Assembly: GCA_046538485.1 (NCBI GenBank)
Contig: JBKHIT010000008.1
Coordinates: 32,001-96,000 of the forward strand
Direction: 5' to 3'
DNA length: 64,000 nt
From: Candidatus Brocadiia bacterium
GTDB taxonomy: Bacteria; Planctomycetota; Brocadiia; SM23-32
Shown: in pieces, positions 1 through 64,000 of the stretch
Numbering within the stretch: position 1 is the first letter of the stretch
Layout: each line of letters opens with the position of its first letter
Program-made: the position numbers and the translations under genes
Notes under the pieces: model-generated
What the model saw: only the letters and a program-made list of their open reading frames with translations
What the model was told of the DNA's origin: nothing
Databases searched by the model: none

Positions 1-105
1 GATCAGATTGACCCGTCCCGGCGCACGCGCACATCGGAGACCATCGGTCGAACCAAAAACTTCCTGAAAACGCTCCATAATCTTTTTCGTCTTTTGCCGG
101 TCCAT
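1..105 (-). CDS. galK: Galactokinase, N-terminal part (runs off window edge)
   Basis: Not in ORF track. Manual translation from ATG at 105 gives MDRQKTKKIMERFQEVFGSTDGLRCARAPGRVNLI, and APGRVNLI is the galactokinase signature. GGAG RBS upstream. Confidence 0.85.
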   Translation of the reverse strand, partial: MDRQKTKKIMERFQEVFGSTDGLRCARAPGRVNLI

Positions 106-209
106 AGTGTTTCACTCCACAGAAACCTCTGTGCGAAGTTCTGAATTGTATGTGAAGAGGCGGAGATTTTCACGGAGGGATGCAAGAGGTTTCCTTCGGA
201 AAAGTATTA

Positions 210-660
210 GTGTCAATGATTCTACAAGCCTGCACCCCCGCTCCACCCCTTATCCTGCAGAATCGAATTCAGGTGAGCCCGCTATTCAGCGGGCGAATGC
301 CAGGAAATGCAAATACGCACGAAAACCCAACAAATGCTCCCGCGTGCTGAACTCCAGACTCCGGCTGAAGTCCAGTCCGCTCACGGGGAACCGAGACTCG
401 AGTTCAGCTGAGCACGCCAGCGGCGGGCGAAACTGGACTTGAGGCGGACAGTGCCTGCAAAAATGCCAGTGCGCGCGGAAATCCCAACAAATCGACCCGC
501 GTTCTGAACTCCAGACTACCGGCTGAAGTCCAGTCCGCTCACGGGGAACCGAGACTCGAGTTCAGGTGAGCCCGCCAGCGGCGGGCGAAACTGGACTTGA
601 GGCGGACAATGGCTCACAGATGTCAAGATGCGCGGAGATTCAACCCAATCGGTTCGCGGG
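210..660. repeat. Tandem ~158-bp REP/BIME-like mosaic repeat (about 2.5 units)
   Basis: CTGAACTCCAGACT..GGCTGAAGTCCAGTCCGCTCACGGGGAACCGAGACTCGAGTTCAG..GGGCGAAACTGGACTTGAGGCGGACA occurs at ~347-450 and ~504-608. Related copies lie at 9.0, 13.4, 35.7, 50.0 and 51.8 kb. Confidence 0.9.
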
Positions 661-941
661 TCCGCCGCCGGGCTTGAAAAGAAATCGCGCGAATGGCCGT
701 TTCATGCCCTGAAAAGGGGATAATATAGCAGCCCGGGGGCAGACGGCTGAAACTCATCGGAGCCCTGGGTCAACAATGCAGGGGAAACGATAGCGGGCTG
801 TAAGTCCAGCACAACAACGCATTGGCAGACCGGAATTCAGCCAACCACCGAAGCTCAGAAGGCGATTGGGCAAATCCGGGTGACGACCCGGTCCACAGAC
901 CACACACGTTTCTCAACAGCCCCTTTATATCTCGCGACAGG

Positions 942-1376
942 TCACCGCAGGGGATGCAACAGAGCCACCCGCGCGTTTTCCTTGATGCTGACGCCCACCT
1001 CGGGCACAACCAGAACCGTCTCTATCGGGCCTTCCAGCGCCAGAGTCGATGCCAGGTGGCAGCCGCAGGCAAGAATGCGCTCGTTGGGCACAAGCAACAT
1101 ACCGTCCGTAGCTGCTTTGATGGATTCGTTGAAAACAACCCGGTAATGCCCCCCTGCCAGATCCCACCACCCATAGTCGTCGTCCTCGGAGCGTTTTTGC
1201 GGTTCGATCTCGACGGTGCAACATTCTTCGTGCTCGCCGCCGCCGAAATCAATCTGCCCCGCATCTTCGATCGAAAAAATGCTATCGACCGTCAAATGCA
1301 CCCCGCGGGCATCGACCTGTTTGTCCCGGTAGACTGTTCCGCTCAAGAAACTGTCAAACAATTCATCCGGTTTCAT
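942..1376 (-). CDS. dCTP deaminase/dUTPase-like protein (haloarchaeal-type, degenerate)
   Basis: Motifs GVHLTV, IDFGGGE, DDDYGWWDLAGGHYRVVFNE, IKENARV. AGGAGG RBS before ATG at 1376. Confidence 0.7.
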   Translation of the reverse strand: MKPDELFDSFLSGTVYRDKQVDARGVHLTVDSIFSIEDAGQIDFGGGEHEECCTVEIEPQKRSEDDDYGWWDLAGGHYRVVFNESIKAATDGMLLVPNERILACGCHLASTLALEGPIETVLVVPEVGVSIKENARVALLHPLR

Positions 1377-1579
1377 ACCTGTTACCTCCTTCATGAAGCT
1401 ATATCAAAGTTCTGCTATCGGGTTGACAGGTTACTGAGTACATTTTAGGCGGTTGAGGAAAGGCTGCAAAATGAGAGGCAGGCAACGTGCCGCAACGCAC
1501 AGGAACTTAAGGGGAGGAAGGGACCTGAGGGACTCAGCACCGACAGCAGACATCATCAAAGGGGGCGAAGACATCGGGC

Positions 1580-1876
1580 TTATTTTTTCTGCCAGCGGTG
1601 TTTTTCCAGAACTTCACGCACGTCATCCTGCTGCTGATCGCTCAGATTCAGCTTGCGATCAAGCCTTCGGACCATGACCTCCGTGCGTTTTTCGGGATGG
1701 TGGATCAACTCGATCACCCGGTTTCTGACGATACCAAGGGCCAGACACACGCCGATAACCATCCCACAGACCAGGATAGCTGCGCCCACCAGGACCGACC
1801 TGAGCCAGCGCCGTTTTTTGCGCGGTTTCCGGGCATTGTGCTCTTCCGTCTCAATTTTTTCCGTTTGTTCACTCAT
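1580..1876 (-). CDS. Membrane-anchored LTxxQ/periplasmic sensor-like protein, probably C-terminally truncated
   Basis: One TM helix followed by LDRKLNLSDQQQDDVREVL. Ends abruptly. Confidence 0.5.
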   Translation of the reverse strand: MSEQTEKIETEEHNARKPRKKRRWLRSVLVGAAILVCGMVIGVCLALGIVRNRVIELIHHPEKRTEVMVRRLDRKLNLSDQQQDDVREVLEKHRWQKK

Positions 1877-2061
1877 TGGATCACCAGCAAAAAAGGGCTA
1901 AACAGGAACCCCAGTGGGTCGAGCAAAGCGGACCACGCCTGGGCGGTCGCGAACGCCAGGGCGCAGGCCGCGACAGCCGAAACCACCGCAAACCCGCCGG
2001 TCCTCAATCTTCTCGATTTGTTCGTCAGTCAGAACATTTCCAACCAATTCTTTTTGCGCAT
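1873..2061 (-). pseudogene. Remnant of small membrane (anti-sigma-like) protein with in-frame stop
   Basis: MRKKNWLEMF*LTNKSRRLRTGGFAVVSAVAACALAFATAQAWSALLDPLGFLFSPFLLVIQ*. Its stop overlaps the next start (ATGA). Confidence 0.35.
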
Positions 2062-2224
2062 GATCCACTCCCGTGCAAAAATCTCCTCTGATTCGTTCAC
2101 CCCACCGCCGATCGGTGGGTTTCACTGGTATAGTGGGGAGAAATGGGGAAAGGTAACGGGCAATTTCAGGGAAAATGGCGACTGAAAGGACCTGCGGAGC
2201 GGACAGCAATCGTCGGGGGTGCAC

Positions 2225-4864
2225 TTATTTTACGACGATGTTGACGATGCGGTTGGGGACGACGATCACTTTGGCGATATCTTTGCCTTCGAGGCGTTTT
2301 TTGATGCCCTCAAGGTCCAGCGCCTGCTGCCGAAGCAGCTCTTCATCGGCATCCCTCTCGGCCATCAAGCGGTCGCGCACTTTTCCATTTATCTGCACCG
2401 GGATCTCGATTTCATCGAAACGAGCCGCCTCCTCATCAAAATCCGGCCATGGCTGGTCGATCACGCTCGCCGGGTTGCCCAGTTTTGTCCACAGTTCTTC
2501 ACAAATATGCGGGACGAACGGAGAAAGCAATAACACGATATTTTCCGCGGCAAAGTGGAAGAGATTGAACGAATTCAGCTCCGCTTCGGATTCCGTCCCG
2601 ACATAGCTCTCAAGCACATTCAACTCAGAGACTTCATTGAACAGCTCCATCACGGCAGCAATAGCCGTATTGAAATGCCAGCTCTGCTCAATATCTCGTG
2701 TCACTTTCTTGATCGTGGCATGTGTGAGGCGATAGACCCTCAAGTCCTGCCCATCCAGATCATCCCCTCTCAAACCGTGAGCGGGAACGTGATCGAAATC
2801 CTCTTCGTGGCCGGCAATTGCATCCCAGAGCCGGTTGAGGAAACGGTGGTATCCCACGATGCCGCCCTCTTGCCATTCCGCATCCTTCTCCGGCGGGCCG
2901 ATCGCGAGCGTATACATTCGAAGCGTATCAGCCCCATATTTTTCGATCACTTCATCGAAAGAAACCACGTTTCCTTTCGATTTGCTCATTTTTTCGACAC
3001 GAGGAGTTATTTCGATCTCCTCTTCAAGCCGTTCCTCCGTGCTCACATCGAATTTGCATTTGCACGGCTCACTCACGCTATCGCCGGTCGTGACAATATG
3101 CCCGCACCGATCGCAAACATAACTTGCTTTGCAGATCATGCCCTGCGTGAAGAGCGCTTCGAACGGTTCGCGAAATCCCACTTCGCCCTGATCGTACAGG
3201 ACTTTCACAATAAATCGTGAATAAAGAAGGTGTAAAACCGCATGTTCAACACCACCGATGTATTGGTCCACCGGAAGCCAGTAGTCCACCTGCTCGCGAT
3301 CGAAGGGAACGTCTTCGCGTCCGGGGCTTGTGTAGCGCAGAAAATACCAGCACGAACAGAGCCACTGCGCGATCGTATCGGTCTCTCGCTCAGCCGGCCC
3401 GCCGCAACGAGGACATGTCGTTTCGACAAAATCATCGACGAAAGCCAGAGGGCTCTCTCCGCGTGGTGTAAAATCGACTTCATCGGGAAGCTTAACGGGC
3501 AAATCTTCTTCGGGGACGGGGACAGAGCCGCATTTTTTACAGTGGACAACCGGAATCGGCGCGCCCCAGTAACGCTGGCGGCTGATCAACCAGTCCCGAA
3601 GGCGATAACTGACATCCCCTTCTCCCATATCGTTCTCTTCAAGGTATTCTATGACCTTGTGGACGCCCTCGCGACTCGGCGTGCCGTCAAGAGATCCGCT
3701 GTTGACCATGGTTCCGTGTTCTTCGAACGCCTCTCCCATAGTCTCCACATCGATATCGCCATCTTTCGGTTGGATCACGACACGGATTGGCAGATCGTAT
3801 TTTCGGGCGAACTCAAAGTCTCTCTGGTCGTGGGCCGGCACGGCCATGATCGCACCCGTGCCGTACTCCATCAGGACGTAGTTAGCTACCCAGAGGGGAA
3901 TCCTCGCACCGTTAACCGGATTGATGACATGACGACCGGTAAAACAGCCCTGTTTATCAATCATCTCGCCGGAGCGGGCGAACAGACTCTGCCGTTTTGC
4001 TTCAGGAATGAATTCCAGAACATCTTCTTCCTGGTCGGTACCCGCGACCAGGTCGGCCAACCCCGGGTACTCGGGCGCGAGACACATGTAAGTCGCCCCC
4101 CAGAGCGTATCAGGACGGGTGGTGAAACACGGAATCGTCTCATCGCTATCCTCAAGCGGGAATTCGACGAGCGCCCCCTCGCTTCGGCCAATCCATTCCG
4201 CCTGCATTCGTTTCACGCGGCCCGGCCAGTCGTCCAGTTGCTCCAGATCATCCAGAAGCGGTCGGGCATAATCGGTAATTTTGAAAAACCACTGTTTGAG
4301 ATCTTTCTCTTCAACCAGTTCTCCGCACCGTTCACAGCGGCCATTAACAACCTCTTCGTTGGCCAAACCTGTCTGACAACTCGGACACCAGTTAACCGGC
4401 GCGTCGGCACGATAAGCCAGGTCCGCTTCATACAATTTCAAAAACACCCATTGCGTCCATTTGTAATAATCCGGCTCGCTGGTGTTGACTTCGCGCTCCC
4501 AATCATATTCCACACCGAGAGATTTGATCTGTTCTTTCATCGTCTCGATGTTTTTCTTGACCGATTCGGCCGGGGGAATTCCGCTTTTGATAGCCGCGTT
4601 CTCTGCCGGCAATCCAAAAGCATCCCATCCCATGGGCGCCAGAACGTTGAATCCGCGCATCATTTTATACCGAGCCACTACATCGCCCATGATGTAGTTG
4701 CGCCCGTGGCCCACGTGCAGCGCACCAGAAGGATAGGGAAACATTACAAGGCAATAGAATTTCGGATCGTCAGCCATGTCGACTGCACGGAAGACATCTT
4801 CGCTTCGCCAGTATTTCTGCCAGTAATCTTCGATCTTTTTGGGATTGTAAGCCGTATCAGCCAT
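2225..4864 (-). CDS. leuS: Leucine--tRNA ligase
   Basis: [13 protein letters not shown] (HIGH), KMSKS, editing-domain [19 protein letters not shown]. 879 aa. Confidence 0.99.
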
Positions 4865-5124
4865 GCTGTTGCTTGCTCCGCTGGATCGGGGAAACAGTTT
4901 TCATGCAATCTCAGGCAGGATATCGATTATATCGCCCAGCGCCCCCGGTTCAAACGAATTGAGCGATTTCAGCGTTAAACGCATTAGAAGAGTTCGAAGG
5001 GACTTAAGAGACGTAAGGGACACAGGTCGGGGCGAAAGCGCCGCCCGCTGCTGTTTTTAAGAGGCGCCTTCTCTGGTATACTTGGAAACAAATCGAGCCC
5101 TGTTTTCGGCTGGAATGTCAAAAA

Positions 5125-5889
5125 ATGACCGCAAACCACCTCTATCTCGCTTTCGATATCGGAAATACTACGGTCCGCATTGCCGTCCGCGGCACGGAGG
5201 GATGGGAACCCGTGGAGACCATACGCACTCGGCCGCTGGAGAACCTGCCGGACCGAGTGGGCGATGCCGTATCCCATGCGGACCTCGCCGGTGAGCCAGA
5301 TCGCATTCTGGCCTCGTCGGTCTGCCCGACTATAGACGATATGGTGGTGGAGACTTGCAACAAATCGGGATGGCGAGTGCCGGAATTTTTCGGTAAGGAT
5401 CTCCCGATACCGATACAAACTTCCGTCCGCGAACCGGAAAAGGTAGGAAATGATCGCTTGCTCTGTGCGCTGGGAGCTCGGGAAATGGTCGGTAGCCCCT
5501 GCATTGTCATCGGGATGGGCACGGCCATCACCGTTGATCTTATCGATCATGAGGGGATATTCGCGGGGGGGGCAATCGCCCCGGGTTTGCGCTTAAGCGC
5601 ACGGGCGCTCAATGAAGGCACAGCCGCCCTGCCCGCAATTCTCATCGATTCTCCCGCCGAAACACCGGGGAAAGACACCGAATCTGCGATTCGGTGCGGC
5701 GTGCTGGCTTTCTGCCGCGGGGGCGTGCAAAAGCTTGTATCCAAATTCAGCGCTGAGTTTCAAAGCGACCTCGAAGTTGTACTGACGGGAGGCGATGCGA
5801 ATTGGCTGGAATGTGATACCTGGGACAGATCGGTTCGGCAGGTTCCCCTGTTGATTTTCCGTGGTATGAAAGTAGCCGTCTCGGAGTAA
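5125..5889 (+). CDS. coaX: Type III pantothenate kinase
   Basis: DIGNT, GNDR, GTAITVD, GGAIAPG, LTGGDA motifs. Confidence 0.95.
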   Translation: MTANHLYLAFDIGNTTVRIAVRGTEGWEPVETIRTRPLENLPDRVGDAVSHADLAGEPDRILASSVCPTIDDMVVETCNKSGWRVPEFFGKDLPIPIQTSVREPEKVGNDRLLCALGAREMVGSPCIVIGMGTAITVDLIDHEGIFAGGAIAPGLRLSARALNEGTAALPAILIDSPAETPGKDTESAIRCGVLAFCRGGVQKLVSKFSAEFQSDLEVVLTGGDANWLECDTWDRSVRQVPLLIFRGMKVAVSE

Positions 5890-5989
5890 TACCACAGGTT
5901 GAGGGGCGACCGGAATCGGGATCTTCAAACCGTGCGAAGCACCTGGCTCTTGTTCTCGGGTAAAGGGTCTATTTTCGAGAGAAACCGGT

Positions 5990-7102
5990 TTAAGAATCTT
6001 CCGCAAGCGCACGAATCCGGGCCTGCTTGTCCCATTCCTTAAGAGCTTCTACAATCGGATCCAGCTTCCCCATTAAAACGGTTTCAATCCCAAACGTATC
6101 CAGCCCGATACGGTGATCGGTCACCCGGTCCTGGGGGAAATTATACGTTCGGACCCGCTGGTTACGGTCGCCGCTGCCAACCTGGGTCCGACGGAGTTCA
6201 TCACGTTTTTCTTTCTGTTCTTCCTGCTGTTTCTCGTAAATCTTTGCCCGCAACAGTTTCAAAGCCTGTTTCCTGTTTTTGTGTTGCGATTTTTCCTCCT
6301 GGCATTTCACAGCAATCCCGGTCGGTTCGTGGACAATGCGGACACACGAATCGACTTTGTTGACGTTCTGCCCGCCCGGGCCGGTTGAGCGCATAAAACT
6401 GATGTCAAGATCTTCCGGTTTGAGTTCAACTTCCACCTCCCGGACTTCCGGCAAAACGGCAACGGTCGCAAGACTTGTATGAATCCGTCCTTGAGACTCG
6501 GTTTTGGGTACCCTCTGCACGCGGTGCCCGCCACTTTCAAAACGCAGGTGCTGCCAGACCCCATTGCCGCTGATCGAAAGCACGATGTGTTTGAAGCCCC
6601 CCATGTCAGTGATACTTTTATCGAGGCAGCGAACCTTCCAGCCTTTTTGCTGGGCGTAGTGTTTGTACATCCCGAACAGATCCGCCGCGAAAAGCGCCGC
6701 CTCCTGCCCGCCGGTCCCGCTACGGATTTCCATAATAGCGCTTCGATGGGCTTCCTCGGAATCCGAACAGAGCTCACCAAGCACTTCATGAAGTATCTCG
6801 TTCTCCGATTTATCCGCCGCCTTTATTTCATCTTCGGCCAGCTCCGTCAATTCCGGATCCTCGTCGGATTCTTCAAGAAGCTCTTCCGCTTCCTTTTTCC
6901 TCTGCCGCGCTTCCTGCAGCTGTCTGTACATATCCCGGAATTTTGTAAGCTCTCCGTGTTCCCGGGCGACGTGCGCATAGCGACCGGAATTGGATGCCAG
7001 ATCCGGATCGGCCAGTTTTTGCTCGAGTTCACGGTGTCGCTGGACCTTCTCTTCCAGCATCTCGCTCACTCGCTCTTTGATGTTTTCTTTCAACGCATCC
7101 AT
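5990..7102 (-). CDS. prfA: Peptide chain release factor 1
   Basis: GGQ motif, PKT (PxT) anticodon motif, RTYNFPQDRVTDHRI. Confidence 0.98.
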   Translation of the reverse strand: MDALKENIKERVSEMLEEKVQRHRELEQKLADPDLASNSGRYAHVAREHGELTKFRDMYRQLQEARQRKKEAEELLEESDEDPELTELAEDEIKAADKSENEILHEVLGELCSDSEEAHRSAIMEIRSGTGGQEAALFAADLFGMYKHYAQQKGWKVRCLDKSITDMGGFKHIVLSISGNGVWQHLRFESGGHRVQRVPKTESQGRIHTSLATVAVLPEVREVEVELKPEDLDISFMRSTGPGGQNVNKVDSCVRIVHEPTGIAVKCQEEKSQHKNRKQALKLLRAKIYEKQQEEQKEKRDELRRTQVGSGDRNQRVRTYNFPQDRVTDHRIGLDTFGIETVLMGKLDPIVEALKEWDKQARIRALAEDS

Positions 7103-7167
7103 TGCTCAGGTACAGACTCCCCTCTCGTAATGTATATAAATGGGAAAAGCGTGTCCCCGGCTATCAG

Positions 7168-7422
7168 CTATTGGGATTCTTCCTGCTCGCCGCCGCCTGA
7201 AAGTTCCCGTTTTTTCTGTTCGATCGTGTCGCCCCAACGTTGCATAAATTTTTCCACACGCCCGGCGCTATCAACAAACTTTTGTTGACCTGTGTAGAAA
7301 GGATGGCACTCGGAGCACACTTCAACGCGAATTTGCGGCACGGTCGCACGAGTGGTAAAACTCGCGCCACAGCCACATTTGACCTCGCACTCTATATACT
7401 CGGGATGAATATCCGATTTCAC
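7168..7422 (-). CDS. rpmE: 50S ribosomal protein bL31 (Zn-binding type)
   Basis: [31 protein letters not shown] start. Confidence 0.97.
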
Positions 7423-7690
7423 AGGAAAGTCCTTTCGTACGTTTATAAGAGATTTTCGCCCCCAACAAACCGTATCTTACACGAAACAAACGAGCTCTGC
7501 AAATTCTCGGGCTGCCTCAGACAAGCAGATCCCGCAGTGAGCAAACCGTTTAATCCTCCCGCTCGCCTCCTCCCTTATTCTCAGCCCCTGGCTCTATTCA
7601 TGTCGGGTTTTGGATTTCTCACCGCTGCACTCGGACCGCCATATCAAAACCGACGTCAGCCGAACGAAGCTCTTCGCCGTGAGCAAGAAC

Positions 7691-8602
7691 TTACGGATAC
7701 GAACACGGATCGATGTATTTAAGATCGCCGTCCGGTTCAATCAAGGCATGCGGGGCGACCAGCATTTCGTATTCCCCGGCGCACATCTTCGACTCATTGA
7801 AACCAACTTCTCCGCAGGCGATACCGATCACATGCATGTCCCACGCCAGAGCGTTGAAATGCCCCTGGTGACGGTAGAAGAGAAAGTGGTCGGAGTTGGG
7901 TGGGTGGGAGCGCCACTCGCCCCAGCGCCGGCTGGCGCCGGTCCCGCCTGCTCCGAGACCGTCGCGCATCAACAATACTTTGGAGGGATAATTCATTTCG
8001 GCAGTCAGGTAGTACCGCTCGCATCGGTATGCTCCGCCAGCCCCGTACCAGCCCCACGTGTTCGGGTAATTGTTGTTGGTCTTAATGTTGCACCTGTAGT
8101 TGTAGAGCCCGCCCGAGGCAAGCCAGAACTTGTCGCTCGACGCATAGCTGGGGTGATTGGCAATGATAATATCAACTTCGTGCGGTACGTAGTTGTAGCA
8201 GGCATATTTCTTGCCCGATGGGGCGCACCACCCGGTATTGTCGGTGGTAAACCCGGCCGATGGACAATCCCATACACCGAGCGGCCTGGCCCACTGGGCA
8301 TGCCAGGGATAACCGTTCGGCCAGTAGTCCGGCAAATACCCGTTCTTCGTCAGGGGACCGTAGGCACCGGTGCCGTAGGTAGGACCACCAAAATCATTCA
8401 TGTACATCGTCTGCGCCAGCCCGAGCTGCCCCAGGTTGTTCTTGCAGGAAACGTCGCGGGCAGCGTCGCGCGCTCTTTCCAGCGCCGGCATCAACATAGC
8501 TGCCAGAATGGCGATAATCGCTATGACGACCAGAAGTTCTATCAAAGTGAACGCCGATTCTCTGTGACCGCCTGATTGCGTCACTACACACCCCCTTTTC
8601 AC
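7691..8602 (-). CDS. Prepilin-type N-terminal cleavage/methylation domain protein (DUF1559-like)
   Basis: [39 protein letters not shown]-terminal H-X9-D motif variant ([13 protein letters not shown]). Confidence 0.9.
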
Positions 8603-8736
8603 TAAAATCTGGCCGAGTGAAGTTCTAACTGCGCGCTTTCTGTACTACTGTATTCTCAACGCTCGCAGCCTGTCAAACTGAATCCATTAATTTACCAGGA
8701 TATGGCACTCATCCCGCGAAGACCGTGCGCCCCGAA

Positions 8737-9250
8737 AAATTTGATATCGTAAAGGACGGGATTCCTCCGATCTCCTACAGTGATTGTTTGGTTTAACCAG
8801 TTCACGTGCGAGGAGCGAGGAATCCCGTGAAGGTAGTCTCCAGCGACCCGCCTCATAACGCCCTGATCGTAAGAGACCAAAACTCTGAGGATCCGAAGAT
8901 AGATTAGATAACGCAGGACACATAGCGCGCCAGGCTCGGAAAGCGGGCAGGTGAATGCGACCGACCTGGGCCGGCGGTCAAGGCGGATCGGTGGGCGAAA
9001 CTGGACTTGAGACGGGCAGTGCCTGCAAAAATGCCAGTGCGCGCGGAAATCCCAACAAATCGACCCGCGTTCTGAACTCCAGTCCGCCCGCGGGGGGCTA
9101 ATGGGGTGAAAAACCGTTTCTTTAGTCTAAACCGGCTCATCAACGGCTCTGAAATCCGGATTCTGGGGTAAAAACTTTTTCTGCCTACCGCTAAGTCCCG
9201 ACTGTGCAAATATTTCTGCTCAACGCACATGGCTCGCTCCCACTTCAGAA
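8737..9250. repeat. ~520-560-bp non-coding mosaic element, inverted homologue of 35530-36085
   Basis: 9158-9207 is the exact reverse complement of 35567-35616. 8738-8767 matches 36053-36082 (reverse complement). 9019-9082 is identical to 451-514. Confidence 0.9.
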
Positions 9251-9281
9251 GCAAATGAACCGCCCACAGGCAGGCAAACCA

Positions 9282-10610
9282 CTAAAAGCTTTCACTGAAC
9301 TCCACAGCCGGCTCAAGCACCTCCGTCACGACTCCCGCCCCGTTCAAACGCCCGTGTCCCATCGCAACGGCCGAAAGCGAACGCGAACCGCACCCGTGTT
9401 CGGTAATATCGCCGAAAACTAGTTGAGCGATGCAGAAATAGGCTCGACCCAGATCGACTGCTCGACGCAGCAATTTAATATCTTTCCTTATGATCCCCGT
9501 CAAAGCCCACAAAGGTGGACTCGGCGCAGCATCCCCGTTCTCGTCCAACCAATCCGGTTTGTCACTTCGCATGCCGAGCGGCCCGGTCCCGACCCTCTCC
9601 GCGGGATCGACCACCATCGTCAACTCGCCGACCTCCCGAAACTGTTCTGGGGGCACCTTTTCCAAAAGTTCATCGAACTGCTCGCTCCCCGTTCGATTTC
9701 TGAAACGCCGCACGGCGGCCTGGGCTTGCCAGGCGATGGGGTTGGCGATTTCTTCGGCCGCGACCTCTGTAATACGCGCCGCAGCGTCACGATAAATCGC
9801 ATTATCCGTCTTTTCCCAAAGGGTCAGCATCGCATCGGGGACGGCCGACGCCAGCAAATTCTCGGCTTTAGACAAAAGCAAATCCAGATCGTCGGGAGCT
9901 TCGCCGGCAAAAGATTCATAATCCCCGTCCCCGTTTTTCCGCTGGTAGACCGGCCCTTCGGAATCGATCCCGACGGGCAGATTTTCGTCGGCCACGATGG
10001 CGTGTGCCCATCGTTGCCCGTAATGAATTGCGAAATCCAGGTAACGCTCCTCCCCTGTCGCATCGTGGGCAATCAAAGCGATCGATATCATGCGGACGTG
10101 TTCGGGGAAATTGAGGGACGGTTCGCCCACGAACTCGGTCCCGAGATACAGAGAACGGAAAACGCCCCGGCCCCAATCGTACCAATCCGGTGCCCCCTCG
10201 CTCCAATTGCCTATGTGATGTGCGGCATCTTCGAGTTGCCGTACCGTCTCGCGATCCGTTTTGTCGAGTCCCACCAAAGATCCCAAAAAGAGTTCAAAAT
10301 GTTCCGTGCCGTGATGAGCTTCCTGTTTTTTCCAGTATCCATGGCTCCAGCTGTCGTCCTGAACGAATCGCGCTCGGGTTCGATCCCGGTACATTTTCAT
10401 AAACCGCAAAGGACGAGGATCCCCGGTCGTACGGGCGTAGGAAGCCCAGGGAACCATGAACGTGCCCCCATCGTGGGAACCGGAACTGATCCCTTTGGAA
10501 TTGGCTTGAACGACCCGCCGCACCCAGGATTCCATTTCCGCGAGAAACTGTTGGATCGCCGCCGCGAGCGAGGGGGATTCTGGCACCGTAGCCGTTGTGG
10601 AATCAGTCAT
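9282..10610 (-). CDS. Hypothetical protein, possible (alpha/alpha)6-barrel sugar enzyme
   Basis: Long ORF with TGDPRPL/TGEERYLDFA/TDNAIYRDAA helical-hairpin repeats. Start set at MTDST after a GGAG RBS. Confidence 0.6.
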   Translation of the reverse strand: MTDSTTATVPESPSLAAAIQQFLAEMESWVRRVVQANSKGISSGSHDGGTFMVPWASYARTTGDPRPLRFMKMYRDRTRARFVQDDSWSHGYWKKQEAHHGTEHFELFLGSLVGLDKTDRETVRQLEDAAHHIGNWSEGAPDWYDWGRGVFRSLYLGTEFVGEPSLNFPEHVRMISIALIAHDATGEERYLDFAIHYGQRWAHAIVADENLPVGIDSEGPVYQRKNGDGDYESFAGEAPDDLDLLLSKAENLLASAVPDAMLTLWEKTDNAIYRDAAARITEVAAEEIANPIAWQAQAAVRRFRNRTGSEQFDELLEKVPPEQFREVGELTMVVDPAERVGTGPLGMRSDKPDWLDENGDAAPSPPLWALTGIIRKDIKLLRRAVDLGRAYFCIAQLVFGDITEHGCGSRSLSAVAMGHGRLNGAGVVTEVLEPAVEFSESF

Positions 10611-10633
10611 GTCGTCTTCTCCGCACGCAGAAT

Positions 10634-10795
10634 TCACTCGACGAGTTCGAACTGATCTTTCCCTACCCCACAAATGGGGCATTCCCAATCATCAGGAAGG
10701 TCTTCAAAAGACACGCCGGGATCGATTTCCGCGGCCGGATCACCTTTTTCGGGATCGTAAATATAACCACATACCTCACACCGATATTTTTCCAC
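10634..10795 (-). CDS. Rubredoxin
   Basis: [14 protein letters not shown]...[17 protein letters not shown]. 53 aa from GTG at 10795 with AGGAG RBS. Confidence 0.95.
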
Positions 10796-10984
10796 CTTTT
10801 TCTCCTGTTTTCCGTGAATTTCCGGGGCGAGAAGAGCGTCATTGTAAGTTTGCCTGTGGGCAGTGTCAACCACCCTTTTTTCCGTTTGATTTTGGGCGGG
10901 TCCCGTGTTACAAGAACCTTCTACTCGCCGTGTTTTGTTGTTTTTGGAAGACGAATATTTCCGCAGTATCAAAGGAGTGTATTT

Positions 10985-12136
10985 ATGTCGGCAGATAAGG
11001 TGCGAATTGGCATAGTTGGTGTTGGCGGTATGGGTTCCGGACATTGTAACAGCTGCCAGAAGGTCGATGAGGTGGAACTGACCGGTGTGGCCGATATTGA
11101 CGAAGACCGTGCGAAGGAGATCGGTGAGAAATACGATGTCCCGTATTTCACCTCCCACGAAGAACTCCTGGAGGCGGATCTTGCCGACGCGCTCGTCGTT
11201 GCCACGCCTCATTACTTTCACCCACCCATCGCCATCGATGGTTTCAAAGCGGGCCTTCATGTTCTGAGCGAAAAACCCATCGGCGTGCGCGTTGGATTCG
11301 CCGAGAAAATGGTCGAAGCCGCCGAAGAACACGATAAGATTTTCTGCGTGATGTTCCAGCGCCGTACGGAATCAGCCGTGCGGAAAGCCCGCGAACTCGT
11401 TGAAGCCGGTGAGCTCGGTGAGATCCACCGCACGCTTCTGGTATCACCGGAATTTCGCAGCCAGGCATATTATGATTCAGGGAGCTGGCGCGCCACATGG
11501 GCCGGCGAAGGGGGCGGACCAATGATGAACCAGGCCCCCCACATTATGGACATCTTCATCCTGCTCGGCGGTATGCCCTCCCGGGTCAATGGAACAACAA
11601 AGACCTGGATGCATGACATCGAAGTGGAAGATCATGCGGATGCCACCCTCGAGTATGAAAACGGTGCGACCGGTTATTTCTATGTCTCCACGTGCGAACC
11701 CGGTCCCGGCCAGATCATCCAGGTTTGGGGCGAAAAAGGCAAACTCCAGTTTATCGATGGTCAGCTCAGTTTTGCCCGCTACAAAACCCCTGTGAGTGAA
11801 TTCAGCCGAGAAAATACCGAGATGTGGGGTAAACCGGAGACTGAAATGGTCGACCTGGAACTGCCGGAATGCGATACGGGCCATCACGTGATTCTCAGGA
11901 ACTTTGCCCGATCCATTCTTGAAGGCGAACCTTTGATTTCACCCGGAGAAGTTGGCGTGAACCAACTTGAACTGGCCAACGCCATCGCCCTCTCATCGAA
12001 TAAAGGTGAAGCCGTCGATATCCCGATCGACCGGGAAGCGTTCAACGCCCTGATGGAAGAACTTGCCGCCACCTCAAGTTACGACGAGTCTCAGCAGGAA
12101 GTGCACCGAGAAACTGACCCCCAGTTTGACGCCTGA
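10985..12136 (+). CDS. Gfo/Idh/MocA family oxidoreductase
   Basis: [38 protein letters not shown] before ATG at 10985. Confidence 0.93.
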
Positions 12137-12185
12137 GACTGTTATTGTTGAAACGGCGTGTCATTTTTTCTGAAGGAGGCCAAAA

Positions 12186-13214
12186 ATGGCTAAAATGAAA
12201 GCCGCAGTATGTCACGAACCATTCGACCTCACCATCGAGGAGGTTGACAAACCTGAGCCGGGCGAGAGCGAAGTCGTCGTGAAGGTAAAAGCTACAGGCG
12301 TCTGCGGATCGGATGTTGACGGCTATATCGGCAAACACCCCTGGATTGACCTGCCCATGATACTCGGACACGAATGCAGCGGCGTTGTGGATACTGTCGG
12401 GCCGGATGTAACGAAATTTGAGCCCGGCGATCCCGTCGTGGTCGAGCCGTTTTTTGTCTGCGGTGAATGTCCGAATTGCCTCAAAGGCGACTACAACATG
12501 TGCCGGGATATCACGATTATCGGGCATCAGGTCGATGGCTCTTTTGCGGAGTATATCCTGATGACAGAAAGGTTTTTGCATCCTCTGCCCGAGGCGGTGA
12601 GTTTTGAGGTAGGGGCGCTGGCCGAACCAATAAGCGGGGCCCTCCATGGCGTCGGGCGATGTAACCTGAACATTGGTGACTTTGTCGTTGTCCTGGGCTG
12701 CGGAACGATCGGTTATTTTTTGGTCCAACATGCGGTTAACAGTGGGGCCAAAGTACTCGTCACGGAACCCGAAGATTACAAAAGAGAGGCCGCCCTGGCC
12801 GTCGGAGCCGAATGGGTTCTCGACCCCACATCCGAATCCGTCGAAGATAAGGTAATGGAAATCAGCGACGGGATAGGTGCCGATTGTGTGATGGAAGCCG
12901 TTGGTATCCAGGAAACAATCGGAAAAACCGTCTCCCTGGCCCGCAAGGGAGGAACCATTCTGCTCATGGGCTGGACCGGCAATGAAACAGACGATTTCGA
13001 CTGCACGAATATGACATTGGACGAAATGACCGTGCTCGGCACGATGGGATTTGCTTTCGATTTCCCCGTTACGCTCGACCTTCTGGCGCGCGATAAAGTC
13101 GATGCCGAACGTATTATCACCCACCGTTTTCCTCTCGATGAAGCCGAGGAAGCCCTCGAAACGCTTCACGAAAAACGGGACAATGTCTGGAAAGCCGCCC
13201 TCATCTTCGATTGA
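12186..13214 (+). CDS. Zn-dependent (MDR) sugar alcohol/threonine dehydrogenase-like
   Basis: GVCGSD, GHE, CGECPNC..C structural Zn site, GCGTIG. Confidence 0.92.
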   Translation: MAKMKAAVCHEPFDLTIEEVDKPEPGESEVVVKVKATGVCGSDVDGYIGKHPWIDLPMILGHECSGVVDTVGPDVTKFEPGDPVVVEPFFVCGECPNCLKGDYNMCRDITIIGHQVDGSFAEYILMTERFLHPLPEAVSFEVGALAEPISGALHGVGRCNLNIGDFVVVLGCGTIGYFLVQHAVNSGAKVLVTEPEDYKREAALAVGAEWVLDPTSESVEDKVMEISDGIGADCVMEAVGIQETIGKTVSLARKGGTILLMGWTGNETDDFDCTNMTLDEMTVLGTMGFAFDFPVTLDLLARDKVDAERIITHRFPLDEAEEALETLHEKRDNVWKAALIFD

Positions 13215-13329
13215 TCTCCCGGCACATTCCGAAGCGCCCGTTTAACGGGCTCTCCGATTGTCCCGGCTTTGTTCCACGCGGCTTGGCCGCCGGATATCCG
13301 GCGTAATTGAGGCAGGCAAACGTTCGGAA

Positions 13330-13470
13330 ATGGCAGGTAGCTGTAGGTCCACATCGCCGAGGCGGAACTGCCGTTGGTCGTTCTGCTGTTTTGCTCCGAG
13401 ACCGAAAGTCCCAACAGACGCGACCGCGTTCTGAACTCCAGCCTCCGGCTGAAGTCCAGTCCGCTCATAT
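13330..13470. repeat. Two adjacent REP-like elements
   Basis: GAGGCGGAACTGCCGTT(G/T)GT.GTTC is shared (reverse complement) with 57890-57950. CGCGTTCTGAACTCCAGCCTCCGGCTGAAGTCCAGTCCGCTC belongs to the 0.3-0.6 kb repeat family. Confidence 0.75.
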
Positions 13471-13587
13471 GCCAGTGCCGATGATAAAAAATCGGCTGCA
13501 CATCGCACTTACAAAAATCTCCGCACGAACGTGCCTTGCCAGCGCAAACCGCTGGCTTTGCAATGCGTGCGGGATAGCGATCATATT

Positions 13588-14451
13588 TTATTTCATAAAC
13601 GGGCTGAACGGGCTGATAAACCATAAGAACAAACCCAGAAGGACCAAAAGAATAAGACAACACCAGCTGGCGTGTCTTCGTTCCCGATCCTCTTTCTGGG
13701 CCTGAGTTTCGACAGGTTCCTCCCGGGACTTCCTCTTTTCTTCTTTCTGCCTTTGCTTCTCACACCGTTGAAGATTTCGATACAGGCAGATGTTCACGGT
13801 GAGGCCAAACGGCACTCCAAGCAAGATCAAGAGCGAAAACCACGCATCTGTCAGCCCGATATGGATATAGCGGAGGAACATCGTCGGGATTAACACAACA
13901 AGGCCGGCGGCGGCAAGAATAACAAGAAGGGCCAGAACCCGCCAGAAATTCGGACGGATCAGCTCCTGGCTACGCTTGAGCGCTCTCCCGGCCCGTCGCC
14001 GGCCAAGAACGCTTTCGCAAGGTCCCAGAATGTATACAACCCCCAGATAGATCCCGGGAATAATCAGCAATAAATATCCGACTGCAATTGCAAGGAGATA
14101 CACCAGAGAGCAGACGAAGTAGTCCCACCAGTACCCCAAACCGCTTTTCAGTGCTTCCAAAACGTTGGGCGTCTTGTTCTCGCGCCGCGCAGCGTCAATT
14201 GCCACGATCAGCGAAGCAGACACCCAACAGAGCAATAATCTCTGGATCAGAAAAACGCCGAATTTGGAGCCGATGCCTGGCCAGTCGCTCACGGGAACGA
14301 TCCTGGAGCTGGCCCGGCCCAACGCATAAATAGCAGCTCCCACCAGTGATATTTTCAGGAGAGTCGCCCAGTGTGTCAGGAATATGGTCACTGCTTCCCG
14401 TATAATCCCTATGACGTCAATCTTACGCGACGGAAACTCTTTTTCGTTCAT
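13588..14451 (-). CDS. Polytopic membrane protein (YciC/GDPD membrane domain-like)
   Basis: Multiple TM segments with LLLIIPGIY and ALKRSQELIRPNFWRVL motifs. Confidence 0.75.
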   Translation of the reverse strand: MNEKEFPSRKIDVIGIIREAVTIFLTHWATLLKISLVGAAIYALGRASSRIVPVSDWPGIGSKFGVFLIQRLLLCWVSASLIVAIDAARRENKTPNVLEALKSGLGYWWDYFVCSLVYLLAIAVGYLLLIIPGIYLGVVYILGPCESVLGRRRAGRALKRSQELIRPNFWRVLALLVILAAAGLVVLIPTMFLRYIHIGLTDAWFSLLILLGVPFGLTVNICLYRNLQRCEKQRQKEEKRKSREEPVETQAQKEDRERRHASWCCLILLVLLGLFLWFISPFSPFMK

Positions 14452-14589
14452 AATAATTCCTGCCCCACAATCTTTGACGATCCTCCGGTAGCATAATATC
14501 CCAAAGCGAAGCCGTTTGAAAATGCAATCGATGCTACCACGCAGGAGTTACAGTCCGATTTCTTAAGCGGTATTTGGGGAATTTGTCAG

Positions 14590-14623
14590 AAAGAAAGCGT
14601 TCTCCGGCGGCTTGCCAGAACGC
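14590..14623 (-). terminator. Rho-independent terminator candidate
   Basis: Minus strand GCGTTCTGGC...GGAGAACGC hairpin followed by TTTCTTT, downstream of the long minus-strand gene run. Confidence 0.55.
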
Positions 14624-14910
14624 CCCTGTTCAGCCTGACGTCCGGGCCAAATAGGTTATTGCGAGGCCGGCGTTCGGCGCGGCGGAGCAATCCTTCTGGG
14701 CCACGGTTGGTTTACCCCATCCGGCTTCTGTTTTTCTTTCAGTCAATCGGTTCCCCTCTGGAGCCAGGCACCCCGATAGCCATGCAATGTGCGTTCGCTC
14801 CTGATCAGCCAGGATGAGAACAGAGCCCCCCGCGGGGGGCGATTCAGACGAGATATTCCCCCTCGCACTTTATCGCGAGTTTACCGAAAGCGCCCCATAT
14901 TGCGGGCAGC

Positions 14911-15837
14911 CTACGGCGCTTCCTTCGGGCAGTAAAGATTAACGTACCGCATTTCGCTGTCCCTCTCCAGTATCAGATCGGCTCGTTCGCGGGTCGACGC
15001 GCACAATTCGTAATTGGGCCTGTCAACCCGCTCGAAATGTCGACGCGCATCCTCAGGATCCCGGCCGCCGCGGATGTGCCGCTGGATGATCCTGGATTTG
15101 ATTGCCTCAAAAGGGGTATCAAGAAAAAGCGACACATCAAGATAATCGGCCACAGAAGCCCATTCCTCACCCCCGAACAGCAAAAAATTGCCTTCCACAA
15201 GGGCAATCGAATGCTCCGGTCGGACGGGAACGCGGGAACGGACGGGTTCATGCAGCTCACGGTCGTAAGCGGGGACATCAATGGAATCCCCCTTCGAAAC
15301 TTCTCGCAAAACATTTACGAACGACCGAACATCGAATGTTTCAGGCCTGCCCTTAAGTTCCTGCAGCCCGTGCTCGGCAAGCCATTCATTGGAACGATGA
15401 AATCCGTCTAATGACATCATAGCGACGGCATCATCTGAACCAAGCAACACATCGATAACGCGTTTGAGGAGTGAACAAAAAACAGATTTGCCTCCGCCCG
15501 GTGGGCCTGCAATCCCCACCAACCTGCGGCCCGGATTGGCGTCAATGTTGCACAAACCGAGAGCCAGAGGAAGAATAAAACGCCACATCTCAACACGGGT
15601 CGTTTTGCATTCGATCTCGCGCCCATCCACATCCATTCGGCACGATGGGCAGAACTTTTCAACGCGTGGGAAGCCGTCCAGCAGGCTTTTGTCCGATGGG
15701 GAAACGATGAGGGGCGCCCGGGCAAGCACTTTCAGTGTCCGCCGAAGGTTAATATCATTCAAAACTTTCGATTTGAGTTTCCCGGAAAGCTCACCTCCAT
15801 CGGCCAGCATTTTCAGGCGAGACCCCAGCTGCGTCAT
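14911..15837 (-). CDS. Nucleoside/pantothenate kinase-like P-loop protein (YggC/FrcK-like)
   Basis: GIAGPPGGGKS, SLDGFH, KGRPETFD, VEGNFLL. Start uncertain. Confidence 0.8.
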   Translation of the reverse strand: MTQLGSRLKMLADGGELSGKLKSKVLNDINLRRTLKVLARAPLIVSPSDKSLLDGFPRVEKFCPSCRMDVDGREIECKTTRVEMWRFILPLALGLCNIDANPGRRLVGIAGPPGGGKSVFCSLLKRVIDVLLGSDDAVAMMSLDGFHRSNEWLAEHGLQELKGRPETFDVRSFVNVLREVSKGDSIDVPAYDRELHEPVRSRVPVRPEHSIALVEGNFLLFGGEEWASVADYLDVSLFLDTPFEAIKSRIIQRHIRGGRDPEDARRHFERVDRPNYELCASTRERADLILERDSEMRYVNLYCPKEAP

Positions 15838-15877
15838 ACGTTTGACTCCCAAAAACCAGAACGATTTCTCGCGTGGT

Positions 15878-16954
15878 TTAATCCCGGGACAGCAGTTCGT
15901 CGGCCGTGTCGGGGTCGAGATTTTTTGCAATTTCGGTCAGCAATTCCAGCGTCGCATCGAAATCATCTACGTGGATGATGCCTGCGTGGCTGTGGATGTA
16001 GCGGGTGGGAATCCCCAGCACCACGCTGGCAACGCCTCTTGAATGGAGCTGGACCGCCCGCGCATCAGTCGCTCCCCCTTCAATGAGACTCAGCTGATGC
16101 GGGATTTCTTTCTCCTCTGCGATTTCCAGGACAAAATCGCGGAATCGTTTATGGGAAATCGTCCCGGCATCCAGCATATACAAAATTGGTCCCTTCCCGA
16201 GCTCTACTTTCGCCTCGTTTTCAATGCCCGGCACGTCGGTGGCAATTCCCACATCAAGCACGACACAGAAATCGGGATCGACCACGTCCGCCGATGTCTC
16301 GGCCCCGCGCGTCCCCACTTCCTCCTGGACCGTGCCGACACCGCAGACGGTATTGGGGTGCTCGATTTCCTGGAGATCTTTCAGCAGCTCAATCATGAGT
16401 GCGCAGCCGACCCGGTCGTCCCAGGCTTTCCCCAGGAGATAATTCTCATTCGCCATCTGACAGAATTGCTGCCGCGGGATGACAGGGTCGCCAATACGCA
16501 CACCCCGCTCCTCGGCATCCTTTTTGTCCCTCGCTCCCACGTCGATAAACATTTGTTTCTTCTTGATAAGCTTTTCGCGGTCCTCTTTGGGCATCATATG
16601 AGGCGGGGTACATCCGATAACACCCGGAATTTTGCCGTTGCGCGTGTGAACGACCACGTCGTGGCTCAACATGACCTGTTCGAGCCACCCGCCGAGCGTT
16701 GCAAACCGCAGACACCCGGTTTCGTCGATATCCTTAACAACAAACCCCACTTCGTCCATATGGGCCGGAATCATAATGGACGGTTTGTCCTCGGTGCCTC
16801 TTTTACGACAGACCAGGCTGCCGAGATTGTCATTTTCGAATTCTACGGCACCTTTCAGCTCGGATTTGACACGGTTTCGCACCTCCGTCTCGAAACCCGA
16901 AACACCGTCCATTTCACTGAGTGTTTTGAGCAATTCGAGTGTGCTATCCTTCAT
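15878..16954 (-). CDS. M42 family metallo-aminopeptidase
   Basis: AHMDEVG, KAWDDRVG, QEEVGTRGA, GATDA, RYIHS. Confidence 0.95.
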   Translation of the reverse strand: MKDSTLELLKTLSEMDGVSGFETEVRNRVKSELKGAVEFENDNLGSLVCRKRGTEDKPSIMIPAHMDEVGFVVKDIDETGCLRFATLGGWLEQVMLSHDVVVHTRNGKIPGVIGCTPPHMMPKEDREKLIKKKQMFIDVGARDKKDAEERGVRIGDPVIPRQQFCQMANENYLLGKAWDDRVGCALMIELLKDLQEIEHPNTVCGVGTVQEEVGTRGAETSADVVDPDFCVVLDVGIATDVPGIENEAKVELGKGPILYMLDAGTISHKRFRDFVLEIAEEKEIPHQLSLIEGGATDARAVQLHSRGVASVVLGIPTRYIHSHAGIIHVDDFDATLELLTEIAKNLDPDTADELLSRD

Positions 16955-17188
16955 TATTTCTTCTCCTGCGGCAAAAAAAAAGGTCAGTATCCCACAACCT
17001 GTTCTGTAAACTCGTCGGGGACTACGTCCGGTGAGTCGCGCTATTATAAGACCCGTTGCGGCAATGTAAAATGCTTATCAGTAAATTGGCAGCAACCGGT
17101 TCTTGGGGACAAAAAGGCAAATCTTGAGCCGCGCGCAACGTGAACGGTCTCAGTATCGCTCCATTATCGCAAGCCTGGAAAACATTTT

Positions 17189-18655
17189 TTATGTTTCTTC
17201 CAGGTAGGGATTTTCCCCGTCGAGAAAGTGAATTTTCAGCATGTCTGTGCCGCCCGGGGTATTTGTTGATGCGCCGGCGATACAGACCATCGTATCTCCT
17301 ATCTCGGCCATACCCAGTTCCAACAACCGAGCTTCCCCCCGCTCGATCATCTCATCGGTGTTTCCGAAGATGGAAAACAATACCGGATGCACGCCCCAGA
17401 CAAGACTCATACGACGAAATGTCGTTTCCTCGGGAGTCAGAGCGTAGATCGGCTGCGAAGGCCTTTGCTGGGAGACAAACTGTGCCGTCCTGCCCGTTAT
17501 GGTAAAAGCAACGATACCCTCTGCATTGATTTTTGTCGAAACATTCCGTGCCGCTTGTGCAAGAGCAAACTGCTGGGCCGTATCACTTTCGTCCCTTTCC
17601 AGTTCGTCAAAATCGCACTGAACTTCCTCCAATGCTTCCGCCTTCTCAGCAATGCGTGCCATAACACGAATCGTGACCACAGGGCGGTCCCCTATCGCGG
17701 TCTCACCACTCAACATAACGGCGTCGGTGCCGTCCAAAATGGCATTGGCCACATCCGTTGCCTCGGCCCGCGTCGGACGGTTCTGGTGAATCATCGATTC
17801 CAGCATCTGCGTCGCTGTGATAACCGGGACGCCGTGCAGATTTGCACGGCGGATGATTTGTTTTTGGACGATAGGGACTGTTTCGATCGGCATCTCAATA
17901 CCCAGATCGCCCCTCGCCACCATGACCCCGTCGGCAACGCCCAGTATGTCGTCCAATTCTTCGACAGCTTCCGGACGTTCGATCTTCGCCACGATTGGAA
18001 TCGGCCCGATGTTCTCGGATTCCATGTGCTGGCGAAGGCGCTCAATATCCTCGGCTCGTCGTACAAAACTCAATGCCACATAATCAACGTGGTGGTCACG
18101 AGCAAACTGCAGGTCTTCCAGGTCTTTCTCGGTCGGTGGCGAGACCGAAAGATCGACATCGGGCAGGTTCATGCCTTCATGGGGGCCCAGTCTTCCCCCT
18201 TCAACGACGCGGCAAGTCACGGCGGGAGGATTCACTTCCGTTACTTCCAGCTCAATAAATCCATCCCGCAAAAGAATCCGATCACCAACTTCCGCGTCCT
18301 CAGCCAGATCCTCGTAGATGGTGGCAATTCTCTCAGCGGTCCCCTCAAAGTCTCCGGATTCGATCGTTACTGAACTGTTTGCTTCGAGTTCGACATACTC
18401 ACTGTGCAGTTCACCGGTGCGGATTCTGGGGCCCTGCAGATCCTGCATAACAGCGATTGGACGGTTTTCTTCCTCTGCCGCATCGCGGATTTTTTCCAGC
18501 ATTTCGGCATGCCACTGGCGTGTTCCGTGGGAAAAATTGAGCCGGAACACAGCTGCGCCCGCTTTTATCATCTGCCTGAGGACGGCCGTCGATTCGCAGG
18601 CCGGTCCAACGGTAGCAACAATTTTCGTGCGTCGCCCCTGTTTTTTCTGAACCAT
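17189..18655 (-). CDS. pyk: Pyruvate kinase
   Basis: RRTKIVATVGP, RLNFSHG, AKIE, MVARGDLG, DAVMLSGETA. Confidence 0.98.
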   Translation of the reverse strand: MVQKKQGRRTKIVATVGPACESTAVLRQMIKAGAAVFRLNFSHGTRQWHAEMLEKIRDAAEEENRPIAVMQDLQGPRIRTGELHSEYVELEANSSVTIESGDFEGTAERIATIYEDLAEDAEVGDRILLRDGFIELEVTEVNPPAVTCRVVEGGRLGPHEGMNLPDVDLSVSPPTEKDLEDLQFARDHHVDYVALSFVRRAEDIERLRQHMESENIGPIPIVAKIERPEAVEELDDILGVADGVMVARGDLGIEMPIETVPIVQKQIIRRANLHGVPVITATQMLESMIHQNRPTRAEATDVANAILDGTDAVMLSGETAIGDRPVVTIRVMARIAEKAEALEEVQCDFDELERDESDTAQQFALAQAARNVSTKINAEGIVAFTITGRTAQFVSQQRPSQPIYALTPEETTFRRMSLVWGVHPVLFSIFGNTDEMIERGEARLLELGMAEIGDTMVCIAGASTNTPGGTDMLKIHFLDGENPYLEET

Positions 18656-18656
18656 T

Positions 18657-19910
18657 CTATTTCTCAATTTTGCTGGACAAGAACTGGATAGCGCGATCCC
18701 ATTGATCTTTGCGGGCACGTTCCAGTTTCTCTCGCCATTTTTTTGCCGCTTCTAAACTTTGTTCCTGGGATGGAGGAGCAATTTCTCCTACAACGATATC
18801 CGGCTCAATGCCGTCGCCGATGGTCCTGTTCTTACCCGCGGTATAATGGGCAACCGTCAACATCATACCGGAACCATCGGGAAGGACAAAAATCCGGTTG
18901 ACCGCTCCCTTGCCGAAAGTTTTCGCCCCGATCAACGTCGCACGGCCGTGATCCTGAAGCGCCCCGCCCATTACTTCCGAAGCACTGGCGCTCCGATTAT
19001 TGACCAGAATGGCTATGGGAATCTCATCCGTAACCATAGTCTCACTGGAAGCTTTGAACGTTTTCGTCTCGTCACTCACCCGGCTGTCCAGGCTGGCAAT
19101 TACGCCGCTACTGAGAAACAGATCGCAGATATCAACCGCCGCGCTGAGCAAACCACCGCTGTTACCACGCAGATCGATCAGAATGGCTCCCCACTTTTCT
19201 GCTTTCTTAAAATCTCTCAGAGCCTTTTTTACATCTTCCACGCAATGTTCATCAAATTGCTTCAGCTCGATATAACCGATTCCCTTTTCAAGCATGCGCG
19301 ATTTAACGCTATCGACCCGGATTTTTTCGCGCTTCAGGGAAACGACTTCTTCCTTTCCTTTTTCGACGCGGCGAATATTGAGCGTCAGTTCTGTCCCAAC
19401 TTTCCCACGAATCCTGGCAATCATCTCCTCAAAACTCATCTCAGATGTGGATTGGCCATTGACACCAATAATGGCATCGCCTACCTGTATGTTGGCTTTT
19501 TCAGCGGGGCTCTCGGGCTGGGTTTCCATCACGACTCCGCCACCGTTCTGCGGAGTCACGATAATGCCTATACCCCCGAATTCGCCTTCTGTGATAACCT
19601 CACTGTTTCTGACCTGGAAATCGCTCAGGTACGCGCTGAACGGATCGTTGAGGCTCTGAACCATGCCTCGCATTGCCGCTTCATAAAGCTCATCCTGGGC
19701 GGTTTCTCCAGCGTAATGGCGTGGGATGGTTTTGAGAGCGGTGCTGAAAGCCGTTGCCTTCTTCTCGAGTTCTGAAGAGGGGGTCCTGACCAAAATGAGA
19801 CGAACTATCAGCCCCAGAGACAGGAAGGCCAGCAGCAAACTGAGCAGCGGAAGGTGGCGGTAACGGGAAACTCCCCCTTCCGATTGTGGATCATCCGACA
19901 TGGGCCTCAT
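18657..19910 (-). CDS. S41 family C-terminal processing peptidase (CtpA-like)
   Basis: N-terminal TM, PDZ (GGIGI), DLRGNSGG, SASASE, TFGKG. Confidence 0.92.
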   Translation of the reverse strand: MRPMSDDPQSEGGVSRYRHLPLLSLLLAFLSLGLIVRLILVRTPSSELEKKATAFSTALKTIPRHYAGETAQDELYEAAMRGMVQSLNDPFSAYLSDFQVRNSEVITEGEFGGIGIIVTPQNGGGVVMETQPESPAEKANIQVGDAIIGVNGQSTSEMSFEEMIARIRGKVGTELTLNIRRVEKGKEEVVSLKREKIRVDSVKSRMLEKGIGYIELKQFDEHCVEDVKKALRDFKKAEKWGAILIDLRGNSGGLLSAAVDICDLFLSSGVIASLDSRVSDETKTFKASSETMVTDEIPIAILVNNRSASASEVMGGALQDHGRATLIGAKTFGKGAVNRIFVLPDGSGMMLTVAHYTAGKNRTIGDGIEPDIVVGEIAPPSQEQSLEAAKKWREKLERARKDQWDRAIQFLSSKIEK

Positions 19911-20617
19911 CCATCAGGAGTCTCGGGAACGTGGGAATAATCCTGCCCGGAGAAAAGGACTCGGCTCAACCGAGCACCATCCTCTCGGTTGATCACGTAG
20001 AGCTCGTAAGATCCTTTCTGCAATTCGATCCCGCTTTCACCGGCAAGTTCGAGCCAATGCCACCATTTCTTCGTCCCGTCGGTTACCATAAAGCTCTGTC
20101 CCTTTTCCTCTGTTTTTTCCCGGAGTGAGAAATCGAAAGAATTCGCGCAGGAATCTTCCCACCAGACTCTAACCCAGGGGTAATACGTCCCGGATTCTTC
20201 GACTTCAAAGGTGTATTTCGCTTTGTGAACCGCAGGATCATCACCTTCGCCGCATGTGTTGTCTTTGACATAGACAAATTCCACCGTGGCCTGCGTCCCC
20301 TCCGGGGTAAGTTCGTCCTTATTATCGTCCGCTTTCGCGATTTCCATTTTCCCGTGGAGGGATTCGGCATCGGCCGCCTTGATAAGAATTCTGGAAGACG
20401 GCTGGAATTGATCCCATCCTGAGAGATCCGGGGCGTCGCTGTTATTTTTTTCCCCGGGAGCGTTCTCATTGCCAGAAAGATCTGCCACCGCATTACCCCC
20501 GTTCCTGTCAGTACTCGGGCCCCCTGTGAAAGCCAGCACAAACACCACAATAATAACAGCAACAATCCCCCCAAGGGTGACCGGTGAAAAACTCTTATTA
20601 TTTCCTCGCTCGGACAT
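19907..20617 (-). CDS. Membrane-anchored hypothetical protein with CBM-like beta-sandwich
   Basis: TM, linker, then YTFEVEESGTYYPWVRVWW..NREDGARL. GGAG RBS before MSERG. Its stop overlaps the next start. Confidence 0.7.
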   Translation of the reverse strand: MSERGNNKSFSPVTLGGIVAVIIVVFVLAFTGGPSTDRNGGNAVADLSGNENAPGEKNNSDAPDLSGWDQFQPSSRILIKAADAESLHGKMEIAKADDNKDELTPEGTQATVEFVYVKDNTCGEGDDPAVHKAKYTFEVEESGTYYPWVRVWWEDSCANSFDFSLREKTEEKGQSFMVTDGTKKWWHWLELAGESGIELQKGSYELYVINREDGARLSRVLFSGQDYSHVPETPDG

Positions 20618-20879
20618 CTCAACATCTCCCGGCGTTCTGTGGATCCAGCATGAATTCAGAAAATAAACTCCCCCGAGATTCGGCATCCAATCTATAATAA
20701 TGTTACCAGACCCACCAGCAGGGGGCAAACGCCGTCCTGCAAGCAAGAACGCCGCGTATCTACACATTCATGGTATTTCTTTGATGAGGAAACTATCAGC
20801 CGCCATAGTCCTCACTTACCCACATGCCGAGGGCCCCGCGGCGTAAAAAATGGCCTCTGGGAGAGATGAAGGCAGACGA

Positions 20880-21647
20880 TCACCAGTAAATCCCATAGGA
20901 CGTACCCGCGCCAAAGCGGAACCGTAGTTGTACCTCGGAGTGGTTCTTCCACTCGGCGTGAAGATCGGCGTAGAGGTAATTCGCCCCCAGGTCCTTCCTG
21001 TGCATCGGCAGGCGTCCGGCGAACCAAAAACGGTTCAGGTACGGGGTCGGACAACGGTACGTGCCGTTCTTATCCGGCGGCACAGAATAACCATCGTAAG
21101 CAATCGGTTGTTGTGTCGCCCGTTCAATGAAAGCCCCACCGAAGGTATCCCCCAGCATCCTGAAACTCGGAAGCGGACGCGCCGCTCCCCCCCGCATGCG
21201 CCACCCGTAGAACTCCGCGCTCATCCCGTGGTCGGGACCGTGTCCCAGAATGGTATAGTAAGATGACATCACCGCACCGTTCCCCCGGAGCCCTCCTATG
21301 GGGTCCCCCATATCATTGCTCGCAGTGTGGGTCGGCTCGGTATCCGTCGGGCACCGGAATACCTCATCACTGCTGAAATAGCTGTCAAGGGGCTGATAGC
21401 TGGTGGGAGAATTGCAGCTGCGGTATCCGGCCGGCGCCTGGACGGGGTTCGCAAGGTACGGCCCCCAGCTATTATAATCGTCAGAATATGCCATCTGCCC
21501 CAGGCCCATCTGGTGAAGGTTGCTGAGGCATGCGGCGCGATATGCACTCCGACGCGCCTTCTCAAGGGCCGGCATAAGGAGCGCCGCCAATATAGCTATA
21601 ATGGCAATAACCACCAACAACTCGATCAGAGTGAAACCTCGCGTCAT
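20880..21647 (-). CDS. Prepilin-type N-terminal cleavage/methylation domain protein (DUF1559-like)
   Basis: [62 protein letters not shown] before ATG at 21647. Confidence 0.9.
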
Positions 21648-21853
21648 CGCGTTCCTCCCAATACCCTCCCTGCTATGCAACATATTGTCCGCCCGTGTGC
21701 CGAACCCGCAGAACACGGCTTCCAGTACCAGAGATACCCCTCCCAAAAGCGTCTATTTCGCGTAATCAAGTCCTGCCTCGGGATGATCATCATGATGCAC
21801 AGTCCCTTCGAATTTGTCAAACGTTCTTTTTCCTTACCACAGGGCAAAAGGCT

Positions 21854-21882
21854 TTGAAAATGCACTCAAACACCCATATTAT
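21854..21882 (+). promoter_or_regulatory. sigma70-type promoter candidate for the AKR gene
   Basis: TTGAAA-N17-TATTAT. Confidence 0.5.
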
Positions 21883-21934
21883 ACGGTAGGAGTTACCGTG
21901 CATTTACCTCAACGATCGAACTGGAGGAAGCACC

Positions 21935-23890
21935 GTGCAATATGACATTCTTGGTAAAACCGAATTGAAGGTCTCGCGACTCGGTTTCGGATGTATGCGC
22001 CTGCCAATGAAAGACAAAACCGAAGTCGATCGAGAAAAAGCAATCCCTATGCTCCATCGAGCCCGGGAACTGGGCATTAATCTGTTCGATACCGCCGTCG
22101 GTTACTGCGCCGGGGATAGCCAGAGGACAGTCGGCGAAGCGTTCGAAAATGTTCGCGATAAAATCGTCCTCTCAACAAAAAACCACCACTACGATAAAAA
22201 CGATAAAGACGGTTGGTGGAAACACCTGGAAAATAGCCTTGAAAGACTCAGAACCGACCACATCGACATCTATAACCACCACGGCATAAGTTACAACCGG
22301 TATCAGGAAAGCGTCGCAGGTGACGACGGGCTCTACCAGGAGATGCTCAAGGCGAAAGAACAGGGACTCATCCGGCATATCTGTTTCTCATTTCATGGCC
22401 CCAACGACCAACTTATGAAACTGGTGGATACGGGCCGCTTCGATACCGTCATCTGCCAGTACAATCTGCTGGATCGACACCTCGAAGACGCCATCGCCCA
22501 CGCTTCCGAAAGCGGAATGGGCGTTCTGATCATGGGACCCGTCGGCGGCGGGCGTCTGGGTTACCCGAGCGATAAAGCCGCCAGTCTCGTCGGCGAGGTT
22601 AAAAGCACCCCGGACCTCGCACTGCGGTTCGTGCTCTCAAACGAAAATGTCAACGTGGCACTGTCGGGTATGTCGAATATGCAGATGCTCGAAGAGAATG
22701 TCGAGACGGTCTCCTCCGCCGAACAACTGAGCGAAAAAGACCACCAGCAAATCAAAGAAGCGATCGAAGAGCGAAAAAAACTGGCCGGCCTCTACTGCAC
22801 CGGTTGCAATTACTGCATGCCCTGCCCCGCCGGTGTCGATATCCCCGCAAATTTCGAAATCCTGAATCTCGAACGGGTCTTCGGACTGACCGATCACGCA
22901 AAGAAAAAATATCAAAATCTTGAGGGAAAAGCCGCTTACTGCATGCAATGCGGACAGTGCCTGGAGGAATGCCCCCAGGACATCAATATCCCGCAACGCC
23001 TGGGAGAAGCGGTTAAAACCCTCGATCCGCGTGCCGGTCGCCTGGGAGGCTGGAGTTACCTCCGCTCCGCAGAACGCACCGAGGAGACCACAAACCTTCA
23101 AATTCGATACGTTTTGAAGAATTTCGCCGATGAGACTCGGAACGCGGATCTGCAGTTCCAGCCGCACGGCGAAGACCGGGTCCAACCACAAAAACTTACC
23201 GTGGAAGAACTGAAACCCTACCACCGCAAAAAAATCGACCTCGAACTGTTACAACCGCGAAACGTTTCTTCTTACAATCTGGATGCTGTTGTCAGCTGGG
23301 ATGGCGAAATAACGACGGAGCATCTATCCGAAATGGTGATCTGTGCATCCAGAACCGAAGGATTTGAACTCAAAGCAGGTGAAATCGAAGGCCCGGCCGT
23401 GCATGTCCCCGCCCCCACCCATCCTATCCATAGCGCCGACTACACGCCTGAGACGACGTTTGATTTCGGCGTGTGTTACGACGAGCAAAACCTTTATATT
23501 GGGGTTGATGTCGACGCCGCCGATGAGGAAGAGGATATCGGGGCGGTGATGGTGTATCTCGATACGCGGAAACCGGAGGAACTGTGTCGCGGTTCCTACG
23601 AGGAAGGCGTCACGAAAATCGCGCTCCACCCGCCGGCGGAGACGGAAAAGGCAGGGGCTGAGACCGATCTGGACCTGGGATTGGATCATGTGGCGACCGA
23701 CAGGGGTTACGCGTTCGCCTGTGCGATTCCCTGGGAAGAATTGTGTCAGGATGACGATAGTCCGTCCGTGGCCGGATTCGATATCGGGTTGCGCTGTCAG
23801 GTCGGGGGAAAAAAGGTGCTTCTCAACTGGACGGGACGCCCGGGCGGCGACAAAGATCCATCCGCTTTCGGGAAGCTCGCGATGGTGTAA
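21935..23890 (+). CDS. Aldo/keto reductase with Fe-S cysteine motifs and C-terminal CBM9-like domain
   Basis: LGFGCMRLP, DTAVGY, CTGCNYCMPCP, CMQCGQCLEECP. C-terminus has YDEQNLYIGV, AIPWEEL, GFDIG, PSAFGKL. GTG start with GGAGG RBS. Confidence 0.88.
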   Translation: MQYDILGKTELKVSRLGFGCMRLPMKDKTEVDREKAIPMLHRARELGINLFDTAVGYCAGDSQRTVGEAFENVRDKIVLSTKNHHYDKNDKDGWWKHLENSLERLRTDHIDIYNHHGISYNRYQESVAGDDGLYQEMLKAKEQGLIRHICFSFHGPNDQLMKLVDTGRFDTVICQYNLLDRHLEDAIAHASESGMGVLIMGPVGGGRLGYPSDKAASLVGEVKSTPDLALRFVLSNENVNVALSGMSNMQMLEENVETVSSAEQLSEKDHQQIKEAIEERKKLAGLYCTGCNYCMPCPAGVDIPANFEILNLERVFGLTDHAKKKYQNLEGKAAYCMQCGQCLEECPQDINIPQRLGEAVKTLDPRAGRLGGWSYLRSAERTEETTNLQIRYVLKNFADETRNADLQFQPHGEDRVQPQKLTVEELKPYHRKKIDLELLQPRNVSSYNLDAVVSWDGEITTEHLSEMVICASRTEGFELKAGEIEGPAVHVPAPTHPIHSADYTPETTFDFGVCYDEQNLYIGVDVDAADEEEDIGAVMVYLDTRKPEELCRGSYEEGVTKIALHPPAETEKAGAETDLDLGLDHVATDRGYAFACAIPWEELCQDDDSPSVAGFDIGLRCQVGGKKVLLNWTGRPGGDKDPSAFGKLAMV

Positions 23891-24116
23891 CGGAGTCTGC
23901 TGGTTTCGGATCACGCATCGGTCCGAAAACCCGGCAGTGAGTTCTGGGGAACGTCCAATCCCAAACCGGCAGCCCGTCGCGCACGCGGAGTTTGAGGATC
24001 TGCCCGAAATGCACCCTGTGTGCCAGCCTGAGGAAACGCCGGCACGGCGCCGGCAGATCCGATGCCCTTATCTGTTTGTTTGCTTCTGCCATGTTCCTGG
24101 TTCCACGTCGGACCAT
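23823..24116 (-). pseudogene. Small mobile-element-type hypothetical protein, probably truncated
   Basis: DLPAPCRRFLRLAHRVHFGQILKLRVRDGLPV resembles small proteins I recall from planctomycete integrative elements. Strong AGGAGG RBS. The 3' end runs into the AKR gene. Confidence 0.4.
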
Positions 24117-24143
24117 TGTAGCCCTCCGGTCCTCCTTCCTGAG

Positions 24144-24192
24144 AAAAAGAAAAGGCCCGCCTCCCTGCGGCCTTGCGGCCCGGGAGCGGACC
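24144..24192 (-). terminator. Terminator/attenuator-like hairpin
   Basis: Minus strand GGTCCGCTCCC...GGGAGGCGGGCC followed by TTTTCTTTTT, directly upstream of the 24116 ORF. Confidence 0.5.
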
Positions 24193-24881
24193 CTAATTCG
24201 CGGATTTTGGCGGTAAAGGTATCTCTACCCTTTAGCCCGCTTTTCTCAAGCGGCGCCAGTGCTGCAGCTGCGCGGAAGCCAAGCGCAGGAGTATTTTCAT
24301 ACTTCAAGCGCAGGCTGACAAAGAAGATGCAGTGCTGGCGCCGTTCCCGAAGGGCGAACCGGCGTTTTCAGATTCAGAATACACCGTGTGTGCTGAGATC
24401 AGCCACTCAATGCAGTGTAACGTTTGTCTGTCGTGTCGTTTAGAATAATACTGCTTTTAGCTTCGTGAGAAATGCGGGGTAGAAAACACATTTTCAGCGC
24501 CGTCCGGGCGCCGTAGCGTTAGCTGCCTCCTTTCAGGCTCCTGTCTTCTGGCGAAAATGCGTGCCTCCGGACCTAACTGGCCCGGCCGTCATTGTTGATG
24601 CGCGACGATATTAGCTGTTCATGTGTATAGTGTCAAGTCTTTTTTGACGGGAGATCAGGTTTTTTTTGAGGAACTTGTTTGTAGTTAATGCTTTGCGGAG
24701 GACAAAAATATTGCTTTTATTTGCGATCAGGAATCGGCGGATTCGTGACATGAACTGTTCACCGCATTATTTGCCTCTCACAACGTCCTACGGCCCGCAG
24801 ATCCAGCACGAAAAATTCCGGGTGGGTAGAGAGGACATTTTGACAGGAAATTGAACATTTCATGCCATGAGGGGGAGACCT

Positions 24882-25520
24882 CTATCGGGCAATCTCAACG
24901 ACAAGACCGGGTGGAAGTTCCTCCGCTTCACGGACTCGGCCATCGGGACCGATCAGGGTCACGCCCTTGTCGGCCACCCCGCTTCGCTTCATCTGCAGGG
25001 GATATCCTCCCCCCACGGCGTTGCTGCCGACATTCCCGCTTATGATATGGCTCTCGGGGCCGAGATGGGTTTTCGTCTCACCGAAAAGCACAAAATCACT
25101 CAGCGGCAGTTTCTTCTGCACCTTGCCCCCGGTGATTTCGTTCATATCATTCACCGTCAGGGGCAGACGCTGGCCGTCTATGGTGGTGGCCTGCCAGTTG
25201 CCCACAGAATCCAGCTCCCAGCTTTGGCTGGCGACCGGATCCGGGATCTCGGTCTTATCGGCGCTCAGCTCCCCGCGTTTCCAGGTGGTAAGCCGGTCCA
25301 GCTCGTCGTAGCGGTAGAGCTCGCTACCCTGCGGGTCTCTCAGGTCCTCCTGGTAGAGCTTATTCCCCATCTCATCGTACCCGTAAGCGAAACCGACGAT
25401 CAGAGTGCTATCTCTATTGTACCGTCGCTCGGTGATCCTGCCAAGTCCGTCGCGGGTGTTTGAGAGGGTGACGCCGTTGCCGAAAGTTCCCCCGTCGAGC
25501 AGGTTGCGGGAGTCGTAGCC
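24882..25520 (-). pseudogene. RHS/YD-repeat protein fragment
   Basis: Open frame GYDSRNLL..RDGLGRIT..YGYDEMGNK..YRYDELDRLT..WELDSVGNW..VNDMNEIT. No upstream start and no RHS core terminus. Confidence 0.75.
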
Positions 25521-25689
25521 CCTGAATCCCTTAGTGGTCCCATTTCACCCACAAAATGGGTCGTTTGAGTCATATATAAGGGCTACTTTTGTCATAACCA
25601 CTGCCTCGACAGCAACTTCGGTTGGTTCGACCCGGATGCGCTCCCACCGGATGCGCTCCCGGGTATAATCTCCTCTCCGGAAGTTAGCA

Positions 25690-26163
25690 CTATTTCAACA
25701 GGATATTGCTGCCCCGCATGACCCGCTCGCAGTAGGTACATCGGAGAGCGGGTGGGGTCTCTTCGATGACCTCGAAACGTGTCATTACACCTTCTTGATT
25801 GGTAATACAGCGTGGGTTCTGGCATTTCACGACACGTTCGATTTTGTCAGGGAGATGGACTTTAGATTTTTCCACCACTTCGAAATTGCTGATAATGTTG
25901 AGGGTCGCGTTGGGGGCGGCGACGGCGATTTTATTAACTTCATCGGGGGTTAGCTCGCGGTTTTCGATCTTGATGATGCCTTTATGGCCCAGTTTCTCGC
26001 TTTCCAGGTTCATCGCCACCAGCACAATATTATCTTCATCTCCCACTTTCAGCAGTTTGGCCACCTTGAAAGTCGCTTCGCTGTTGATGTGATCGATGAC
26101 GGTCCCGTGCCGAATTGCCGAGACGTTCATTTCGGGTCTTTTGTTTTGCTCATTCATTTTCAT
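25690..26163 (-). CDS. pyrI: Aspartate carbamoyltransferase regulatory subunit
   Basis: VSAIRHGTVIDHI, CQNPRCIT, RCTYCE. Confidence 0.97.
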   Translation of the reverse strand: MKMNEQNKRPEMNVSAIRHGTVIDHINSEATFKVAKLLKVGDEDNIVLVAMNLESEKLGHKGIIKIENRELTPDEVNKIAVAAPNATLNIISNFEVVEKSKVHLPDKIERVVKCQNPRCITNQEGVMTRFEVIEETPPALRCTYCERVMRGSNILLK

Positions 26164-27080
26164 ACCTTCCCGAGAGCCATGGCCAGAAGCGCCTGTCGGA
26201 TGGGGATACCATTTTTGGCCTGTTCGAAATAGACTGCGTAAGGCGTTTCGTCAACATCCTCCGCCAGCTCATCGACTCTTGGCAACGGATGCATTATTTT
26301 CAGCTCATCTTTCACGCCGCATTCTTCCAGCAGATTTCTATCGATGCGGTAGCTGCTTTTGACCTGTTCGTATTCCAGCCGGTCGGCGAACCGTTCTTCC
26401 TGGATGCGTGTGCAGTACAAAATGTCGAGTTCGGAGATAATTTCCGGCAATTCGCCGAATTCTTCGTAATTGATTTTCTTTTTATCAAGCTCATCCAGCA
26501 TATGCCGCGGCACTTTGAGGCTTTCGGGGGAAATAAAGTACTGTTTCCCCTCAAAGTGCGAGAGTGCGTTTGAAAGTGAACGGACCGTCCGGCTATAACG
26601 CAAATCTCCCACGAATCCGACATTGAGCCCGTTCATTTTGTCGTGGACTTTTTGGATCGTGTACAGATCGAGGAAGGTCTGAGTGGGATGCTGGTTGGCC
26701 CCATCTCCTCCATTCAATACCGGGATACCGGCAATCTGTTCGGCGAGCCGTGCCGCGCCCTCCCATGGATGCCGGATAGCAAGGATGTCGCAGTATCCGC
26801 CGATCATCCGGATCGTATCCGCGAGCGATTCTCCTTTTTTAAAAGAACTTCGTTCCTTGTCACCAAAATCCAGAACCGAACCGCCCAGTTGCATCATGGC
26901 CGAGGCAAAGCTCAGCCGGGTTCGGGTGGACGGTTCCACGAACATAATCCCCAGGACATAGCCGTCGAGCAGGTGGATCTGGGGTTTGCGCTCCATTTCA
27001 CTGGCCGTATGGAGCACGGACATAATGGCATCGCGGTCAAAATCCCTGATGCTGATCACGTTCTTGAAACCGTTACTCAT
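26160..27080 (-). CDS. pyrB: Aspartate carbamoyltransferase catalytic subunit
   Basis: EPSTRTRLSF, KGESLADT, HPTQ, RIQEER, HPLPR. Confidence 0.98.
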   Translation of the reverse strand: MSNGFKNVISIRDFDRDAIMSVLHTASEMERKPQIHLLDGYVLGIMFVEPSTRTRLSFASAMMQLGGSVLDFGDKERSSFKKGESLADTIRMIGGYCDILAIRHPWEGAARLAEQIAGIPVLNGGDGANQHPTQTFLDLYTIQKVHDKMNGLNVGFVGDLRYSRTVRSLSNALSHFEGKQYFISPESLKVPRHMLDELDKKKINYEEFGELPEIISELDILYCTRIQEERFADRLEYEQVKSSYRIDRNLLEECGVKDELKIMHPLPRVDELAEDVDETPYAVYFEQAKNGIPIRQALLAMALGKV

Positions 27081-27317
27081 GGCCCGTCCGCCTATCAGTT
27101 ATCAGTCTTATTTCGCTTCTATCTCAATTAACGAGCATCGGAGTGTACGCTTTTCACACTGAATTATAATTTGCTCGCCCGGCATTGCAAATGAGGGGCA
27201 AAATATACTCGTTTCGGCGCGGCGGAGGGAGCCGGAAGCCCGGTCGCTCGCTTGCGAAAATGCGCCTGTAGCCCGTATCCTGTCTTTTTGATAATACCAA
27301 CGGAGGCGGAAAAAAGT

Positions 27318-28376
27318 ATGTGCTTCGAACGATTCAACAACAACCCGATTATCACTCGAGCAGATCTGCAGGTTTCCCGAGATGGATTTGAGATATTCGG
27401 CGTCTTCAACTGCGGCGCGGTCAAAGTCGGCGGAGAATATTTGCTGCTCCTGCGGGTCGCTGAACGTCCAACCCCGGAGCGTGACTGGCTGAACATCCCC
27501 CTGTTGAATGAGACCTGCGACGATCTCAAAATACGAAGGATACGCGCCAACGCCCCCGGTATCGACGCAACCGACAGCCGGGTGGTGCGACTCGCAAATG
27601 GGCGGATTCTTCTGACGTCGATTTCCCATTTTCGGCTTGCCCGGAGCAAAGATGGGCGCACGTTCTCGGTCGATGAAAAGCCCGCCATGTTCCCTTCAAC
27701 CGAATACGAACGTTACGGTATTGAGGATCCGCGTATTACATATCTCGATGGCCAGTACTGGATAAGTTACAGCGCGATTTCTCCCCAGGGGGTCGCCACT
27801 GCTTTCGCTTCGACTACCGACTGGCGCAGTTTTAAGCGCCATGGAATCGTCTTCGCGCCCACCGATAAGGATGTGTGCCTTTTCCCGGAAAAGGTAGACG
27901 GACACTACGTGTGCCGACACCGACCCTGGGCGGAAGGAATCGGAGCCCCGGCTATCTGGACGGCCTACTCATCCGACCTGCAAAACTGGGGGGGACACAG
28001 TTTCACGATGGGACCACGGGAAAACCACTGGGACGAAGAACGTGTGGGGTGCGGAGCTCCCCCAATCCACACAGATGAGGGATGGCTCGAAATTTACCAC
28101 GGCGCTAATATCGCCGGTCGATACTGCCTGGGGGCAATGCTATCGGAAATCACTCAACCGGCACGCGTGATCGGGCAAAGTGAGAATCCCGTCCTGGAAC
28201 CCACCGCTGAATATGAAACTCACGGCGTTTATTCTCCGTGCGTTTTCTCAAATGGAGCGATCGAGGAAAAAGACGGGACATTGCTTCTCTATTACGGCGC
28301 CGCCGATACGGTGACAGCCGGGGCATCGGCCACTATTGACGACCTGCTTAACACAATCGAGCGAAACGGCTTTTAA
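27318..28376 (+). CDS. Glycoside hydrolase family 130 protein
   Basis: VFNCGA, LLLRVAE, LTSISHFRLARS, GIEDPRIT, GWLEIYHG, YYGAAD. Confidence 0.9.
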   Translation: MCFERFNNNPIITRADLQVSRDGFEIFGVFNCGAVKVGGEYLLLLRVAERPTPERDWLNIPLLNETCDDLKIRRIRANAPGIDATDSRVVRLANGRILLTSISHFRLARSKDGRTFSVDEKPAMFPSTEYERYGIEDPRITYLDGQYWISYSAISPQGVATAFASTTDWRSFKRHGIVFAPTDKDVCLFPEKVDGHYVCRHRPWAEGIGAPAIWTAYSSDLQNWGGHSFTMGPRENHWDEERVGCGAPPIHTDEGWLEIYHGANIAGRYCLGAMLSEITQPARVIGQSENPVLEPTAEYETHGVYSPCVFSNGAIEEKDGTLLLYYGAADTVTAGASATIDDLLNTIERNGF

Positions 28377-28417
28377 CCGTGCATAGATCTCGCAACATAT
28401 TTCTTCACGTTCTTTCG

Positions 28418-29923
28418 ATGGGCTCTGGGCAGCGTTGGCCTCGATGGTGGAAAACCTGGCGCTGGACCCTAAAAAGACGGAGCCTGCTGATGCTTTTTGC
28501 CATTTTCGGGTTCGTCTACCCCGCGCTGATTCCCTGTCAGGGGGCCGAATCGAAAGCCAAAACCATCTGTATAGAAGCGGAACACGCCAATTCGCTCCGT
28601 TACCCATTCGTCGTGGCTCGATTCGATAAAGCCTCCGGGAAACTGGGCCTGGCAATTCCTGAGGGAGCTGGCAGCATGGAATCTTTCGGGGGAGCACGCA
28701 TTGCTGCAACTTACAATGTAAAATTGCCTGGACCCGGGAAATGGAGGGCGTGGTTGCGAGTAAAATGGCATGGTATCTGTAGCAATTCGATTTTTTTTGG
28801 CGTCGGGGAAGGAAAACTCCGCAAAGTCGCAGGCGGGTCCGCCAGGAAATGGCAGTGGCTATCGGCCGGCAACTGGTCAATCAAGAAGCAAGATGTAGTT
28901 GTTCAGATTGTCGACCGTGAAGATGGGGTGGCCGTCGACCAGATTCTGTTTAGAAACAACCAGGCGCCGCCCGAGGAAATGGAAAAGCCCAATCTGATCC
29001 CCGGTTGTGGGACGGAAGATCTCCCGGCCCGCCTTTTTTTGGGAGTCGGCTCCGGCGGTCTGCCACCCACCGATTTCGCCCTGCACCACGGCCGGACCCA
29101 CCCGCTTCCGCTCAAACCTATACCTCGTTTTATTGTTCAGAAAGGCCGAACGACACGTTTGGCGGCGTGGCTTCGTAACAATCCATGTTCTTCCGATCAG
29201 TTCTCGGTTTCTCTCAGCACTACGGCGCCAGTAGAGATACAACCGGGCCAAAGACAAACATTTGCTTTAGCTCCCCAAAGACCGCTTCGAAAATTGGATT
29301 TCCGGATTCTCCCGACGAAACACACGGCCCGCCGGACCTACCGAATGGCCATCAGACTCCGGCATCCAAATGGCAAGATCGAAACCCATAAAGTGTTGCT
29401 TGAGCGGCCTTTTCAATGGCTGGTCACCAACGCCATAGCTTGTCCCGACTCTCTTGGGCTGGAAACCCCGAGTGGGATCGAGAATAAGCTCACCAACGGT
29501 TTCCCCGGACCCGCGGATGGCGTTAGCTGGCAGGTCGCCCCCTCTGAAAGCGTATCACGGTACGGTCTCCTCAACATGCGCAAGGCCGTCAAGAACAGCA
29601 CCTATGTCATGGCTTACGCCTACACCTGTGTGCGATCTCCAGAAGAGGGGACTTTTCTCTTTGAGGTGCGACACGATGACATGATCAGAGTCTGGCTGAA
29701 CGGGAAGAAGACATTCACAAGTCTTCAAAGCGCCCCTTCTTCGTTGACACGGAAATTAGTGAAAGTGCATTTAAATAAGGGCTTGAATCATATTCTGGTA
29801 AAAATCGCCCAAAAAAAGAATTACTGGGAATTTGGGCTCAGGATTCTTGATCTTAAAACGCTCCCGGCCCACGTGGAAGGCGTTCCGACCGAGAATCTGA
29901 TTGTCAAAAGCAAAAAACCATGA
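28418..29923 (+). CDS. Secreted hypothetical protein (CBM-like N-terminal, PA14-like C-terminal domain)
   Basis: Signal-like segment, IEAEHA, REDGVAVDQI, HDDMIRVWLNG..LNKGLNHILVK. Start uncertain (28379-28489). Confidence 0.7.
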   Translation: MGSGQRWPRWWKTWRWTLKRRSLLMLFAIFGFVYPALIPCQGAESKAKTICIEAEHANSLRYPFVVARFDKASGKLGLAIPEGAGSMESFGGARIAATYNVKLPGPGKWRAWLRVKWHGICSNSIFFGVGEGKLRKVAGGSARKWQWLSAGNWSIKKQDVVVQIVDREDGVAVDQILFRNNQAPPEEMEKPNLIPGCGTEDLPARLFLGVGSGGLPPTDFALHHGRTHPLPLKPIPRFIVQKGRTTRLAAWLRNNPCSSDQFSVSLSTTAPVEIQPGQRQTFALAPQRPLRKLDFRILPTKHTARRTYRMAIRLRHPNGKIETHKVLLERPFQWLVTNAIACPDSLGLETPSGIENKLTNGFPGPADGVSWQVAPSESVSRYGLLNMRKAVKNSTYVMAYAYTCVRSPEEGTFLFEVRHDDMIRVWLNGKKTFTSLQSAPSSLTRKLVKVHLNKGLNHILVKIAQKKNYWEFGLRILDLKTLPAHVEGVPTENLIVKSKKP

Positions 29924-30062
29924 GGCAGACGCGACGTTTCCGAGGGCACATGTTAAAATAGAAGCACGATCCTTTCGAACCACAAACAGGCTGGGAAAAC
30001 GGAGTTTAGAAGCTTTTCCAGTGATGTTGCCGGTCTCTTCTGCGCTTATTGGCAAAACTGAG

Positions 30063-32324
30063 ATGCTGAAACATCAGGTGAAAAACTTTTCGCGACCGAA
30101 ACAGTCTCTGGGCATCGCAATCCTGACCATCGTGCTGTTACTTTCGGTCAATCTCAATGGGGCACCCGCAGAAAATCAGAACGAAAAAGGATATCTGGAA
30201 CACGCCAGTGAACTGATCAACGAAAAGAAATACAACCAGGCCATTCTTTTGCTGAAGAAGAACCTCCGGGAAATGCCACTGGACTCGCCCCACTTGTTTC
30301 GCGCGCTGGGCCGCCTGAGAACAGCAACGAAGCTATCGTGGGAAGGTAACCTTTACGCGTCCGAAATCCGCCGCCTTTTAAATCGAATCCCCGAATCCAA
30401 CCCGGGAGACGAGCGGCGTCGCGAGATCCATCAGAAATTGCTGTGCCGCCTCGCGAAGCATCACTATGATCGACGAGAATCATTCGCAGCGATTGAGGTA
30501 TATGAAAAAGCCCTGGAACTTTCGACGGGAAACGAAAAAACGCGGCTCAAAAAGCGCCTGGCGAGTTTGTACGAAGAAGTGGGGGAGTTCGAAAAAGCAC
30601 TTGAAATCAGAAAACAACAGCTCGCTGAATCACCCGACAGCCGCGCCCAACTTCGGCAGGTTGCCAAGCTCTATTTCCGCCTCGGCCAACAGGAAAAAGG
30701 CCTGGAACTGGTACATGATCGGGAAAATCCGGCGCTCACAGCAAGCCTGGCCCGAGAGTTGTATCGCGCCAAATTCCTGAACGAAGCCGAGCAGCTTGCT
30801 CGCCACGCCCGCCGTAACGGACAAAATCTCGACCGGTTGCTGGCGCGGATTCTGAAAGACCAGAAGAAATTCGATGAGGCGCTCTATCTCCTCACAGAAC
30901 ATTACCAGCAGATGAACCTTGAAAAACGCGGCACCTGGCGGGCACGCCGAACGGCCGAAGAAATAGCAGAGGTCCATCGTCATCGTGGCACACTTCCCGA
31001 TGCCATCCTGAAAGCGGAAGAAAAACTTGCTGCCCTGCCTGAGGGCAAAGGACAAAGCCGGCAAAAATATCTGATACTCCTCTACAAGCTTCATGCAACC
31101 GCAGGGAACCACCAGAAAGCGCTCGAATACTGTCTCGCTTATCGAAAATATCTCGACGAAAAAGACAAAAGACGTGTGGACAGTTGGATCGAAAAAGTGG
31201 GGCGCCCCGCCTTCCAGAGACTGCTATCGCGACGACAGATTGAAACGGCAGAGGAACTCCTGGCAAATCTCGAGAAAAAAGGCATCAGCGGCACCTGGCT
31301 GGACTGCTGTCGCTACCACCTGCTTCTGCAGAGCGGGCAAGCTGAGGATGCCAGGTCATATCTGGCCAAACTGGAGAAAAAATGCGCCGATAAGGAATCG
31401 AAAATCTATGCTCTCGCCGAAGAATTCGCCAACTGGGGAAAAACAGCCGATTGCGTAAAACTCTGGGAAAACATTCTGGAATCAGAACCGCACAACAGCA
31501 TCTACGATATCAATGCCCACGTCCGACTGGCGCGTTACCGCCTTGCAAAAGAACAATACAGCAAAGCTGTCGAGCATTTTGACGCCGTGAACCGAAGCCT
31601 GACCGAACGCAGCATGGCCATCCTCCACGAAGAGTACTTCCGGCGTCTTGAAATGAAAGCGCGCTACGGGGCGGCCGATAGAAACGGGGATATCCTCGCA
31701 AAATTCCTTCAGGATGCCCGCCCCGTCAAACGCAGGGCTGCCGTCTGGTTCCTCGGACGTGTCGGAGCACCCGAACACATCGAGAAGCTCAAAATGATCA
31801 GAAATGGTGCCTCTCCAAAACTGCTTTCACTCGTCGACGAAGCCATCACTTTGATCCAAACTCGTCACCTGACTGGTGAAGATCAAAGGGGACCGCGCTC
31901 GGAAAAAGAGTTTCAAGACGAGCTGGCCAAAATCGGCAAGGTTCTGTGGATAAAGGAAGATCCGTTCGCCAAAAACCAGCTCTGGGCCGCTTTCACGCAC
32001 CATTTCCTCGTCAGGGCCGAGCTTGAAAAAGGCAAGATGTATCGCTATGAAGAAGAGATCCGATGGATCATCGACGGGGTTCCAGACGTCACGGCGGTCG
32101 CGTTTACGAAAAAACGAGTGTGGGTCGGCACCAATCACGGTCTCCTTTCCTACGATCGCCAACGGAGTATGTGGGATGTGTTCGCAATCGGCGAAGAACC
32201 CGTTGATGTAAAAGTGATCGACGTTTCGGCGCGGGAAGACGGTCTTTATGTTACGATCGCCACAAACAAGGATAATAAAACGTGGATTTACCGACTTGAG
32301 AAGCGACGCTGGGAAAAACCTTAA
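30063..32324 (+). CDS. Secreted TPR-repeat protein with HEAT-like and beta-rich C-terminal parts
   Basis: Signal peptide-like segment, multiple TPR-like helices, VWVGTNHGLLSYD. Confidence 0.75.
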   Translation: MLKHQVKNFSRPKQSLGIAILTIVLLLSVNLNGAPAENQNEKGYLEHASELINEKKYNQAILLLKKNLREMPLDSPHLFRALGRLRTATKLSWEGNLYASEIRRLLNRIPESNPGDERRREIHQKLLCRLAKHHYDRRESFAAIEVYEKALELSTGNEKTRLKKRLASLYEEVGEFEKALEIRKQQLAESPDSRAQLRQVAKLYFRLGQQEKGLELVHDRENPALTASLARELYRAKFLNEAEQLARHARRNGQNLDRLLARILKDQKKFDEALYLLTEHYQQMNLEKRGTWRARRTAEEIAEVHRHRGTLPDAILKAEEKLAALPEGKGQSRQKYLILLYKLHATAGNHQKALEYCLAYRKYLDEKDKRRVDSWIEKVGRPAFQRLLSRRQIETAEELLANLEKKGISGTWLDCCRYHLLLQSGQAEDARSYLAKLEKKCADKESKIYALAEEFANWGKTADCVKLWENILESEPHNSIYDINAHVRLARYRLAKEQYSKAVEHFDAVNRSLTERSMAILHEEYFRRLEMKARYGAADRNGDILAKFLQDARPVKRRAAVWFLGRVGAPEHIEKLKMIRNGASPKLLSLVDEAITLIQTRHLTGEDQRGPRSEKEFQDELAKIGKVLWIKEDPFAKNQLWAAFTHHFLVRAELEKGKMYRYEEEIRWIIDGVPDVTAVAFTKKRVWVGTNHGLLSYDRQRSMWDVFAIGEEPVDVKVIDVSAREDGLYVTIATNKDNKTWIYRLEKRRWEKP

Positions 32325-32338
32325 GAATCGGACAAATC

Positions 32339-33070
32339 ATGATTTCCGAATCCGACGGACATTATCTTTTCAAGGCCGATCGCACTGAAGCAGACCGGGT
32401 TTACCTCGACGAAAGCGAAACCCGGCATCTCCGTTCCGTTCTGCGCGTCCAGAAAGGCGATACCGCATTCGTCACGCTGGGTCAGGGCCATATTTATCGC
32501 GTCGAAATCGAGTCTTTTCGGGATGGTGGTTGTGTGGGAAAGGTCCGGGAAAAGCAGACGCAACGCGCCGTTGAACCACAAATGGATTTTTACGTCGGTC
32601 TCCCGGACAAAACGCGTTTTGATCAAATGCTGGAACTTGTTGTGCCACTCGGGACTCGATCCGTAACCCCTGTCGAATGCGAATATTGTCAGAAAAAATG
32701 GTGGACAAAACGTTGGGCCAAAAAAGAAAAACGTTTCCAGCGCAAAATCGTGGCTTCCGCCAAACAATCATGGAATGCCCGATTCCCAAGATTATCGTCC
32801 CCTTTGAGCTTTGACGCGTCTGTGGAGCGCGCTTCGGGTGAGCTTTTGCTTGCCGACCCCGAAGGCACGAAAGTAGAGGACGTGGAACTTCGCTCCGGGA
32901 CAACCAATTCGTATTCCTGTTTTGTTGGCCCACCGGGAGGATTTTCGCCCGACGAAAAAGAAGCCCTGGAAACAAACGGCGCTGTGAAAATCTGGATTTC
33001 GCCTTTCAGATTACGGACCGAACTGGCCGCCGCGATCCTTGCCGGTTTGTTGGTCAGTCGCTTCGGATAA
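32339..33070 (+). CDS. rsmE: 16S rRNA m3U1498 methyltransferase
   Basis: HLRSVLRV, FVGPPGGFS, RLRTELAA. Confidence 0.9.
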   Translation: MISESDGHYLFKADRTEADRVYLDESETRHLRSVLRVQKGDTAFVTLGQGHIYRVEIESFRDGGCVGKVREKQTQRAVEPQMDFYVGLPDKTRFDQMLELVVPLGTRSVTPVECEYCQKKWWTKRWAKKEKRFQRKIVASAKQSWNARFPRLSSPLSFDASVERASGELLLADPEGTKVEDVELRSGTTNSYSCFVGPPGGFSPDEKEALETNGAVKIWISPFRLRTELAAAILAGLLVSRFG

Positions 33071-33116
33071 GATACAGCAAATGACCGGGGCAAAGGAAAA
33101 AAGCAGAAAGATAAAA

Positions 33117-33285
33117 ATGGAATTCAATCCTGATTTTGAAGAAGCTGTCCCGCATTTGAAAGCCTTCTGGCACGGTGAATTCATAGATCGACCATGCATG
33201 GATGTCACCGCACCTGAAACGCTCCGAGACTCTCGCCCATTGGGTAAATCTGAATCCCGTCTTCGGAGGCTCTATCCCCTATTTT
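33117..33285 (+). pseudogene. N-terminal fragment of URO-D-like/corrinoid-associated protein
   Basis: MEFNPDFEEAVPHLKAFWHGEFIDRPCMDVTAP, then NPVFGGSIPYF in another frame. Truncated at the rsmI stop. Confidence 0.45.
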
Positions 33286-33989
33286 TCGGGGACGGGCGAG
33301 TTACGCATATCGAGTGCGATCACAAATTCTCCGCGCCATTTTTGCCCCTGTTTCTCCACAATGACATCCTCAACGGCCCCTCGCAGGCGTTCCTCGTGGA
33401 CTTTTGTCGCCTCCCGGATCACGGCAATGCGTGTGCGCGGCCCCAGGACATCCGCGATATCCTCCAGAACGCGATCGATCCTGTGCACAGACGCAAATAT
33501 AAAAAACGTGGTTTCCTGTCCGACCAACTGTTCGAAGAAACGTCGCCTTTGCCCCGTTTTCCGCGGCGGATACCCCAAAAATGTGAACTGGTCCACCGGA
33601 AACCCCGACGCAAGCACGGCAAAGGTCAGGGACGATGGGCCGGGGACGATAATCGGTTCGATGTCCCGTTTCAAAGCCTCCCGGACGATGAGAAAACCGG
33701 GATCAGAAATGCCGGGAGTTCCTGCGTCAGTAACCACTGCTATTCGTTGTCCCGCAACCACTTTATCAAGAATCTCAGGCGTTTTTTTGTGTTCATTATG
33801 GGCATGATAGGAAATCAACGACGTATGAATATCGAAGTGACTGCAGAGTTTCCGCGTCCGGCGGGTATCCTCCGCCGCGATGATATCGGCTTCCTCAAGA
33901 AACCGCTGCGCTCTCAAGGTGATATCTTCAAGATTGCCGATTGGCGTTGCCACAAGGGCAAGCCAGCCATTTTGATTCTTTGAAACCAT
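33279..33989 (-). CDS. rsmI: 16S rRNA C1402 2'-O-methyltransferase
   Basis: VATPIGNLEDIT, AAEDTR, DAGTPGISDPG, EATKVHEE, GEFV. Confidence 0.96.
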   Translation of the reverse strand: MVSKNQNGWLALVATPIGNLEDITLRAQRFLEEADIIAAEDTRRTRKLCSHFDIHTSLISYHAHNEHKKTPEILDKVVAGQRIAVVTDAGTPGISDPGFLIVREALKRDIEPIIVPGPSSLTFAVLASGFPVDQFTFLGYPPRKTGQRRRFFEQLVGQETTFFIFASVHRIDRVLEDIADVLGPRTRIAVIREATKVHEERLRGAVEDVIVEKQGQKWRGEFVIALDMRNSPVPEK

Positions 33990-34232
33990 GGGCCTCACAG
34001 GGTGGGAAGTTCCGTTAACCCACAAACAGACTTGGCCACCAACGACAAAAAGTCAAGCGTGCTGCATTTAAACCGACTGCTTTTTTTGCAGATGGCGTGC
34101 CATTCCAGTTATTCTAAGGGAAATCCTGCATTCTGATCATGGTCCTCCGGCGGGTTTTTGCTTGCCTGACATGTCGGTGGAAAGCTTGAATCTTTTGCGC
34201 TGTGGAACGATGGCTTTATAAGAGACCTTGAA

Positions 34233-35531
34233 ATGTTCAGCTGGCTTTTAAACGCCTTGTATATGGATTTGCTGCTCGCTGTTTCCCCGTACTGGCTGAC
34301 GCTTCTGCCACGGGCTCGACGCTACAGGTGCGGGTTGCTGGAACGCGCCGGCTTCAGTCCGGTTTTAACCAAACAAACCAGGCGACTCTGGATCCATTGC
34401 GCGAGCGTTGGCGAGGCCAGTATTCCCAGGCAACTCGTTTCAGATTTCACCGATCGCCATCCCGATTGGGATGTTGTATTCTCCACCTGGACAGATACCG
34501 GGGCAGACCGTTTACATAAGCTCTATCCCGACGCGACGGTCTTTTACTGGCCGCTTGATATCTCCCTGTCCGTGGACGCGGCCCTCAACAGGGTCCGTCC
34601 GGATGCCATTATGTTGGTCGAACAGGAATTATGGCCGAATTTCCTGCTCCGGTGCCGGAAACGCGATATTCCGGTAGCCATCATCAACGGCCGAATCAAC
34701 CCGGGTTCCGTCCGATTACTGCGGGGGCTAAATCGGCTCGTGAAACCATTATGGGACCCGGTGGAACTTTGTTGTAGCCGTAGCGACACCGACGCGCAAC
34801 GTTTTATTAACGCCGGACTGACCGCTGAGAGGGTCATCAATACCGGATCGTTGAAATATGATTCCCTTCCCCTGGAAGTCGATCCCGTGACACAACGTGA
34901 TTTGGCGGAGCTGTTTGGATTGAAAAAAGACCAGCCCGTAATCGTCGGGGGCAGCACGCATCCCGGGGAAGAAGAAATTTTATGCCACATATGGAAACGA
35001 CTTCGGCGGAGCCATGCGGACCTGCAACTGCTGCTCGCACCGCGTCATATTGAGCGAGCGAACTCTCTTGCGGCCGATCTGAAATCGCAGGGATTTTCCG
35101 TCGTTCGGAAAACCGAACTCGAAAAAAACAGTGTTCGCCCCGGAGACGATTCCGTGATCCTTGTCGATACCATCGGCGATCTTGTCACATGCTACTCGTT
35201 GGCAACATGCGTTTTCGTGGGCCGGAGCCTGCTGCCACCCGGTGGCGGGCAGAACATGATGGAGCCCGCGGGGCTCGGGAAACCGGTGCTCGTGGGTCCT
35301 CACACGGATAATTTTCAACCGGAGATGAAACTTCTTCGCAAGAACAATGCCGTTAAAATTGCAGAAGACGAGGCCGCTTTGCAAAAAGAACTGGGGACAA
35401 TTCTCAGGGATAACACAGAGGCCCAGAAAATGGGACAGCGCGCGCGCCAAACCGTCATTGCCAACCGTGGCGCGACCGAGGATTCACTGAACCGCCTGGA
35501 AAAGGTTCTCAGTGACAAGGGACTCCTGTGA
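34233..35531 (+). CDS. waaA: Kdo transferase
   Basis: WIHCASVGE, ELWPN, GSTHPGEE, APRHIER, DTIGDL, GGQNMMEP. Confidence 0.95.
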   Translation: MFSWLLNALYMDLLLAVSPYWLTLLPRARRYRCGLLERAGFSPVLTKQTRRLWIHCASVGEASIPRQLVSDFTDRHPDWDVVFSTWTDTGADRLHKLYPDATVFYWPLDISLSVDAALNRVRPDAIMLVEQELWPNFLLRCRKRDIPVAIINGRINPGSVRLLRGLNRLVKPLWDPVELCCSRSDTDAQRFINAGLTAERVINTGSLKYDSLPLEVDPVTQRDLAELFGLKKDQPVIVGGSTHPGEEEILCHIWKRLRRSHADLQLLLAPRHIERANSLAADLKSQGFSVVRKTELEKNSVRPGDDSVILVDTIGDLVTCYSLATCVFVGRSLLPPGGGQNMMEPAGLGKPVLVGPHTDNFQPEMKLLRKNNAVKIAEDEAALQKELGTILRDNTEAQKMGQRARQTVIANRGATEDSLNRLEKVLSDKGLL

Positions 35532-36085
35532 GCGGGGCGAACCATTTGTGTTGATCAGCAATGCTGGCACAGTCGGGACTTAGCGGTAGGCAGAAAAAGT
35601 TTTTACCCCAGAATCCAGATTGCAGAGCCGTTGAGAAGATGGCTTAGCCTCAAGAACCGGTTTTTCACCCCATTGGCCCCCCGCGAGCGGACTGGACTTC
35701 AGCCGCAGGCTGGAGTTCAGAATGCGGGCCGATTGAGTTGGATCTCCGCGCATCTTGACATCTGTGAGCCACTGCCCGCCTCAAGTCCAGTTTCGCCCTC
35801 CGCTGGCGGGCTCAGCTGAACTCGAGTCTGCAGGATACGTGGTCGAGAAGCGGGGTTGCAGGCTTACAGAATGATTGAGACCAGAGATAAGGTTTATATT
35901 ACAATAACCTTTAACGACTTTTCCGAAGGAAACTTGAGGGATTTGCGCACATCTGGGTTGCATCTGTGTGCAAATCCAAAGAGACTACCTTCACGGGGTT
36001 CCTTCCCTCTACAGGAGAGAATTGTTAACTTCTCAAACCTTGCAGGGGATCAGAGGAATCCCGTCCTTTACGATATCAAATTCCT
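35530..36085. repeat. ~560-bp mosaic repeat element (inverted homologue of 8737-9250 and 185-660)
   Basis: Blocks match 8738-8845 and 9085-9240 (reverse complement), and 185-290 and 560-655 (reverse complement). Confidence 0.9.
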
Positions 36086-36102
36086 TGAGGCACGCAAAAA
36101 AC

Positions 36103-36131
36103 TTGACGTATCCTCTGCGGAAAACTACTAT
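36103..36131 (+). promoter_or_regulatory. sigma70-type promoter candidate for pilT
   Basis: TTGACG-N17-TACTAT. Confidence 0.55.
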
Positions 36132-36180
36132 AAGTGAGGTTTTTTGAGACATTCTTTTGAGTATTTAAGAGGTATCATAT

Positions 36181-37404
36181 ATGGCAAAAATCGACAAGTT
36201 TCTACATTTCCTCGCGGAAAATAAAGGGTCGGACCTCCATGTAAAGACAGGGACCCCCCCGCTTCTGCGTATCGATGGTAAATTGGAACGCATGAAGATG
36301 TCGCCGTTTAAGGCCGAGCAGGTCAAAGCCCTGGCCATGGAAATTATGCCGGATAAAAACCGCAAGGAATGGGAAAGTACAAATGACACGGACTTTGCAT
36401 ATGAAATCCCTGATCTGGGTCGTTTCCGAACGAACATCTACAGAGACATTCAAGGGCCCGCAATATGCATGCGGATGATTCCCTTTGAGATGTTGACGGT
36501 TGATGACCTTGGTCTCCCCGCGCCGATACGGAACCTTGCCCTGTTGCCCAAAGGAATCGTGCTCTGTACAGGGCCAACAGGCTGCGGCAAAACCACGACA
36601 CTGGCCGCTCTGTTGGAATATGCAAATAAACGGAGAAAAGACCATATCATCACCATTGAGGATCCCGTTGAATTCGTTCACGAGAACGAAGGCTGCATAA
36701 TCAGTCACCGCGAGGTGGGAGAGCATACGCAAGGGTTCCAACGGGCACTGCGGGCGGGACTTCGAGAAGACCCTGACATCATTCTGGTAGGTGAGTTGCG
36801 TGATCTGGAAACCACGGCTCTGGCCCTTGAGTCTGCGGAAACCGGTCACCTGGTATTCGGAACTGTCCATACCACGACAGCCAGCAGTACTGTCGATCGT
36901 ATCATTGACCAATTCCCACCCGATCAGCAGGCCCAAATCCGGGTTATGCTCGCCAATACGCTTAAATGTGTCATCACACAGATGCTCTGCCGCAAAAAAG
37001 GTGGTGGCCGAGTGGCTGCTTTTGAAATCCTCTATGTGCACAGCGCCGTGACCAACCTGATACGCGAAAGCAAAACGTTTCAGCTTCCCTCGATCATCCA
37101 GACGGGGAAGAAATACGGCATGTGCACTATGAATGAATCGCTGATGGAACTGGTCTACGAAGGCACTATCACAGTCGATGAAGCTTACAGCAACTCAGTG
37201 GACAAGCAGGACATGAACGAGCGGGTGAATGAATACCTGTTGTACGCGGTAACCGAGGGCGATATGACGCCCGTGGAAGCCGTGAGCCAGTCTTATTTCC
37301 GGCCGGGGATGATGGATCGTCTCCGCGACGCCGGTTACAGCAAAGTCGTTGAAAAAATGGACCTTGACCAGTTCGAGGAAAAGACAGCAATGGGCGCAAC
37401 ATAA
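36181..37404 (+). CDS. pilT: Type IV pilus retraction ATPase
   Basis: GSDLH, GPTGCGKTTT, IEDPVE, LREDPDIILVGELRD, GHLVFGTVHT, AVTNLIRE. Confidence 0.93.
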   Translation: MAKIDKFLHFLAENKGSDLHVKTGTPPLLRIDGKLERMKMSPFKAEQVKALAMEIMPDKNRKEWESTNDTDFAYEIPDLGRFRTNIYRDIQGPAICMRMIPFEMLTVDDLGLPAPIRNLALLPKGIVLCTGPTGCGKTTTLAALLEYANKRRKDHIITIEDPVEFVHENEGCIISHREVGEHTQGFQRALRAGLREDPDIILVGELRDLETTALALESAETGHLVFGTVHTTTASSTVDRIIDQFPPDQQAQIRVMLANTLKCVITQMLCRKKGGGRVAAFEILYVHSAVTNLIRESKTFQLPSIIQTGKKYGMCTMNESLMELVYEGTITVDEAYSNSVDKQDMNERVNEYLLYAVTEGDMTPVEAVSQSYFRPGMMDRLRDAGYSKVVEKMDLDQFEEKTAMGAT

Positions 37405-37467
37405 CCTCTCCGCAACGGAGAGAATTCTCTTCAAATTGAACGTTGTCTCACCCGGAGAAACTCCACC

Positions 37468-38184
37468 GTGGAAGAAATCTTTTCACTCACAAAAGACCAG
37501 TCACGTCAGATCGACAAAATAGCTATGGACGAATACGGCATTAAAGGCGTAATGCTGATGGAAAATGCCGGGCGAGCCTCCGCCGCCGAAGCCGCTGATA
37601 TGCTCGGCGACACCCGGGATGCCGACGTCACGATATTCTGCGGTAAAGGCAATAACGGCGGTGACGGATTTGTCGTCGCCCGGCACCTGTCAAACTGGGG
37701 ATGCTCTGTCAACATTTATCTCTCCGGTAAAATCAACTCGATCCTCCGCGAAGCCGCCGACACAGCCGTAAACCTTGAAATCGCCCTGAACATGAATTTG
37801 CCGATAACCGAAATTGAGAACAAGGGAGATGTCCAAAAAAGCCTTGACGACGCTCGCGAAGGCAAATTGATGGTGGACGCACTCCTCGGCACCGGGATAA
37901 GCGGTGAGGTAAGAGGGCTCTACAAGCCTCTCATCGAAGGTATCAACTCGCTGCCGGTCCCCGTTCTTGCGATCGACGTTCCTTCAGGGCTGGATTGCGA
38001 TACCGGAAAACCACTCGGTGTCGCCGTGCAGGCAGAGAGAACGGCAACTTTCGTTACCAAAAAACAGGGCTACAACAGTCCCGAAGCCGGCGAATATATC
38101 GGCCAACTGAAAGTGATCGATATCGGCGTCCCGCGCCGTATGCTGGAACAAAGGGCACAGGAATGGGGGGCAAAAAAGGAGTGA
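37468..38184 (+). CDS. nnrE: NAD(P)H-hydrate epimerase (stand-alone)
   Basis: [34 protein letters not shown] start. Confidence 0.93.
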
Positions 38185-38645
38185 TCATCTATCTCTCAGC
38201 GCCCGTCTTCACTCAGGTGCAGCGACGGTGGAACAGACTACTCGCCGCGGAAGTCGAAAAACAAATCGAAGGCGCGAAAGTAATACTTCCCCAAGATTTT
38301 AAGTTCAGCGCAGCTTTCAATCGGTCTGAAGATTTCCGGGAACTCTTTCACACCTGTCTGGACAAAATTGAGGACGCTGATCTCGTGATCGCCGTGCTGG
38401 ACGGGCCAGACGCTGACAGCGGAACCAGTTTTGAAGTCGGATATGCCTGTGCCCGCGAAATACCCATTATCGGTATTCGAACGGACTATCGAAAAAGCCA
38501 GGACCTGGGTGTCAACTTGATGCTCGCGCAAGCATGCAGCGAATTACTGAGAGAGATGTCCTTCAGCGAAGATCTGGAGCAGTTGGTTCGAGATCTGACG
38601 GGCAAGATCCTCGTGGCACTGCGCAAAATCGATAAGCGCGAATAG
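38181..38645 (+). CDS. Nucleoside 2-deoxyribosyltransferase family protein
   Basis: IYLSAPVFT, LPQ, DADSGTSFEVGYA, RTDYR, NLML. GTG start overlaps the nnrE stop. Confidence 0.85.
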   Translation: MIIYLSAPVFTQVQRRWNRLLAAEVEKQIEGAKVILPQDFKFSAAFNRSEDFRELFHTCLDKIEDADLVIAVLDGPDADSGTSFEVGYACAREIPIIGIRTDYRKSQDLGVNLMLAQACSELLREMSFSEDLEQLVRDLTGKILVALRKIDKRE

Positions 38646-38658
38646 ACGGATTAAACCA

Positions 38659-39345
38659 TCAGTCGTCCCTCAATTCATCGGTAAAAACACACCAGGTTTG
38701 CACCGGACATTTCTCGCATTCGGGACTGGAGGGGTGACAAAGCTCCCTCCCATGTTCGATCATGTTCAGGTGAGCTGAATATTTGCGTTTATCGGGGACA
38801 AGCTCATCGAGCCGTTTGTGCGCTTTGATGCGGCTGCAATCCGCCGGGATAAGGCGGAGCCTCTGCCCTACTCGAAGCACATGCGTGTCAACTACAAAAG
38901 TGGGTTTGCCAAATCCAAATAGCAAAGCAAGACGCGCAGTTTTCACCCCGATACCCTTAATCTGGGTGAGTTTTTTTTCCGCCTCTTCCGCCGAGAGGGG
39001 CTCCAAAAAATTCAACGAATACTCGCCCCGCTCTCCCAACCAGTCAAGTAGTTCTCCTATGGCAGCCGCTTTTTGATCGGCCAGCCCCCCACATTTGATA
39101 GCTTCTGCGATTTGAGGATTTGTTGCCCCGGCCATCTCCTCCCAAGATCCATAAGAAACCTTTAACTCATTCCAGGCTCGACCGCTGTTAAGGTCACTGG
39201 TGTTTTGGGACAGGATGCCGTGGACGAGCACTTCCAGAGGATCAGAATCAGCCCGTGAAGGGATCCCATAACTTTCTGCAAGAGCATCGAGAACTGGACC
39301 GATTTTTTCTTTCGGCTCCGAAAGTTGTGGGGTGGGGGATGGCAT
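38659..39345 (-). CDS. nth: Endonuclease III-like HhH-GPD DNA glycosylase
   Basis: ILSQNTSD, GIGVKTA, VDTHV, CHPSSPECEKCPVQTWC Fe-S motif. Confidence 0.85.
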   Translation of the reverse strand: MPSPTPQLSEPKEKIGPVLDALAESYGIPSRADSDPLEVLVHGILSQNTSDLNSGRAWNELKVSYGSWEEMAGATNPQIAEAIKCGGLADQKAAAIGELLDWLGERGEYSLNFLEPLSAEEAEKKLTQIKGIGVKTARLALLFGFGKPTFVVDTHVLRVGQRLRLIPADCSRIKAHKRLDELVPDKRKYSAHLNMIEHGRELCHPSSPECEKCPVQTWCVFTDELRDD

Positions 39346-39362
39346 ATTTGGTGGGATATAAT

Positions 39363-40268
39363 TCAGGGAATGCGTTGCAGAACTTCGCGATTGTAGCGTT
39401 CTTCAAGCTCGGGACGTTGCTGGTAATGTCTAAGCGCTTCCAGGCAGGTTCTAATTTTATCGATCCGTGCGTTAGGATCGGGGTGGGTTTTGAAAACTTC
39501 GAAAGCGATCTCACCGTTGGATTCCGCAGATTTCTGCAAAAACGGAAGCAACCCTCCGGGATGGTAGCCGGCACGGTAGGCATAACGTGTACCCGCAAGG
39601 TCAGCTTTTATCTCATAGCGCTGATCGTACCCCTGATGAGCCAATTTGTTGTACGATTCATCGACAAATTGTCGATATTGGCTTACATCTTCATCGAGTT
39701 CCGCTGCAAAATCCACAAGGCTCCGGATGCGCCGGTCGCGCAAGGTAATTTCAAGTCCGTGCTTTTCAGCAATGTGCGCGATTTCATGTCCCAAAATCGC
39801 CGCGAGTTCGCTTTCGCTGTGCAACATTCTCAAAAGCTGCGTCGATACAAAAACGAACCCTCCCGGCAAAGCCAGAGCCGTTGGATCTTCATTTTCCACG
39901 ACAGCAAAAGAATAAGGAAGGGTAGGCCTGTCGCTCTGAAGTGCTACCAAAGTGCCCACCCGGGTGACATACTCATTGAGATCGCGGGCTTTGCACGGTT
40001 TCCCGAAACTGGCAAATGCCTTTACCGCAAGGCTCTGCCCCATTGCGATTTCTTCCGCCGTATCGATCTCGGTTATCATCGCGTGAGCGGCATCAAGACC
40101 TTTCAGGATTTTTGTGCAATCCTCCTCACCCAGGATTTCGGGGGTTTGTTCCAGAATTACTCGGCTGGTCCTGACACCCTCTTTCATAGCTTCGCAGGTA
40201 GTAAACACGAACGGTAGCAGCAAAATGGCAAGACACCGAAGAAGTAACTTTTGTAATGAAATCCTCAT
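39363..40268 (-). CDS. M48 family metalloprotease
   Basis: ALPGGFVFV, LGHEIAH, EIKAD, THP. Signal-like N-terminus. Confidence 0.9.
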   Translation of the reverse strand: MRISLQKLLLRCLAILLLPFVFTTCEAMKEGVRTSRVILEQTPEILGEEDCTKILKGLDAAHAMITEIDTAEEIAMGQSLAVKAFASFGKPCKARDLNEYVTRVGTLVALQSDRPTLPYSFAVVENEDPTALALPGGFVFVSTQLLRMLHSESELAAILGHEIAHIAEKHGLEITLRDRRIRSLVDFAAELDEDVSQYRQFVDESYNKLAHQGYDQRYEIKADLAGTRYAYRAGYHPGGLLPFLQKSAESNGEIAFEVFKTHPDPNARIDKIRTCLEALRHYQQRPELEERYNREVLQRIP

Positions 40269-40269
40269 T

Positions 40270-40779
40270 TCATTTCTCCTGACCATACTCACCGAGCCGG
40301 CCTTCCCGGGCGAACTTTTCAATCTCTTCCGGACCGACCTTGCGGGCCTGCATTTCCTCGACGGCCTGAACCGCCCAGTCGGGGATCTCTGCTGAGTCTG
40401 CGTATTTTTCCGCCGCTGGTGAAAGCCCTCTGAGTGCTCCTCCGGCTTCAAGTTCTGCCAGCTCGACGCCTTCCCCCGAAGCGCCCCCCGATAGAATGGC
40501 TTCAATATCTTCGGGCTTTTCATCAGCCAGCTTATTAAAGTAAATCCAACCTTCCTCGGCTCCAGCTGAAACTCTGTAATAGTCCCCGGAACGTTCGAGG
40601 ACTTCCACGGCGGCACCCTGTTCCAAACGCGCCACCACAGAGGCCCCCAGGGCGGTCCCGCCACGCAATTCCGCGGCCGTGCGAGTGTACATTGTTCTGG
40701 CTTGGGCCAGTATAGCAGGCAGCCCAATTAGCCAGGATACTAAGCAAGCGACAAAAAGAACAGAAATCAGTTTCTTCAT
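40270..40779 (-). CDS. Secreted SH3-domain protein
   Basis: Signal peptide, GAAVEVLERSGDYYRV..GWIY, GALRGL, FAREGRLG. Confidence 0.8.
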   Translation of the reverse strand: MKKLISVLFVACLVSWLIGLPAILAQARTMYTRTAAELRGGTALGASVVARLEQGAAVEVLERSGDYYRVSAGAEEGWIYFNKLADEKPEDIEAILSGGASGEGVELAELEAGGALRGLSPAAEKYADSAEIPDWAVQAVEEMQARKVGPEEIEKFAREGRLGEYGQEK

Positions 40780-41304
40780 TCTAAGATCCCATTTTCCCTG
40801 TAACCCAGGGCTTTTTCGCAGCTGAAAAAATCCATAATTAGAAATAACTTTACTCCCAGCGGTCTGCTATTATTGCCCAATTACGAAAGAAGTCAAGATC
40901 GCCATGTCCCCTCAGACAGCAAATCAGCGGTAGAATATCGGGAAACCATTCACCGCTTCTTCTTGACACGGGATATAGGGTAAATTATAAAAGCAGAAAT
41001 CATAAGCGGGCCGAACTCCAAAATGACAACCGTATGCGCATTTCATCACGATCAATTCTGTGAGTTCAGTTTTCTCAGGATAGTGCGGCAGCAAACCGGA
41101 AATTTGAATCCCGCCGCCTTTAAGCGGTTCGGACCGAGCACCGTGACAACGCGCACGTGCATTGTCCAGAAAACCCAGCGCAAACACATAACTGACCGCT
41201 CTGCTTGAAAACCCGTAGCGCTCCGGTCCCGACAACCCATCAAAGCAGGGATCAGCGCCAGGGGTTCTGCAGCTTTTTTTACATTAACGTTGAGAGTTTA
41301 GCAT

Positions 41305-43140
41305 ATGAGTAAAGAAAGAGATTTTTTAAGGCAAAATCTGAGTGAGGAAAATTGCCAGAAACTTTTCGCAATCGATATCCCGTTTCTTGAGCAGTTTGTC
41401 GCAAAATATGTCGAGCTGGGGCAACCGGAAAGCGTTTTCGTAGCAACAGACTCCGACGAAGACGTTGAGTATGTCCGCCGACTTGCCGTCGAAACCGGCG
41501 AGGAACAGGAGCTGAACACACCCGGCCACACGGTCCATTTTGATGGCTATTACGATCAGGCCCGCGATAAAGAAAACACAAAATACCTGCTTGCCCCGGA
41601 AACCGATCTCGGTGAACGGCTGAACTCTGTTGACAAAGAAACAGGACTCAAGGAAGTGCACGAGTTCCTGGAAGGAAGCATGAAAAGCAAAGAATTGCTG
41701 GTCAGATTTTTCTGCTTGGGCCCGCAGAGTTCGCCCTTCTCGATCCGAGCCGTGCAGCTCACTGACAGCCCGTATGTTGCCCACAGCGAAGATATCCTCT
41801 ACCGACGCGGTTACGATGAATTTCTTCAGATGGATTTGACAGATTCCTTTTTCCGCTTTGTCCATAGCGAAGGGAAACTCGAAGAAGGTGTCAGCACTGA
41901 AGTTGACAAAAGGCGTGTCTATATTGATCTGGATGAGGACATTGTATACAGCTCCAATACCCAGTACGGCGGCAATACCATCGGACTCAAAAAGCTGGCG
42001 CTGCGCCTCGCAATAAACAAAGCTTCCCGGGAAGGGTGGCTCGCCGAACACATGCTCGTTGCGGGCATTCATGGTCCCAATAATCGCGTGACTTATTTCA
42101 CAGGCGCCTATCCTTCTGCGTGCGGTAAAACATCGACGGCCATGCTACCCGGTGAATCGGTTGTCGGCGACGACATTGCGTACCTGCGGCCTATCGACGG
42201 GAAACTTCGTGCGGCTAACGTGGAATCCGGAATCTTTGGTATTATCCGCGATGTGAACACTGATGACGACCCCATAATCTGGGATGCGCTCCATAGACCG
42301 GCAGAGATAATCTTCTCAAATGTGCTGGTCGGCGATGATAATAACCCGTACTGGCTCGGCATGGGTGAAGAAATCCCCGACCACGGCCGCAACCACAGCG
42401 GGGAATGGCATGCCGGCAAAACAGATAACGAAGGCAGAGAAATTACGCCGTCTCACAAAAATGCAAGGTATACTTTGCATCTGGAAAGTCTCTCAAATTG
42501 CGATCCCCACCTTCACGACCCCGAGGGAGTGGAGGTCAGCGGCATAATTTACGGCGGCCGCGACTCCGATACGTCGGTTCCCGTTGAACAGGCTTTCGAT
42601 TGGACACACGGAATCATTACAAAAGGCGCCAGCCTGGAATCCGAGACAACCGCAGCGACCCTGGGGGAAGAAGGGGTCCGGGTTTTCCAACCCATGTCCA
42701 ATATCGATTTCGTCTCTATCCCGCTCGGCCAGTACATTCAAAACAACATCGATGCGGTGAAAGGCCTGGATTCCGAACCCATTATTTTTGGGGTCAATTA
42801 TTTCCTGAAAGGCGAAAACGGAGATTACCTGAACGGAATGCATGATAAGCGGGTCTGGTTGAAATGGATGGAACTTCGGGTCCACGATGAAGTCGAGGCC
42901 CTGGAACGGCCGACCGGGCTTATCCCAAGATATGAAGACCTCGCCAGCCTGTTCGATACCATCCTGGGTCAGAGCTATTCCCGGGTTGAATACGAGGAAC
43001 AGTTCAGACTCCGCATCCCGGAGAATCTGGCCAAAATAGACAGAATCGAACAGGTCTACAGGGAAAGCGTTCCCGATACTCCTGACATTCTTTTTGAGGC
43101 CCTGGAAGCGCAGCGAAAAAGGTTGGAATCCGCGAGGTAA
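41305..43140 (+). CDS. pckG: Phosphoenolpyruvate carboxykinase (GTP)
   Basis: LTDSPYV, YGGN, WLAEHM, PSACGKT, VGDDIAY, HKNARY. Confidence 0.96.
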   Translation: MSKERDFLRQNLSEENCQKLFAIDIPFLEQFVAKYVELGQPESVFVATDSDEDVEYVRRLAVETGEEQELNTPGHTVHFDGYYDQARDKENTKYLLAPETDLGERLNSVDKETGLKEVHEFLEGSMKSKELLVRFFCLGPQSSPFSIRAVQLTDSPYVAHSEDILYRRGYDEFLQMDLTDSFFRFVHSEGKLEEGVSTEVDKRRVYIDLDEDIVYSSNTQYGGNTIGLKKLALRLAINKASREGWLAEHMLVAGIHGPNNRVTYFTGAYPSACGKTSTAMLPGESVVGDDIAYLRPIDGKLRAANVESGIFGIIRDVNTDDDPIIWDALHRPAEIIFSNVLVGDDNNPYWLGMGEEIPDHGRNHSGEWHAGKTDNEGREITPSHKNARYTLHLESLSNCDPHLHDPEGVEVSGIIYGGRDSDTSVPVEQAFDWTHGIITKGASLESETTAATLGEEGVRVFQPMSNIDFVSIPLGQYIQNNIDAVKGLDSEPIIFGVNYFLKGENGDYLNGMHDKRVWLKWMELRVHDEVEALERPTGLIPRYEDLASLFDTILGQSYSRVEYEEQFRLRIPENLAKIDRIEQVYRESVPDTPDILFEALEAQRKRLESAR

Positions 43141-43360
43141 AATGCCCGTATTGTACGAGGGGCGCGTTTGCCTTGTTCGGTGGTTTCTTTTTCCTGGCTC
43201 CACTGCTGGAGCCAGAACCCACATAGGCGGGGTGCGATCCCCCGTTTGAGCCAGCAAATCCATTCGCAAACAGCAGATGCTGGCAAATGGCCTGGAACTC
43301 TCCTTAGAATAATCCTGACCCGTAGATGCGAGCAGGCCCACTGGACTGGGCGATGTTTCC

Positions 43361-44263
43361 ATGAATATGAAGGCGCACGAAAAACGATGGACGCTTCTCG
43401 AACTACTCAACTGGACGACCGAGTATTTCGACGAAAAGGGCATCGAAAACGCGCGCTTAAATGCGGAATTGCTGCTCAGTGAGGTCACTGGCATGGAGCG
43501 TGTCATGTTGTATGCACGTTTCGAAAAAGTGATCCCCGAAGAACAGCGAAATGATTTCCGCAGACTCGTCAGTCGTCGGGCTGATCGATGCCCCGTGCAA
43601 TACATTCTCGGAAACACGGAATTCTACGGCCGCGAGTTCAAGGTGAGCCCCGCGGTGATGATCCCTCGGCAAGAGACGGAACAGGTCGTGGATAAGTGCC
43701 TCGAAAAATTGCCTGAAAACTGTGATGGTATCCTGGCTGCTGACGTGGGAACGGGAAGCGGCGCGATTGCCGTCACGCTGGCCAGGGAAAAACCACAGCT
43801 GAGAATGATAGCAACGGATTCCAGTTCCGACGCTCTCGGCATCGCGGCCGAAAATGCGCGTCGGCATGGTGTCGAAGATCGAATTCGTTTCGAAGAAGGT
43901 CACCTCTGCGAACCGATAGAAAACCTCTCTGAACAGGGGGAAACCCCTCTCTACCTGCTCGCAAGTAACCCTCCCTACATTCCCTCAAATGAAATTGAAA
44001 ACCTTCAGCCGGAGGTGAAAGATTTCGAACCGCGGAAAGCGCTTGATGGAGGGGAAGACGGACTGGCCGCAATACGCGAGCTACTCCCGCTGGGAGCAAA
44101 ACTGCTTACCTCCGACGGATGGTTTGTCCTGGAGGTCGGTGAAGGACAGGCGGACGATGTCCGCGAGTATATTCGTGAAACCGATAATCTAAATGGGGAT
44201 AACGTGGAAATAACAAAAGATCTGGGCGGTCACAAAAGGGTTTTGGCTGCCCAAAAGAATTGA
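43361..44263 (+). CDS. prmC: Release factor glutamine methyltransferase
   Basis: PVQYILG, IPRQETE, DVGTGSGAIA, SNPPY, ALDGGEDGL. Confidence 0.96.
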   Translation: MNMKAHEKRWTLLELLNWTTEYFDEKGIENARLNAELLLSEVTGMERVMLYARFEKVIPEEQRNDFRRLVSRRADRCPVQYILGNTEFYGREFKVSPAVMIPRQETEQVVDKCLEKLPENCDGILAADVGTGSGAIAVTLAREKPQLRMIATDSSSDALGIAAENARRHGVEDRIRFEEGHLCEPIENLSEQGETPLYLLASNPPYIPSNEIENLQPEVKDFEPRKALDGGEDGLAAIRELLPLGAKLLTSDGWFVLEVGEGQADDVREYIRETDNLNGDNVEITKDLGGHKRVLAAQKN

Positions 44264-44285
44264 TGAACTGAAGTAAAGGAAAAAA

Positions 44286-45602
44286 ATGGCGAAGCTGACC
44301 ATACGAGGCGGCAAAGTACTGAACGGAAAGGTTCGAATTAACGGGGCAAAAAACGCATCCCTGCCCATTATGGCAGCCACGCTCCTCACAGAAGGCACAA
44401 CAGTCCTCAATCGGGTGCCCAGACTCCGGGATATCCACACTCTGGGGAAAATACTTGACGCGCTCGGACTCGAAAACGAACGGACGGACTCCGATACAAT
44501 ACGGATGCAGGTGGTGGATGAAACCAATTGCACCTGCCCCCATGATCCTGCAATCGAAATGCGTGCCAGCGTCTGCATCCTTGGTCCCCTGTTGGCCCGC
44601 CGAGGAAAAGCGGAAGTCCCTCTGCCCGGCGGATGTGTCATCGGCGAGCGTCCCATTGACCTCCATCTTAAAGGGCTCCGGGCACTTGGTGCCGAAATTG
44701 AACAGAAAAACGGTTACGTCTTTGCCAAAGCCGATAAACTCGTCGGTAATCGCATCTATATGGGAGGTCCCCGTGGTTCAACGGTTCTGGGCACTGCCAA
44801 TGTCATGATGGCAGCCACTCTCGCCGAAGGTGTCACAACCATCGAGCATGCCGCCTGTGAGCCCGAAATCCGGGACCTTGCCAATTACCTGACGGCCTGC
44901 GGCGCGCTTATCGAAGGCGCCGGCACCAACACCCTCACCATCGAAGGGGTAAAACGTCTGGAAGGCACATTGCACCGCGTGATCCCTGATCGGATTGAAG
45001 CCGGGACCTTCGCCTGCATGGCGGCAGTCGCTGGCGATGAAGTTGTGCTCGAAGGCGCCCGCCCCGATCATATGTCAGCGATAATGGATACCATGGAAAA
45101 TATGGGTGTAAAATTCAAGGTTCACGATAAAGGCATTACCGTTCTGCCCCCTGAAAAGCTGATAGCAAGTGACATTACAGCTCTGCCCTACCCCGGCCTT
45201 CCCACAGATATACAGCCACAGTTGATGGCTGCGCTCACCCAGGCAGATGGAACCAGTGTGGTGACAGACTCAGTCTTCCCCGATCGTTTCACCCAGGTCG
45301 GAGAACTGCATCGACTCGGTGCAGATATCGTGAAACAGGGCCCGCAGGCCGTGGTGAAAGGCCCCGCTCAACTTACCGGAGCCCCCGTGACCGCACGGGA
45401 CTTGCGAGGAGGAGCAAGCCTCGTTATCGCCGCCCTCATCGCGGAAGGAGAAACAACAATCGACGGGATGGCTCATGTAGATCGCGGCTACGAATGCATT
45501 GAAAATAGACTGGCCACCATAGGAGCCGACGTAACCCGTCAGGGAAACGCCCCCTTCGAAGTGGGACAGATGCAGTTGCCGTTCAAACGAGCCGCTTCCT
45601 GA
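44286..45602 (+). CDS. murA: UDP-N-acetylglucosamine 1-carboxyvinyltransferase
   Basis: GAKNA, MRAS, LPGGCVIGERPIDLH, PDRIEAGT, DLRGGA, DRGY. Confidence 0.97.
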   Translation: MAKLTIRGGKVLNGKVRINGAKNASLPIMAATLLTEGTTVLNRVPRLRDIHTLGKILDALGLENERTDSDTIRMQVVDETNCTCPHDPAIEMRASVCILGPLLARRGKAEVPLPGGCVIGERPIDLHLKGLRALGAEIEQKNGYVFAKADKLVGNRIYMGGPRGSTVLGTANVMMAATLAEGVTTIEHAACEPEIRDLANYLTACGALIEGAGTNTLTIEGVKRLEGTLHRVIPDRIEAGTFACMAAVAGDEVVLEGARPDHMSAIMDTMENMGVKFKVHDKGITVLPPEKLIASDITALPYPGLPTDIQPQLMAALTQADGTSVVTDSVFPDRFTQVGELHRLGADIVKQGPQAVVKGPAQLTGAPVTARDLRGGASLVIAALIAEGETTIDGMAHVDRGYECIENRLATIGADVTRQGNAPFEVGQMQLPFKRAAS

Positions 45603-46014
45603 ACGTAATACCCCGCTGAAATACGGTTTTCGAATCCCCTCTGCCCACGGATAACCCGTCTCTCGCGCTGCGAGGAAAGTGCCCCGCAAATACTGCCATT
45701 GGGTGCAGACTTTTTTAGCCCGCATTTCTCACGAACCTGAAGGTATAATTATTATAAACGGCCGCCAGAAAGACTTTGCACTATATTTCGCATCTGATCT
45801 CAGTACACAGTGCGTTATCTGAGTCTAAAAACAGCGGTTCGTCCTCCGGGAGCGGGTTTATGCCGGCCACCGACGATACTGGAATCTGATATCCAAAGGA
45901 TCCGGCAACCGCTCTGCCACAGGCGAGGTACCATGGACAGTTTTACCGCAGGAGCCGGCCGCATTATAATGCTCTCATGAGGGGTCTCCCCTGCCACAAA
46001 ACACTGGAGCTAAC

Positions 46015-47325
46015 ATGGGAATACAAACATTAGGCGTAAGGATTTACGGAAAAGAGGATCTGAGACTTGAGAAATTCGAACTCCCTGAACCAAAAGATGA
46101 TGAAATCATAGCCGAAGTGATCTCCAACAGTATCTGCATGTCTTCGCACAAAGCAGCGGAGCAGGGGGAGGATCATAAACGCGTGCCCGATGATGTCGCG
46201 GAAAACCCCACTTTAATCGGCCACGAATTTTCGGGGCGACTCCTGAAAATCGGAGACAAATGGGCGGACCGTTTCGAACCCGGGCAAAAATTTGGGATCC
46301 AACCGGCGCTCAATTACAAAGGCTCACTCGACGCGCCTGGTTATTCCTACCAGTGGATCGCCGGCAACACTCAGAAAATCATCATCCCTCAGGAAGTTAT
46401 GCTGATGGACTGTCTCCTTCCCTATAAAGGTGATGCCTTTTTCAAAGCCTCTTTATCGGAACCTATGTCCTGTCTCATTGGAGCTTTTCGCGCCCAATGG
46501 CATTACGCCGAACCCGGCAAATACGAACACGAATTCGGGATCAAAGAAGGCGGACACTGCGCCCTGTTGGCCGCCGCCGGGCCGATGGGACAGGGGGCAA
46601 TAGATGTCGCTCTGCACGCCGACAGGCAACCGGCGAAATTGTTGGTAACTGACATCGATCCGGATCGATTGGCGCGCGCCAAACAACTATTCCCCGAAAA
46701 AGAGGCCGCTTCTCAGGGCGTCGAGCTTGTTTTTCTAAACCCCGCTGAATTGCCCGAAGGACAAGATCAGCTCGTCGACTACGTGCGCGATTTCACCGAT
46801 GGAGAAATGATGGATGACGTCTTTGTGTTCTTCCCCCATCCAGGGGTGATCGCACAGGGAGATAGTTTACTGGCGCGTGACGGATGCCTGAATTTCTTCG
46901 CCGGCCCGCAGGAAAAAGATTTCAGCGCCCCTATTAACTTCTACGACGTCCATTACGAACGCCACCATATCGTCGGTACAAGCGGGGGGAATACTGAAGA
47001 TATGCGCATCGCCCTCCACCTCATGGGAGAGAATCGGGTCAATCCCGCCGGAATGATCACTCACGTTGGCGGCCTGAATTGTGTGCCACAAACAATTCTG
47101 GATCTGCCGGATATCCCGGGCGGCAAAAAGCTTATCTATACTCACGTGCGCATGCCGCTGAGGGCAATTGATGAGTTCGAGGATGCTGCCGAAGAAGCCG
47201 ATGAGCCCCTGAAAAGTGTCTTCAGCGAGCTGGCAAAAATCTGCGAGAAAAAGGGCGGGCTCTGGTGCACCGAAGCCGAGGAATTCCTGCTGAGCTGCGA
47301 AGATATTCGACTGGAAGATGTCTGA
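46015..47325 (+). CDS. Zinc-binding dehydrogenase, L-sorbose-1-phosphate reductase-like
   Basis: SICMSSHKA, GHEF, AGPMG, NFYDVHY, GTSGGN, IPGGKKLIY. Confidence 0.85.
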   Translation: MGIQTLGVRIYGKEDLRLEKFELPEPKDDEIIAEVISNSICMSSHKAAEQGEDHKRVPDDVAENPTLIGHEFSGRLLKIGDKWADRFEPGQKFGIQPALNYKGSLDAPGYSYQWIAGNTQKIIIPQEVMLMDCLLPYKGDAFFKASLSEPMSCLIGAFRAQWHYAEPGKYEHEFGIKEGGHCALLAAAGPMGQGAIDVALHADRQPAKLLVTDIDPDRLARAKQLFPEKEAASQGVELVFLNPAELPEGQDQLVDYVRDFTDGEMMDDVFVFFPHPGVIAQGDSLLARDGCLNFFAGPQEKDFSAPINFYDVHYERHHIVGTSGGNTEDMRIALHLMGENRVNPAGMITHVGGLNCVPQTILDLPDIPGGKKLIYTHVRMPLRAIDEFEDAAEEADEPLKSVFSELAKICEKKGGLWCTEAEEFLLSCEDIRLEDV

Positions 47326-47484
47326 CAGTTCTGGAACCGGGTCCCGCCCGAGTGAAACGCCGGGAAACGCCAATTGACTTTCCGGCGAACGATGCCCCGG
47401 TCTGTCATAAATAGTCTCAGCGTATGGCTGATTGCTTATCAGCGTCCCGGACACCCTTCAATCCTGATTATTCCAGATCCTGAG

Positions 47485-48864
47485 ATGTGCGCTAAAGACA
47501 CCATCATAGCTGTCTCGACACCGCGCGGGTTTGCATTACGGTCGATCATCCGCCTGAGCGGGGAGAAAGCCCTGAACATCGCGGAAAACAGCTTCGTCCC
47601 GGACGGCACGGGCACCGGCTGGATGCAAACGTATCGGGCAACAACCGGGGATCTTGTGTTCCAGCGTGAGAACCTTCGCGTTCCGGCGACGATTTACGTT
47701 ATGAAAGGGCCAAAATCCTATACTCGTGAGGATGTGATAGAATTCCATCTGCCAGGTTCTCCGGCAATTTTGGATATGGTGCTCGACGAGTTTCTGGAGC
47801 GGAATGAGGCATTGCGCCTTGCGCGGCCCGGTGAATTTACTCAGAGGGCTTTTCTGAACGGAAGAATCGATCTCACCCAGGCCGAGGCCGTCCTGTCCGT
47901 TATCCGGGCCCGCAACGAAGCTGAGCTGGTTGCTGCAAACGCAAAACTGGCCGGAAAGGTCAGCGACGAATGCCATAAACTTCAGGATCAGATCGGAGAA
48001 CTCCGGGCCAGAACGGAAGCGGCGCTGGATTTTGCCCAGCACGGTATCGACCTGATCGGAAAGTCTGAATTCATATCCCGATGCGAAGAAATCAGGGAGC
48101 GGTTGGAACAACAGCTGAACGAAGGCCGTGGCGAGCTGGCGAGTGACGGACGCGTTCATGTCGTGCTCTGTGGTCCACCGAACGCAGGCAAATCCAGCCT
48201 GCTCAACCGCCTCGCTGAAGACGATGTGGCTCTGGTCCATGAGGTGCCCGGTACCACCCGCGATGCTGTTCAGGGCGAGGCTGAGATCGAAGGGATTTGT
48301 TTCTCAATTACAGATACCGCGGGTTTGCGGGATGAGGCCGGGAAACTGGAAGAAGAGGCCGGAAATCGGGCCCGCTCACTTGCGGCCGGAGCGCAATTAC
48401 TCGTCCTGGTGCTGGACGGGTCGCAGGAACTTCCCCACGACGCTCTTGATCCGGCAAAAGGCACTGACCCAGAACGGGTCCTCTGCGTGATTAACAAATG
48501 CGACCTTCCGGAGGTCCTTGATGAAAAACCGCTGGAAGACGTGGCGTGGGAGGCGGTTCACGTTTCGGCGCTGACCGGGGAAGGGATGGACAAGTTAGAA
48601 TCGGCTCTGGGCCGGGTTGTGATGCAGGGCCGCCTGGATGCCTCGGCGGCCGACTGTCTTTTCAACGCCCGCCAGCGCGAGTCGGTTCGCCGTGCGGCGG
48701 CTTGTCTGCATGATGCGTCGTCGGCCGTGCAAGGCAGCATGGGTTATGAATTCGCAGCCCTCGATCTGCGCGAAGCCAACGAAGCATTGGGCGAAGTCAC
48801 CGGGCAGGTCGAGCCCCAGGATGTTCTTGATCGTGTTTTCAGTCGTTTCTGTATCGGAAAATAA
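47485..48864 (+). CDS. mnmE: tRNA modification GTPase MnmE
   Basis: SYTREDV, PGEFTQRAFLNGRIDL, GPPNAGKSS, GTTRD, NKCD, FCIGK. Confidence 0.97.
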   Translation: MCAKDTIIAVSTPRGFALRSIIRLSGEKALNIAENSFVPDGTGTGWMQTYRATTGDLVFQRENLRVPATIYVMKGPKSYTREDVIEFHLPGSPAILDMVLDEFLERNEALRLARPGEFTQRAFLNGRIDLTQAEAVLSVIRARNEAELVAANAKLAGKVSDECHKLQDQIGELRARTEAALDFAQHGIDLIGKSEFISRCEEIRERLEQQLNEGRGELASDGRVHVVLCGPPNAGKSSLLNRLAEDDVALVHEVPGTTRDAVQGEAEIEGICFSITDTAGLRDEAGKLEEEAGNRARSLAAGAQLLVLVLDGSQELPHDALDPAKGTDPERVLCVINKCDLPEVLDEKPLEDVAWEAVHVSALTGEGMDKLESALGRVVMQGRLDASAADCLFNARQRESVRRAAACLHDASSAVQGSMGYEFAALDLREANEALGEVTGQVEPQDVLDRVFSRFCIGK

Positions 48865-48890
48865 GAATCTCTCTGAAACGGAGTCTCAGG

Positions 48891-49997
48891 ATGGTCTGGA
48901 ATGCAAATCTTCGGAAATTGGCAAAAGTTCTGGTTCAATACTCAACAAAAGTCGAGACGGGAGACGCTGTTGCCATTATGGGATCCGATCTCGCCGCGCC
49001 GCTTGTGCGTGAGGTTTACCGCGAGGTCCTGATCGCCGGTGGGCATCCTTCGGCCCTGTGCAAGCCGGCGGACCTTGATTACATTTTTTACCAGAATGCC
49101 AGCGAAGAGCAACTCGACCATAAACCCCCTGTTTTCAAGCATATTGCGGAGAACTTCGATGCGGTAATCCGTCTCGCTGGAGAACCGAACACAAAAGCGT
49201 TGAGCGGTGTCGATAGCCAGAAGATCGCATATCGTCAACACGCCACCGAAGAAGTAATGGCGACGTTTATGGAACGGGCGGCGGAGGAAAAGCTGAACTG
49301 GGTCCTGGCACAGTTTCCGACCCATTCTTGCGCGCAAGATGCTGAGATGTCGCTGACGGAATTCCAGGAATTCTATCTCAAAGCCTGCAAACTCAACTCC
49401 AAAGACCCGGTATCGGAATGGGAGAAAATGCAGCAGGTACAGGAGACGATAGTCGATTCTCTTGAGGATGTGAGCAGGATCCATATCCTTTCACAGGATA
49501 CTGATCTGAGAATGTCGACGGAAGGAAGAAAATGGATCAGCTGTGCCGGGCTGAAAAATTATCCCGACGGTGAAGTGTTCACCGGACCGGTTGAAGATAG
49601 CGCGGAAGGTCATATCAGATTCAATTTTCCGGGCATCTACTGCGGAAAAGAAATCCAGGATATCCGGCTGACGTTCGAAAACGGAGAAGTCAAAGAAGCG
49701 ACCGCGGGAAAAGGGCAGGATCTGCTCGAAGAGCTGATCGAGACCGATGAAGGAGCCAGCAAGCTGGGAGAACTTGGCGTGGGGACCAACAATGGGATCC
49801 AGCGATTTACCAAAAACATGCTCTTCGACGAGAAGATGGGCGGCACGATCCATCTGGCTCTGGGACGAGGATATCCAGAGAGCGGAAGCAAAAACGAATC
49901 CGGCATCCACTGGGATTTGTTGTGCGATATGAAAAACGAGGGCAAGATCTACGGCGACGAAGAGCTAATCTACGAGGACGGAAAGTTCACAATTTGA
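48891..49997 (+). CDS. M29 family aminopeptidase (AmpS/AmpT-like)
   Basis: NYPDGEVFTGP, LGELG, LFDEKMGGTIHLALG, SGIHWD. Confidence 0.93.
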   Translation: MVWNANLRKLAKVLVQYSTKVETGDAVAIMGSDLAAPLVREVYREVLIAGGHPSALCKPADLDYIFYQNASEEQLDHKPPVFKHIAENFDAVIRLAGEPNTKALSGVDSQKIAYRQHATEEVMATFMERAAEEKLNWVLAQFPTHSCAQDAEMSLTEFQEFYLKACKLNSKDPVSEWEKMQQVQETIVDSLEDVSRIHILSQDTDLRMSTEGRKWISCAGLKNYPDGEVFTGPVEDSAEGHIRFNFPGIYCGKEIQDIRLTFENGEVKEATAGKGQDLLEELIETDEGASKLGELGVGTNNGIQRFTKNMLFDEKMGGTIHLALGRGYPESGSKNESGIHWDLLCDMKNEGKIYGDEELIYEDGKFTI

Positions 49998-50044
49998 GCG
50001 CGCTCTCGTTGTCCCAAATTCCTTCCCCTGATTTTTTGGGCTAT

Positions 50045-50097
50045 GAGCAGACTGGACTTAAGTGCCGCTTCGCGGCGGCTGGAGTTCAGAATGCGGA
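50045..50097. repeat. REP-like element
   Basis: GAGCAGACTGGACTT...GGCTGGAGTTCAGAATGCGG, same family as 35687-35727. Confidence 0.7.
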
Positions 50098-50210
50098 CAA
50101 TTGTCGGAAAGGCTACGGAAGAACGAAATCTCCGAGACTGCCAGCACGGCAGTGGGGCTCGGCGCACGGTGCCCGTTCGTTGAAACCAGCCTCCGTCCCC
50201 TGACCTGGTT

Positions 50211-51275
50211 CTATCCACCCGCTTTGTTCACAACAATCCGCAGCCGAGAATCGTCCGAAGAAAGTTTTTCGCGGAGGATATCCTCTTCCCGAAATTGAGC
50301 CATAAGAATTTCCTCGGCGCCTCTCCGATCACGATCGTAGATTATGTAGATCAAACCGTCTTCCCGTTGCGCTCCGTCTGGATATGAAACCCCATCGCGT
50401 TCGTCGAGCATCAACCCGCCCTCCCAGGATTGCCCTTCATTATCGGAAAGAAACGCCATAAGGTGGCTGCGCCCGGTCCGGCGGTCGATGGGACCGTGTT
50501 TGCACAAAAGCAGATTGCCCGACTCCATTCGCCGAACAAAGAAACGTGAGGTCGGGTGTTCGATCCCAGAAGGTTCCACCGGGCTCCAAAATCGTCCCCG
50601 GTCGTGCGAGACACTTTCACCGATGCCATAAGAAGTGCGGACGAGCATCCAGAGATCGCCGTTTTTCCGTTCCACAACCATGTGCTCGTCGCAATTACGG
50701 TCCGCTTCCGACGGCACGTTCGCCTTGCCACGCAAATCCCAGGATTTTCCTTTATTGGTTGAAGCATGGACCTGCGCGCTCCCGTCCTGATGCCAGCGGG
50801 CTGTCGGGAGGAGCCAATCACCGGAGGAGAGAACAAGGGGTTTATTCATCATGATTCCATCACAGAGCCTCTGTGGCTCCGACCATTCGGGATCGTCGTC
50901 GTCGGATTTGTCTGTTTTGATGGCCCACACTCCGCTGCGTTCGTCCGTATGGCCCTCGTAACCCTGAGCCCAGAAAAGCCAGAGTTTTCCCTCGGGATCA
51001 TGCCACAGGCAGGGGTCAAAGGCTCGCACCGGACCATCTCCATCGGGATCGACAATCAGTTTTGTGTCGAATTGCCCTGCCCCTCCAGTTTTTCTCGTCG
51101 CGAGCAGGACGTAATTATGATGATCTTCACCTGTCCCTCCACCGTACCATGTTGCCCAGAGGCGGCCTGAGCGCGAGCATTCTATGCCGGGTATACCCTG
51201 GAACTGTCTTCGGGTTTTATCATATTCTTCGTCCGGTGGACCTGTTTTTTCCGGGGGTTTGAGGTAAGCTTCCAT
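50211..51275 (-). CDS. Sialidase/BNR-repeat family protein
   Basis: FQGIP, Asp-boxes STNKGKSW, SHDRGRFW, SDNEGQSW, and SYPD. Confidence 0.85.
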   Translation of the reverse strand: MEAYLKPPEKTGPPDEEYDKTRRQFQGIPGIECSRSGRLWATWYGGGTGEDHHNYVLLATRKTGGAGQFDTKLIVDPDGDGPVRAFDPCLWHDPEGKLWLFWAQGYEGHTDERSGVWAIKTDKSDDDDPEWSEPQRLCDGIMMNKPLVLSSGDWLLPTARWHQDGSAQVHASTNKGKSWDLRGKANVPSEADRNCDEHMVVERKNGDLWMLVRTSYGIGESVSHDRGRFWSPVEPSGIEHPTSRFFVRRMESGNLLLCKHGPIDRRTGRSHLMAFLSDNEGQSWEGGLMLDERDGVSYPDGAQREDGLIYIIYDRDRRGAEEILMAQFREEDILREKLSSDDSRLRIVVNKAGG

Positions 51276-51536
51276 TGCAGTATCCCACTTTAAATTCTGG
51301 AACCAGAGGCTTATCGGTATACCCGAAGCGATCTATTCCTGCAAAGGTGGCGCAGGTTTGCCCGCTGAAAAAAGATCCTTCCACCCGACGTGGGGCCGGC
51401 TGTTAAATCCGCGCAGCGGGTGGTACCGACCGGCATCGCAGGCTAAAGTGATATGGTTCGCAAATACGGCACCCTTCGAAGGCCCATGGGCATCCCACCC
51501 AACCCCGCCGGTTTACACCGGGGCTATAATGCCAGC

Positions 51537-51678
51537 GCCATCCGAGAGGGTTTTTGGGGGGCTTTCGGCCCAATGTCCACCGGTCGTGGATCCGTGCAGC
51601 GGACGGAACCCTCAACAGCCACGGATGTGAACCCGCAGGACAGGCAGACAAAAGAAACACTGAACCCGAACGGATGGC
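51537..51678 (+). ncRNA. Structured small RNA, 6S RNA-like rod
   Basis: Perfect 8-bp terminal pairing GCCATCCG/CGGATGGC and inner pairs GGGTTT/GAACCC, TGTCC/GGACA, TCGTGG/CCACGG around a central bubble. TATAAT at 51525-51530. Strand is inferred. Confidence 0.55.
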
Positions 51679-51756
51679 ACGGGCGTCGTCCACTCTTTGT
51701 TCGACTCACGTCCCGGTTCGCTACCGCTGAGTTGAACTCGAATTTTCAGCAGCACC

Positions 51757-51797
51757 AGCGGACTGGACTTCGGCCAGAGGCCGGAGGTCAGAATGCC
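51757..51797. repeat. Degenerate REP-like element
   Basis: AGCGGACTGGACTTCGGCCAGAGGCCGGAGGTCAGAATGC. Confidence 0.65.
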
Positions 51798-51809
51798 GAC
51801 AGTTATTCC

Positions 51810-52844
51810 TCACAGCTTCGGGGGTCCCGTTTCTTCTGCTTCGCGTAGCTCTTCAACTTTTTGAAGACTGTTCAGAATTTCGCCAATCAGCTGCTTTAAC
51901 CCATCACCACGTGTTGCGCTGACCGGGATCACTTCGCAGTCGAGTTCTTCGCGGAGTCGTTCGACCCCTTGGTTGGCTCCGGGCAAGTCAATTTTGTTGG
52001 CGGCAACGATCTCCGGCGTTTTGGCAAGTTTTTCGCTGTACAGTTTCAGTTCATCGCGTATTGAATGGTAATTTTCCACCGGGTCCGATTCATCCAGCGG
52101 CACGATGTCAACAAGATGCACCAGGATTCTTGTTCTTTCGATGTGCTTCAAAAATTCATCTCCAAGACCACGTCCGTTGTGCGCTCCCTGGATAAGTCCC
52201 GGCAGGTCGGCCACAGTGAAACGCCTGTAAGCTTCCGTATCGACGATCCCCAGCTGAGGTTCGAGCGTCGTGAATGGATATGAAGCGATTCGCGGATGGG
52301 CGGCGCTGATTCGGGAAAGCAAAGTGGATTTGCCGGCATTTGGTTTTCCGACCAGTCCGACATCGGCGATGAGTTTTAACTCCAGGCGCAGATTTCGTTC
52401 TTCGCCTTCTGTGCCTTCTTCATATTCCGTCGGAGCCTGATTTGTGGAAGTAGCAAAATGGACATTTCCTCGTCCGCCCTGCCCCCCTTCGGCGACCACC
52501 ACGCTCTGGCCCTCTTCGGTCAGGTCTTTGAGCACGAGATCAGTATCGATGTCCCGAATGACTGTTCCGACGGGTACTTCGATGACCACATCTTCGCCGT
52601 CGGCTCCATCTCGTTTCTTCGTTTTACCGTCCTCGCCATCTCCGGCTAAGTACTGTTTACGCGAGACCAGATCGAGGAGAGTTCCCATGTTTTCATTCGC
52701 TTTAATGATAATATCCCCGCCCTCCCCTCCATCCCCTCCGCTGGGGCCTCCTTTAGGCACATATTTTTCTCGCCGGAAACTCGCCCGCCCGTCCCCGCCG
52801 TCACCGGCTTTCACATAGATCTCAGCTTCATCGACAAAATGCAC
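51810..52844 (-). CDS. obg: GTPase Obg/CgtA
   Basis: FVDE, FRREKYVPKGGPSGGDGG, GKPNAGKST, YPFTT, DLPG, NKID. Confidence 0.98.
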   Translation of the reverse strand: MHFVDEAEIYVKAGDGGDGRASFRREKYVPKGGPSGGDGGEGGDIIIKANENMGTLLDLVSRKQYLAGDGEDGKTKKRDGADGEDVVIEVPVGTVIRDIDTDLVLKDLTEEGQSVVVAEGGQGGRGNVHFATSTNQAPTEYEEGTEGEERNLRLELKLIADVGLVGKPNAGKSTLLSRISAAHPRIASYPFTTLEPQLGIVDTEAYRRFTVADLPGLIQGAHNGRGLGDEFLKHIERTRILVHLVDIVPLDESDPVENYHSIRDELKLYSEKLAKTPEIVAANKIDLPGANQGVERLREELDCEVIPVSATRGDGLKQLIGEILNSLQKVEELREAEETGPPKL

Positions 52845-52867
52845 TCGTTGGGATCTCCGTAAAGATC

Positions 52868-52906
52868 AACAAAACGGGCCGCCGAGCAAAATGGCTCCAG
52901 CGGCCC
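52868..52906 (-). terminator. Rho-independent terminator after rpmA
   Basis: Minus strand GGGCCGC..GAGC/GCTC..GCGGCCC hairpin followed by GTTTTGTT. Confidence 0.6.
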
Positions 52907-52932
52907 TTAATCCAGCTTTTCCGGCTATATAC

Positions 52933-53175
52933 TTATTCCGGTATGACATTAACGCGGCGTTGGGTTCCAAATTCCACAATACCGTCGCTTTTGGCAAAAA
53001 GGGTATAATCTCTACCGCAGCCCACATTTCGTCCGGGATGGAATTTGGTCCCGCATTGTCGAACGATAATCGCACCTGCTTTGACCTGTTCTCCGCCATA
53101 TGCCTTGATTCCACGGTACTGCGGGTTGCTATCGTGAACGTTTTGTGTGGAGCCCTGTCCTTTTTTGTGAGCCAT
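52933..53175 (-). CDS. rpmA: 50S ribosomal protein bL27
   Basis: [30 protein letters not shown]. Confidence 0.98.
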
Positions 53176-53187
53176 TTTTTATCTCCT

Positions 53188-53502
53188 TTATTCGGGATGA
53201 ATCTCGCGTATTTTTACTCTGGTATAATCCTGCCGATGGCCAATTTTGGTCTGATGGGGTCCCTTGTAACGCGCCGTGTAAACTTTTGGACCTCGCTCAT
53301 GACGAAGGACTTCTACAAGAACACGAGCGCCTGCAACCTGCGGTCGACCGATTCTTGGTTTACAATCTTCCTGATCGCCGATCATCAGAACCCGTTCGAA
53401 TTCGGTCAGTTCACCAGCAGGCACTTCCATCCGATCGACCAAAATTTCGTCGTCGATTTCCACCTTAAATTGCTGTCCGCTATGATCTAGAATTGCGTAC
53501 AT
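53188..53502 (-). CDS. rplU: 50S ribosomal protein bL21
   Basis: MYAI..GQQFKV, GHRQDYT. Adjacent to rpmA. Confidence 0.93.
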   Translation of the reverse strand: MYAILDHSGQQFKVEIDDEILVDRMEVPAGELTEFERVLMIGDQEDCKPRIGRPQVAGARVLVEVLRHERGPKVYTARYKGPHQTKIGHRQDYTRVKIREIHPE

Positions 53503-53544
53503 AGGCCGTAAACGCCTTTCTCGGGGAATACTCAGGAAAAATAT

Positions 53545-53573
53545 ATAATAGCAAATTCGCTTGACCGCTGCAA
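53545..53573 (-). promoter_or_regulatory. sigma70-type promoter candidate for rplU-rpmA-obg
   Basis: Minus strand TTGCAG-N17-TATTAT. Confidence 0.55.
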
Positions 53574-53643
53574 GCAAAGGAAGTTAGTGTTTGTGGAAAA
53601 CGACAGCATTCCTGTGCGAAAGACGGAAGCAAAAGGATTTCCG

Positions 53644-55917
53644 ATGGAAGAACTGGCCAAAATTCGTTGCAACAATACCTCAAATCGCAATCTGACTGGA
53701 TATGGCGTCACCTATGGCGTCCCACTTCCTCAGGGACGCCTTCAGGAACCCCAAAACGCTGCCCTCGCCATAAAACTCCCCGAGGGCTCCATTGCTCCAA
53801 TTCAGTGGAAAATCGCCGAGAAATGGCCTGACGGGTCGGTCAGGTGGATCGTGCTCGACTTTGAGATGGATCTGCCGGCCAACAAACAATCCAGTTTTGC
53901 CCTGGTGGCCGACGCCGAAACTCCCGACTATCCCAAACTGGAGATACACGAAAATAATGCCAGTATCTCCGTCGCCAACAAACACCTGCGGGTTGAGGTT
54001 GAACGGAACTCTTTCTCCCTCTTCGAATCACTGTCGGTCAATGGGCAGGAATTGATTCAGCAGGGGGCCGATATCATCGTGGTCAACCCAAAAGGCAAAC
54101 GCTATTACGCCAGTTTTACGCAAAATCTGGATGTCTCCATAGTCGAACAAGGACCCGAACGGGTCGTTATTGAAAGCTCTGGGCGCCATACTGCCAGCGA
54201 TGGCGATCAGCTGCTTTCTTTTCGTCTTCGCTACACCATAAGGCCCCATGACCCGTGCATTCGCCTCTCCTATAAGATGGCCAATGAAGAAGAACCGGAG
54301 ATGGGCGTTCACCTTGGCCGAATTTTCATGGAAATTCCTACGACACTCGGCCCCCGTCCAACACGATACGTCCGCCAAAAACACCACACCGAACTCTGGT
54401 TCACCCGGCCGGTCGAAATTCAGGAGAACGTTGAACTACAGGCCGGGAGTTTCATAAGCGAAATGGCCGAATCAGTCTATGGAAAAGCGCATTCGGGCAA
54501 GGTGGTCATACGCAACCTCCATAATTTTCGCGAAGACCTCAGCGATTATCCCCACTACCTGCGGCCTGGAAACGCCCGTTCCGATATGAGCGGCGGTTTG
54601 CGCGCGGCATATCCTTTCCTGGCAACGGTTTCAGAAAATGGTTCTTTCATCGGCTGGTTTTCCGAAATGGAGGCAAACCATCCCAAAGGGGTCGCTTCGG
54701 AACGCAATAAGATTCGTTTCGACATCTGGCCGCAATGGGCTGACAACCTCCGCCTCAACAGAGGGATGTCCAAAGAGCATGATATCTTCCTCTCGTTCGA
54801 TGACCGGCGCCTATCCTTCGAAGATCTTGAATCTCGCTATTTCGATCACGAAGTGATGGGATTCGGCATCTTTGCCGAAGGAGCCCCCCCGGTGAATTTC
54901 TCCATCGATCCCGAATACGCCCGTGAGTGTGAAGTTTTCGATATTCATCGCTGGTTGCCTTACGACGAAGACCGGTACCTGAAAATCGAGACCAAAATGG
55001 GTACCATCGGCTCAAAAGGCGGCAAAATGTCACGTGGGATGCTCGATTATGGCGACGGCATCATTCGGGACTGCAGCGCGAATAATGAAAACGATAGGAT
55101 TCTTGACCGGTTCCGGGAATACTACCGCCGCGGCAAAGCGGAGTTCCGCCGGGAAGCTCTGATCTCTGCCCGTCACAACGCACATGTCGATTTGATTTCT
55201 TATGATCCGGATGAGCTCCGACAGGGCACGATGGCTGCACATTGTCCCAACCATAGCGACGGGGCGTGTTACCCCTCTCACATGTGGGTTGGCGGACTGC
55301 TGGCGGCGTTCTGCACCACCGGTGAGCCGGATTTCGAAGAAGCCGCCATCTCCGTCGGCGAAAACATGCTCCGCTGGCAGGAAAAATGTCCTGAAGTCTT
55401 TTACTGCGACAGTCGGGAGGCCGGTTGGCCGATGCTGGCCTGGGTACAGCTCTGGCATCATAACCACGAACAGCGCTGGCTGGATGCCGCGGACCGTGTC
55501 TTCCAGTTCTACGCTGAGAAAGTGGATGAAGAGGGGAAAATAGTCTATGAAATTCCGCACAAACTCGGGACTTTCCTGCAGGGTTACGGAGAGTTTATCG
55601 CGTGGCGGGGTTGTTTCCACTATTACGAAGCGAGCGGAAAAGAAGAGGTGAAAGATTTCCTCGTCGATGTCCTGAGTAAAGAAAATATCTACAAAATCAC
55701 TCCGGCCAGAGTTGAAAAAGGTGGTTGGGCCTGCAATGACCTGTTCCCGGCCTGGGCTGTCTGGCAGCTGACCGGAGATGATAAGTTTCTCAAAGACAAT
55801 TTCCCCTTCCTGGAATACATGATGGACAGAGAAGGAACTTTCCCATGGACCGGCGTCGATGTCATGTATTACCTGAATGCCCTTCACGAACGCGGGGAAC
55901 TCGAAGAATTCTGCTGA
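53644..55917 (+). CDS. PcRGLX/YetA-like protein (putative rhamnogalacturonan lyase family)
   Basis: VTYGVPLPQG, WPDGSVRW, GMLDYGD, ARHNAHVD, SHMWVGGL, REAGW. C-terminal alpha/alpha toroid. Confidence 0.7.
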   Translation: MEELAKIRCNNTSNRNLTGYGVTYGVPLPQGRLQEPQNAALAIKLPEGSIAPIQWKIAEKWPDGSVRWIVLDFEMDLPANKQSSFALVADAETPDYPKLEIHENNASISVANKHLRVEVERNSFSLFESLSVNGQELIQQGADIIVVNPKGKRYYASFTQNLDVSIVEQGPERVVIESSGRHTASDGDQLLSFRLRYTIRPHDPCIRLSYKMANEEEPEMGVHLGRIFMEIPTTLGPRPTRYVRQKHHTELWFTRPVEIQENVELQAGSFISEMAESVYGKAHSGKVVIRNLHNFREDLSDYPHYLRPGNARSDMSGGLRAAYPFLATVSENGSFIGWFSEMEANHPKGVASERNKIRFDIWPQWADNLRLNRGMSKEHDIFLSFDDRRLSFEDLESRYFDHEVMGFGIFAEGAPPVNFSIDPEYARECEVFDIHRWLPYDEDRYLKIETKMGTIGSKGGKMSRGMLDYGDGIIRDCSANNENDRILDRFREYYRRGKAEFRREALISARHNAHVDLISYDPDELRQGTMAAHCPNHSDGACYPSHMWVGGLLAAFCTTGEPDFEEAAISVGENMLRWQEKCPEVFYCDSREAGWPMLAWVQLWHHNHEQRWLDAADRVFQFYAEKVDEEGKIVYEIPHKLGTFLQGYGEFIAWRGCFHYYEASGKEEVKDFLVDVLSKENIYKITPARVEKGGWACNDLFPAWAVWQLTGDDKFLKDNFPFLEYMMDREGTFPWTGVDVMYYLNALHERGELEEFC

Positions 55918-56124
55918 GCGGCATTCTCAGAAAGAGCCTGAGGAGCACCGCTGGATTGCCTCTGAGTTCTCTTAGCCCGGCAAGAAACAATGGACGCAAA
56001 GGATTCTTGGAGACGCTAAGCGGTCCTGTATAAGTAACTTAAGGATTTGATAGTAGCCATAAGATGCTTTTTCTTGCGGCCTGAAAGGCCGATTCATCGT
56101 AGCCCAGGCTGAAGTGGTCTGAAG

Positions 56125-56277
56125 TATGCGTTTAACGTTTCCCGCAGTGCCGCTGAAGAGGTCATTGCGAGGATGCCGGAGGCATCCGCGGCAATCTCGC
56201 TGTTGGCTGGGGAAACGACGAGATTGCTTCGTCGCTGTCGCTCCTCGCAATGACGGCCTGTGTACGTTAAACGCATA
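56125..56277. mobile_element. MITE-like element with 14-bp TIRs, nested in a REP
   Basis: TATGCGTTTAACGT (56125-56138) / ACGTTAAACGCATA (56264-56277). Flanking direct repeat TGGTCTGAA at 56115-56123 and 56278-56286. Internal palindrome GTCATTGCGAGGA...TCCTCGCAATGAC. Confidence 0.7.
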
Positions 56278-56561
56278 TGGTCTGAAAGACCACTCAGGTC
56301 TGGGTTATGGAGAAGCACAACATGTTGCGGGCTGAAGGCCCGCCTCAATTTGCTGTTGTTTGGAAAGCGCGTTTCTTTATCAAACCTCAGGATAGTTGTC
56401 GCAGACCGCTTAGACTCGCCCGGGTCTTTCGACCCGGTTCATAGCGGGGATCGGGTGTGTCACATGCGCCTTTCGGAGGATACTGAGAAGGACAGTTCAG
56501 ACGGCGTATAGAAACGCCGGTAGAGTTCCCGTAGTTCGTTTTGCAGGAGATTTCATCACAA

Positions 56562-57698
56562 ATGACGGAAAAGAATGCTGATTTGCCTGATCCACGAAAA
56601 GTGGCGCAGCAAGAGGCAGAACAAATCAAGAACGATTACGAATTCATTTTTGAAAAGAGTCTGAAACGGGCCATTGCCGACCGTCCATCGCTCGACCGAG
56701 AGCGTTTGTTCCGGGAACTGGTGGAGTTTCATCGGGAACGGATGAACAAAATCCCGCCCCGAGCGAAATACCCCGAGGCGGCTCCGTGGGTCGGGTACGT
56801 CATTGAACGTGACCGCGAGTTGCAGCGAATCTCGGGACTTTCCGACCGGGAAATGGCCCAGCTGCGGAGTCTCAATGACTACCTCCGGTTCAGGGGTTGG
56901 GGCAATCTTTGCCCTGTCAGCTCTGAAAAATGCCGGGTCGTTTATCTGCCCGACTCGGATCGGGGGGAATTTCATATAAAGAATGTCGATGACCCCCTCA
57001 CGAACTGGGAACCGTCAGACGAGCCGCCCCCCTCACCCCGTTTTCCGGAACTCATGATGGATGGGGTGGGCGCGGGGCTTCATCTGGATGACGAGCCAGA
57101 GCAGATTTTTCCGCTTCCGATCCGGCAGATGTGCTCAAAACTCGCCGAAAATCTGCCGTCGGCCCTTGAGTTTCTACAACGATACTCACCGTTCTGGGGC
57201 GCGCAAAATCTGCTGCTGCACGACCGCCAGAAATGCAGCATCGCCATCGAAAAGACAAGCTATAATTTCATGGACGTTTATGAACCCGGCACATCCGGTG
57301 AGAGCCATATCAGCGGGATGGTCTGCCGGGAACCCAAAACCGAGCAAGGACGATACGTCGAACGAAAACGCAAAGAGTTCACCGAACGGATCGGACAGGA
57401 TGAAGAGGGGCCCTGCGGAAAATTCTGGCAGGCGTGCGACCGCGCGGAACAAATGCTGGCGGAATTGCTGTCGAAGGTAGATGTCACCATCGATGAAATA
57501 CTGGAGCTTTTCACCACGACCTGGCCGGAAGGACTCAACAAAGCCGGCGCGGTTTTTCATCCGGATCAGCCCTACGCCTCATGGACACTGGTCACACACG
57601 CCCGGTTGCCGGATCAAGGAATGGTTTTACGCTGGCAGCGCAGCGCCGATGGCGCGTATCCCGATAAACCGCAAGTGTTTGAATACCCGATGGGATAA
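56562..57698 (+). CDS. Hypothetical protein, possible Ntn-hydrolase (C45-like)
   Basis: Long ORF. EKCRVVY..HIKNVDD resembles the Cys-nucleophile plus NxD pattern. Confidence 0.6.
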   Translation: MTEKNADLPDPRKVAQQEAEQIKNDYEFIFEKSLKRAIADRPSLDRERLFRELVEFHRERMNKIPPRAKYPEAAPWVGYVIERDRELQRISGLSDREMAQLRSLNDYLRFRGWGNLCPVSSEKCRVVYLPDSDRGEFHIKNVDDPLTNWEPSDEPPPSPRFPELMMDGVGAGLHLDDEPEQIFPLPIRQMCSKLAENLPSALEFLQRYSPFWGAQNLLLHDRQKCSIAIEKTSYNFMDVYEPGTSGESHISGMVCREPKTEQGRYVERKRKEFTERIGQDEEGPCGKFWQACDRAEQMLAELLSKVDVTIDEILELFTTTWPEGLNKAGAVFHPDQPYASWTLVTHARLPDQGMVLRWQRSADGAYPDKPQVFEYPMG

Positions 57699-57829
57699 CG
57701 GGTTTTTCTGCGGTTTGGACACAAAACAGACTACCGCACCCTGCAGTGGAAACCGACACTTTTCAGCCATTCCTTCTCACGGCCCGGCATCCGTTTCCCA
57801 ATTTCAGACCCAGCTTACACGTATCCGAG

Positions 57830-57955
57830 ATGCCCCTACATGTAGGGCGTGATCGCCGGGCGCGCCCTGCCGTATTGCCCCGAAACAAAAGACGGCGAAC
57901 AACAAACGGCAGTTCCGCCTCAGTCCCCCCTACCGCGGAGACCTGCAGCTTTCTG
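57830..57955. repeat. REP-like elements
   Basis: GCCCCTACATGTAGGGC palindrome, plus CGAACAACAAACGGCAGTTCCGCCTC shared with 13355-13385 (reverse complement). Confidence 0.6.
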
Positions 57956-58040
57956 ATAATTCTCCTTTCCGGTCTGTCCCCCGTCCATTGGAACGGAAGA
58001 CGGTCTTCGCACGCAGCGGCCGGTTTGCGGACGCGTTGTT

Positions 58041-61000
58041 TTACGGCTGAACTTCGATCTCCACGGGCTGGGTCGCATCGCGGACCTCCGGCTCGTAGTA
58101 CTGATAGACTTCCGTCGGAGGCGTCTTGGCCTTAACGGGGTATTTGGCCCGCAGGTGATACGTGAACCGTACGGGTTCGTTGCCGACAATGCTCTCGAAA
58201 TACAGGATCACCTGTCGACCGGTCAGGGAATATCGCTGAATCAAGCCCTGCTCTTTCAGGCGGTCAAAATCCTCCGTCATGACCTGAAAGCCCGGCGGAA
58301 TGCCCAGATCAACAATTGTCATGCGGGCCACACCGCTCCGGTTGTAGCGGATCGTCGCCTCGCACGCTAATTTGTCGTCCGGACGCAACTTCGTGGTATC
58401 GTACGCTACATCGATGCTCATGGTCTTCTGGGTGGTCGGGGTTTTTCTCTCCCAGGGGAGGTAATGGGTGGCGACGATCTGGTAGGCAAAATTCGCTTCC
58501 CCGGCCGGTTCCAGAGATATCCGGTTGGGTCCGGGTTTCTGGTGTTCGCGCAGGCTGATCAGCCGGAAAACATCGCTGGTCTCCGGCGTGATGGTCAGTT
58601 CTCTGGCGAATTTTCCGTTGACCGAGATCGTGATCGGGAGGTCTTGTTTCAGTTCGGTTGCGGGCCCGGTGCCAGCAAGGAGGGCGCGCATCGCGTGTAC
58701 AGTAGCCTGGGTGGAATGCCACGTGCCGGCTGAATCTTTCTCCTCGATGAGCCAGGCCAGAGCTCTGTGCGCCGTGCCGAGATGAGATTGAGCTTTCAAC
58801 ATCGCGTATGCGGCCAGGGCCGTGGTTTCAATGTTCAGGACATTGCCCCGGGAGTGGGTCACACCCTCCGATTTGGAACTCCAGTGCGCAAGGTCTCCGT
58901 CCTCCTTTTTCGTGGCGTCAAGCATCTTAATTAAATCCCCGGCGCCGGATCGCTCGCCCGCGACGAGCGCATTGGCGCAGACGGCAAGCGTGTAAGCGTC
59001 TTCGTCGCTCGATACGTTCTGTTCGACGTAGTCGAGGGCACGTGAAAGGTTGGAGTCTACGTTTCCCGACTCCGCCAGAGCCCATGCGATGTAGGCGGTT
59101 GTTCGGAGGACGGCGCCCTGGTAGGCGTTGATGGCACCTTCCTGGATGCCCCCCTGGGTCGGTTCCCATGAGCCATTGCGTTTTTGCTGCGAGAACAACC
59201 ACCGGCGCGTTCGCTGTATGACGGCGGGATCGACCTCATAAACTTTCGCCATGTCGTTGAATTCCATCAGACCGTACGCTGTCAGAACGCTGTGGGCGGG
59301 CGCGTTTCCGAACCATTCGAATCCGCCCCCGCTGACTTCGTAGGAGAGCAGACGCTGGTAACCGAGGTTGATGTAATTGAGCGCTTTCATCTCGATTTCG
59401 GGCCTGGATTGATCCGTGCGGCGCATGTAGTCGAGCGCCAGAATGTTGGGGTATGTCACTGAAGACGTCTGTTCGAAACAGCCAAACGGTTTGCGGAAGA
59501 TGCTGTCCAGTCCTTCCATCACCTGGCTGAAGGCGCCGGGATAGATTTTCACCAGCAGGTCGGAGGCGCCATCGATGGCCCGATCGGGAATCACGACCGT
59601 GCGGTTCAGTTTGCCGGTGAGGCGCCCGTTATCCGTCTGGACGATCTCTTTGCCGTCGGGTCGGACGCGGACCTTACGCCGGATCGCGTCGGCCATCTCG
59701 GATCCGAAAGCGCGAACGGTGAGGGTGTGGCGGCCGGGTTTGAGCGCGCGCAGTTTCATCGGGATACTCGTAACTTCCCGGGGACCGATTTCGAGCCGGC
59801 GTTCGGTCTCCCCGAGCATCTCGCACCAATCCGCATCGTCGACTTCCAGCCGGATCAGCTGGGTTTCGTCGAGATAGTTGTAGAGGGCGATCGGGACGCT
59901 GATTTCGTCGTGTTGGGTGAGGGCGACCGGGAAATCAATATCCACAAAGAAATCCTGAAACACCCGCAGCCCGAAGGTCTCCGCGCCCAATCTTCCCTGT
60001 CTCGAGACCGCGCTCATACTGATCCGCCAGGTGGTGATGGAATCGGCGAGCGGGACTTCCAGTTGAGCCCGGCCGGCCTCATCGGTAATAAGTTCCGGTT
60101 TCCAGAGAAGTGTTTCCGGGAAATAGTGTCGGACGCGGCTGGGGGCTTTCAAACTTTCATCTGCAGCCTTTTTGCGCCCCTTTGCGGCTCCGCGAACAGG
60201 GCTTCCATCAAGCGCTTCAGTCATCTCCGCAAACTTCTGGCGTGCGGCCATCCGGGCGGGAGACAGTGCCGGGAGGAGCAACCCGGCGAAGACGAGGAGC
60301 GCGAGAACGGGCAAGGCACCGCTGCGAACGGCTATCCAGACCGCGCGTTTTGTTGAAAGTTTCTGGCAGACAGAGTGTCCCGCAATTGACAGCGCGGGCA
60401 GCGCCGCAAACCAGAGACCGATCATAATCCCCGCTTCCAGCACAATTGTTTCTTCCGCCAGGCCCAACTCAGCTTCGGCGATTGCAAGGGTTAGGATCGA
60501 TACGCTGGCTGCAATATAGGCGAAAGGCAAAAGCGTGGCGAATTTACGGAAAAGCGGCAGGTTGCTGACTCCGGGGCCCTTCCGGAATTTGAAAACCTTG
60601 GCTATGAGGGCTATCAACATGCCGATCCAGGCAATCACCCCAAAACTACCGCTAAAAAGTTCGCCGTGGTAGCGCGCAAAAGCATTCTCGATAATTAGTT
60701 CATCAATAAGCAATCCCACGATGAGTGCTGTGACGGGAATAACCAGTGCCAACAACCAGCTTGCTGTCAGCCACCAGCATGCCCGTCGGAGTCGGTTCAT
60801 CTCTTTTGCATTTAGCTCCGGCACCGGACGTCGTCTGAACAGTTTGTAAAGGCCGTAACCGACCATGGGCAGCACAAACAAGACATACAGTGCAAACGGG
60901 ACCTGTGCGGCCAGTTTCAGGACAGCCCTGCGGTAGTTCACTTTCACTTTTCGAAATCGTCTCTGTTTTTCCTCAAATGAAATGCTCTGCGCTTTCCTCG

Positions 61001-63218
61001 GTGTGGCCGTTCCCTCGGCGGCGGAGAACAGCGCAACCCGGGCTTCTTTCAGTTGTGGTTCCGATTCCCCACGCGGCTCAATGGCCTCTTCAGCCGTCAG
61101 CGGCATATGGCCGTGAATCTCATAGGAAGGTTTGAGTATCTCTTCCTGAAGCGTGAAATAGACCCGTTCGAGTCCCGGGCGCATTTCCTGGAGAGCGAAC
61201 ACGGCCTCGTCCACTCCGGCCAGGCCCAGCGCCGCCTGTGTTGGTTTTCCTTCGGTCCCGGTTACCATGAACGTCAAGGTTGCGTTTTCCCCCGGACGGT
61301 ACGTTTTTTTGTCCATTTTGGTCTCGATCGAGATCTGATCGGGTCGGTTGACCTGGACCACTTTTGCGTCGCTCACGATATTACCGTCGGGCAGGATGCG
61401 ATACGCGTGGAGTTCGAGTGTTCCGAACAGGTCGGGCGGTAGATCGAGTGCAACGGATCCGCGCCCTTTCTCGATATCAAGGGCTTTGCTTAACATCGTC
61501 CGGCTGTTTTTCACGACATCCACGAAAACCCGGGCCCGTCGGTCGCCGGAGAGGACGGATACCTCAGCCGTTTCCCCCGCTTTATAAACGGCTTTGTCAG
61601 TGCGGAGGAGAAAAGCGTGGACCCGCTGATCGACGCGGAGAGGTCGGCTGACTTTCACCCGGCGCCCTCCGTTGTCTTCGGCTTCGATCGTGAGTTTCAT
61701 GCGGGGGGACCGGGGGGTGATTTTGACTTTGGCGAGTCCATTCTCCGCGGTGCGTGTTCTGCGGCGATCAGCACCGATGATCAGTTCGGTCTGTGCCGGT
61801 CGGCCGTCGGGATATGACGTCACGATGTAGAGGATGTTTTCGACGCCCTGGACGAGTCTGCCGCTTTCCGGGAGCACGGCCACGCGTATCGGGCGGGTTG
61901 TGACGGTCAGTTCTTCAGTAATTTCCTGGGTATGACCGGCGGTATCGGTCACTTTAGCTTTGAGAGAAACCGTGGCATCTCCCTTTTTGCGGGCGGTGCC
62001 GGTGAAATGGCGTTTCAGAGGAAGCTGGAACGAAAAATGCCCTTCAGCGTTGGTTTTGCCCTCGGCACTGGCGAACTGACGGAACTTTTCCACAAACTCC
62101 GAGGCTGTGATCTGCACCTCCGCGTTCCGAACGGGTTTCCCGAATGTGTAGCGAGCGGTTATTTCGCCGATGAGCATTTCGCCGGGCCGGTAGAACGTTT
62201 TTCCGCAGCTTATGGTGGCCTTGAACTTCGGCAAACGATAACGTTTGACCGTCACCGTGCGTTCCGATGTGGTGTCGCCGACATGGGCGGAGATGGTGTA
62301 GCGACCGGTGTTGACCTGATCGGCGAGCTGGAAATCGGCGGCCGCGATCCCGTATTGGGAGGTTTTCAGCGTCTTTTTAAAGACCTTGTTGCCTTTAGCG
62401 TCTTTGACTTCGATCGTTGCCGGCTGGTCGGCGACGGGGTGGAGGTCGCTGGTGAAAAGCGACAGGGTCCGCATATGAATCGTCTGCCCGGGCTGGTAGA
62501 GCGGTTTATCGCTGCTGATCATTACCCGGAAAGACCGTTCGATGGTGATGGTGCGGGAGACGACGTTTTTCCCCGCGGCTGATTTTGCGCGCACCCGGAG
62601 GGTATAATCGCCTTCCGATAGGTCCTCGGCCAGTTCTGGCTCAACCCGGGCGTTGCCGTGTTTGTCCGTTTTTGTTGTGCCTTCCCATATCTGTTTCCCA
62701 CCGGGGTCCACCAGTGCGGCGGATACTTTCGCGTTAGGGACGGGTTTTGATTTTTTGCCGTCACGCACGAAAAGCCGAAACGACGCGATCTGTCCCGGTG
62801 TGACCGCCCAGCGTCCGTAGACCATAGTTTCCTGTGGTTTCGCGTGACGCGTGGCGATGTGGCGGTCGATTCCGAGTAAGCCGATGGTTATCAGCGCGAT
62901 GGCGGCGGCGGCGATTTTCCAGAACCGTTTGCTTCCCAGCCAATCTGCCTTCGGTTCGACGGGTTCAGAAGCCATGGTTTGACCCTCCATTCCTTTCTTT
63001 TGCGTCTGCGCCGCTTTTATGGTCCTTTCGGCCAGATCTTCGGGAGGAGGAGGTGCATCCCATTCCCGCAGAGCTTCCTTCTGGCGGCGTATCTTGTCCC
63101 GTGCCTGCCGGCATTCGCGGCAGATTTGCAGGTGTTTTTCTACCTGCTCTCTTTCATCTCCATCGAGCAGATCGAAGACCAGGTCATAGAGTTTTTGCTG
63201 GACTTCTTCGCACTTCAT
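58041..63218 (-). CDS. Zinc anti-sigma (zf-HC2)-TM-alpha-2-macroglobulin fusion with polytopic membrane insert
   Basis: C3..H29LQIC33REC36, TM at aa ~99-117, MG-domain motifs SDKPLYQPGQ / YTFGKPV / DKKTYRPGE / VDEAVFAL, RVRHYFPETLLW, DSITTW, thioester GCFEQ, C-terminal MTIVDLGIPPGF..VYQYYEPE. Confidence 0.92.
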   Translation of the reverse strand: MKCEEVQQKLYDLVFDLLDGDEREQVEKHLQICRECRQARDKIRRQKEALREWDAPPPPEDLAERTIKAAQTQKKGMEGQTMASEPVEPKADWLGSKRFWKIAAAAIALITIGLLGIDRHIATRHAKPQETMVYGRWAVTPGQIASFRLFVRDGKKSKPVPNAKVSAALVDPGGKQIWEGTTKTDKHGNARVEPELAEDLSEGDYTLRVRAKSAAGKNVVSRTITIERSFRVMISSDKPLYQPGQTIHMRTLSLFTSDLHPVADQPATIEVKDAKGNKVFKKTLKTSQYGIAAADFQLADQVNTGRYTISAHVGDTTSERTVTVKRYRLPKFKATISCGKTFYRPGEMLIGEITARYTFGKPVRNAEVQITASEFVEKFRQFASAEGKTNAEGHFSFQLPLKRHFTGTARKKGDATVSLKAKVTDTAGHTQEITEELTVTTRPIRVAVLPESGRLVQGVENILYIVTSYPDGRPAQTELIIGADRRRTRTAENGLAKVKITPRSPRMKLTIEAEDNGGRRVKVSRPLRVDQRVHAFLLRTDKAVYKAGETAEVSVLSGDRRARVFVDVVKNSRTMLSKALDIEKGRGSVALDLPPDLFGTLELHAYRILPDGNIVSDAKVVQVNRPDQISIETKMDKKTYRPGENATLTFMVTGTEGKPTQAALGLAGVDEAVFALQEMRPGLERVYFTLQEEILKPSYEIHGHMPLTAEEAIEPRGESEPQLKEARVALFSAAEGTATPRKAQSISFEEKQRRFRKVKVNYRRAVLKLAAQVPFALYVLFVLPMVGYGLYKLFRRRPVPELNAKEMNRLRRACWWLTASWLLALVIPVTALIVGLLIDELIIENAFARYHGELFSGSFGVIAWIGMLIALIAKVFKFRKGPGVSNLPLFRKFATLLPFAYIAASVSILTLAIAEAELGLAEETIVLEAGIMIGLWFAALPALSIAGHSVCQKLSTKRAVWIAVRSGALPVLALLVFAGLLLPALSPARMAARQKFAEMTEALDGSPVRGAAKGRKKAADESLKAPSRVRHYFPETLLWKPELITDEAGRAQLEVPLADSITTWRISMSAVSRQGRLGAETFGLRVFQDFFVDIDFPVALTQHDEISVPIALYNYLDETQLIRLEVDDADWCEMLGETERRLEIGPREVTSIPMKLRALKPGRHTLTVRAFGSEMADAIRRKVRVRPDGKEIVQTDNGRLTGKLNRTVVIPDRAIDGASDLLVKIYPGAFSQVMEGLDSIFRKPFGCFEQTSSVTYPNILALDYMRRTDQSRPEIEMKALNYINLGYQRLLSYEVSGGGFEWFGNAPAHSVLTAYGLMEFNDMAKVYEVDPAVIQRTRRWLFSQQKRNGSWEPTQGGIQEGAINAYQGAVLRTTAYIAWALAESGNVDSNLSRALDYVEQNVSSDEDAYTLAVCANALVAGERSGAGDLIKMLDATKKEDGDLAHWSSKSEGVTHSRGNVLNIETTALAAYAMLKAQSHLGTAHRALAWLIEEKDSAGTWHSTQATVHAMRALLAGTGPATELKQDLPITISVNGKFARELTITPETSDVFRLISLREHQKPGPNRISLEPAGEANFAYQIVATHYLPWERKTPTTQKTMSIDVAYDTTKLRPDDKLACEATIRYNRSGVARMTIVDLGIPPGFQVMTEDFDRLKEQGLIQRYSLTGRQVILYFESIVGNEPVRFTYHLRAKYPVKAKTPPTEVYQYYEPEVRDATQPVEIEVQP

Positions 63219-63234
63219 ATATTTTCACTTTCGG

Positions 63235-63852
63235 TTACTGGTTTTGAGAGACGTCATGAGCTTCGGCGATATCTTCCAGCTGTTTGCGGAGTTTCTGAAG
63301 GGCCAACCGCATTCTGGATTTGACGGTTCCCGGAGGTATCTGAACAGTATCGGCAATTTCGGCGTAGGTCATCTCGTGGTAAATCTTGAGGATGAATACC
63401 TCTTTCTGTTCGGCGGGGAGTTCGCTGACGGCCTCCTCAATTCGTTCCCCAATTTCCTGGCACTCTATTCGGTGCGGAGGTGAGGGGTCAGATGAGCGGG
63501 GTTCCGGAGAACCGTTGAGCGGACGTGAATCTCTGCTTCCTTTTTTGCGCCAGTGCGAGCGACAGAGGTTCGTCGCGATTGTGTAGAGCCAGGTTTTGAA
63601 CGAACTGTTTCCCCGGAAAGATTCGGCCTTCTGGAAGACCCGCATAAACGTTTCCTGAAAAAGATCCGCCGCGACGGTGCGGTTTCCCGTCAGTTTGTAG
63701 AGCAGACCATGGAGTGGTTTTTCATACCGCCTTACCATCGTCTCAAACATGGTCATATCGCCCTCTATAAAGCCAAAAAGAAGGTCTTTGTCGCTTAACT
63801 CCGTACGATCCCCGCGATAAGAGCGACTCTGCGGTGCGGGGGTCGATTCCAT
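63235..63852 (-). CDS. ECF RNA polymerase sigma factor
   Basis: Region 2 AADLFQETF..FKTWLYTIATN and region 4 MTYAEIA..GTVKSRM. AGGAG RBS. Confidence 0.95.
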   Translation of the reverse strand: MESTPAPQSRSYRGDRTELSDKDLLFGFIEGDMTMFETMVRRYEKPLHGLLYKLTGNRTVAADLFQETFMRVFQKAESFRGNSSFKTWLYTIATNLCRSHWRKKGSRDSRPLNGSPEPRSSDPSPPHRIECQEIGERIEEAVSELPAEQKEVFILKIYHEMTYAEIADTVQIPPGTVKSRMRLALQKLRKQLEDIAEAHDVSQNQ

Positions 63853-63873
63853 TTGTGTCTCCTGTTAAGCGTA

Positions 63874-63899
63874 GACGCATGGGCGTCCCGAATTGATCA
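63874..63899 (-). promoter_or_regulatory. Candidate ECF-dependent autoregulatory promoter
   Basis: Minus strand TGATCA-N16-CGTC, 21 nt upstream of the sigma ATG. Confidence 0.45.
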
Positions 63900-64000
63900 C
63901 CAAAAAATGCCAAAAAAACAAAAAAACAGCTCCGACGGTCAATTCGGGGTGTGCATGATAACTTCTCGGTGGTGGGAACGACAATCAAAACAGCACCGAT

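What the first reader, a model, noticed from the sequence alone, without database searches (positions are those of the whole stretch)
58041..63852. ECF sigma factor whose anti-sigma is a full alpha-2-macroglobulin: candidate protease-sensing signalling system
Seen: an ECF sigma gene is followed after 16 nt by a 1725-aa ORF. It begins with a canonical zinc anti-sigma motif (C3, H29xxxC33xxC36) and one TM helix, and continues as a complete alpha-2-macroglobulin (MG domains, FPETLLW, thioester domain with intact GCFEQ at Cys1247, nt 59469-59480, and a receptor-binding-like C-terminus). Established: ZAS domains sequester cognate ECFs until regulated proteolysis or a conformational change. A2Ms are protease traps whose bait cleavage triggers a large conformational change and thioester attack. 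Characterised bacterial A2Ms (E. coli YfhM, Pseudomonas MagD) are lipoprotein or periplasmic, YfhM is encoded beside pbpC, and neither is an anti-sigma factor. No pbpC lies next to this gene. Inference: the trap doubles as a receptor, so a foreign protease (predator, competitor, phage enzyme) cleaving the bait releases the sigma factor, like an innate-immunity alarm. I know of no characterised example.
Basis: partly seen in the sequence, partly recalled or inferred. Interest (0 to 1): 0.92.

Follow-up and report, generated by a model that had tools for sequence, protein, structure and literature searches.

The report
Anti-sigma factor fused to membrane macroglobulin
A bacterial gene switch (an ECF sigma factor) is held by a partner protein whose outer part is a complement-like, thioester-armed protease trap threaded through the cell membrane seven times, an arrangement kept in many Planctomycetota and not found in the papers searched.

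Summary
A 205-aa ECF sigma gene (63235-63852, -) lies 16 nt upstream of a 1725-aa ORF (58041-63218, -). That ORF starts with a zinc anti-sigma domain and one TM helix, then carries MG domains, BRD, A2M, a TED with GCFEQ (Cys1247) and a receptor-binding-type end.

A disordered, hypervariable, bait-like linker (985-1027) follows it.

The protein is a eukaryote-type thioester protein. Its closest solved relatives are A2ML1, CD109, A2M and C3, while E. coli ECAM is very distant.

The fusion is not an artefact. A contig from an independent study bridges it, and 26 of 27 distinct related loci with an anti-sigma-like N-terminus have an ECF sigma just upstream, against 6 of 65 without one. One clade keeps sigma, a separate ZAS anti-sigma and the macroglobulin as three genes.

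A complex model supports sigma binding (0.81, best control 0.00). A conserved promoter-like motif occurs once in the genome, before this operon.

Protease-triggered release of sigma is plausible but untested. In many relatives the thioester cysteine codon is TGA, probably selenocysteine.

The parts
63872..63897 (-). Promoter-like motif ATCAATT-N13-CGTCTA, ending 19 nt before the sigma ATG
   Evidence: The same ATCMATT-N13-CRTCTA, with the same spacing, stands before the sigma gene in L148 and L083. The pattern ATCMATT-N12-14-CRTCTA has 1 match in the whole 5.19-Mb genome, this one. Inferred to be an ECF-type autoregulated promoter; not shown.
63235..63852 (-). ECF (group 4) sigma factor, 205 aa
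   Evidence: Sigma70_r2 E 4e-21 and Sigma70_r4_2 E 9e-17. TIGR02937 at 117.8 bits against a cut-off of 42.9.
58041..63218 (-). Whole anti-sigma / thioester-protein gene, 1725 aa plus stop
   Evidence: In run X3 (another study) three long contigs cover 61626-64000, 60399-61586 and 58539-60371, with no frame-breaking indel listed inside the gene.
62994..63218 (-). Cytoplasmic anti-sigma domain (residues 1-75) with Cys3 and H29xxxC33xxC36 (motif at nt 63111-63134)
   Evidence: zf-HC2 E 2.2e-8. Four helices, 3-14, 20-32, 34-51 and 62-75, at pLDDT 86-95. The complex model contacts sigma residues 33-74 and 131-200.
62973..62988 (-). GGAGG, 8 nt, then in-frame ATG (Met82): possible internal start for an isoform without the anti-sigma domain
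   Evidence: Sequence. L148 has AAGGAGG-N8-ATG at the same place; L083 lacks it. Relatives with short N-termini begin at this point. Inference only.
62850..62930 (-). TM1 (residues 97-123), preceded by the conserved PVEPxxxWLGxxRFW juxtamembrane motif (85-96)
   Evidence: Hydropathy. AlphaFold helix 97-123. W93 and F99 are nearly invariant.
61191..62849 (-). Periplasmic MG1 to MG6a / BRD (residues 124-676)
   Evidence: Pfam MG2 x2, MG3 and A2M_BRD. All-beta at pLDDT about 90. Foldseek hits CD109, C4, C3 and A2ML1 at E 1e-42 to 1e-37.
60978..61190 (-). Conserved helix (677-697) and variable pre-membrane linker (698-747)
   Evidence: pLDDT 57-66 over about 680-720. Entropy 0.87 bits for 677-697 and 2.14 bits for 698-747.
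60267..60977 (-). Six-helix transmembrane module inserted at the bait position (residues 748-984)
   Evidence: Six hydrophobic segments. Helices 748-794, 804-842, 848-879, 888-918, 922-951 and 956-984 (the module modelled alone has pLDDT 83.5). Among the 120 best homologues, 100 show 6 segments, 14 show 5, 5 show 7 and 1 shows 2. No homologue outside the family and no clear fold match.
60138..60266 (-). Bait-like linker (residues 985-1027), directly before RxRxYFPETLLW
   Evidence: pLDDT below 50 over 985-1021. This is the most variable stretch of the protein at 2.91 bits, and its length ranges from 33 to 86 in 36 relatives. Alignment to A2ML1, A2M and C3 resumes at query 1007-1030, which corresponds to chain residues 685 (A2ML1), 729 (A2M) and 752 (C3).
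59535..60137 (-). MG6b, MG7 (Pfam A2M) and first CUB part (residues 1028-1228)
   Evidence: Pfam A2M at 1036-1125, E 2e-20. Entropy 1.20 bits.
58680..59534 (-). Thioester domain (residues 1229-1513); CFEQ at nt 59469-59480, Cys1247
   Evidence: TED_complement E 9e-49. G1246-C-F-E-Q1250 is invariant in 36 of 36 aligned relatives and GCFEQ is present in 120 of 120 best hits.
58044..58679 (-). C-terminal CUB part and MG8 / receptor-binding-type domain (residues 1514-1725)
   Evidence: A2M_recep at 1631-1713, E 7e-16. Aligned to the end of A2ML1, CD109, A2M and C3.

Best explanation
This is a two-gene ECF signalling unit. Its anti-sigma factor is a membrane-integrated, eukaryote-type thioester protein (TEP).

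Supported by the tool results (the pairing and the topology are predictions):
- The cytoplasmic N-terminus is a zinc-type class I anti-sigma domain, paired with the co-oriented sigma gene 16 nt upstream.
- TM1 leads out to MG1-MG6.
- The chain then crosses the membrane six more times.
- A disordered, hypervariable bait-like linker follows.
- The chain continues outside as MG7, CUB, a thioester domain with an intact GCFEQ, and MG8.

Inferred:
- At rest the anti-sigma domain sequesters the sigma factor.
- A protease that reaches the outer face of the cytoplasmic membrane cuts the bait-like linker.
- The TEP springs as A2ML1, CD109 or C3 do, and the thioester tethers the protease.
- The spent, rearranged protein is then removed. 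Either the seven-helix module changes so that TM1 becomes a substrate for site-2 protease, or general turnover of the reacted form does it.
- The sigma factor is freed.
- Because the conserved promoter-like motif occurs only before this operon, the main output would be new sigma and new trap: a single-use sensor that replaces itself.
For: Architecture.

Topology: the loops after TM2, TM4 and TM6 are rich in Lys and Arg, and an even number of inserted helices returns the C-terminal half to the outside.

Sigma binding:
- ipSAE 0.81 in each of 3 runs; best of 3 controls 0.00.
- The tool's mark was reached by 116 of 157 solved complexes and 2 of 215 mismatched pairs. These counts hold only roughly because my own alignment was used.
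- The runs share at least 96% of contacts, and the partner's pLDDT is at least 79.
- Contacts lie on sigma residues 33-74 and 131-200.
- ZAS/ECF complexes have been solved, so this pass may reflect likeness to them.

Conservation of the pairing:
- Among 108 distinct related loci with a complete 5' end, 10 had no N-terminal TM and 6 had too little upstream sequence, and these were set aside. The remaining 92 were classed.
- A sigma gene lies within 1.5 kb upstream on the same strand in 20 of 21 loci with a ZAS motif, 4 of 4 with the 'LLD' type, 2 of 2 with a degenerate ZAS, and 6 of 65 others.
- The one ZAS miss, L028, has a contig-cut sigma region-4 fragment upstream.
- On a tree of 86 C-terminal halves, the anti-sigma label needs 7 changes, with at least 5 forced by starred branches. 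In 5 independent pairs the sigma neighbour went the same way in 4.7 on average and never the other way. The sign test gives p = 0.06, the best that 5 pairs can reach.

Unfused form: L098 has sigma, a separate 547-aa zf-HC2 anti-sigma and then the macroglobulin. Eight loci have a sigma-like ORF 1.2-1.8 kb upstream.

A working trap:
- GCFEQ and 100+ other columns are invariant.
- The Cys codon is TGA in 25 distinct related loci, in genomes that hold selB and tRNA-Sec.

Bait: residues 985-1027 are disordered and are the most variable region.

Autoregulation: the motif is shared by 3 of 3 loci of the window's clade and has 1 match in the genome.

Not an artefact.

An M50 site-2 protease is present in the genome. 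This is non-discriminating, since all 14 control genomes have one too.
Against: - No experiment or expression data exist; no RNA run was listed.
- Release of sigma after proteolysis is pure inference.
- The 6-TM module has no counterpart in any characterised TEP. It might change how, or whether, the bait works. After a cut at 985-1027 both fragments could simply stay in place.
- Many relatives have the same TM module with no anti-sigma domain and no sigma neighbour. The module therefore did not evolve for signalling alone.
- In 5 independent pairs the anti-sigma domain did not track the TM insert.
- The promoter motif rests on three sequences and a strict pattern, so a wider regulon could be missed. 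A looser pattern gave 10 matches, about what I calculate for chance.
- The complex model may pass by likeness to solved ZAS/ECF pairs.
Confidence: 0.5

Rival explanations
1. Dosage feedback without threat sensing. The anti-sigma domain only couples sigma activity to the amount or integrity of the membrane TEP. Any shortage or turnover of the protein frees sigma and restores the level. Proteases are not a specific signal.
For: The only genome match to the conserved promoter-like motif is the operon itself. A possible internal start at Met82 would let trap and regulator be made in different amounts. Many relatives work without any anti-sigma domain.
Against: Simple autoregulation does not need a 1600-aa sensor fused to the regulator. 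The same pairing arose or persisted in at least three clades, and also as separate genes. This argues that the state of the TEP itself is what is reported.
Confidence: 0.2
2. The TEP senses something other than proteases. Candidates are small nucleophiles or amines that discharge the thioester, a surface or polymer it binds covalently (complement-like tagging), or membrane or envelope stress felt by the seven-helix module.
For: Thioesters react with small amines (methylamine-treated C3 and CD109 structures are in the fold hits). Relatives with Sec at this site suggest selection on the chemistry of the reactive bond. The closest solved relatives include C3, C4 and CD109, which are not simple protease traps. 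The TM module is of unknown function.
Against: A long, disordered, hypervariable linker at the canonical bait position is the hallmark of protease-activated members. No extra ligand-binding domain was found.
Confidence: 0.15
3. The zinc anti-sigma domain is the real sensor, responding to cytoplasmic thiol oxidation as RsrA does. The macroglobulin part is only a passenger or membrane anchor.
For: Four possible zinc ligands: C3, H29, C33, C36. Weak hit to the RsrA model TIGR03988, E 0.0037 and below cut-off. By recall, the C-x25-H-x3-C-x2-C spacing matches RsrA.
Against: Sister loci of the same clade (L005, L150, L151) have an N-terminal domain with no Cys/His ligands yet keep the sigma neighbour and the TEP. 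L071 and L073 have lost the cysteines as well. A redox switch needs no 1600-aa conserved extracytoplasmic part.
Confidence: 0.05
4. Assembly or annotation artefact: two genes, an anti-sigma factor and a macroglobulin, wrongly joined.
For: None found. The window comes from a metagenome-assembled genome (88% complete, 143 contigs).
Against: A 2531-nt contig from another study's run (X3, 58 differences) runs from inside the MG region across TM1, the anti-sigma domain and the sigma gene. Twenty-four of the 120 best homologues and 21 distinct loci carry the same fusion.
Confidence: 0.01

Closest known systems
Class I zinc anti-sigma factors with their ECF sigma (RsrA-SigR, ChrR-SigE, RslA-SigL; names recalled)
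   Same: HxxxCxxC plus an upstream ligand, a four-helix domain, a gene directly after the sigma gene, and predicted contacts to sigma regions 2 and 4.
   Different: The extracytoplasmic part is a 1600-aa thioester protein. There are seven TM helices rather than none or one. Sister forms lack the zinc ligands.
Eukaryotic monomeric thioester proteins A2ML1 (7q1y) and CD109 (8s3o, 9fx3); also human A2M and complement C3/C4
   Same: Best sequence matches among solved structures: E 6.5e-68, 8.9e-67, 1.2e-63 and about 5e-49. Same domain order, same FPETW and GCxEQ motifs, and a receptor-binding-type end. Foldseek E 1e-42 to 1e-36.
   Different: This protein is bacterial and integrated in the membrane by TM1 plus six helices at the bait / anaphylatoxin position. 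It has a cytoplasmic anti-sigma domain. CD109 is GPI-anchored and A2ML1 is secreted (recalled).
Type I bacterial alpha-2-macroglobulins: E. coli ECAM/YfhM (5a42, 4ziq) and Salmonella SaA2M (4u48)
   Same: [quoted passage not shown]
   Different: Only a distant relative: E 1e-7 and 3e-8 over about 300 residues; Foldseek rank 47. It has no lipoprotein signal and no pbpC neighbour, and none of the bacterial MG models reach their cut-offs. ECAM has no link to a sigma factor (recalled).
Anti-sigma factors that are themselves the receptor for a threat and are destroyed by regulated intramembrane proteolysis (RsiV-SigV with lysozyme, RseA-SigE, RsiW-SigW; recalled)
   Same: Proposed logic: the extracytoplasmic domain meets the threat, the anti-sigma factor is degraded and sigma is released. 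An M50 site-2 protease is present in the genome.
   Different: Here the sensing domain would be a covalent, single-use protease trap. No cleavage step has been shown.
Unfused relatives: operon of sigma, separate zf-HC2 anti-sigma and macroglobulin (L098 and seven similar loci)
   Same: Same three functions side by side.
   Different: These are three genes. The macroglobulin there has a plain signal anchor and no TM insert.

Membership tests
ECF (group 4) sigma-70 factors | Regions 2 and 4 only, about 200 aa | tested here: met
   Sigma70_r2 E 4e-21 and r4_2 E 9e-17, with no region 3 hit. TIGR02937 at 117.8 bits, above its cut-off of 42.9.
Class I anti-sigma domain, zinc type (ZAS) | HxxxCxxC motif with a fourth ligand upstream | tested here: met
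   C3, H29, C33 and C36 in the translation. zf-HC2 at 34.4 bits, above its cut-off of 22.2.
Class I anti-sigma domain, zinc type (ZAS) | Four-helix domain that binds regions 2 and 4 of the cognate sigma | tested here: met
   In silico only. Helices 3-14, 20-32, 34-51 and 62-75. Complex score 0.81 against a best control of 0.00, with contacts on sigma 33-74 and 131-200. The pass may reflect likeness to solved pairs.
Class I anti-sigma domain, zinc type (ZAS) | Zinc actually bound; sigma released on signal | not testable with these tools
   Needs biochemistry.
Thioester-containing proteins (A2M / C3 / TEP superfamily) | MG1-MG8 ring, CUB, and a TED with the CxEQ thioester motif | tested here: met
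   Pfam MG2, MG3, A2M_BRD, A2M, TED_complement and A2M_recep all above cut-off. GCFEQ at 1246-1250. Foldseek E 1e-42 to CD109.
Thioester-containing proteins (A2M / C3 / TEP superfamily) | Exposed, variable bait region (or ANA domain) between MG6a and MG6b | tested here: inconclusive
   A disordered, hypervariable 43-residue linker is present at the right place. It is preceded by a six-helix membrane module unknown in characterised members. Cleavage was not tested.
Thioester-containing proteins (A2M / C3 / TEP superfamily) | Thioester bond formed and reactive | not testable with these tools
   The motif is invariant. The bond itself needs heat-fragmentation or methylamine assays.
Type I bacterial A2M (ECAM/YfhM type) | Lipoprotein signal peptide with lipobox | tested here: not met
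   The N-terminus is an anti-sigma domain, and the first hydrophobic segment starts at residue 97.
Type I bacterial A2M (ECAM/YfhM type) | Gene next to pbpC | tested here: not met
   The neighbours are the sigma gene, an aminotransferase and an unknown convergent ORF.
Type I bacterial A2M (ECAM/YfhM type) | Close sequence relationship and the bacterial MG domain set | tested here: not met
   E 1e-7 and 3e-8 to 5a42 and 4u48, against 1e-63 to 1e-68 to eukaryotic members. bMG3 and bMG10 fall below their cut-offs.
Selenocysteine-bearing relatives (TGA at the thioester codon) | In-frame TGA at the Cys position, plus Sec machinery | tested here: not met
   The window has a Cys codon at nt 59478-59480 (GCFEQ). 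The genome has no selB above cut-off: best 191 bits against 242, at 88% completeness. The trait is seen in relatives only.

The most novel reading that the evidence does not exclude
A bacterial, complement-like alarm built from one polypeptide. A eukaryote-type thioester protein is wired through a seven-helix membrane module to an anti-sigma domain. An irreversible event outside the cell (bait cleavage or discharge of the thio- or seleno-ester) is converted into release of an ECF sigma factor, whose main target is its own operon. An internal start (Met82) would supply extra trap copies without the regulator. If so, this family, which sits closer to A2ML1, CD109 and C3 than to ECAM, would be the first case of a TEP acting as a transmembrane signalling receptor. 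It would also offer a prokaryotic model for how TEP conformational change can be read out.
Probability: 0.25. Interest if true: 0.92.

Novelty: new variant of a known kind. Interest (0 to 1): 0.8.

Why it matters
ECF sigma / anti-sigma pairs are among the largest bacterial signalling classes, yet the signals sensed by most of them are unknown. Here the sensor domain is a protein whose biochemistry is well understood: bait cleavage, a large conformational change and a covalent thioester reaction. That gives a concrete, testable input.

For the thioester-protein field this adds three things:
- a large bacterial family closer to animal A2ML1, CD109 and C3 than to the studied E. coli and Salmonella proteins;
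- an unprecedented membrane module at the bait position;
- natural Cys/Sec variation at the reactive site.

If the link to sigma release holds, it would be a bacterial analogue of innate-immune protease or danger sensing. It would also be a ready-made, reprogrammable sensor, since swapping the bait should change which protease is reported.

Tried and rejected
Origin of the 6-TM module:
- No homologue among proteins shorter than 948 aa.
- Nothing in the ESM Atlas once A2M families were excluded.
- Foldseek against the PDB: best E 0.085, TM-score 0.25 or less.
- VIA-align wide: best Z 9.3, to generic helical bundles and below the tool's own bar for helical models.
- Across clades the module is only 26% identical on average and has no invariant polar residue. 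I therefore dropped an enzyme or rhomboid-like reading.

Non-zinc N-termini: Pfam finds nothing significant in six of them. They are called anti-sigma-like only from their sigma neighbours and their position.

Counting the fusions:
- The search with residues 1-84 gave 48 candidates and none at E <= 0.001.
- The representative search with residues 1-135 gave 450 hits at E <= 0.001, mostly short proteins or fragments.
- Neither search counts fusions.

Regulon:
- The loose pattern TGATC-N16-18-CRTCTA gave 10 genome matches, about what I calculate for chance.
- The generic sigma-70 promoter and terminator scans were at chance level.

Other searches and tests:
- Verrucomicrobiota sample searched with P0029: 1 of 251 genomes, the centre genome itself.
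- Expression: no RNA holder listed.
- The TM insert tracking the anti-sigma domain: 27 of 27 anti-sigma forms have at least one inserted hydrophobic segment, against 31 of 59 others. In 5 independent pairs the insert did not differ in 4, so this gives no independent support.
- My crude hydropathy counts of inserted helices in other loci (0 to 10, odd numbers included) were not refined.
- The earlier-findings look-up by sequence found nothing.


Full report
**1. What is in the window.**

On the minus strand a 205-aa ORF (63235-63852) is followed after 16 nt by a 1725-aa ORF (58041-63218).

The small protein is an ECF sigma factor. It has Sigma70_r2 and r4_2 and scores 117.8 bits on TIGR02937 against a cut-off of 42.9.

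The large protein carries, in order:
- zf-HC2 (residues 3-37, E 2.2e-8)
- two MG2 stretches and MG3
- A2M_BRD (538-676)
- A2M (1036-1125)
- TED_complement (1229-1513, E 9e-49)
- A2M_recep (1631-1713)

C3, H29xxxC33xxC36, FPETLLW (1033) and GCFEQ (1246-1250) are all present. The neighbours are a class-III aminotransferase upstream and a convergent ORF of unknown family downstream. No pbpC is near.

**2.

Between BRD and the A2M domain lie about 330 residues with no Pfam match. They hold six strongly hydrophobic segments.

An AlphaFold2 model of residues 1-1200 was built from a 90-sequence alignment (mean pLDDT 85.2, pTM 0.65). It gives:
- a four-helix N-terminal domain
- TM1 (97-123)
- an all-beta MG region
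- six long helices: 748-794, 804-842, 848-879, 888-918, 922-951 and 956-984
- a 37-residue stretch with pLDDT below 50 (985-1021)
- beta structure from residue 1036 onward

The loops after TM2, TM4 and TM6 are Lys/Arg-rich. An even number of inserted helices puts both halves of the macroglobulin outside and the anti-sigma domain inside. This topology is predicted, not shown.

**3. Which kind of macroglobulin.**

Among solved structures the best sequence matches are eukaryotic:

| Structure | E-value |
|---|---|
| A2ML1 (7q1y) | 6.5e-68 |
| CD109 (8s3o) | 8.9e-67 |
| human A2M (6tav) | 1.2e-63 |
| C3 | about 5e-49 |
| mosquito TEP1 | 6e-46 |
| Salmonella SaA2M (4u48) | 3.4e-8 |
| E. coli ECAM (5a42) | 1.1e-7 |

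Foldseek on the model agrees: CD109 at E 1.2e-42, ECAM at rank 47.

The alignments break at the insert and resume at query 1007-1030, which corresponds to chain residues 685 in A2ML1, 729 in A2M and 752 in C3. By recall these lie just past the bait or ANA segment. The six helices thus sit at the bait / anaphylatoxin position.

Residues 985-1027 are the most variable part of the whole protein. Mean column entropy is 2.91 bits, against 1.2-1.5 for the MG and TED parts, and length ranges from 33 to 86 in 36 relatives. This stretch is disordered in the model. It has the properties of a bait region.

**4. The family.**

A word-indexed search gave 4168 proteins at E <= 0.001 among the 8000 candidates scored. 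All 120 best hits (44-95% identity) carry GCFEQ.

Hydrophobic segments in the insert of those 120:

| Segments | Hits |
|---|---|
| 6 | 100 |
| 5 | 14 |
| 7 | 5 |
| 2 | 1 |

N-termini of the same 120:

| N-terminal type | Hits |
|---|---|
| ZAS motif | 24 |
| 'L-x-L-x-LLD' type without zinc ligands | 25 |
| other long N-termini, mostly variants of the LLD type | 29 |
| 40-69 residues before the first TM | 16 |
| fewer than 40 residues | 19 |
| no N-terminal TM (probably partial) | 7 |

By record title they come from Planctomycetota, Verrucomicrobiota, Armatimonadota, Acidobacteriota, Hydrogenedentota, WOR-3, Myxococcota and others.

In the window's own class only this genome, of 132, has an orthologue; the other matches are 25-30% identical partial hits. 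In a sample of its phylum, 42 of 401 genomes match at E <= 1e-100. The distribution is patchy.

The TM module has no detectable relative outside the family and no clear fold match. It is weakly conserved between clades, at 26% mean identity. In more distant relatives my crude counts suggest inserts of 0, 2, 4, 6 or 8 helices. Odd counts also occur and were not resolved.

**5. Is the sigma link real?**

*Assembly.* In a run from a different study (X3), a 2531-nt contig with 58 differences spans 61626-64000. That covers MG domains, TM1, the anti-sigma domain, the 16-nt gap and the sigma gene. Two further long contigs cover 60399-61586 and 58539-60371.

*Conservation.* I took all distinct related loci with a complete 5' end and at least 1 kb upstream. 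I classed them by N-terminal sequence motif alone, then asked whether a sigma gene (profile E <= 1e-4) ends within 1.5 kb upstream on the same strand:

| N-terminal class | Loci with sigma upstream |
|---|---|
| ZAS | 20 of 21 |
| LLD type | 4 of 4 |
| degenerate ZAS | 2 of 2 |
| all others | 6 of 65 |

- Ten loci without a detectable first TM and six with too little upstream sequence were set aside.
- The one ZAS miss (L028) has a sigma region-4 fragment cut by the contig end, plus an extra 180-aa ORF.
- Some loci (L177-L196) were picked by me from matches that reached the N-terminus, so the sample is not random.

*Phylogeny.* On a FastTree of 86 C-terminal halves, the anti-sigma forms fall in at least three well-supported clades:
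- the window's clade, with six TM helices and ZAS or LLD N-termini
- a Pirellulales-type clade, with about two TM helices
- a clade with TGA at the thioester codon

The label needs 7 changes, of which 5 are forced by starred branches. In 5 phylogenetically independent pairs the sigma neighbour followed the anti-sigma domain in 4.7 on average and never opposed it. The sign test gives p = 0.06, the limit for 5 pairs.

*Unfused form.* In a soil/peat clade without a TM insert, the order is sigma-like gene, a separate 547-aa zf-HC2 anti-sigma factor, then the macroglobulin. L098 was examined in detail. Eight loci show the sigma-like ORF 1.2-1.8 kb upstream.

*Binding model.*
- Sigma with residues 1-97 scored ipSAE 0.81 in three runs; the best of three controls was 0.00.
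- The tool's mark was reached by 116 of 157 solved complexes and 2 of 215 mismatched pairs. These counts hold only roughly, as my own alignment was used.
- At least 96% of contacts are shared between runs, and the partner's pLDDT is at least 79.
- The contacts cover sigma region 2 (33-74) and region 4 (131-200).
- ZAS/ECF complexes have been solved, so this shows likeness to them, not proof of binding.

**6. Output of the system.**

About 20-30 nt before the sigma start codon, the three ZAS loci of the window's clade share ATCMATT-N13-CRTCTA with identical spacing. These loci are the window, L148 and L083. In the window this lies at 63872-63897.

The pattern, with spacing 12-14, occurs once in the 5.19-Mb genome (88% complete), at this site. 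I expect about 2 matches by chance. The LLD sister loci share a different motif, GTTGAnTyC-N12-CAwAsGG (read by eye).

This fits an autoregulated ECF promoter whose clearest target is the operon itself. It rests on few sequences, and a looser pattern was uninformative.

**7. Mechanism.**

*Supported by the tool results (pairing and topology are predictions):* the architecture, the predicted topology, the sigma pairing and the conservation of the reactive site.

*Inferred:*
- The anti-sigma domain holds sigma.
- A protease cutting the bait-like linker triggers the TEP rearrangement and covalent capture. This is established for A2M-family inhibitors; the abstract of PMC9156758, seen in the listing, states that A2ML1 inhibition depends on covalent binding through the thioester.
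- The spent protein is then cleared, perhaps after TM1 becomes accessible to the M50 site-2 protease present in the genome (non-discriminating).
- Sigma re-induces the operon.

*Points against:*
- Relatives have the same TM module but no anti-sigma domain.
- No independent association was found between the insert and the anti-sigma domain.
- There is no functional data at all.

I put 0.5 on this composite reading. The rivals are dosage feedback only (0.2), another signal such as nucleophiles, covalent tagging or membrane stress (0.15), a cytoplasmic redox switch (0.05; sister forms lack the zinc ligands) and an artefact (0.01).

**8. Side observations.**

*Selenocysteine.*
- In 31 match rows from 19 of the 42 matching genomes of the phylum sample, the match contains one TGA.
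- In every such locus I inspected, the TGA is exactly the thioester cysteine codon, reading G*FEQ or G*MEQ. That is 14 of loci L148-L176 and 17 of 20 fetched regions.
- Twenty-five distinct TGA loci fold more stably downstream than 124 Cys loci: mean -19.0 against -13.1 kcal/mol at similar G+C. Some have a perfect 7-bp hairpin 13 nt after the UGA.
- selB is above cut-off in 4 of 5 such genomes, and tRNA-Sec in 5 of 5.
- The window's genome has Cys and no selB above cut-off.
- Two earlier notes of this scan report the same trait in other genomes.
- Two literature searches found nothing relevant.

*Possible internal start.* GGAGG lies 8 nt before an in-frame ATG (Met82). L148 has the same arrangement and L083 does not. 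Short-N-terminus relatives begin there, so an isoform without the anti-sigma domain is possible.

**9. Literature.**

Searches of the held library:
- anti-sigma + macroglobulin: 6 papers, none relevant
- macroglobulin + Planctomycetes + sigma factor: 0 papers
- extracytoplasmic function / anti-sigma / MG2 domain / A2M / thioester: 12 papers, none combining the two fields
- bacterial alpha-2-macroglobulin terms

I saw only listings and abstract starts and read no paper in full. Supplements of the ECF classification papers, which I did not open, could list such anti-sigma architectures. Subscription journals are not covered. Statements about RsrA, RsiV, RseA, RsiW, ECAM's lipoprotein anchor and pbpC, and CD109's anchor are recalled, not checked here.

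**10. Verdict.**

This is a real and conserved system, apparently undescribed in the papers I could search. It joins an ECF sigma / anti-sigma pair (a known kind) to a new sensor: a eukaryote-type thioester protein with a membrane module at its bait position. I rate it a new variant of a known kind, with interest 0.8.

Noticed in passing
L159, L160, L162, L163, L165-L168, L170-L174, L176; L177-L196 except L179, L182 and L193; L108, L109, L111-L116, L125: The thioester cysteine codon is an in-frame TGA (G*FEQ or G*MEQ) in many relatives. This occurs across architectures: signal-peptide forms, forms with 8 TM helices, and forms with ZAS plus sigma. The downstream RNA is more stable, and selB and tRNA-Sec are present in the genomes tested. 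This is probably selenocysteine, which would make a selenoester warhead. The window itself has Cys.
   Followed up: partly
window 62973-62988 (-): GGAGG lies 8 nt before the in-frame ATG of Met82, just before the conserved PVEP..WLG motif. L148 has AAGGAGG-N8-ATG at the same place although its amino acids differ. L083 lacks it. This may be an internal start giving a trap without the anti-sigma domain.
   Followed up: partly
L098:533-8677 (also L091, L092, L099, L100, L107, L124, L127): The same functions appear unfused: a sigma-like gene, a separate 547-aa zf-HC2 anti-sigma factor with a CarboxypepD_reg domain, then a 1778-aa macroglobulin without a TM insert.
   Followed up: partly
window 57837-57879: A segment of about 40 nt just downstream of the gene is matched by many unrelated contigs in all four runs laid; word depth is 114 against 32 for the flanks in X1. 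It is a short dispersed repeat, palindromic in part.
   Followed up: no
window 58041-63852, compared with genomes of the same class: Only this genome, of the 132 in its class, has an orthologue, whereas 42 of 401 sampled genomes of the phylum do. The nearest relatives on the tree come from other lineages. This patchy distribution suggests horizontal transfer.
   Followed up: partly
window 63456-63461 (sigma gene): The related strain in run X3 has a 1-nt insertion behind 63456 and a 1-nt deletion at 63461. The pair compensates, changing one or two codons of the sigma factor.
   Followed up: no
L028:211-753: In one Pirellulaceae locus an extra 180-aa ORF with no Pfam family above its cut-off (weak DUF4982 hit, 17.2 bits against 23.9) lies between the sigma gene and the ZAS-macroglobulin gene.
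   Followed up: no
L005, L150, L009, upstream of their sigma genes: The loci with the non-zinc 'LLD' anti-sigma type share a different promoter-like motif, GTTGAnTyC-N12-CAwAsGG, before the sigma gene.
   Followed up: no

Follow-up and report, generated by a model that had tools for sequence, protein, structure and literature searches.

A gene in the 64,000-nucleotide stretch of Brocadiia DNA analyzed here (the window) encodes a thioester alpha-2-macroglobulin (A2M) of 1725 residues that begins with an anti-sigma domain and harbors a predicted bundle of six transmembrane (TM) helices. Judging from alignments, the bundle occupies exactly the bait site of A2Ms, which is the anaphylatoxin site of C3, C4 and C5. 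Neither sequence nor fold searches of the databases covered detected a relative of it outside its A2M clade. On balance, and with confidence somewhat above even, we interpret the protein as a doubly membrane-anchored thioester protease trap or sensor, in which the bundle would act as second anchor or platform and the linker distal to it as bait, and which would be wired in this organism to an ECF sigma factor.

Domain organization of the protein and its locus

The TEP superfamily marks present in the protein comprise a series of MG domains, a split MG6 with an A2M (MG7) domain, and a thioester domain (TED) with the CxEQ motif (Table 1). Pfam scans matched MG2 (E 5.1e-40, in two stretches), MG3 and MG4, with bounds at residues 232-319 for MG2, 327-401 for MG3 and 538-676 for A2M_BRD. 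The MG1-MG6a segment was beta-rich in the AlphaFold2 (AF2) model, with pLDDT mostly 80-95, and MG6b-MG7 had a mean identity to the query of 0.71 among homologues. GCFEQ was found in 114 of the 121 family proteins scanned, and all CxEQ matches were GCFEQ. Simple promoter and terminator scans gave matches that did not exceed chance expectation.

Table 1. Features of the anti-sigma/A2M gene and its neighbor, with positions in the window
Feature	Residues	Position	Strand	Basis
Complete gene, fusing an anti-sigma domain, seven predicted TM helices and a thioester alpha-2-macroglobulin (1725 aa)		58041..63218	-	ORF translation
zf-HC2 anti-sigma domain, predicted cytoplasmic	3-37	63108..63212	-	Pfam PF13490, E 2.2e-8
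TM1, predicted N-in/C-out signal anchor	99-117	62868..62924	-	Kyte-Doolittle peak 2.07; AF2 helix 97-123
MG1-MG6a, predicted periplasmic, including MG2, MG3 and A2M_BRD	118-676	61191..62867	-	Pfam, AF2
Proximal linker	677-747	60978..61190	-	pLDDT and regional identity
Predicted six-helix transmembrane bundle, with periplasmic extension of helix A	748-985	60264..60977	-	Hydropathy, AF2, alignment
Distal linker, disordered and hypervariable	986-1023	60150..60263	-	pLDDT, identity, alignment
MG6b-MG7 (Pfam 'A2M')	1024-1125	59844..60149	-	PF00207 at 1036-1125, E 2.2e-20
Thioester domain	1229-1513	58680..59534	-	Pfam TED_complement, E 8.9e-49
GCFEQ	1246-1250	59469-59483	-	Read within the thioester domain
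Receptor-binding / MG8-like C-terminal domain	1631-1713	58080..58328	-	Pfam A2M_recep, E 6.9e-16
Gene for an ECF sigma factor of 205 aa, separated by 16 nt from the A2M gene downstream		63235..63852	-	Pfam, NCBIfam

Location and membrane topology of the six-helix bundle

The original prediction had placed six hydrophobic segments at the A2M bait region, in positions 60240-60925. This interval corresponds to residues 765-993, in agreement with that placement, and all six segments were located in the translated ORF (58041..63218, minus strand). A Kyte-Doolittle scan with a 19-aa window and a threshold of 1.6 gave peaks at residue 99 for TM1 and, in the insert, at residues 765/773, 820, 854, 896, 925 and 967. 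The placement at the bait was also borne out, the insert lying between Pfam A2M_BRD, which ends at residue 676, and Pfam A2M, which starts at residue 1036. What is inserted into MG6 is called the bait in the case of A2M and the anaphylatoxin (ANA) domain in that of C3, C4 and C5; in A2ML1, CD109, A2M and the C3b alpha' chain, the sequences to both sides of bait or ANA align with the flanks of our insert. The segment SRVRHYFPETLLW aligns with the residues that come directly after the bait of A2ML1, of CD109 and of human A2M, and also with residue 16 of the C3b alpha' chain, which corresponds to residue 1030 here.

The loops of the insert alternate in charge, as had been claimed, both in the single protein and across 112 homologues. 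The query carries 7, 6 and 4 K+R residues in loops A-B, C-D and E-F, and its loops B-C and D-E are short or acidic. Mean K+R counts in the homologues are 5.2, 4.1 and 2.2 in the first three loops and 1.05 and 0.94 in the other two, with mean net charges of +2.1 (A-B), +3.5 (C-D), +1.9 (E-F), -0.2 (B-C), -1.4 (D-E) and -1.2 (the segment after helix F). These charges fit a positive-inside pattern, compatible with an out/out topology of the insert. A K/R-rich segment precedes helix A too, which is atypical of a periplasmic flank. AF2 modeling, suggested earlier as a check, predicted six long helices for the insert alone (pLDDT 87.4, pTM 0.80); in a context of 1141 aa, mean pLDDT was 81.1. Hydropathy peaks, loop charges and AF2 thus agree with the earlier argument that an even helix number keeps both A2M halves on the same side of the membrane.

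The predicted topology rests on hydropathy, on loop charges and on zf-HC2 anti-sigma factors being known to keep their N-terminus inside. The cytoplasm would accordingly house the anti-sigma domain, TM1 would cross the membrane outward, and MG1-MG6a would lie in the periplasm. The bundle would then enter and leave the membrane three times, placing MG6b, MG7, CUB, TED (with its GCFEQ thioester) and RBD in the periplasm as well. When TM1 (residues 90-135) and the bundle were modeled as a complex, without controls, the score was 0.00, which speaks neither for nor against contact between them.

Two linkers with pLDDT below 50 in the AF2 model (residues 679-718 and 984-1021) flank the bundle. The proximal linker is made of a conserved helix (677-699), a disordered stretch (700-722) and a conserved EEA..LFSAAEG segment, with identities to the query of 0.75, 0.29 and 0.41 in that order. 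The distal linker has a mean identity of 0.13, the lowest of all regions, and a length in homologues of 25-68 aa (5-95%), the most variable of all regions; alignments to A2ML1, A2M and C3 place it at the bait of A2M and at the convertase site of C3. Its disorder, hypervariability and position make it the best and most likely candidate for the bait. The bait had been envisaged as either tethered to or replaced by the membrane module; with disordered linkers on both sides of the bundle and the distal one hypervariable, replacement is probably not the case.

Conservation and phylogenetic distribution

The region search returned 2061 matches at E <= 0.001, and relatives were found at at least 627 loci in species-representative genomes of Planctomycetota, Verrucomicrobiota, Lentisphaerota, Acidobacteriota, Chloroflexota and others. 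In the alignment of homologues that had been called for, all six helix positions are hydrophobic in 109 of 112 aligned sequences (five are in two of the remaining sequences, and two in the last). TM inserts are present in 34 of the 54 assessable ORFs of species-representative genomes, with exactly six TM in 25. A cross-phylum alignment of 26 inserts (11-28% identity), built from trimmed locus references, held no column that was invariant or conserved at 90% or more. Within the PVC-type clade, P774, Y788, P888, R891 and P898 are near-invariant, and the best-conserved insert residues fall in the predicted cytoplasmic loops, in PLLRK (P888, R891) and in RLxRRxP after helix A. The WLGxRRFW juxtamembrane motif before TM1 is conserved in this clade too. 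Both conserved motifs are missing from the six-TM forms of Anaerolineae.

Sequence searches for relatives of the bundle led back to the same family. All 13 matches at E <= 0.001 in a phmmer search of the insert against 1.84 billion representatives were A2M-family proteins or fragments, and no stand-alone form of the module was found among them. A candidate of 382 aa (P0122) was read as a frame-shifted fragment because it opens with the segment that precedes the insert in this family and then runs into unrelated sequence. The Pfam scan of residues 677-1035 produced nothing but a spurious match (E 0.096). Foldseek of the insert model against the PDB gave no match at E <= 0.001 (best E 0.43, generic helical bundles), VIA-align wide gave a best Z of 9.3 over 127 of 256 residues, again with generic helix bundles, and the ESM Atlas offered no usable match for the insert. 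The generic fold similarities neither assign the bundle to a described six-TM family, such as rhomboid, CPBP/Abi, exosortase or transporters, nor exclude it from one.

Sister clades, which group with the six-TM forms on the core tree, have in common with them the MG core, GCFEQ, an ..LFSAAEG-like segment and the FPETLLW strand. Their bait-site gap of 240-460 aa is however TM-free and contains a D.WG..Y...S.GPD motif, and an ECF sigma gene lies upstream of none of 20 TM-free ORFs. In three of five segments scanned, the gap gave sub-threshold matches to Pfam T2SSG (20.4, 20.2 and 16.8 bits, with a cutoff of 21). Since the sister clades appear to carry a pseudopilin-like soluble module at the same site, we infer that the bait site has swapped modules, but seldom and in deep time. 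The TM/no-TM label requires as few as 2 changes on a 52-row core tree, and none of 500 shuffles was as low.

Base composition was examined because the insert had been described as more AT-rich than its flanks and as a possible exchangeable cassette. The first statement is weakly true, windows of 300 nt dipping to a GC of 0.52-0.54 against 0.57-0.62 in the flanks; overall, the insert has a GC of 0.555, the gene one of 0.577 and the whole window one of 0.539. This local dip, a GC3 of 0.62 in the insert when 0.73 is expected from the codon usage of the remainder of the gene, and the different module of the sister clades could be taken as signs of a recently acquired cassette or of an assembly artefact, a reading to which we give almost no credence. 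GC3 of the insert (0.619) equals that of the first 226 codons of the gene and falls within the range of 0.53-0.67 spanned by 30 other long stop-to-stop frames (at least 350 codons) in the window; being ordinary, it gives no support to a foreign cassette, and we reject that idea as far as it was drawn from composition. The six helices are kept in homologues of 42-95% overall identity from many phyla, which speaks against a chimeric assembly, and the two changes of TM label on the core tree point the same way. As far as sequence comparison goes, recent acquisition is already refuted, and the part of the cassette idea that survives is an exchange of modules at this site that appears to have been rare and ancient.

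Linkage to an ECF sigma factor

The N-terminal domain matched zf-HC2 (PF13490) with 34.4 bits against a cutoff of 22.2 and the NCBIfam 'antisigma' model with an E of 7.7e-12, below its cutoff; the zinc motif H29-x3-C33-x2-C36 was read in it. The product of the upstream gene was recognized as an ECF sigma factor by Pfam (Sigma70_r2, E 4.2e-21; Sigma70_r4_2, E 8.5e-17) and by NCBIfam (TIGR02937 sigma70-ECF, 117.8 bits against a cutoff of 42.9), and the two genes are likely co-transcribed. The sequence marks of class I anti-sigma factors are in place: an N-terminal HxxxCxxC, a single TM after the domain and an adjacent ECF sigma gene. The anti-sigma domain and its neighbor, of which the original prediction had made no use, would provide a concrete cytoplasmic output.

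Across the family, 15 loci encode an A2M that starts with a cytoplasmic region of at least 60 aa, and 9 of them have an ECF sigma gene directly upstream; none of 43 short-N loci does. All eight sigma-linked ORFs that were assessable have the TM insert; the ninth is truncated. Only 25 of 116 assessable proteins have HxxxCxxC (36 of those scanned are short-N proteins), and consequently a sensor-to-sigma link is not the general function of the family. Most six-TM relatives have no anti-sigma domain or adjacent sigma gene. Among neighboring genes at 74 loci, only the ECF sigma (a 7-locus cluster) and one 10-locus cluster recur.

A model of function and its alternatives

In our favored model, the bundle would be a structural second anchor or platform, neither enzyme nor transporter, that presents two flexible and protease-accessible linkers at the membrane surface. 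A cut in the distal linker would leave the C-terminal half with a free N-terminus, as the convertase cut does in C3. Such a cut would set off the usual A2M rearrangement and thioester capture, and both halves would remain tethered to the cell. For this gene, and for the minority of relatives built alike, the protein would also serve the neighboring ECF sigma as its anti-sigma factor, so that the trap probably doubles as a sensor of proteases or of envelope attack. Note that the anti-sigma half would keep about 600 periplasmic residues after the bait is cut, and standard site-1/site-2 release of the sigma factor would therefore not be automatic.

A structural and non-catalytic bundle is suggested by the lack of residues invariant across phyla, of a sequence relative outside the family and of a Pfam or specific fold match. 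Six helices with conserved spacing and the near-invariant residues of the PVC-type clade speak against a plain anchor, and given that TM1 already anchors the protein, the constraint on the bundle exceeds what a plain anchor would need. It is possible, if clearly less probable than the anchor and platform, that the bundle is a transmembrane signal transducer, in which a conformational change of the A2M upon bait cleavage would move the helices and their conserved cytoplasmic loops and, through the anti-sigma domain or another partner, release the ECF sigma. The conserved loop residues and the WLGxRRFW motif of the PVC-type clade would suit such a transducer, as would the TM insert of every assessable sigma-linked ORF and the missing sigma gene of the TM-free ORFs; however, most six-TM members combine a short N-terminus with no sigma, the Anaerolineae forms dispense with both motifs, and not one residue is invariant between phyla. 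A bundle with an activity of its own, be it a channel, a transporter, a lipid-handling enzyme or the substrate of an intramembrane protease, with the A2M ectodomain regulating or regulated, we regard as improbable: conserved polar or catalytic residues are absent, and the searches described above returned no sequence relative beyond the A2M family, no specific fold match and no usable ESM Atlas match, even though helix number and spacing are strongly kept and the compact bundle is predicted confidently (pTM 0.80).

More speculatively still than the transducer, the protein could be a 'complement-like sentinel' that displays its bait on the six-helix platform and relays a cut by a foreign protease through a seven-helix unit to the release of ECF sigma in the anti-sigma-fused members, the bundle being the membrane counterpart of the anaphylatoxin domain. 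If true, this would amount to a transcription switch set off by proteolytic attack. Whichever the mechanism, the anti-sigma fusion offers a testable model of how bacteria could sense proteolytic attack on their envelope. To our knowledge, A2M and complement-type proteins are only soluble, lipid-anchored or GPI-anchored (as is CD109); placing a multi-pass membrane module at the bait/anaphylatoxin site is a new way of building such a protein. The alternation of a six-TM bundle with a pseudopilin-like module at one site marks the bait position as a hotspot of evolutionary insertion outside animals too. Furthermore, animal A2M, CD109 and C3 resemble the family more closely in sequence than ECAM does, which bears on the origin of animal thioester proteins and complement.

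Comparison with known systems

The design is widespread but apparently undescribed. Searches of the openly readable literature turned up no account of an A2M that contains TM helices or is fused to an anti-sigma domain, and the terms macroglobulin, A2M, MG2 and thioester are absent from the main text of the ECF re-classification paper (PMC7826278).

Eukaryotic TEPs (A2M, A2ML1, CD109, insect TEP1 and C3/C4/C5) share with our protein the order of MG domains, split MG6, MG7, CUB, TED and RBD, the CxEQ thioester motif, and an insertion between the MG6 halves with a disordered hypervariable stretch directly before the FPETLLW strand. The best PDB sequence matches were A2ML1 (E 6.5e-68), CD109 (8.9e-67), human A2M (1.2e-63) and C3 (about 5e-49). 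In contrast, the module found here is a TM bundle of about 240 aa with six predicted helices, the protein is predicted to be seven-pass with a cytoplasmic anti-sigma domain, and GCFEQ stands in place of the GCGEQ of eukaryotic TEPs.

The bacterial A2Ms compared were type I ECAM (YfhM) of E. coli and Salmonella A2M and type II MagD of P. aeruginosa (PMC4498604, PMC5764988). Type I A2Ms also have a thioester, but ECAM and Salmonella A2M are distant from our protein (E 3.4e-8 for 4u48 and 1.1e-7 for 5a42, no single domain reaching significance), and A2Ms of both types are lipoproteins or periplasmic proteins without TM helices. ECAM carries a lipobox, the mark of a lipoprotein, whereas the N-terminus here is a 98-aa region, predicted to be cytoplasmic, that leads into a TM helix. 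The partner of ECAM is pbpC, and MagD belongs to a six-gene operon, in contrast to the A2M family studied here, around which no conserved partner gene is found at the loci compared. Single-pass class I zf-HC2 anti-sigma factors such as RsiW and RseA, finally, resemble our protein in their N-terminal HxxxCxxC, their one TM, their extracytoplasmic sensor part and the position of their gene directly downstream of their own ECF sigma; the putative sensor here is instead a 1600-aa A2M, predicted to re-enter the membrane six times.

Position and topology of the six-helix insert

The query, the 1725-aa product of the alpha-2-macroglobulin (A2M) fusion ORF, is a seven-TM A2M protein with a thioester motif, whose ectodomain halves are predicted to lie on one side of the membrane. 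The Pfam scan assigned no domain to residues 677-1035 (see table below), and the sole addition from NCBIfam was a sub-cutoff 'antisigma' match at the N-terminus. A hydropathy scan recovered TM1 at residues 99-117 and, within 765-985, all six hydrophobic segments of the original prediction (helices A-F).

The insert maps to the bait position, as had been proposed, and both of its edges align with animal A2M-family proteins. At its C-terminal edge, SRVRHYFPETLLW (1026-1038) pairs with SQVRQYFPETWLW of A2ML1, residue 729 of the human A2M chain and about residue 698 of CD109, and residue 1030 pairs with residue 16 of the C3b alpha' chain. At the N-terminal edge, VDEAV matches VDKSV at residue 618 of CD109. 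These alignments place the insert where A2M carries its bait, and also where C3/C4/C5 carry the linker, anaphylatoxin domain and alpha'-N-terminus. The insert spans 352 residues in the query, compared with about 80 at the corresponding site of CD109.

Loops A-B, C-D and E-F of the query are rich in lysine and arginine (7, 6 and 4 residues), and the other two, B-C and D-E, are both short and acidic. The alternation of basic and acidic loops holds across 112 aligned homologues, with net charges of +2.1 (A-B), +3.5 (C-D) and +1.9 (E-F) against -0.2 (B-C), -1.4 (D-E) and -1.2 (segment after helix F). This pattern matches the positive-inside expectation with both bundle ends facing the periplasm, which fits the earlier claim that an even helix number keeps the two A2M halves on the same side. 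Anti-sigma factors of the zf-HC2 type are oriented N-in, and together with the loop charges this places the MG domains outside. AlphaFold2 likewise predicted six long helices in a bundle, with pLDDT 87.4 and pTM 0.80 for the isolated insert (modelled from 26 aligned, trimmed relatives). For residues 90-1230 (45 sequences) mean pLDDT was 81.1 and pTM 0.59, with pLDDT below 50 on either bundle flank (679-718 and 984-1021).

Features of the A2M fusion gene, its neighbors and related loci
Feature	Location	Strand	Remarks
A2M fusion ORF	window 58041..63218	-	1725 aa
zf-HC2 anti-sigma domain	query residues 3-37	-	Pfam
MG2	query residues 232-319	-	Pfam
MG3	query residues 327-401	-	Pfam
A2M_BRD	query residues 538-676	-	Pfam
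A2M	query residues 1036-1125	-	Pfam
TED_complement	query residues 1229-1513	-	Pfam
A2M_recep	query residues 1631-1713	-	Pfam
ECF sigma factor gene	window 63235..63852	-	Sigma70_r2 + r4_2; TIGR02937 117.8 bits
776-aa ORF	window 53587-55917	+	no NCBIfam match at E <= 0.001
385-aa ORF	window 56541-57698	+	no NCBIfam match at E <= 0.001; convergent with 3' end of A2M gene
Distant A2M-like giant frames, same genome (contigs C43, C80, C40)	C43:~74176-76923; C80:~4943-7486; C40:~6330-9773
TM-free bait-site segments scanned (by locus)	L020:10534-11319; L066:11639-12397; L040:11681-12736; L037:11651-12928; L055:11651-12850		soluble module, D.WG..Y...S.GPD

Conservation and origin of the insert

Of 7999 proteins scored in a search for residues 640-1130, 2061 reached E <= 0.001, and most of the best 120 of these span the entire region. 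All six helix positions are hydrophobic in 109 of 112 aligned homologues (42-95% identical to the query), five in two and two, still an even number, in one. The insert's presence throughout these homologues speaks against an assembly chimera. The original prediction had also suggested an exchangeable cassette, in DNA that looked more AT-rich than its flanks. The GC content of the insert is 0.555 (gene 0.577, window 0.539), and its GC3 of 0.619 is below the 0.728 expected from codon usage in the rest of the gene; this value equals that of the gene's first 226 codons and falls inside the 0.53-0.67 range seen in the other 30 stop-to-stop frames of at least 350 codons in the window. Since the helices are kept in homologues and the composition shows no sign of foreign origin, an artefact or a recent cassette is ruled out.

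Exchange at the bait site did occur in deep time. Scanning a single genome for each species revealed at least 627 loci encoding relatives, 74 of which were kept for analysis; these held 66 A2M ORFs, 54 with an assessable gap between the A2M halves. Six TM segments were found in the gaps of 25 ORFs and none in 20; five, seven, eight and two segments occurred in two ORFs each and four in one, the odd counts probably reflecting a crude threshold. TM-free forms, which belong to Gemmataceae, Armatimonadota, Hydrogenedentota and Poribacteria, carry 240-460 aa at the bait site. The D.WG..Y...S.GPD motif appears in 13 of the 20, and Pfam T2SSG (type II secretion pseudopilin G) fell just under cutoff in three of five segments scanned. 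These five come from Armatimonadota, Hydrogenedentota, Gemmataceae and one unclassified MAG (L040); the Gemmataceae modules (about 400-460 aa) appear internally duplicated by eye. On an unrooted tree of 52 proteins, built from core columns without the insert, the TM/no-TM label changes twice (shuffled mean 16.1; 0/500 shuffles as low), or possibly once if the starred branches are allowed for. Gain and loss of the module are indistinguishable on an unrooted tree, and so few changes indicate that exchange happened rarely and long ago. Consequently, the cassette idea survives as ancient exchange and fails as recent acquisition; overall, what the original prediction observed is confirmed and its interpretation partly supported.

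Relatives whose MAGs carry the labels Woesearchaeota, Rickettsiales, Bacillota or Alcaligenaceae (L018, L028, L061, L067) group with Armatimonadota, PVC or Planctomycetota on the core tree, which suggests binning errors or transfers. The gene is split at eight loci (L019, L042, L071, L072, L021, L033, L037, L064) into a first ORF of ~1200-1390 aa, ending after MG7/CUB, and a separate downstream ORF of ~465-480 aa; the latter (about 470 aa) corresponds to the C-terminal region of the query. GCFEQ is missing from homologues P0017, P0030, P0040, P0044, P0084, P0104 and P0106. Split and GCFEQ-less relatives may be genuine two-gene forms or may result from frameshifts.

Between phyla, identity of the bundle to the query is only 11-28%, and none of the bundle columns in the 26-sequence alignment reaches 90% conservation. 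Within the PVC-type clade of six-TM forms, P774, Y788, P888, R891 and P898 are near-invariant, and the C-D loop has the consensus PLLRK....LP.AY. Directly before TM1, the alignment of the query with homologues revealed a juxtamembrane motif, P.EP...WLG.RRFW (residues 84-100, window ~62919-62969), conserved in this clade even in members that start there without an anti-sigma domain (e.g., P0123) and absent from Anaerolineae six-TM forms and TM-free forms.

Searches for relatives of the bundle led back to the same family. With residues 745-1000, phmmer found 13 matches at E <= 0.001 among 1.84 billion representative proteins, all of them A2M-family proteins at the same position or fragments of such proteins. 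ESM Atlas gave no usable match to the insert, and Foldseek of the insert model against the PDB gave none at E <= 0.001 (best 0.43). The best VIA-align matches were generic four-helix bundles (Z 9.3 over 127/256 residues), below the level its own notes deem meaningful for helical proteins.

Candidate baits and linkage to ECF sigma genes

Mean identity to the query, computed region by region, was 0.75 for helix 677-699, 0.71 for MG6b-MG7, 0.52 for MG1-MG6a, 0.29 for the proximal linker part 700-722, 0.24 for the six TM helices and 0.13 for the distal linker 986-1023. The distal linker is disordered, hypervariable (25 to 68 aa among homologues, 5th-95th percentile) and directly N-terminal to the FPETLLW strand, the location of A2M baits and of the C3 convertase site. 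We infer that this linker is the best bait candidate, followed by 700-722.

The ECF sigma gene lies directly upstream of the A2M fusion gene, at a spacing of 16 nt. Such a gene is directly upstream at 9 of the 15 loci where the first TM of the A2M lies at residue >=60, at 0 of 43 with a short A2M N-terminus and at none of the 20 TM-free ORFs; all eight assessable sigma-linked loci of the nine carry the TM insert. Apart from one 10-locus cluster, no other conserved neighbor was found across the 74 loci. Among 121 proteins (the best 120 of 2061 matches plus the query), 116 were assessable: HxxxCxxC occurs near the N-terminus in 25, is absent from the long N-terminal region of another 55, and the N-terminal region is short in 36. 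Two Verrucomicrobiota-type loci (L002, L005) have long, motif-less N-termini yet a sigma gene upstream, so some such N-termini may be divergent anti-sigma domains. The genome holds one copy of the query type. Three more A2M-like giant open frames (2156, 1812 and 2693 aa) are very distant (22-29% identity over pieces), and several other proteins match the anti-sigma N-terminus.

Proposed mechanism

Disordered linkers flank the six-helix bundle at the bait site, and the anti-sigma N-terminus adjoins the ECF sigma gene. From this architecture we infer a mechanism. The bundle would serve as a structural platform in the membrane, with the distal linker as bait. Cleavage would create a free N-terminus on the C-terminal half, triggering A2M rearrangement and exposure of the GCFEQ thioester, with both halves still membrane-held. 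In the query gene, the event may be reported to the ECF sigma factor, which could proceed through movement of the helices or through further, secondary proteolysis on the anti-sigma side.

Comparison with known A2M systems

Relatives are annotated at source as 'MG2 domain-containing protein', 'hypothetical protein', 'YfaS' or 'anti-sigma factor RsiW'. No description of a TM-containing or anti-sigma-fused A2M was found in the literature searched, and the ECF re-classification paper (PMC7826278) makes no mention of macroglobulin domains in its main text. Bacterial A2Ms are described as falling into two types, ECAM-like and MagD-like (PMC5764988). The six-TM A2M design is widespread, conserved and apparently undescribed. 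The query matches animal A2ML1, CD109, A2M and C3 at E values of 1e-68 to 1e-49, whereas the A2Ms of E. coli or Salmonella, at about 1e-7, are far more distant from it than the animal proteins.
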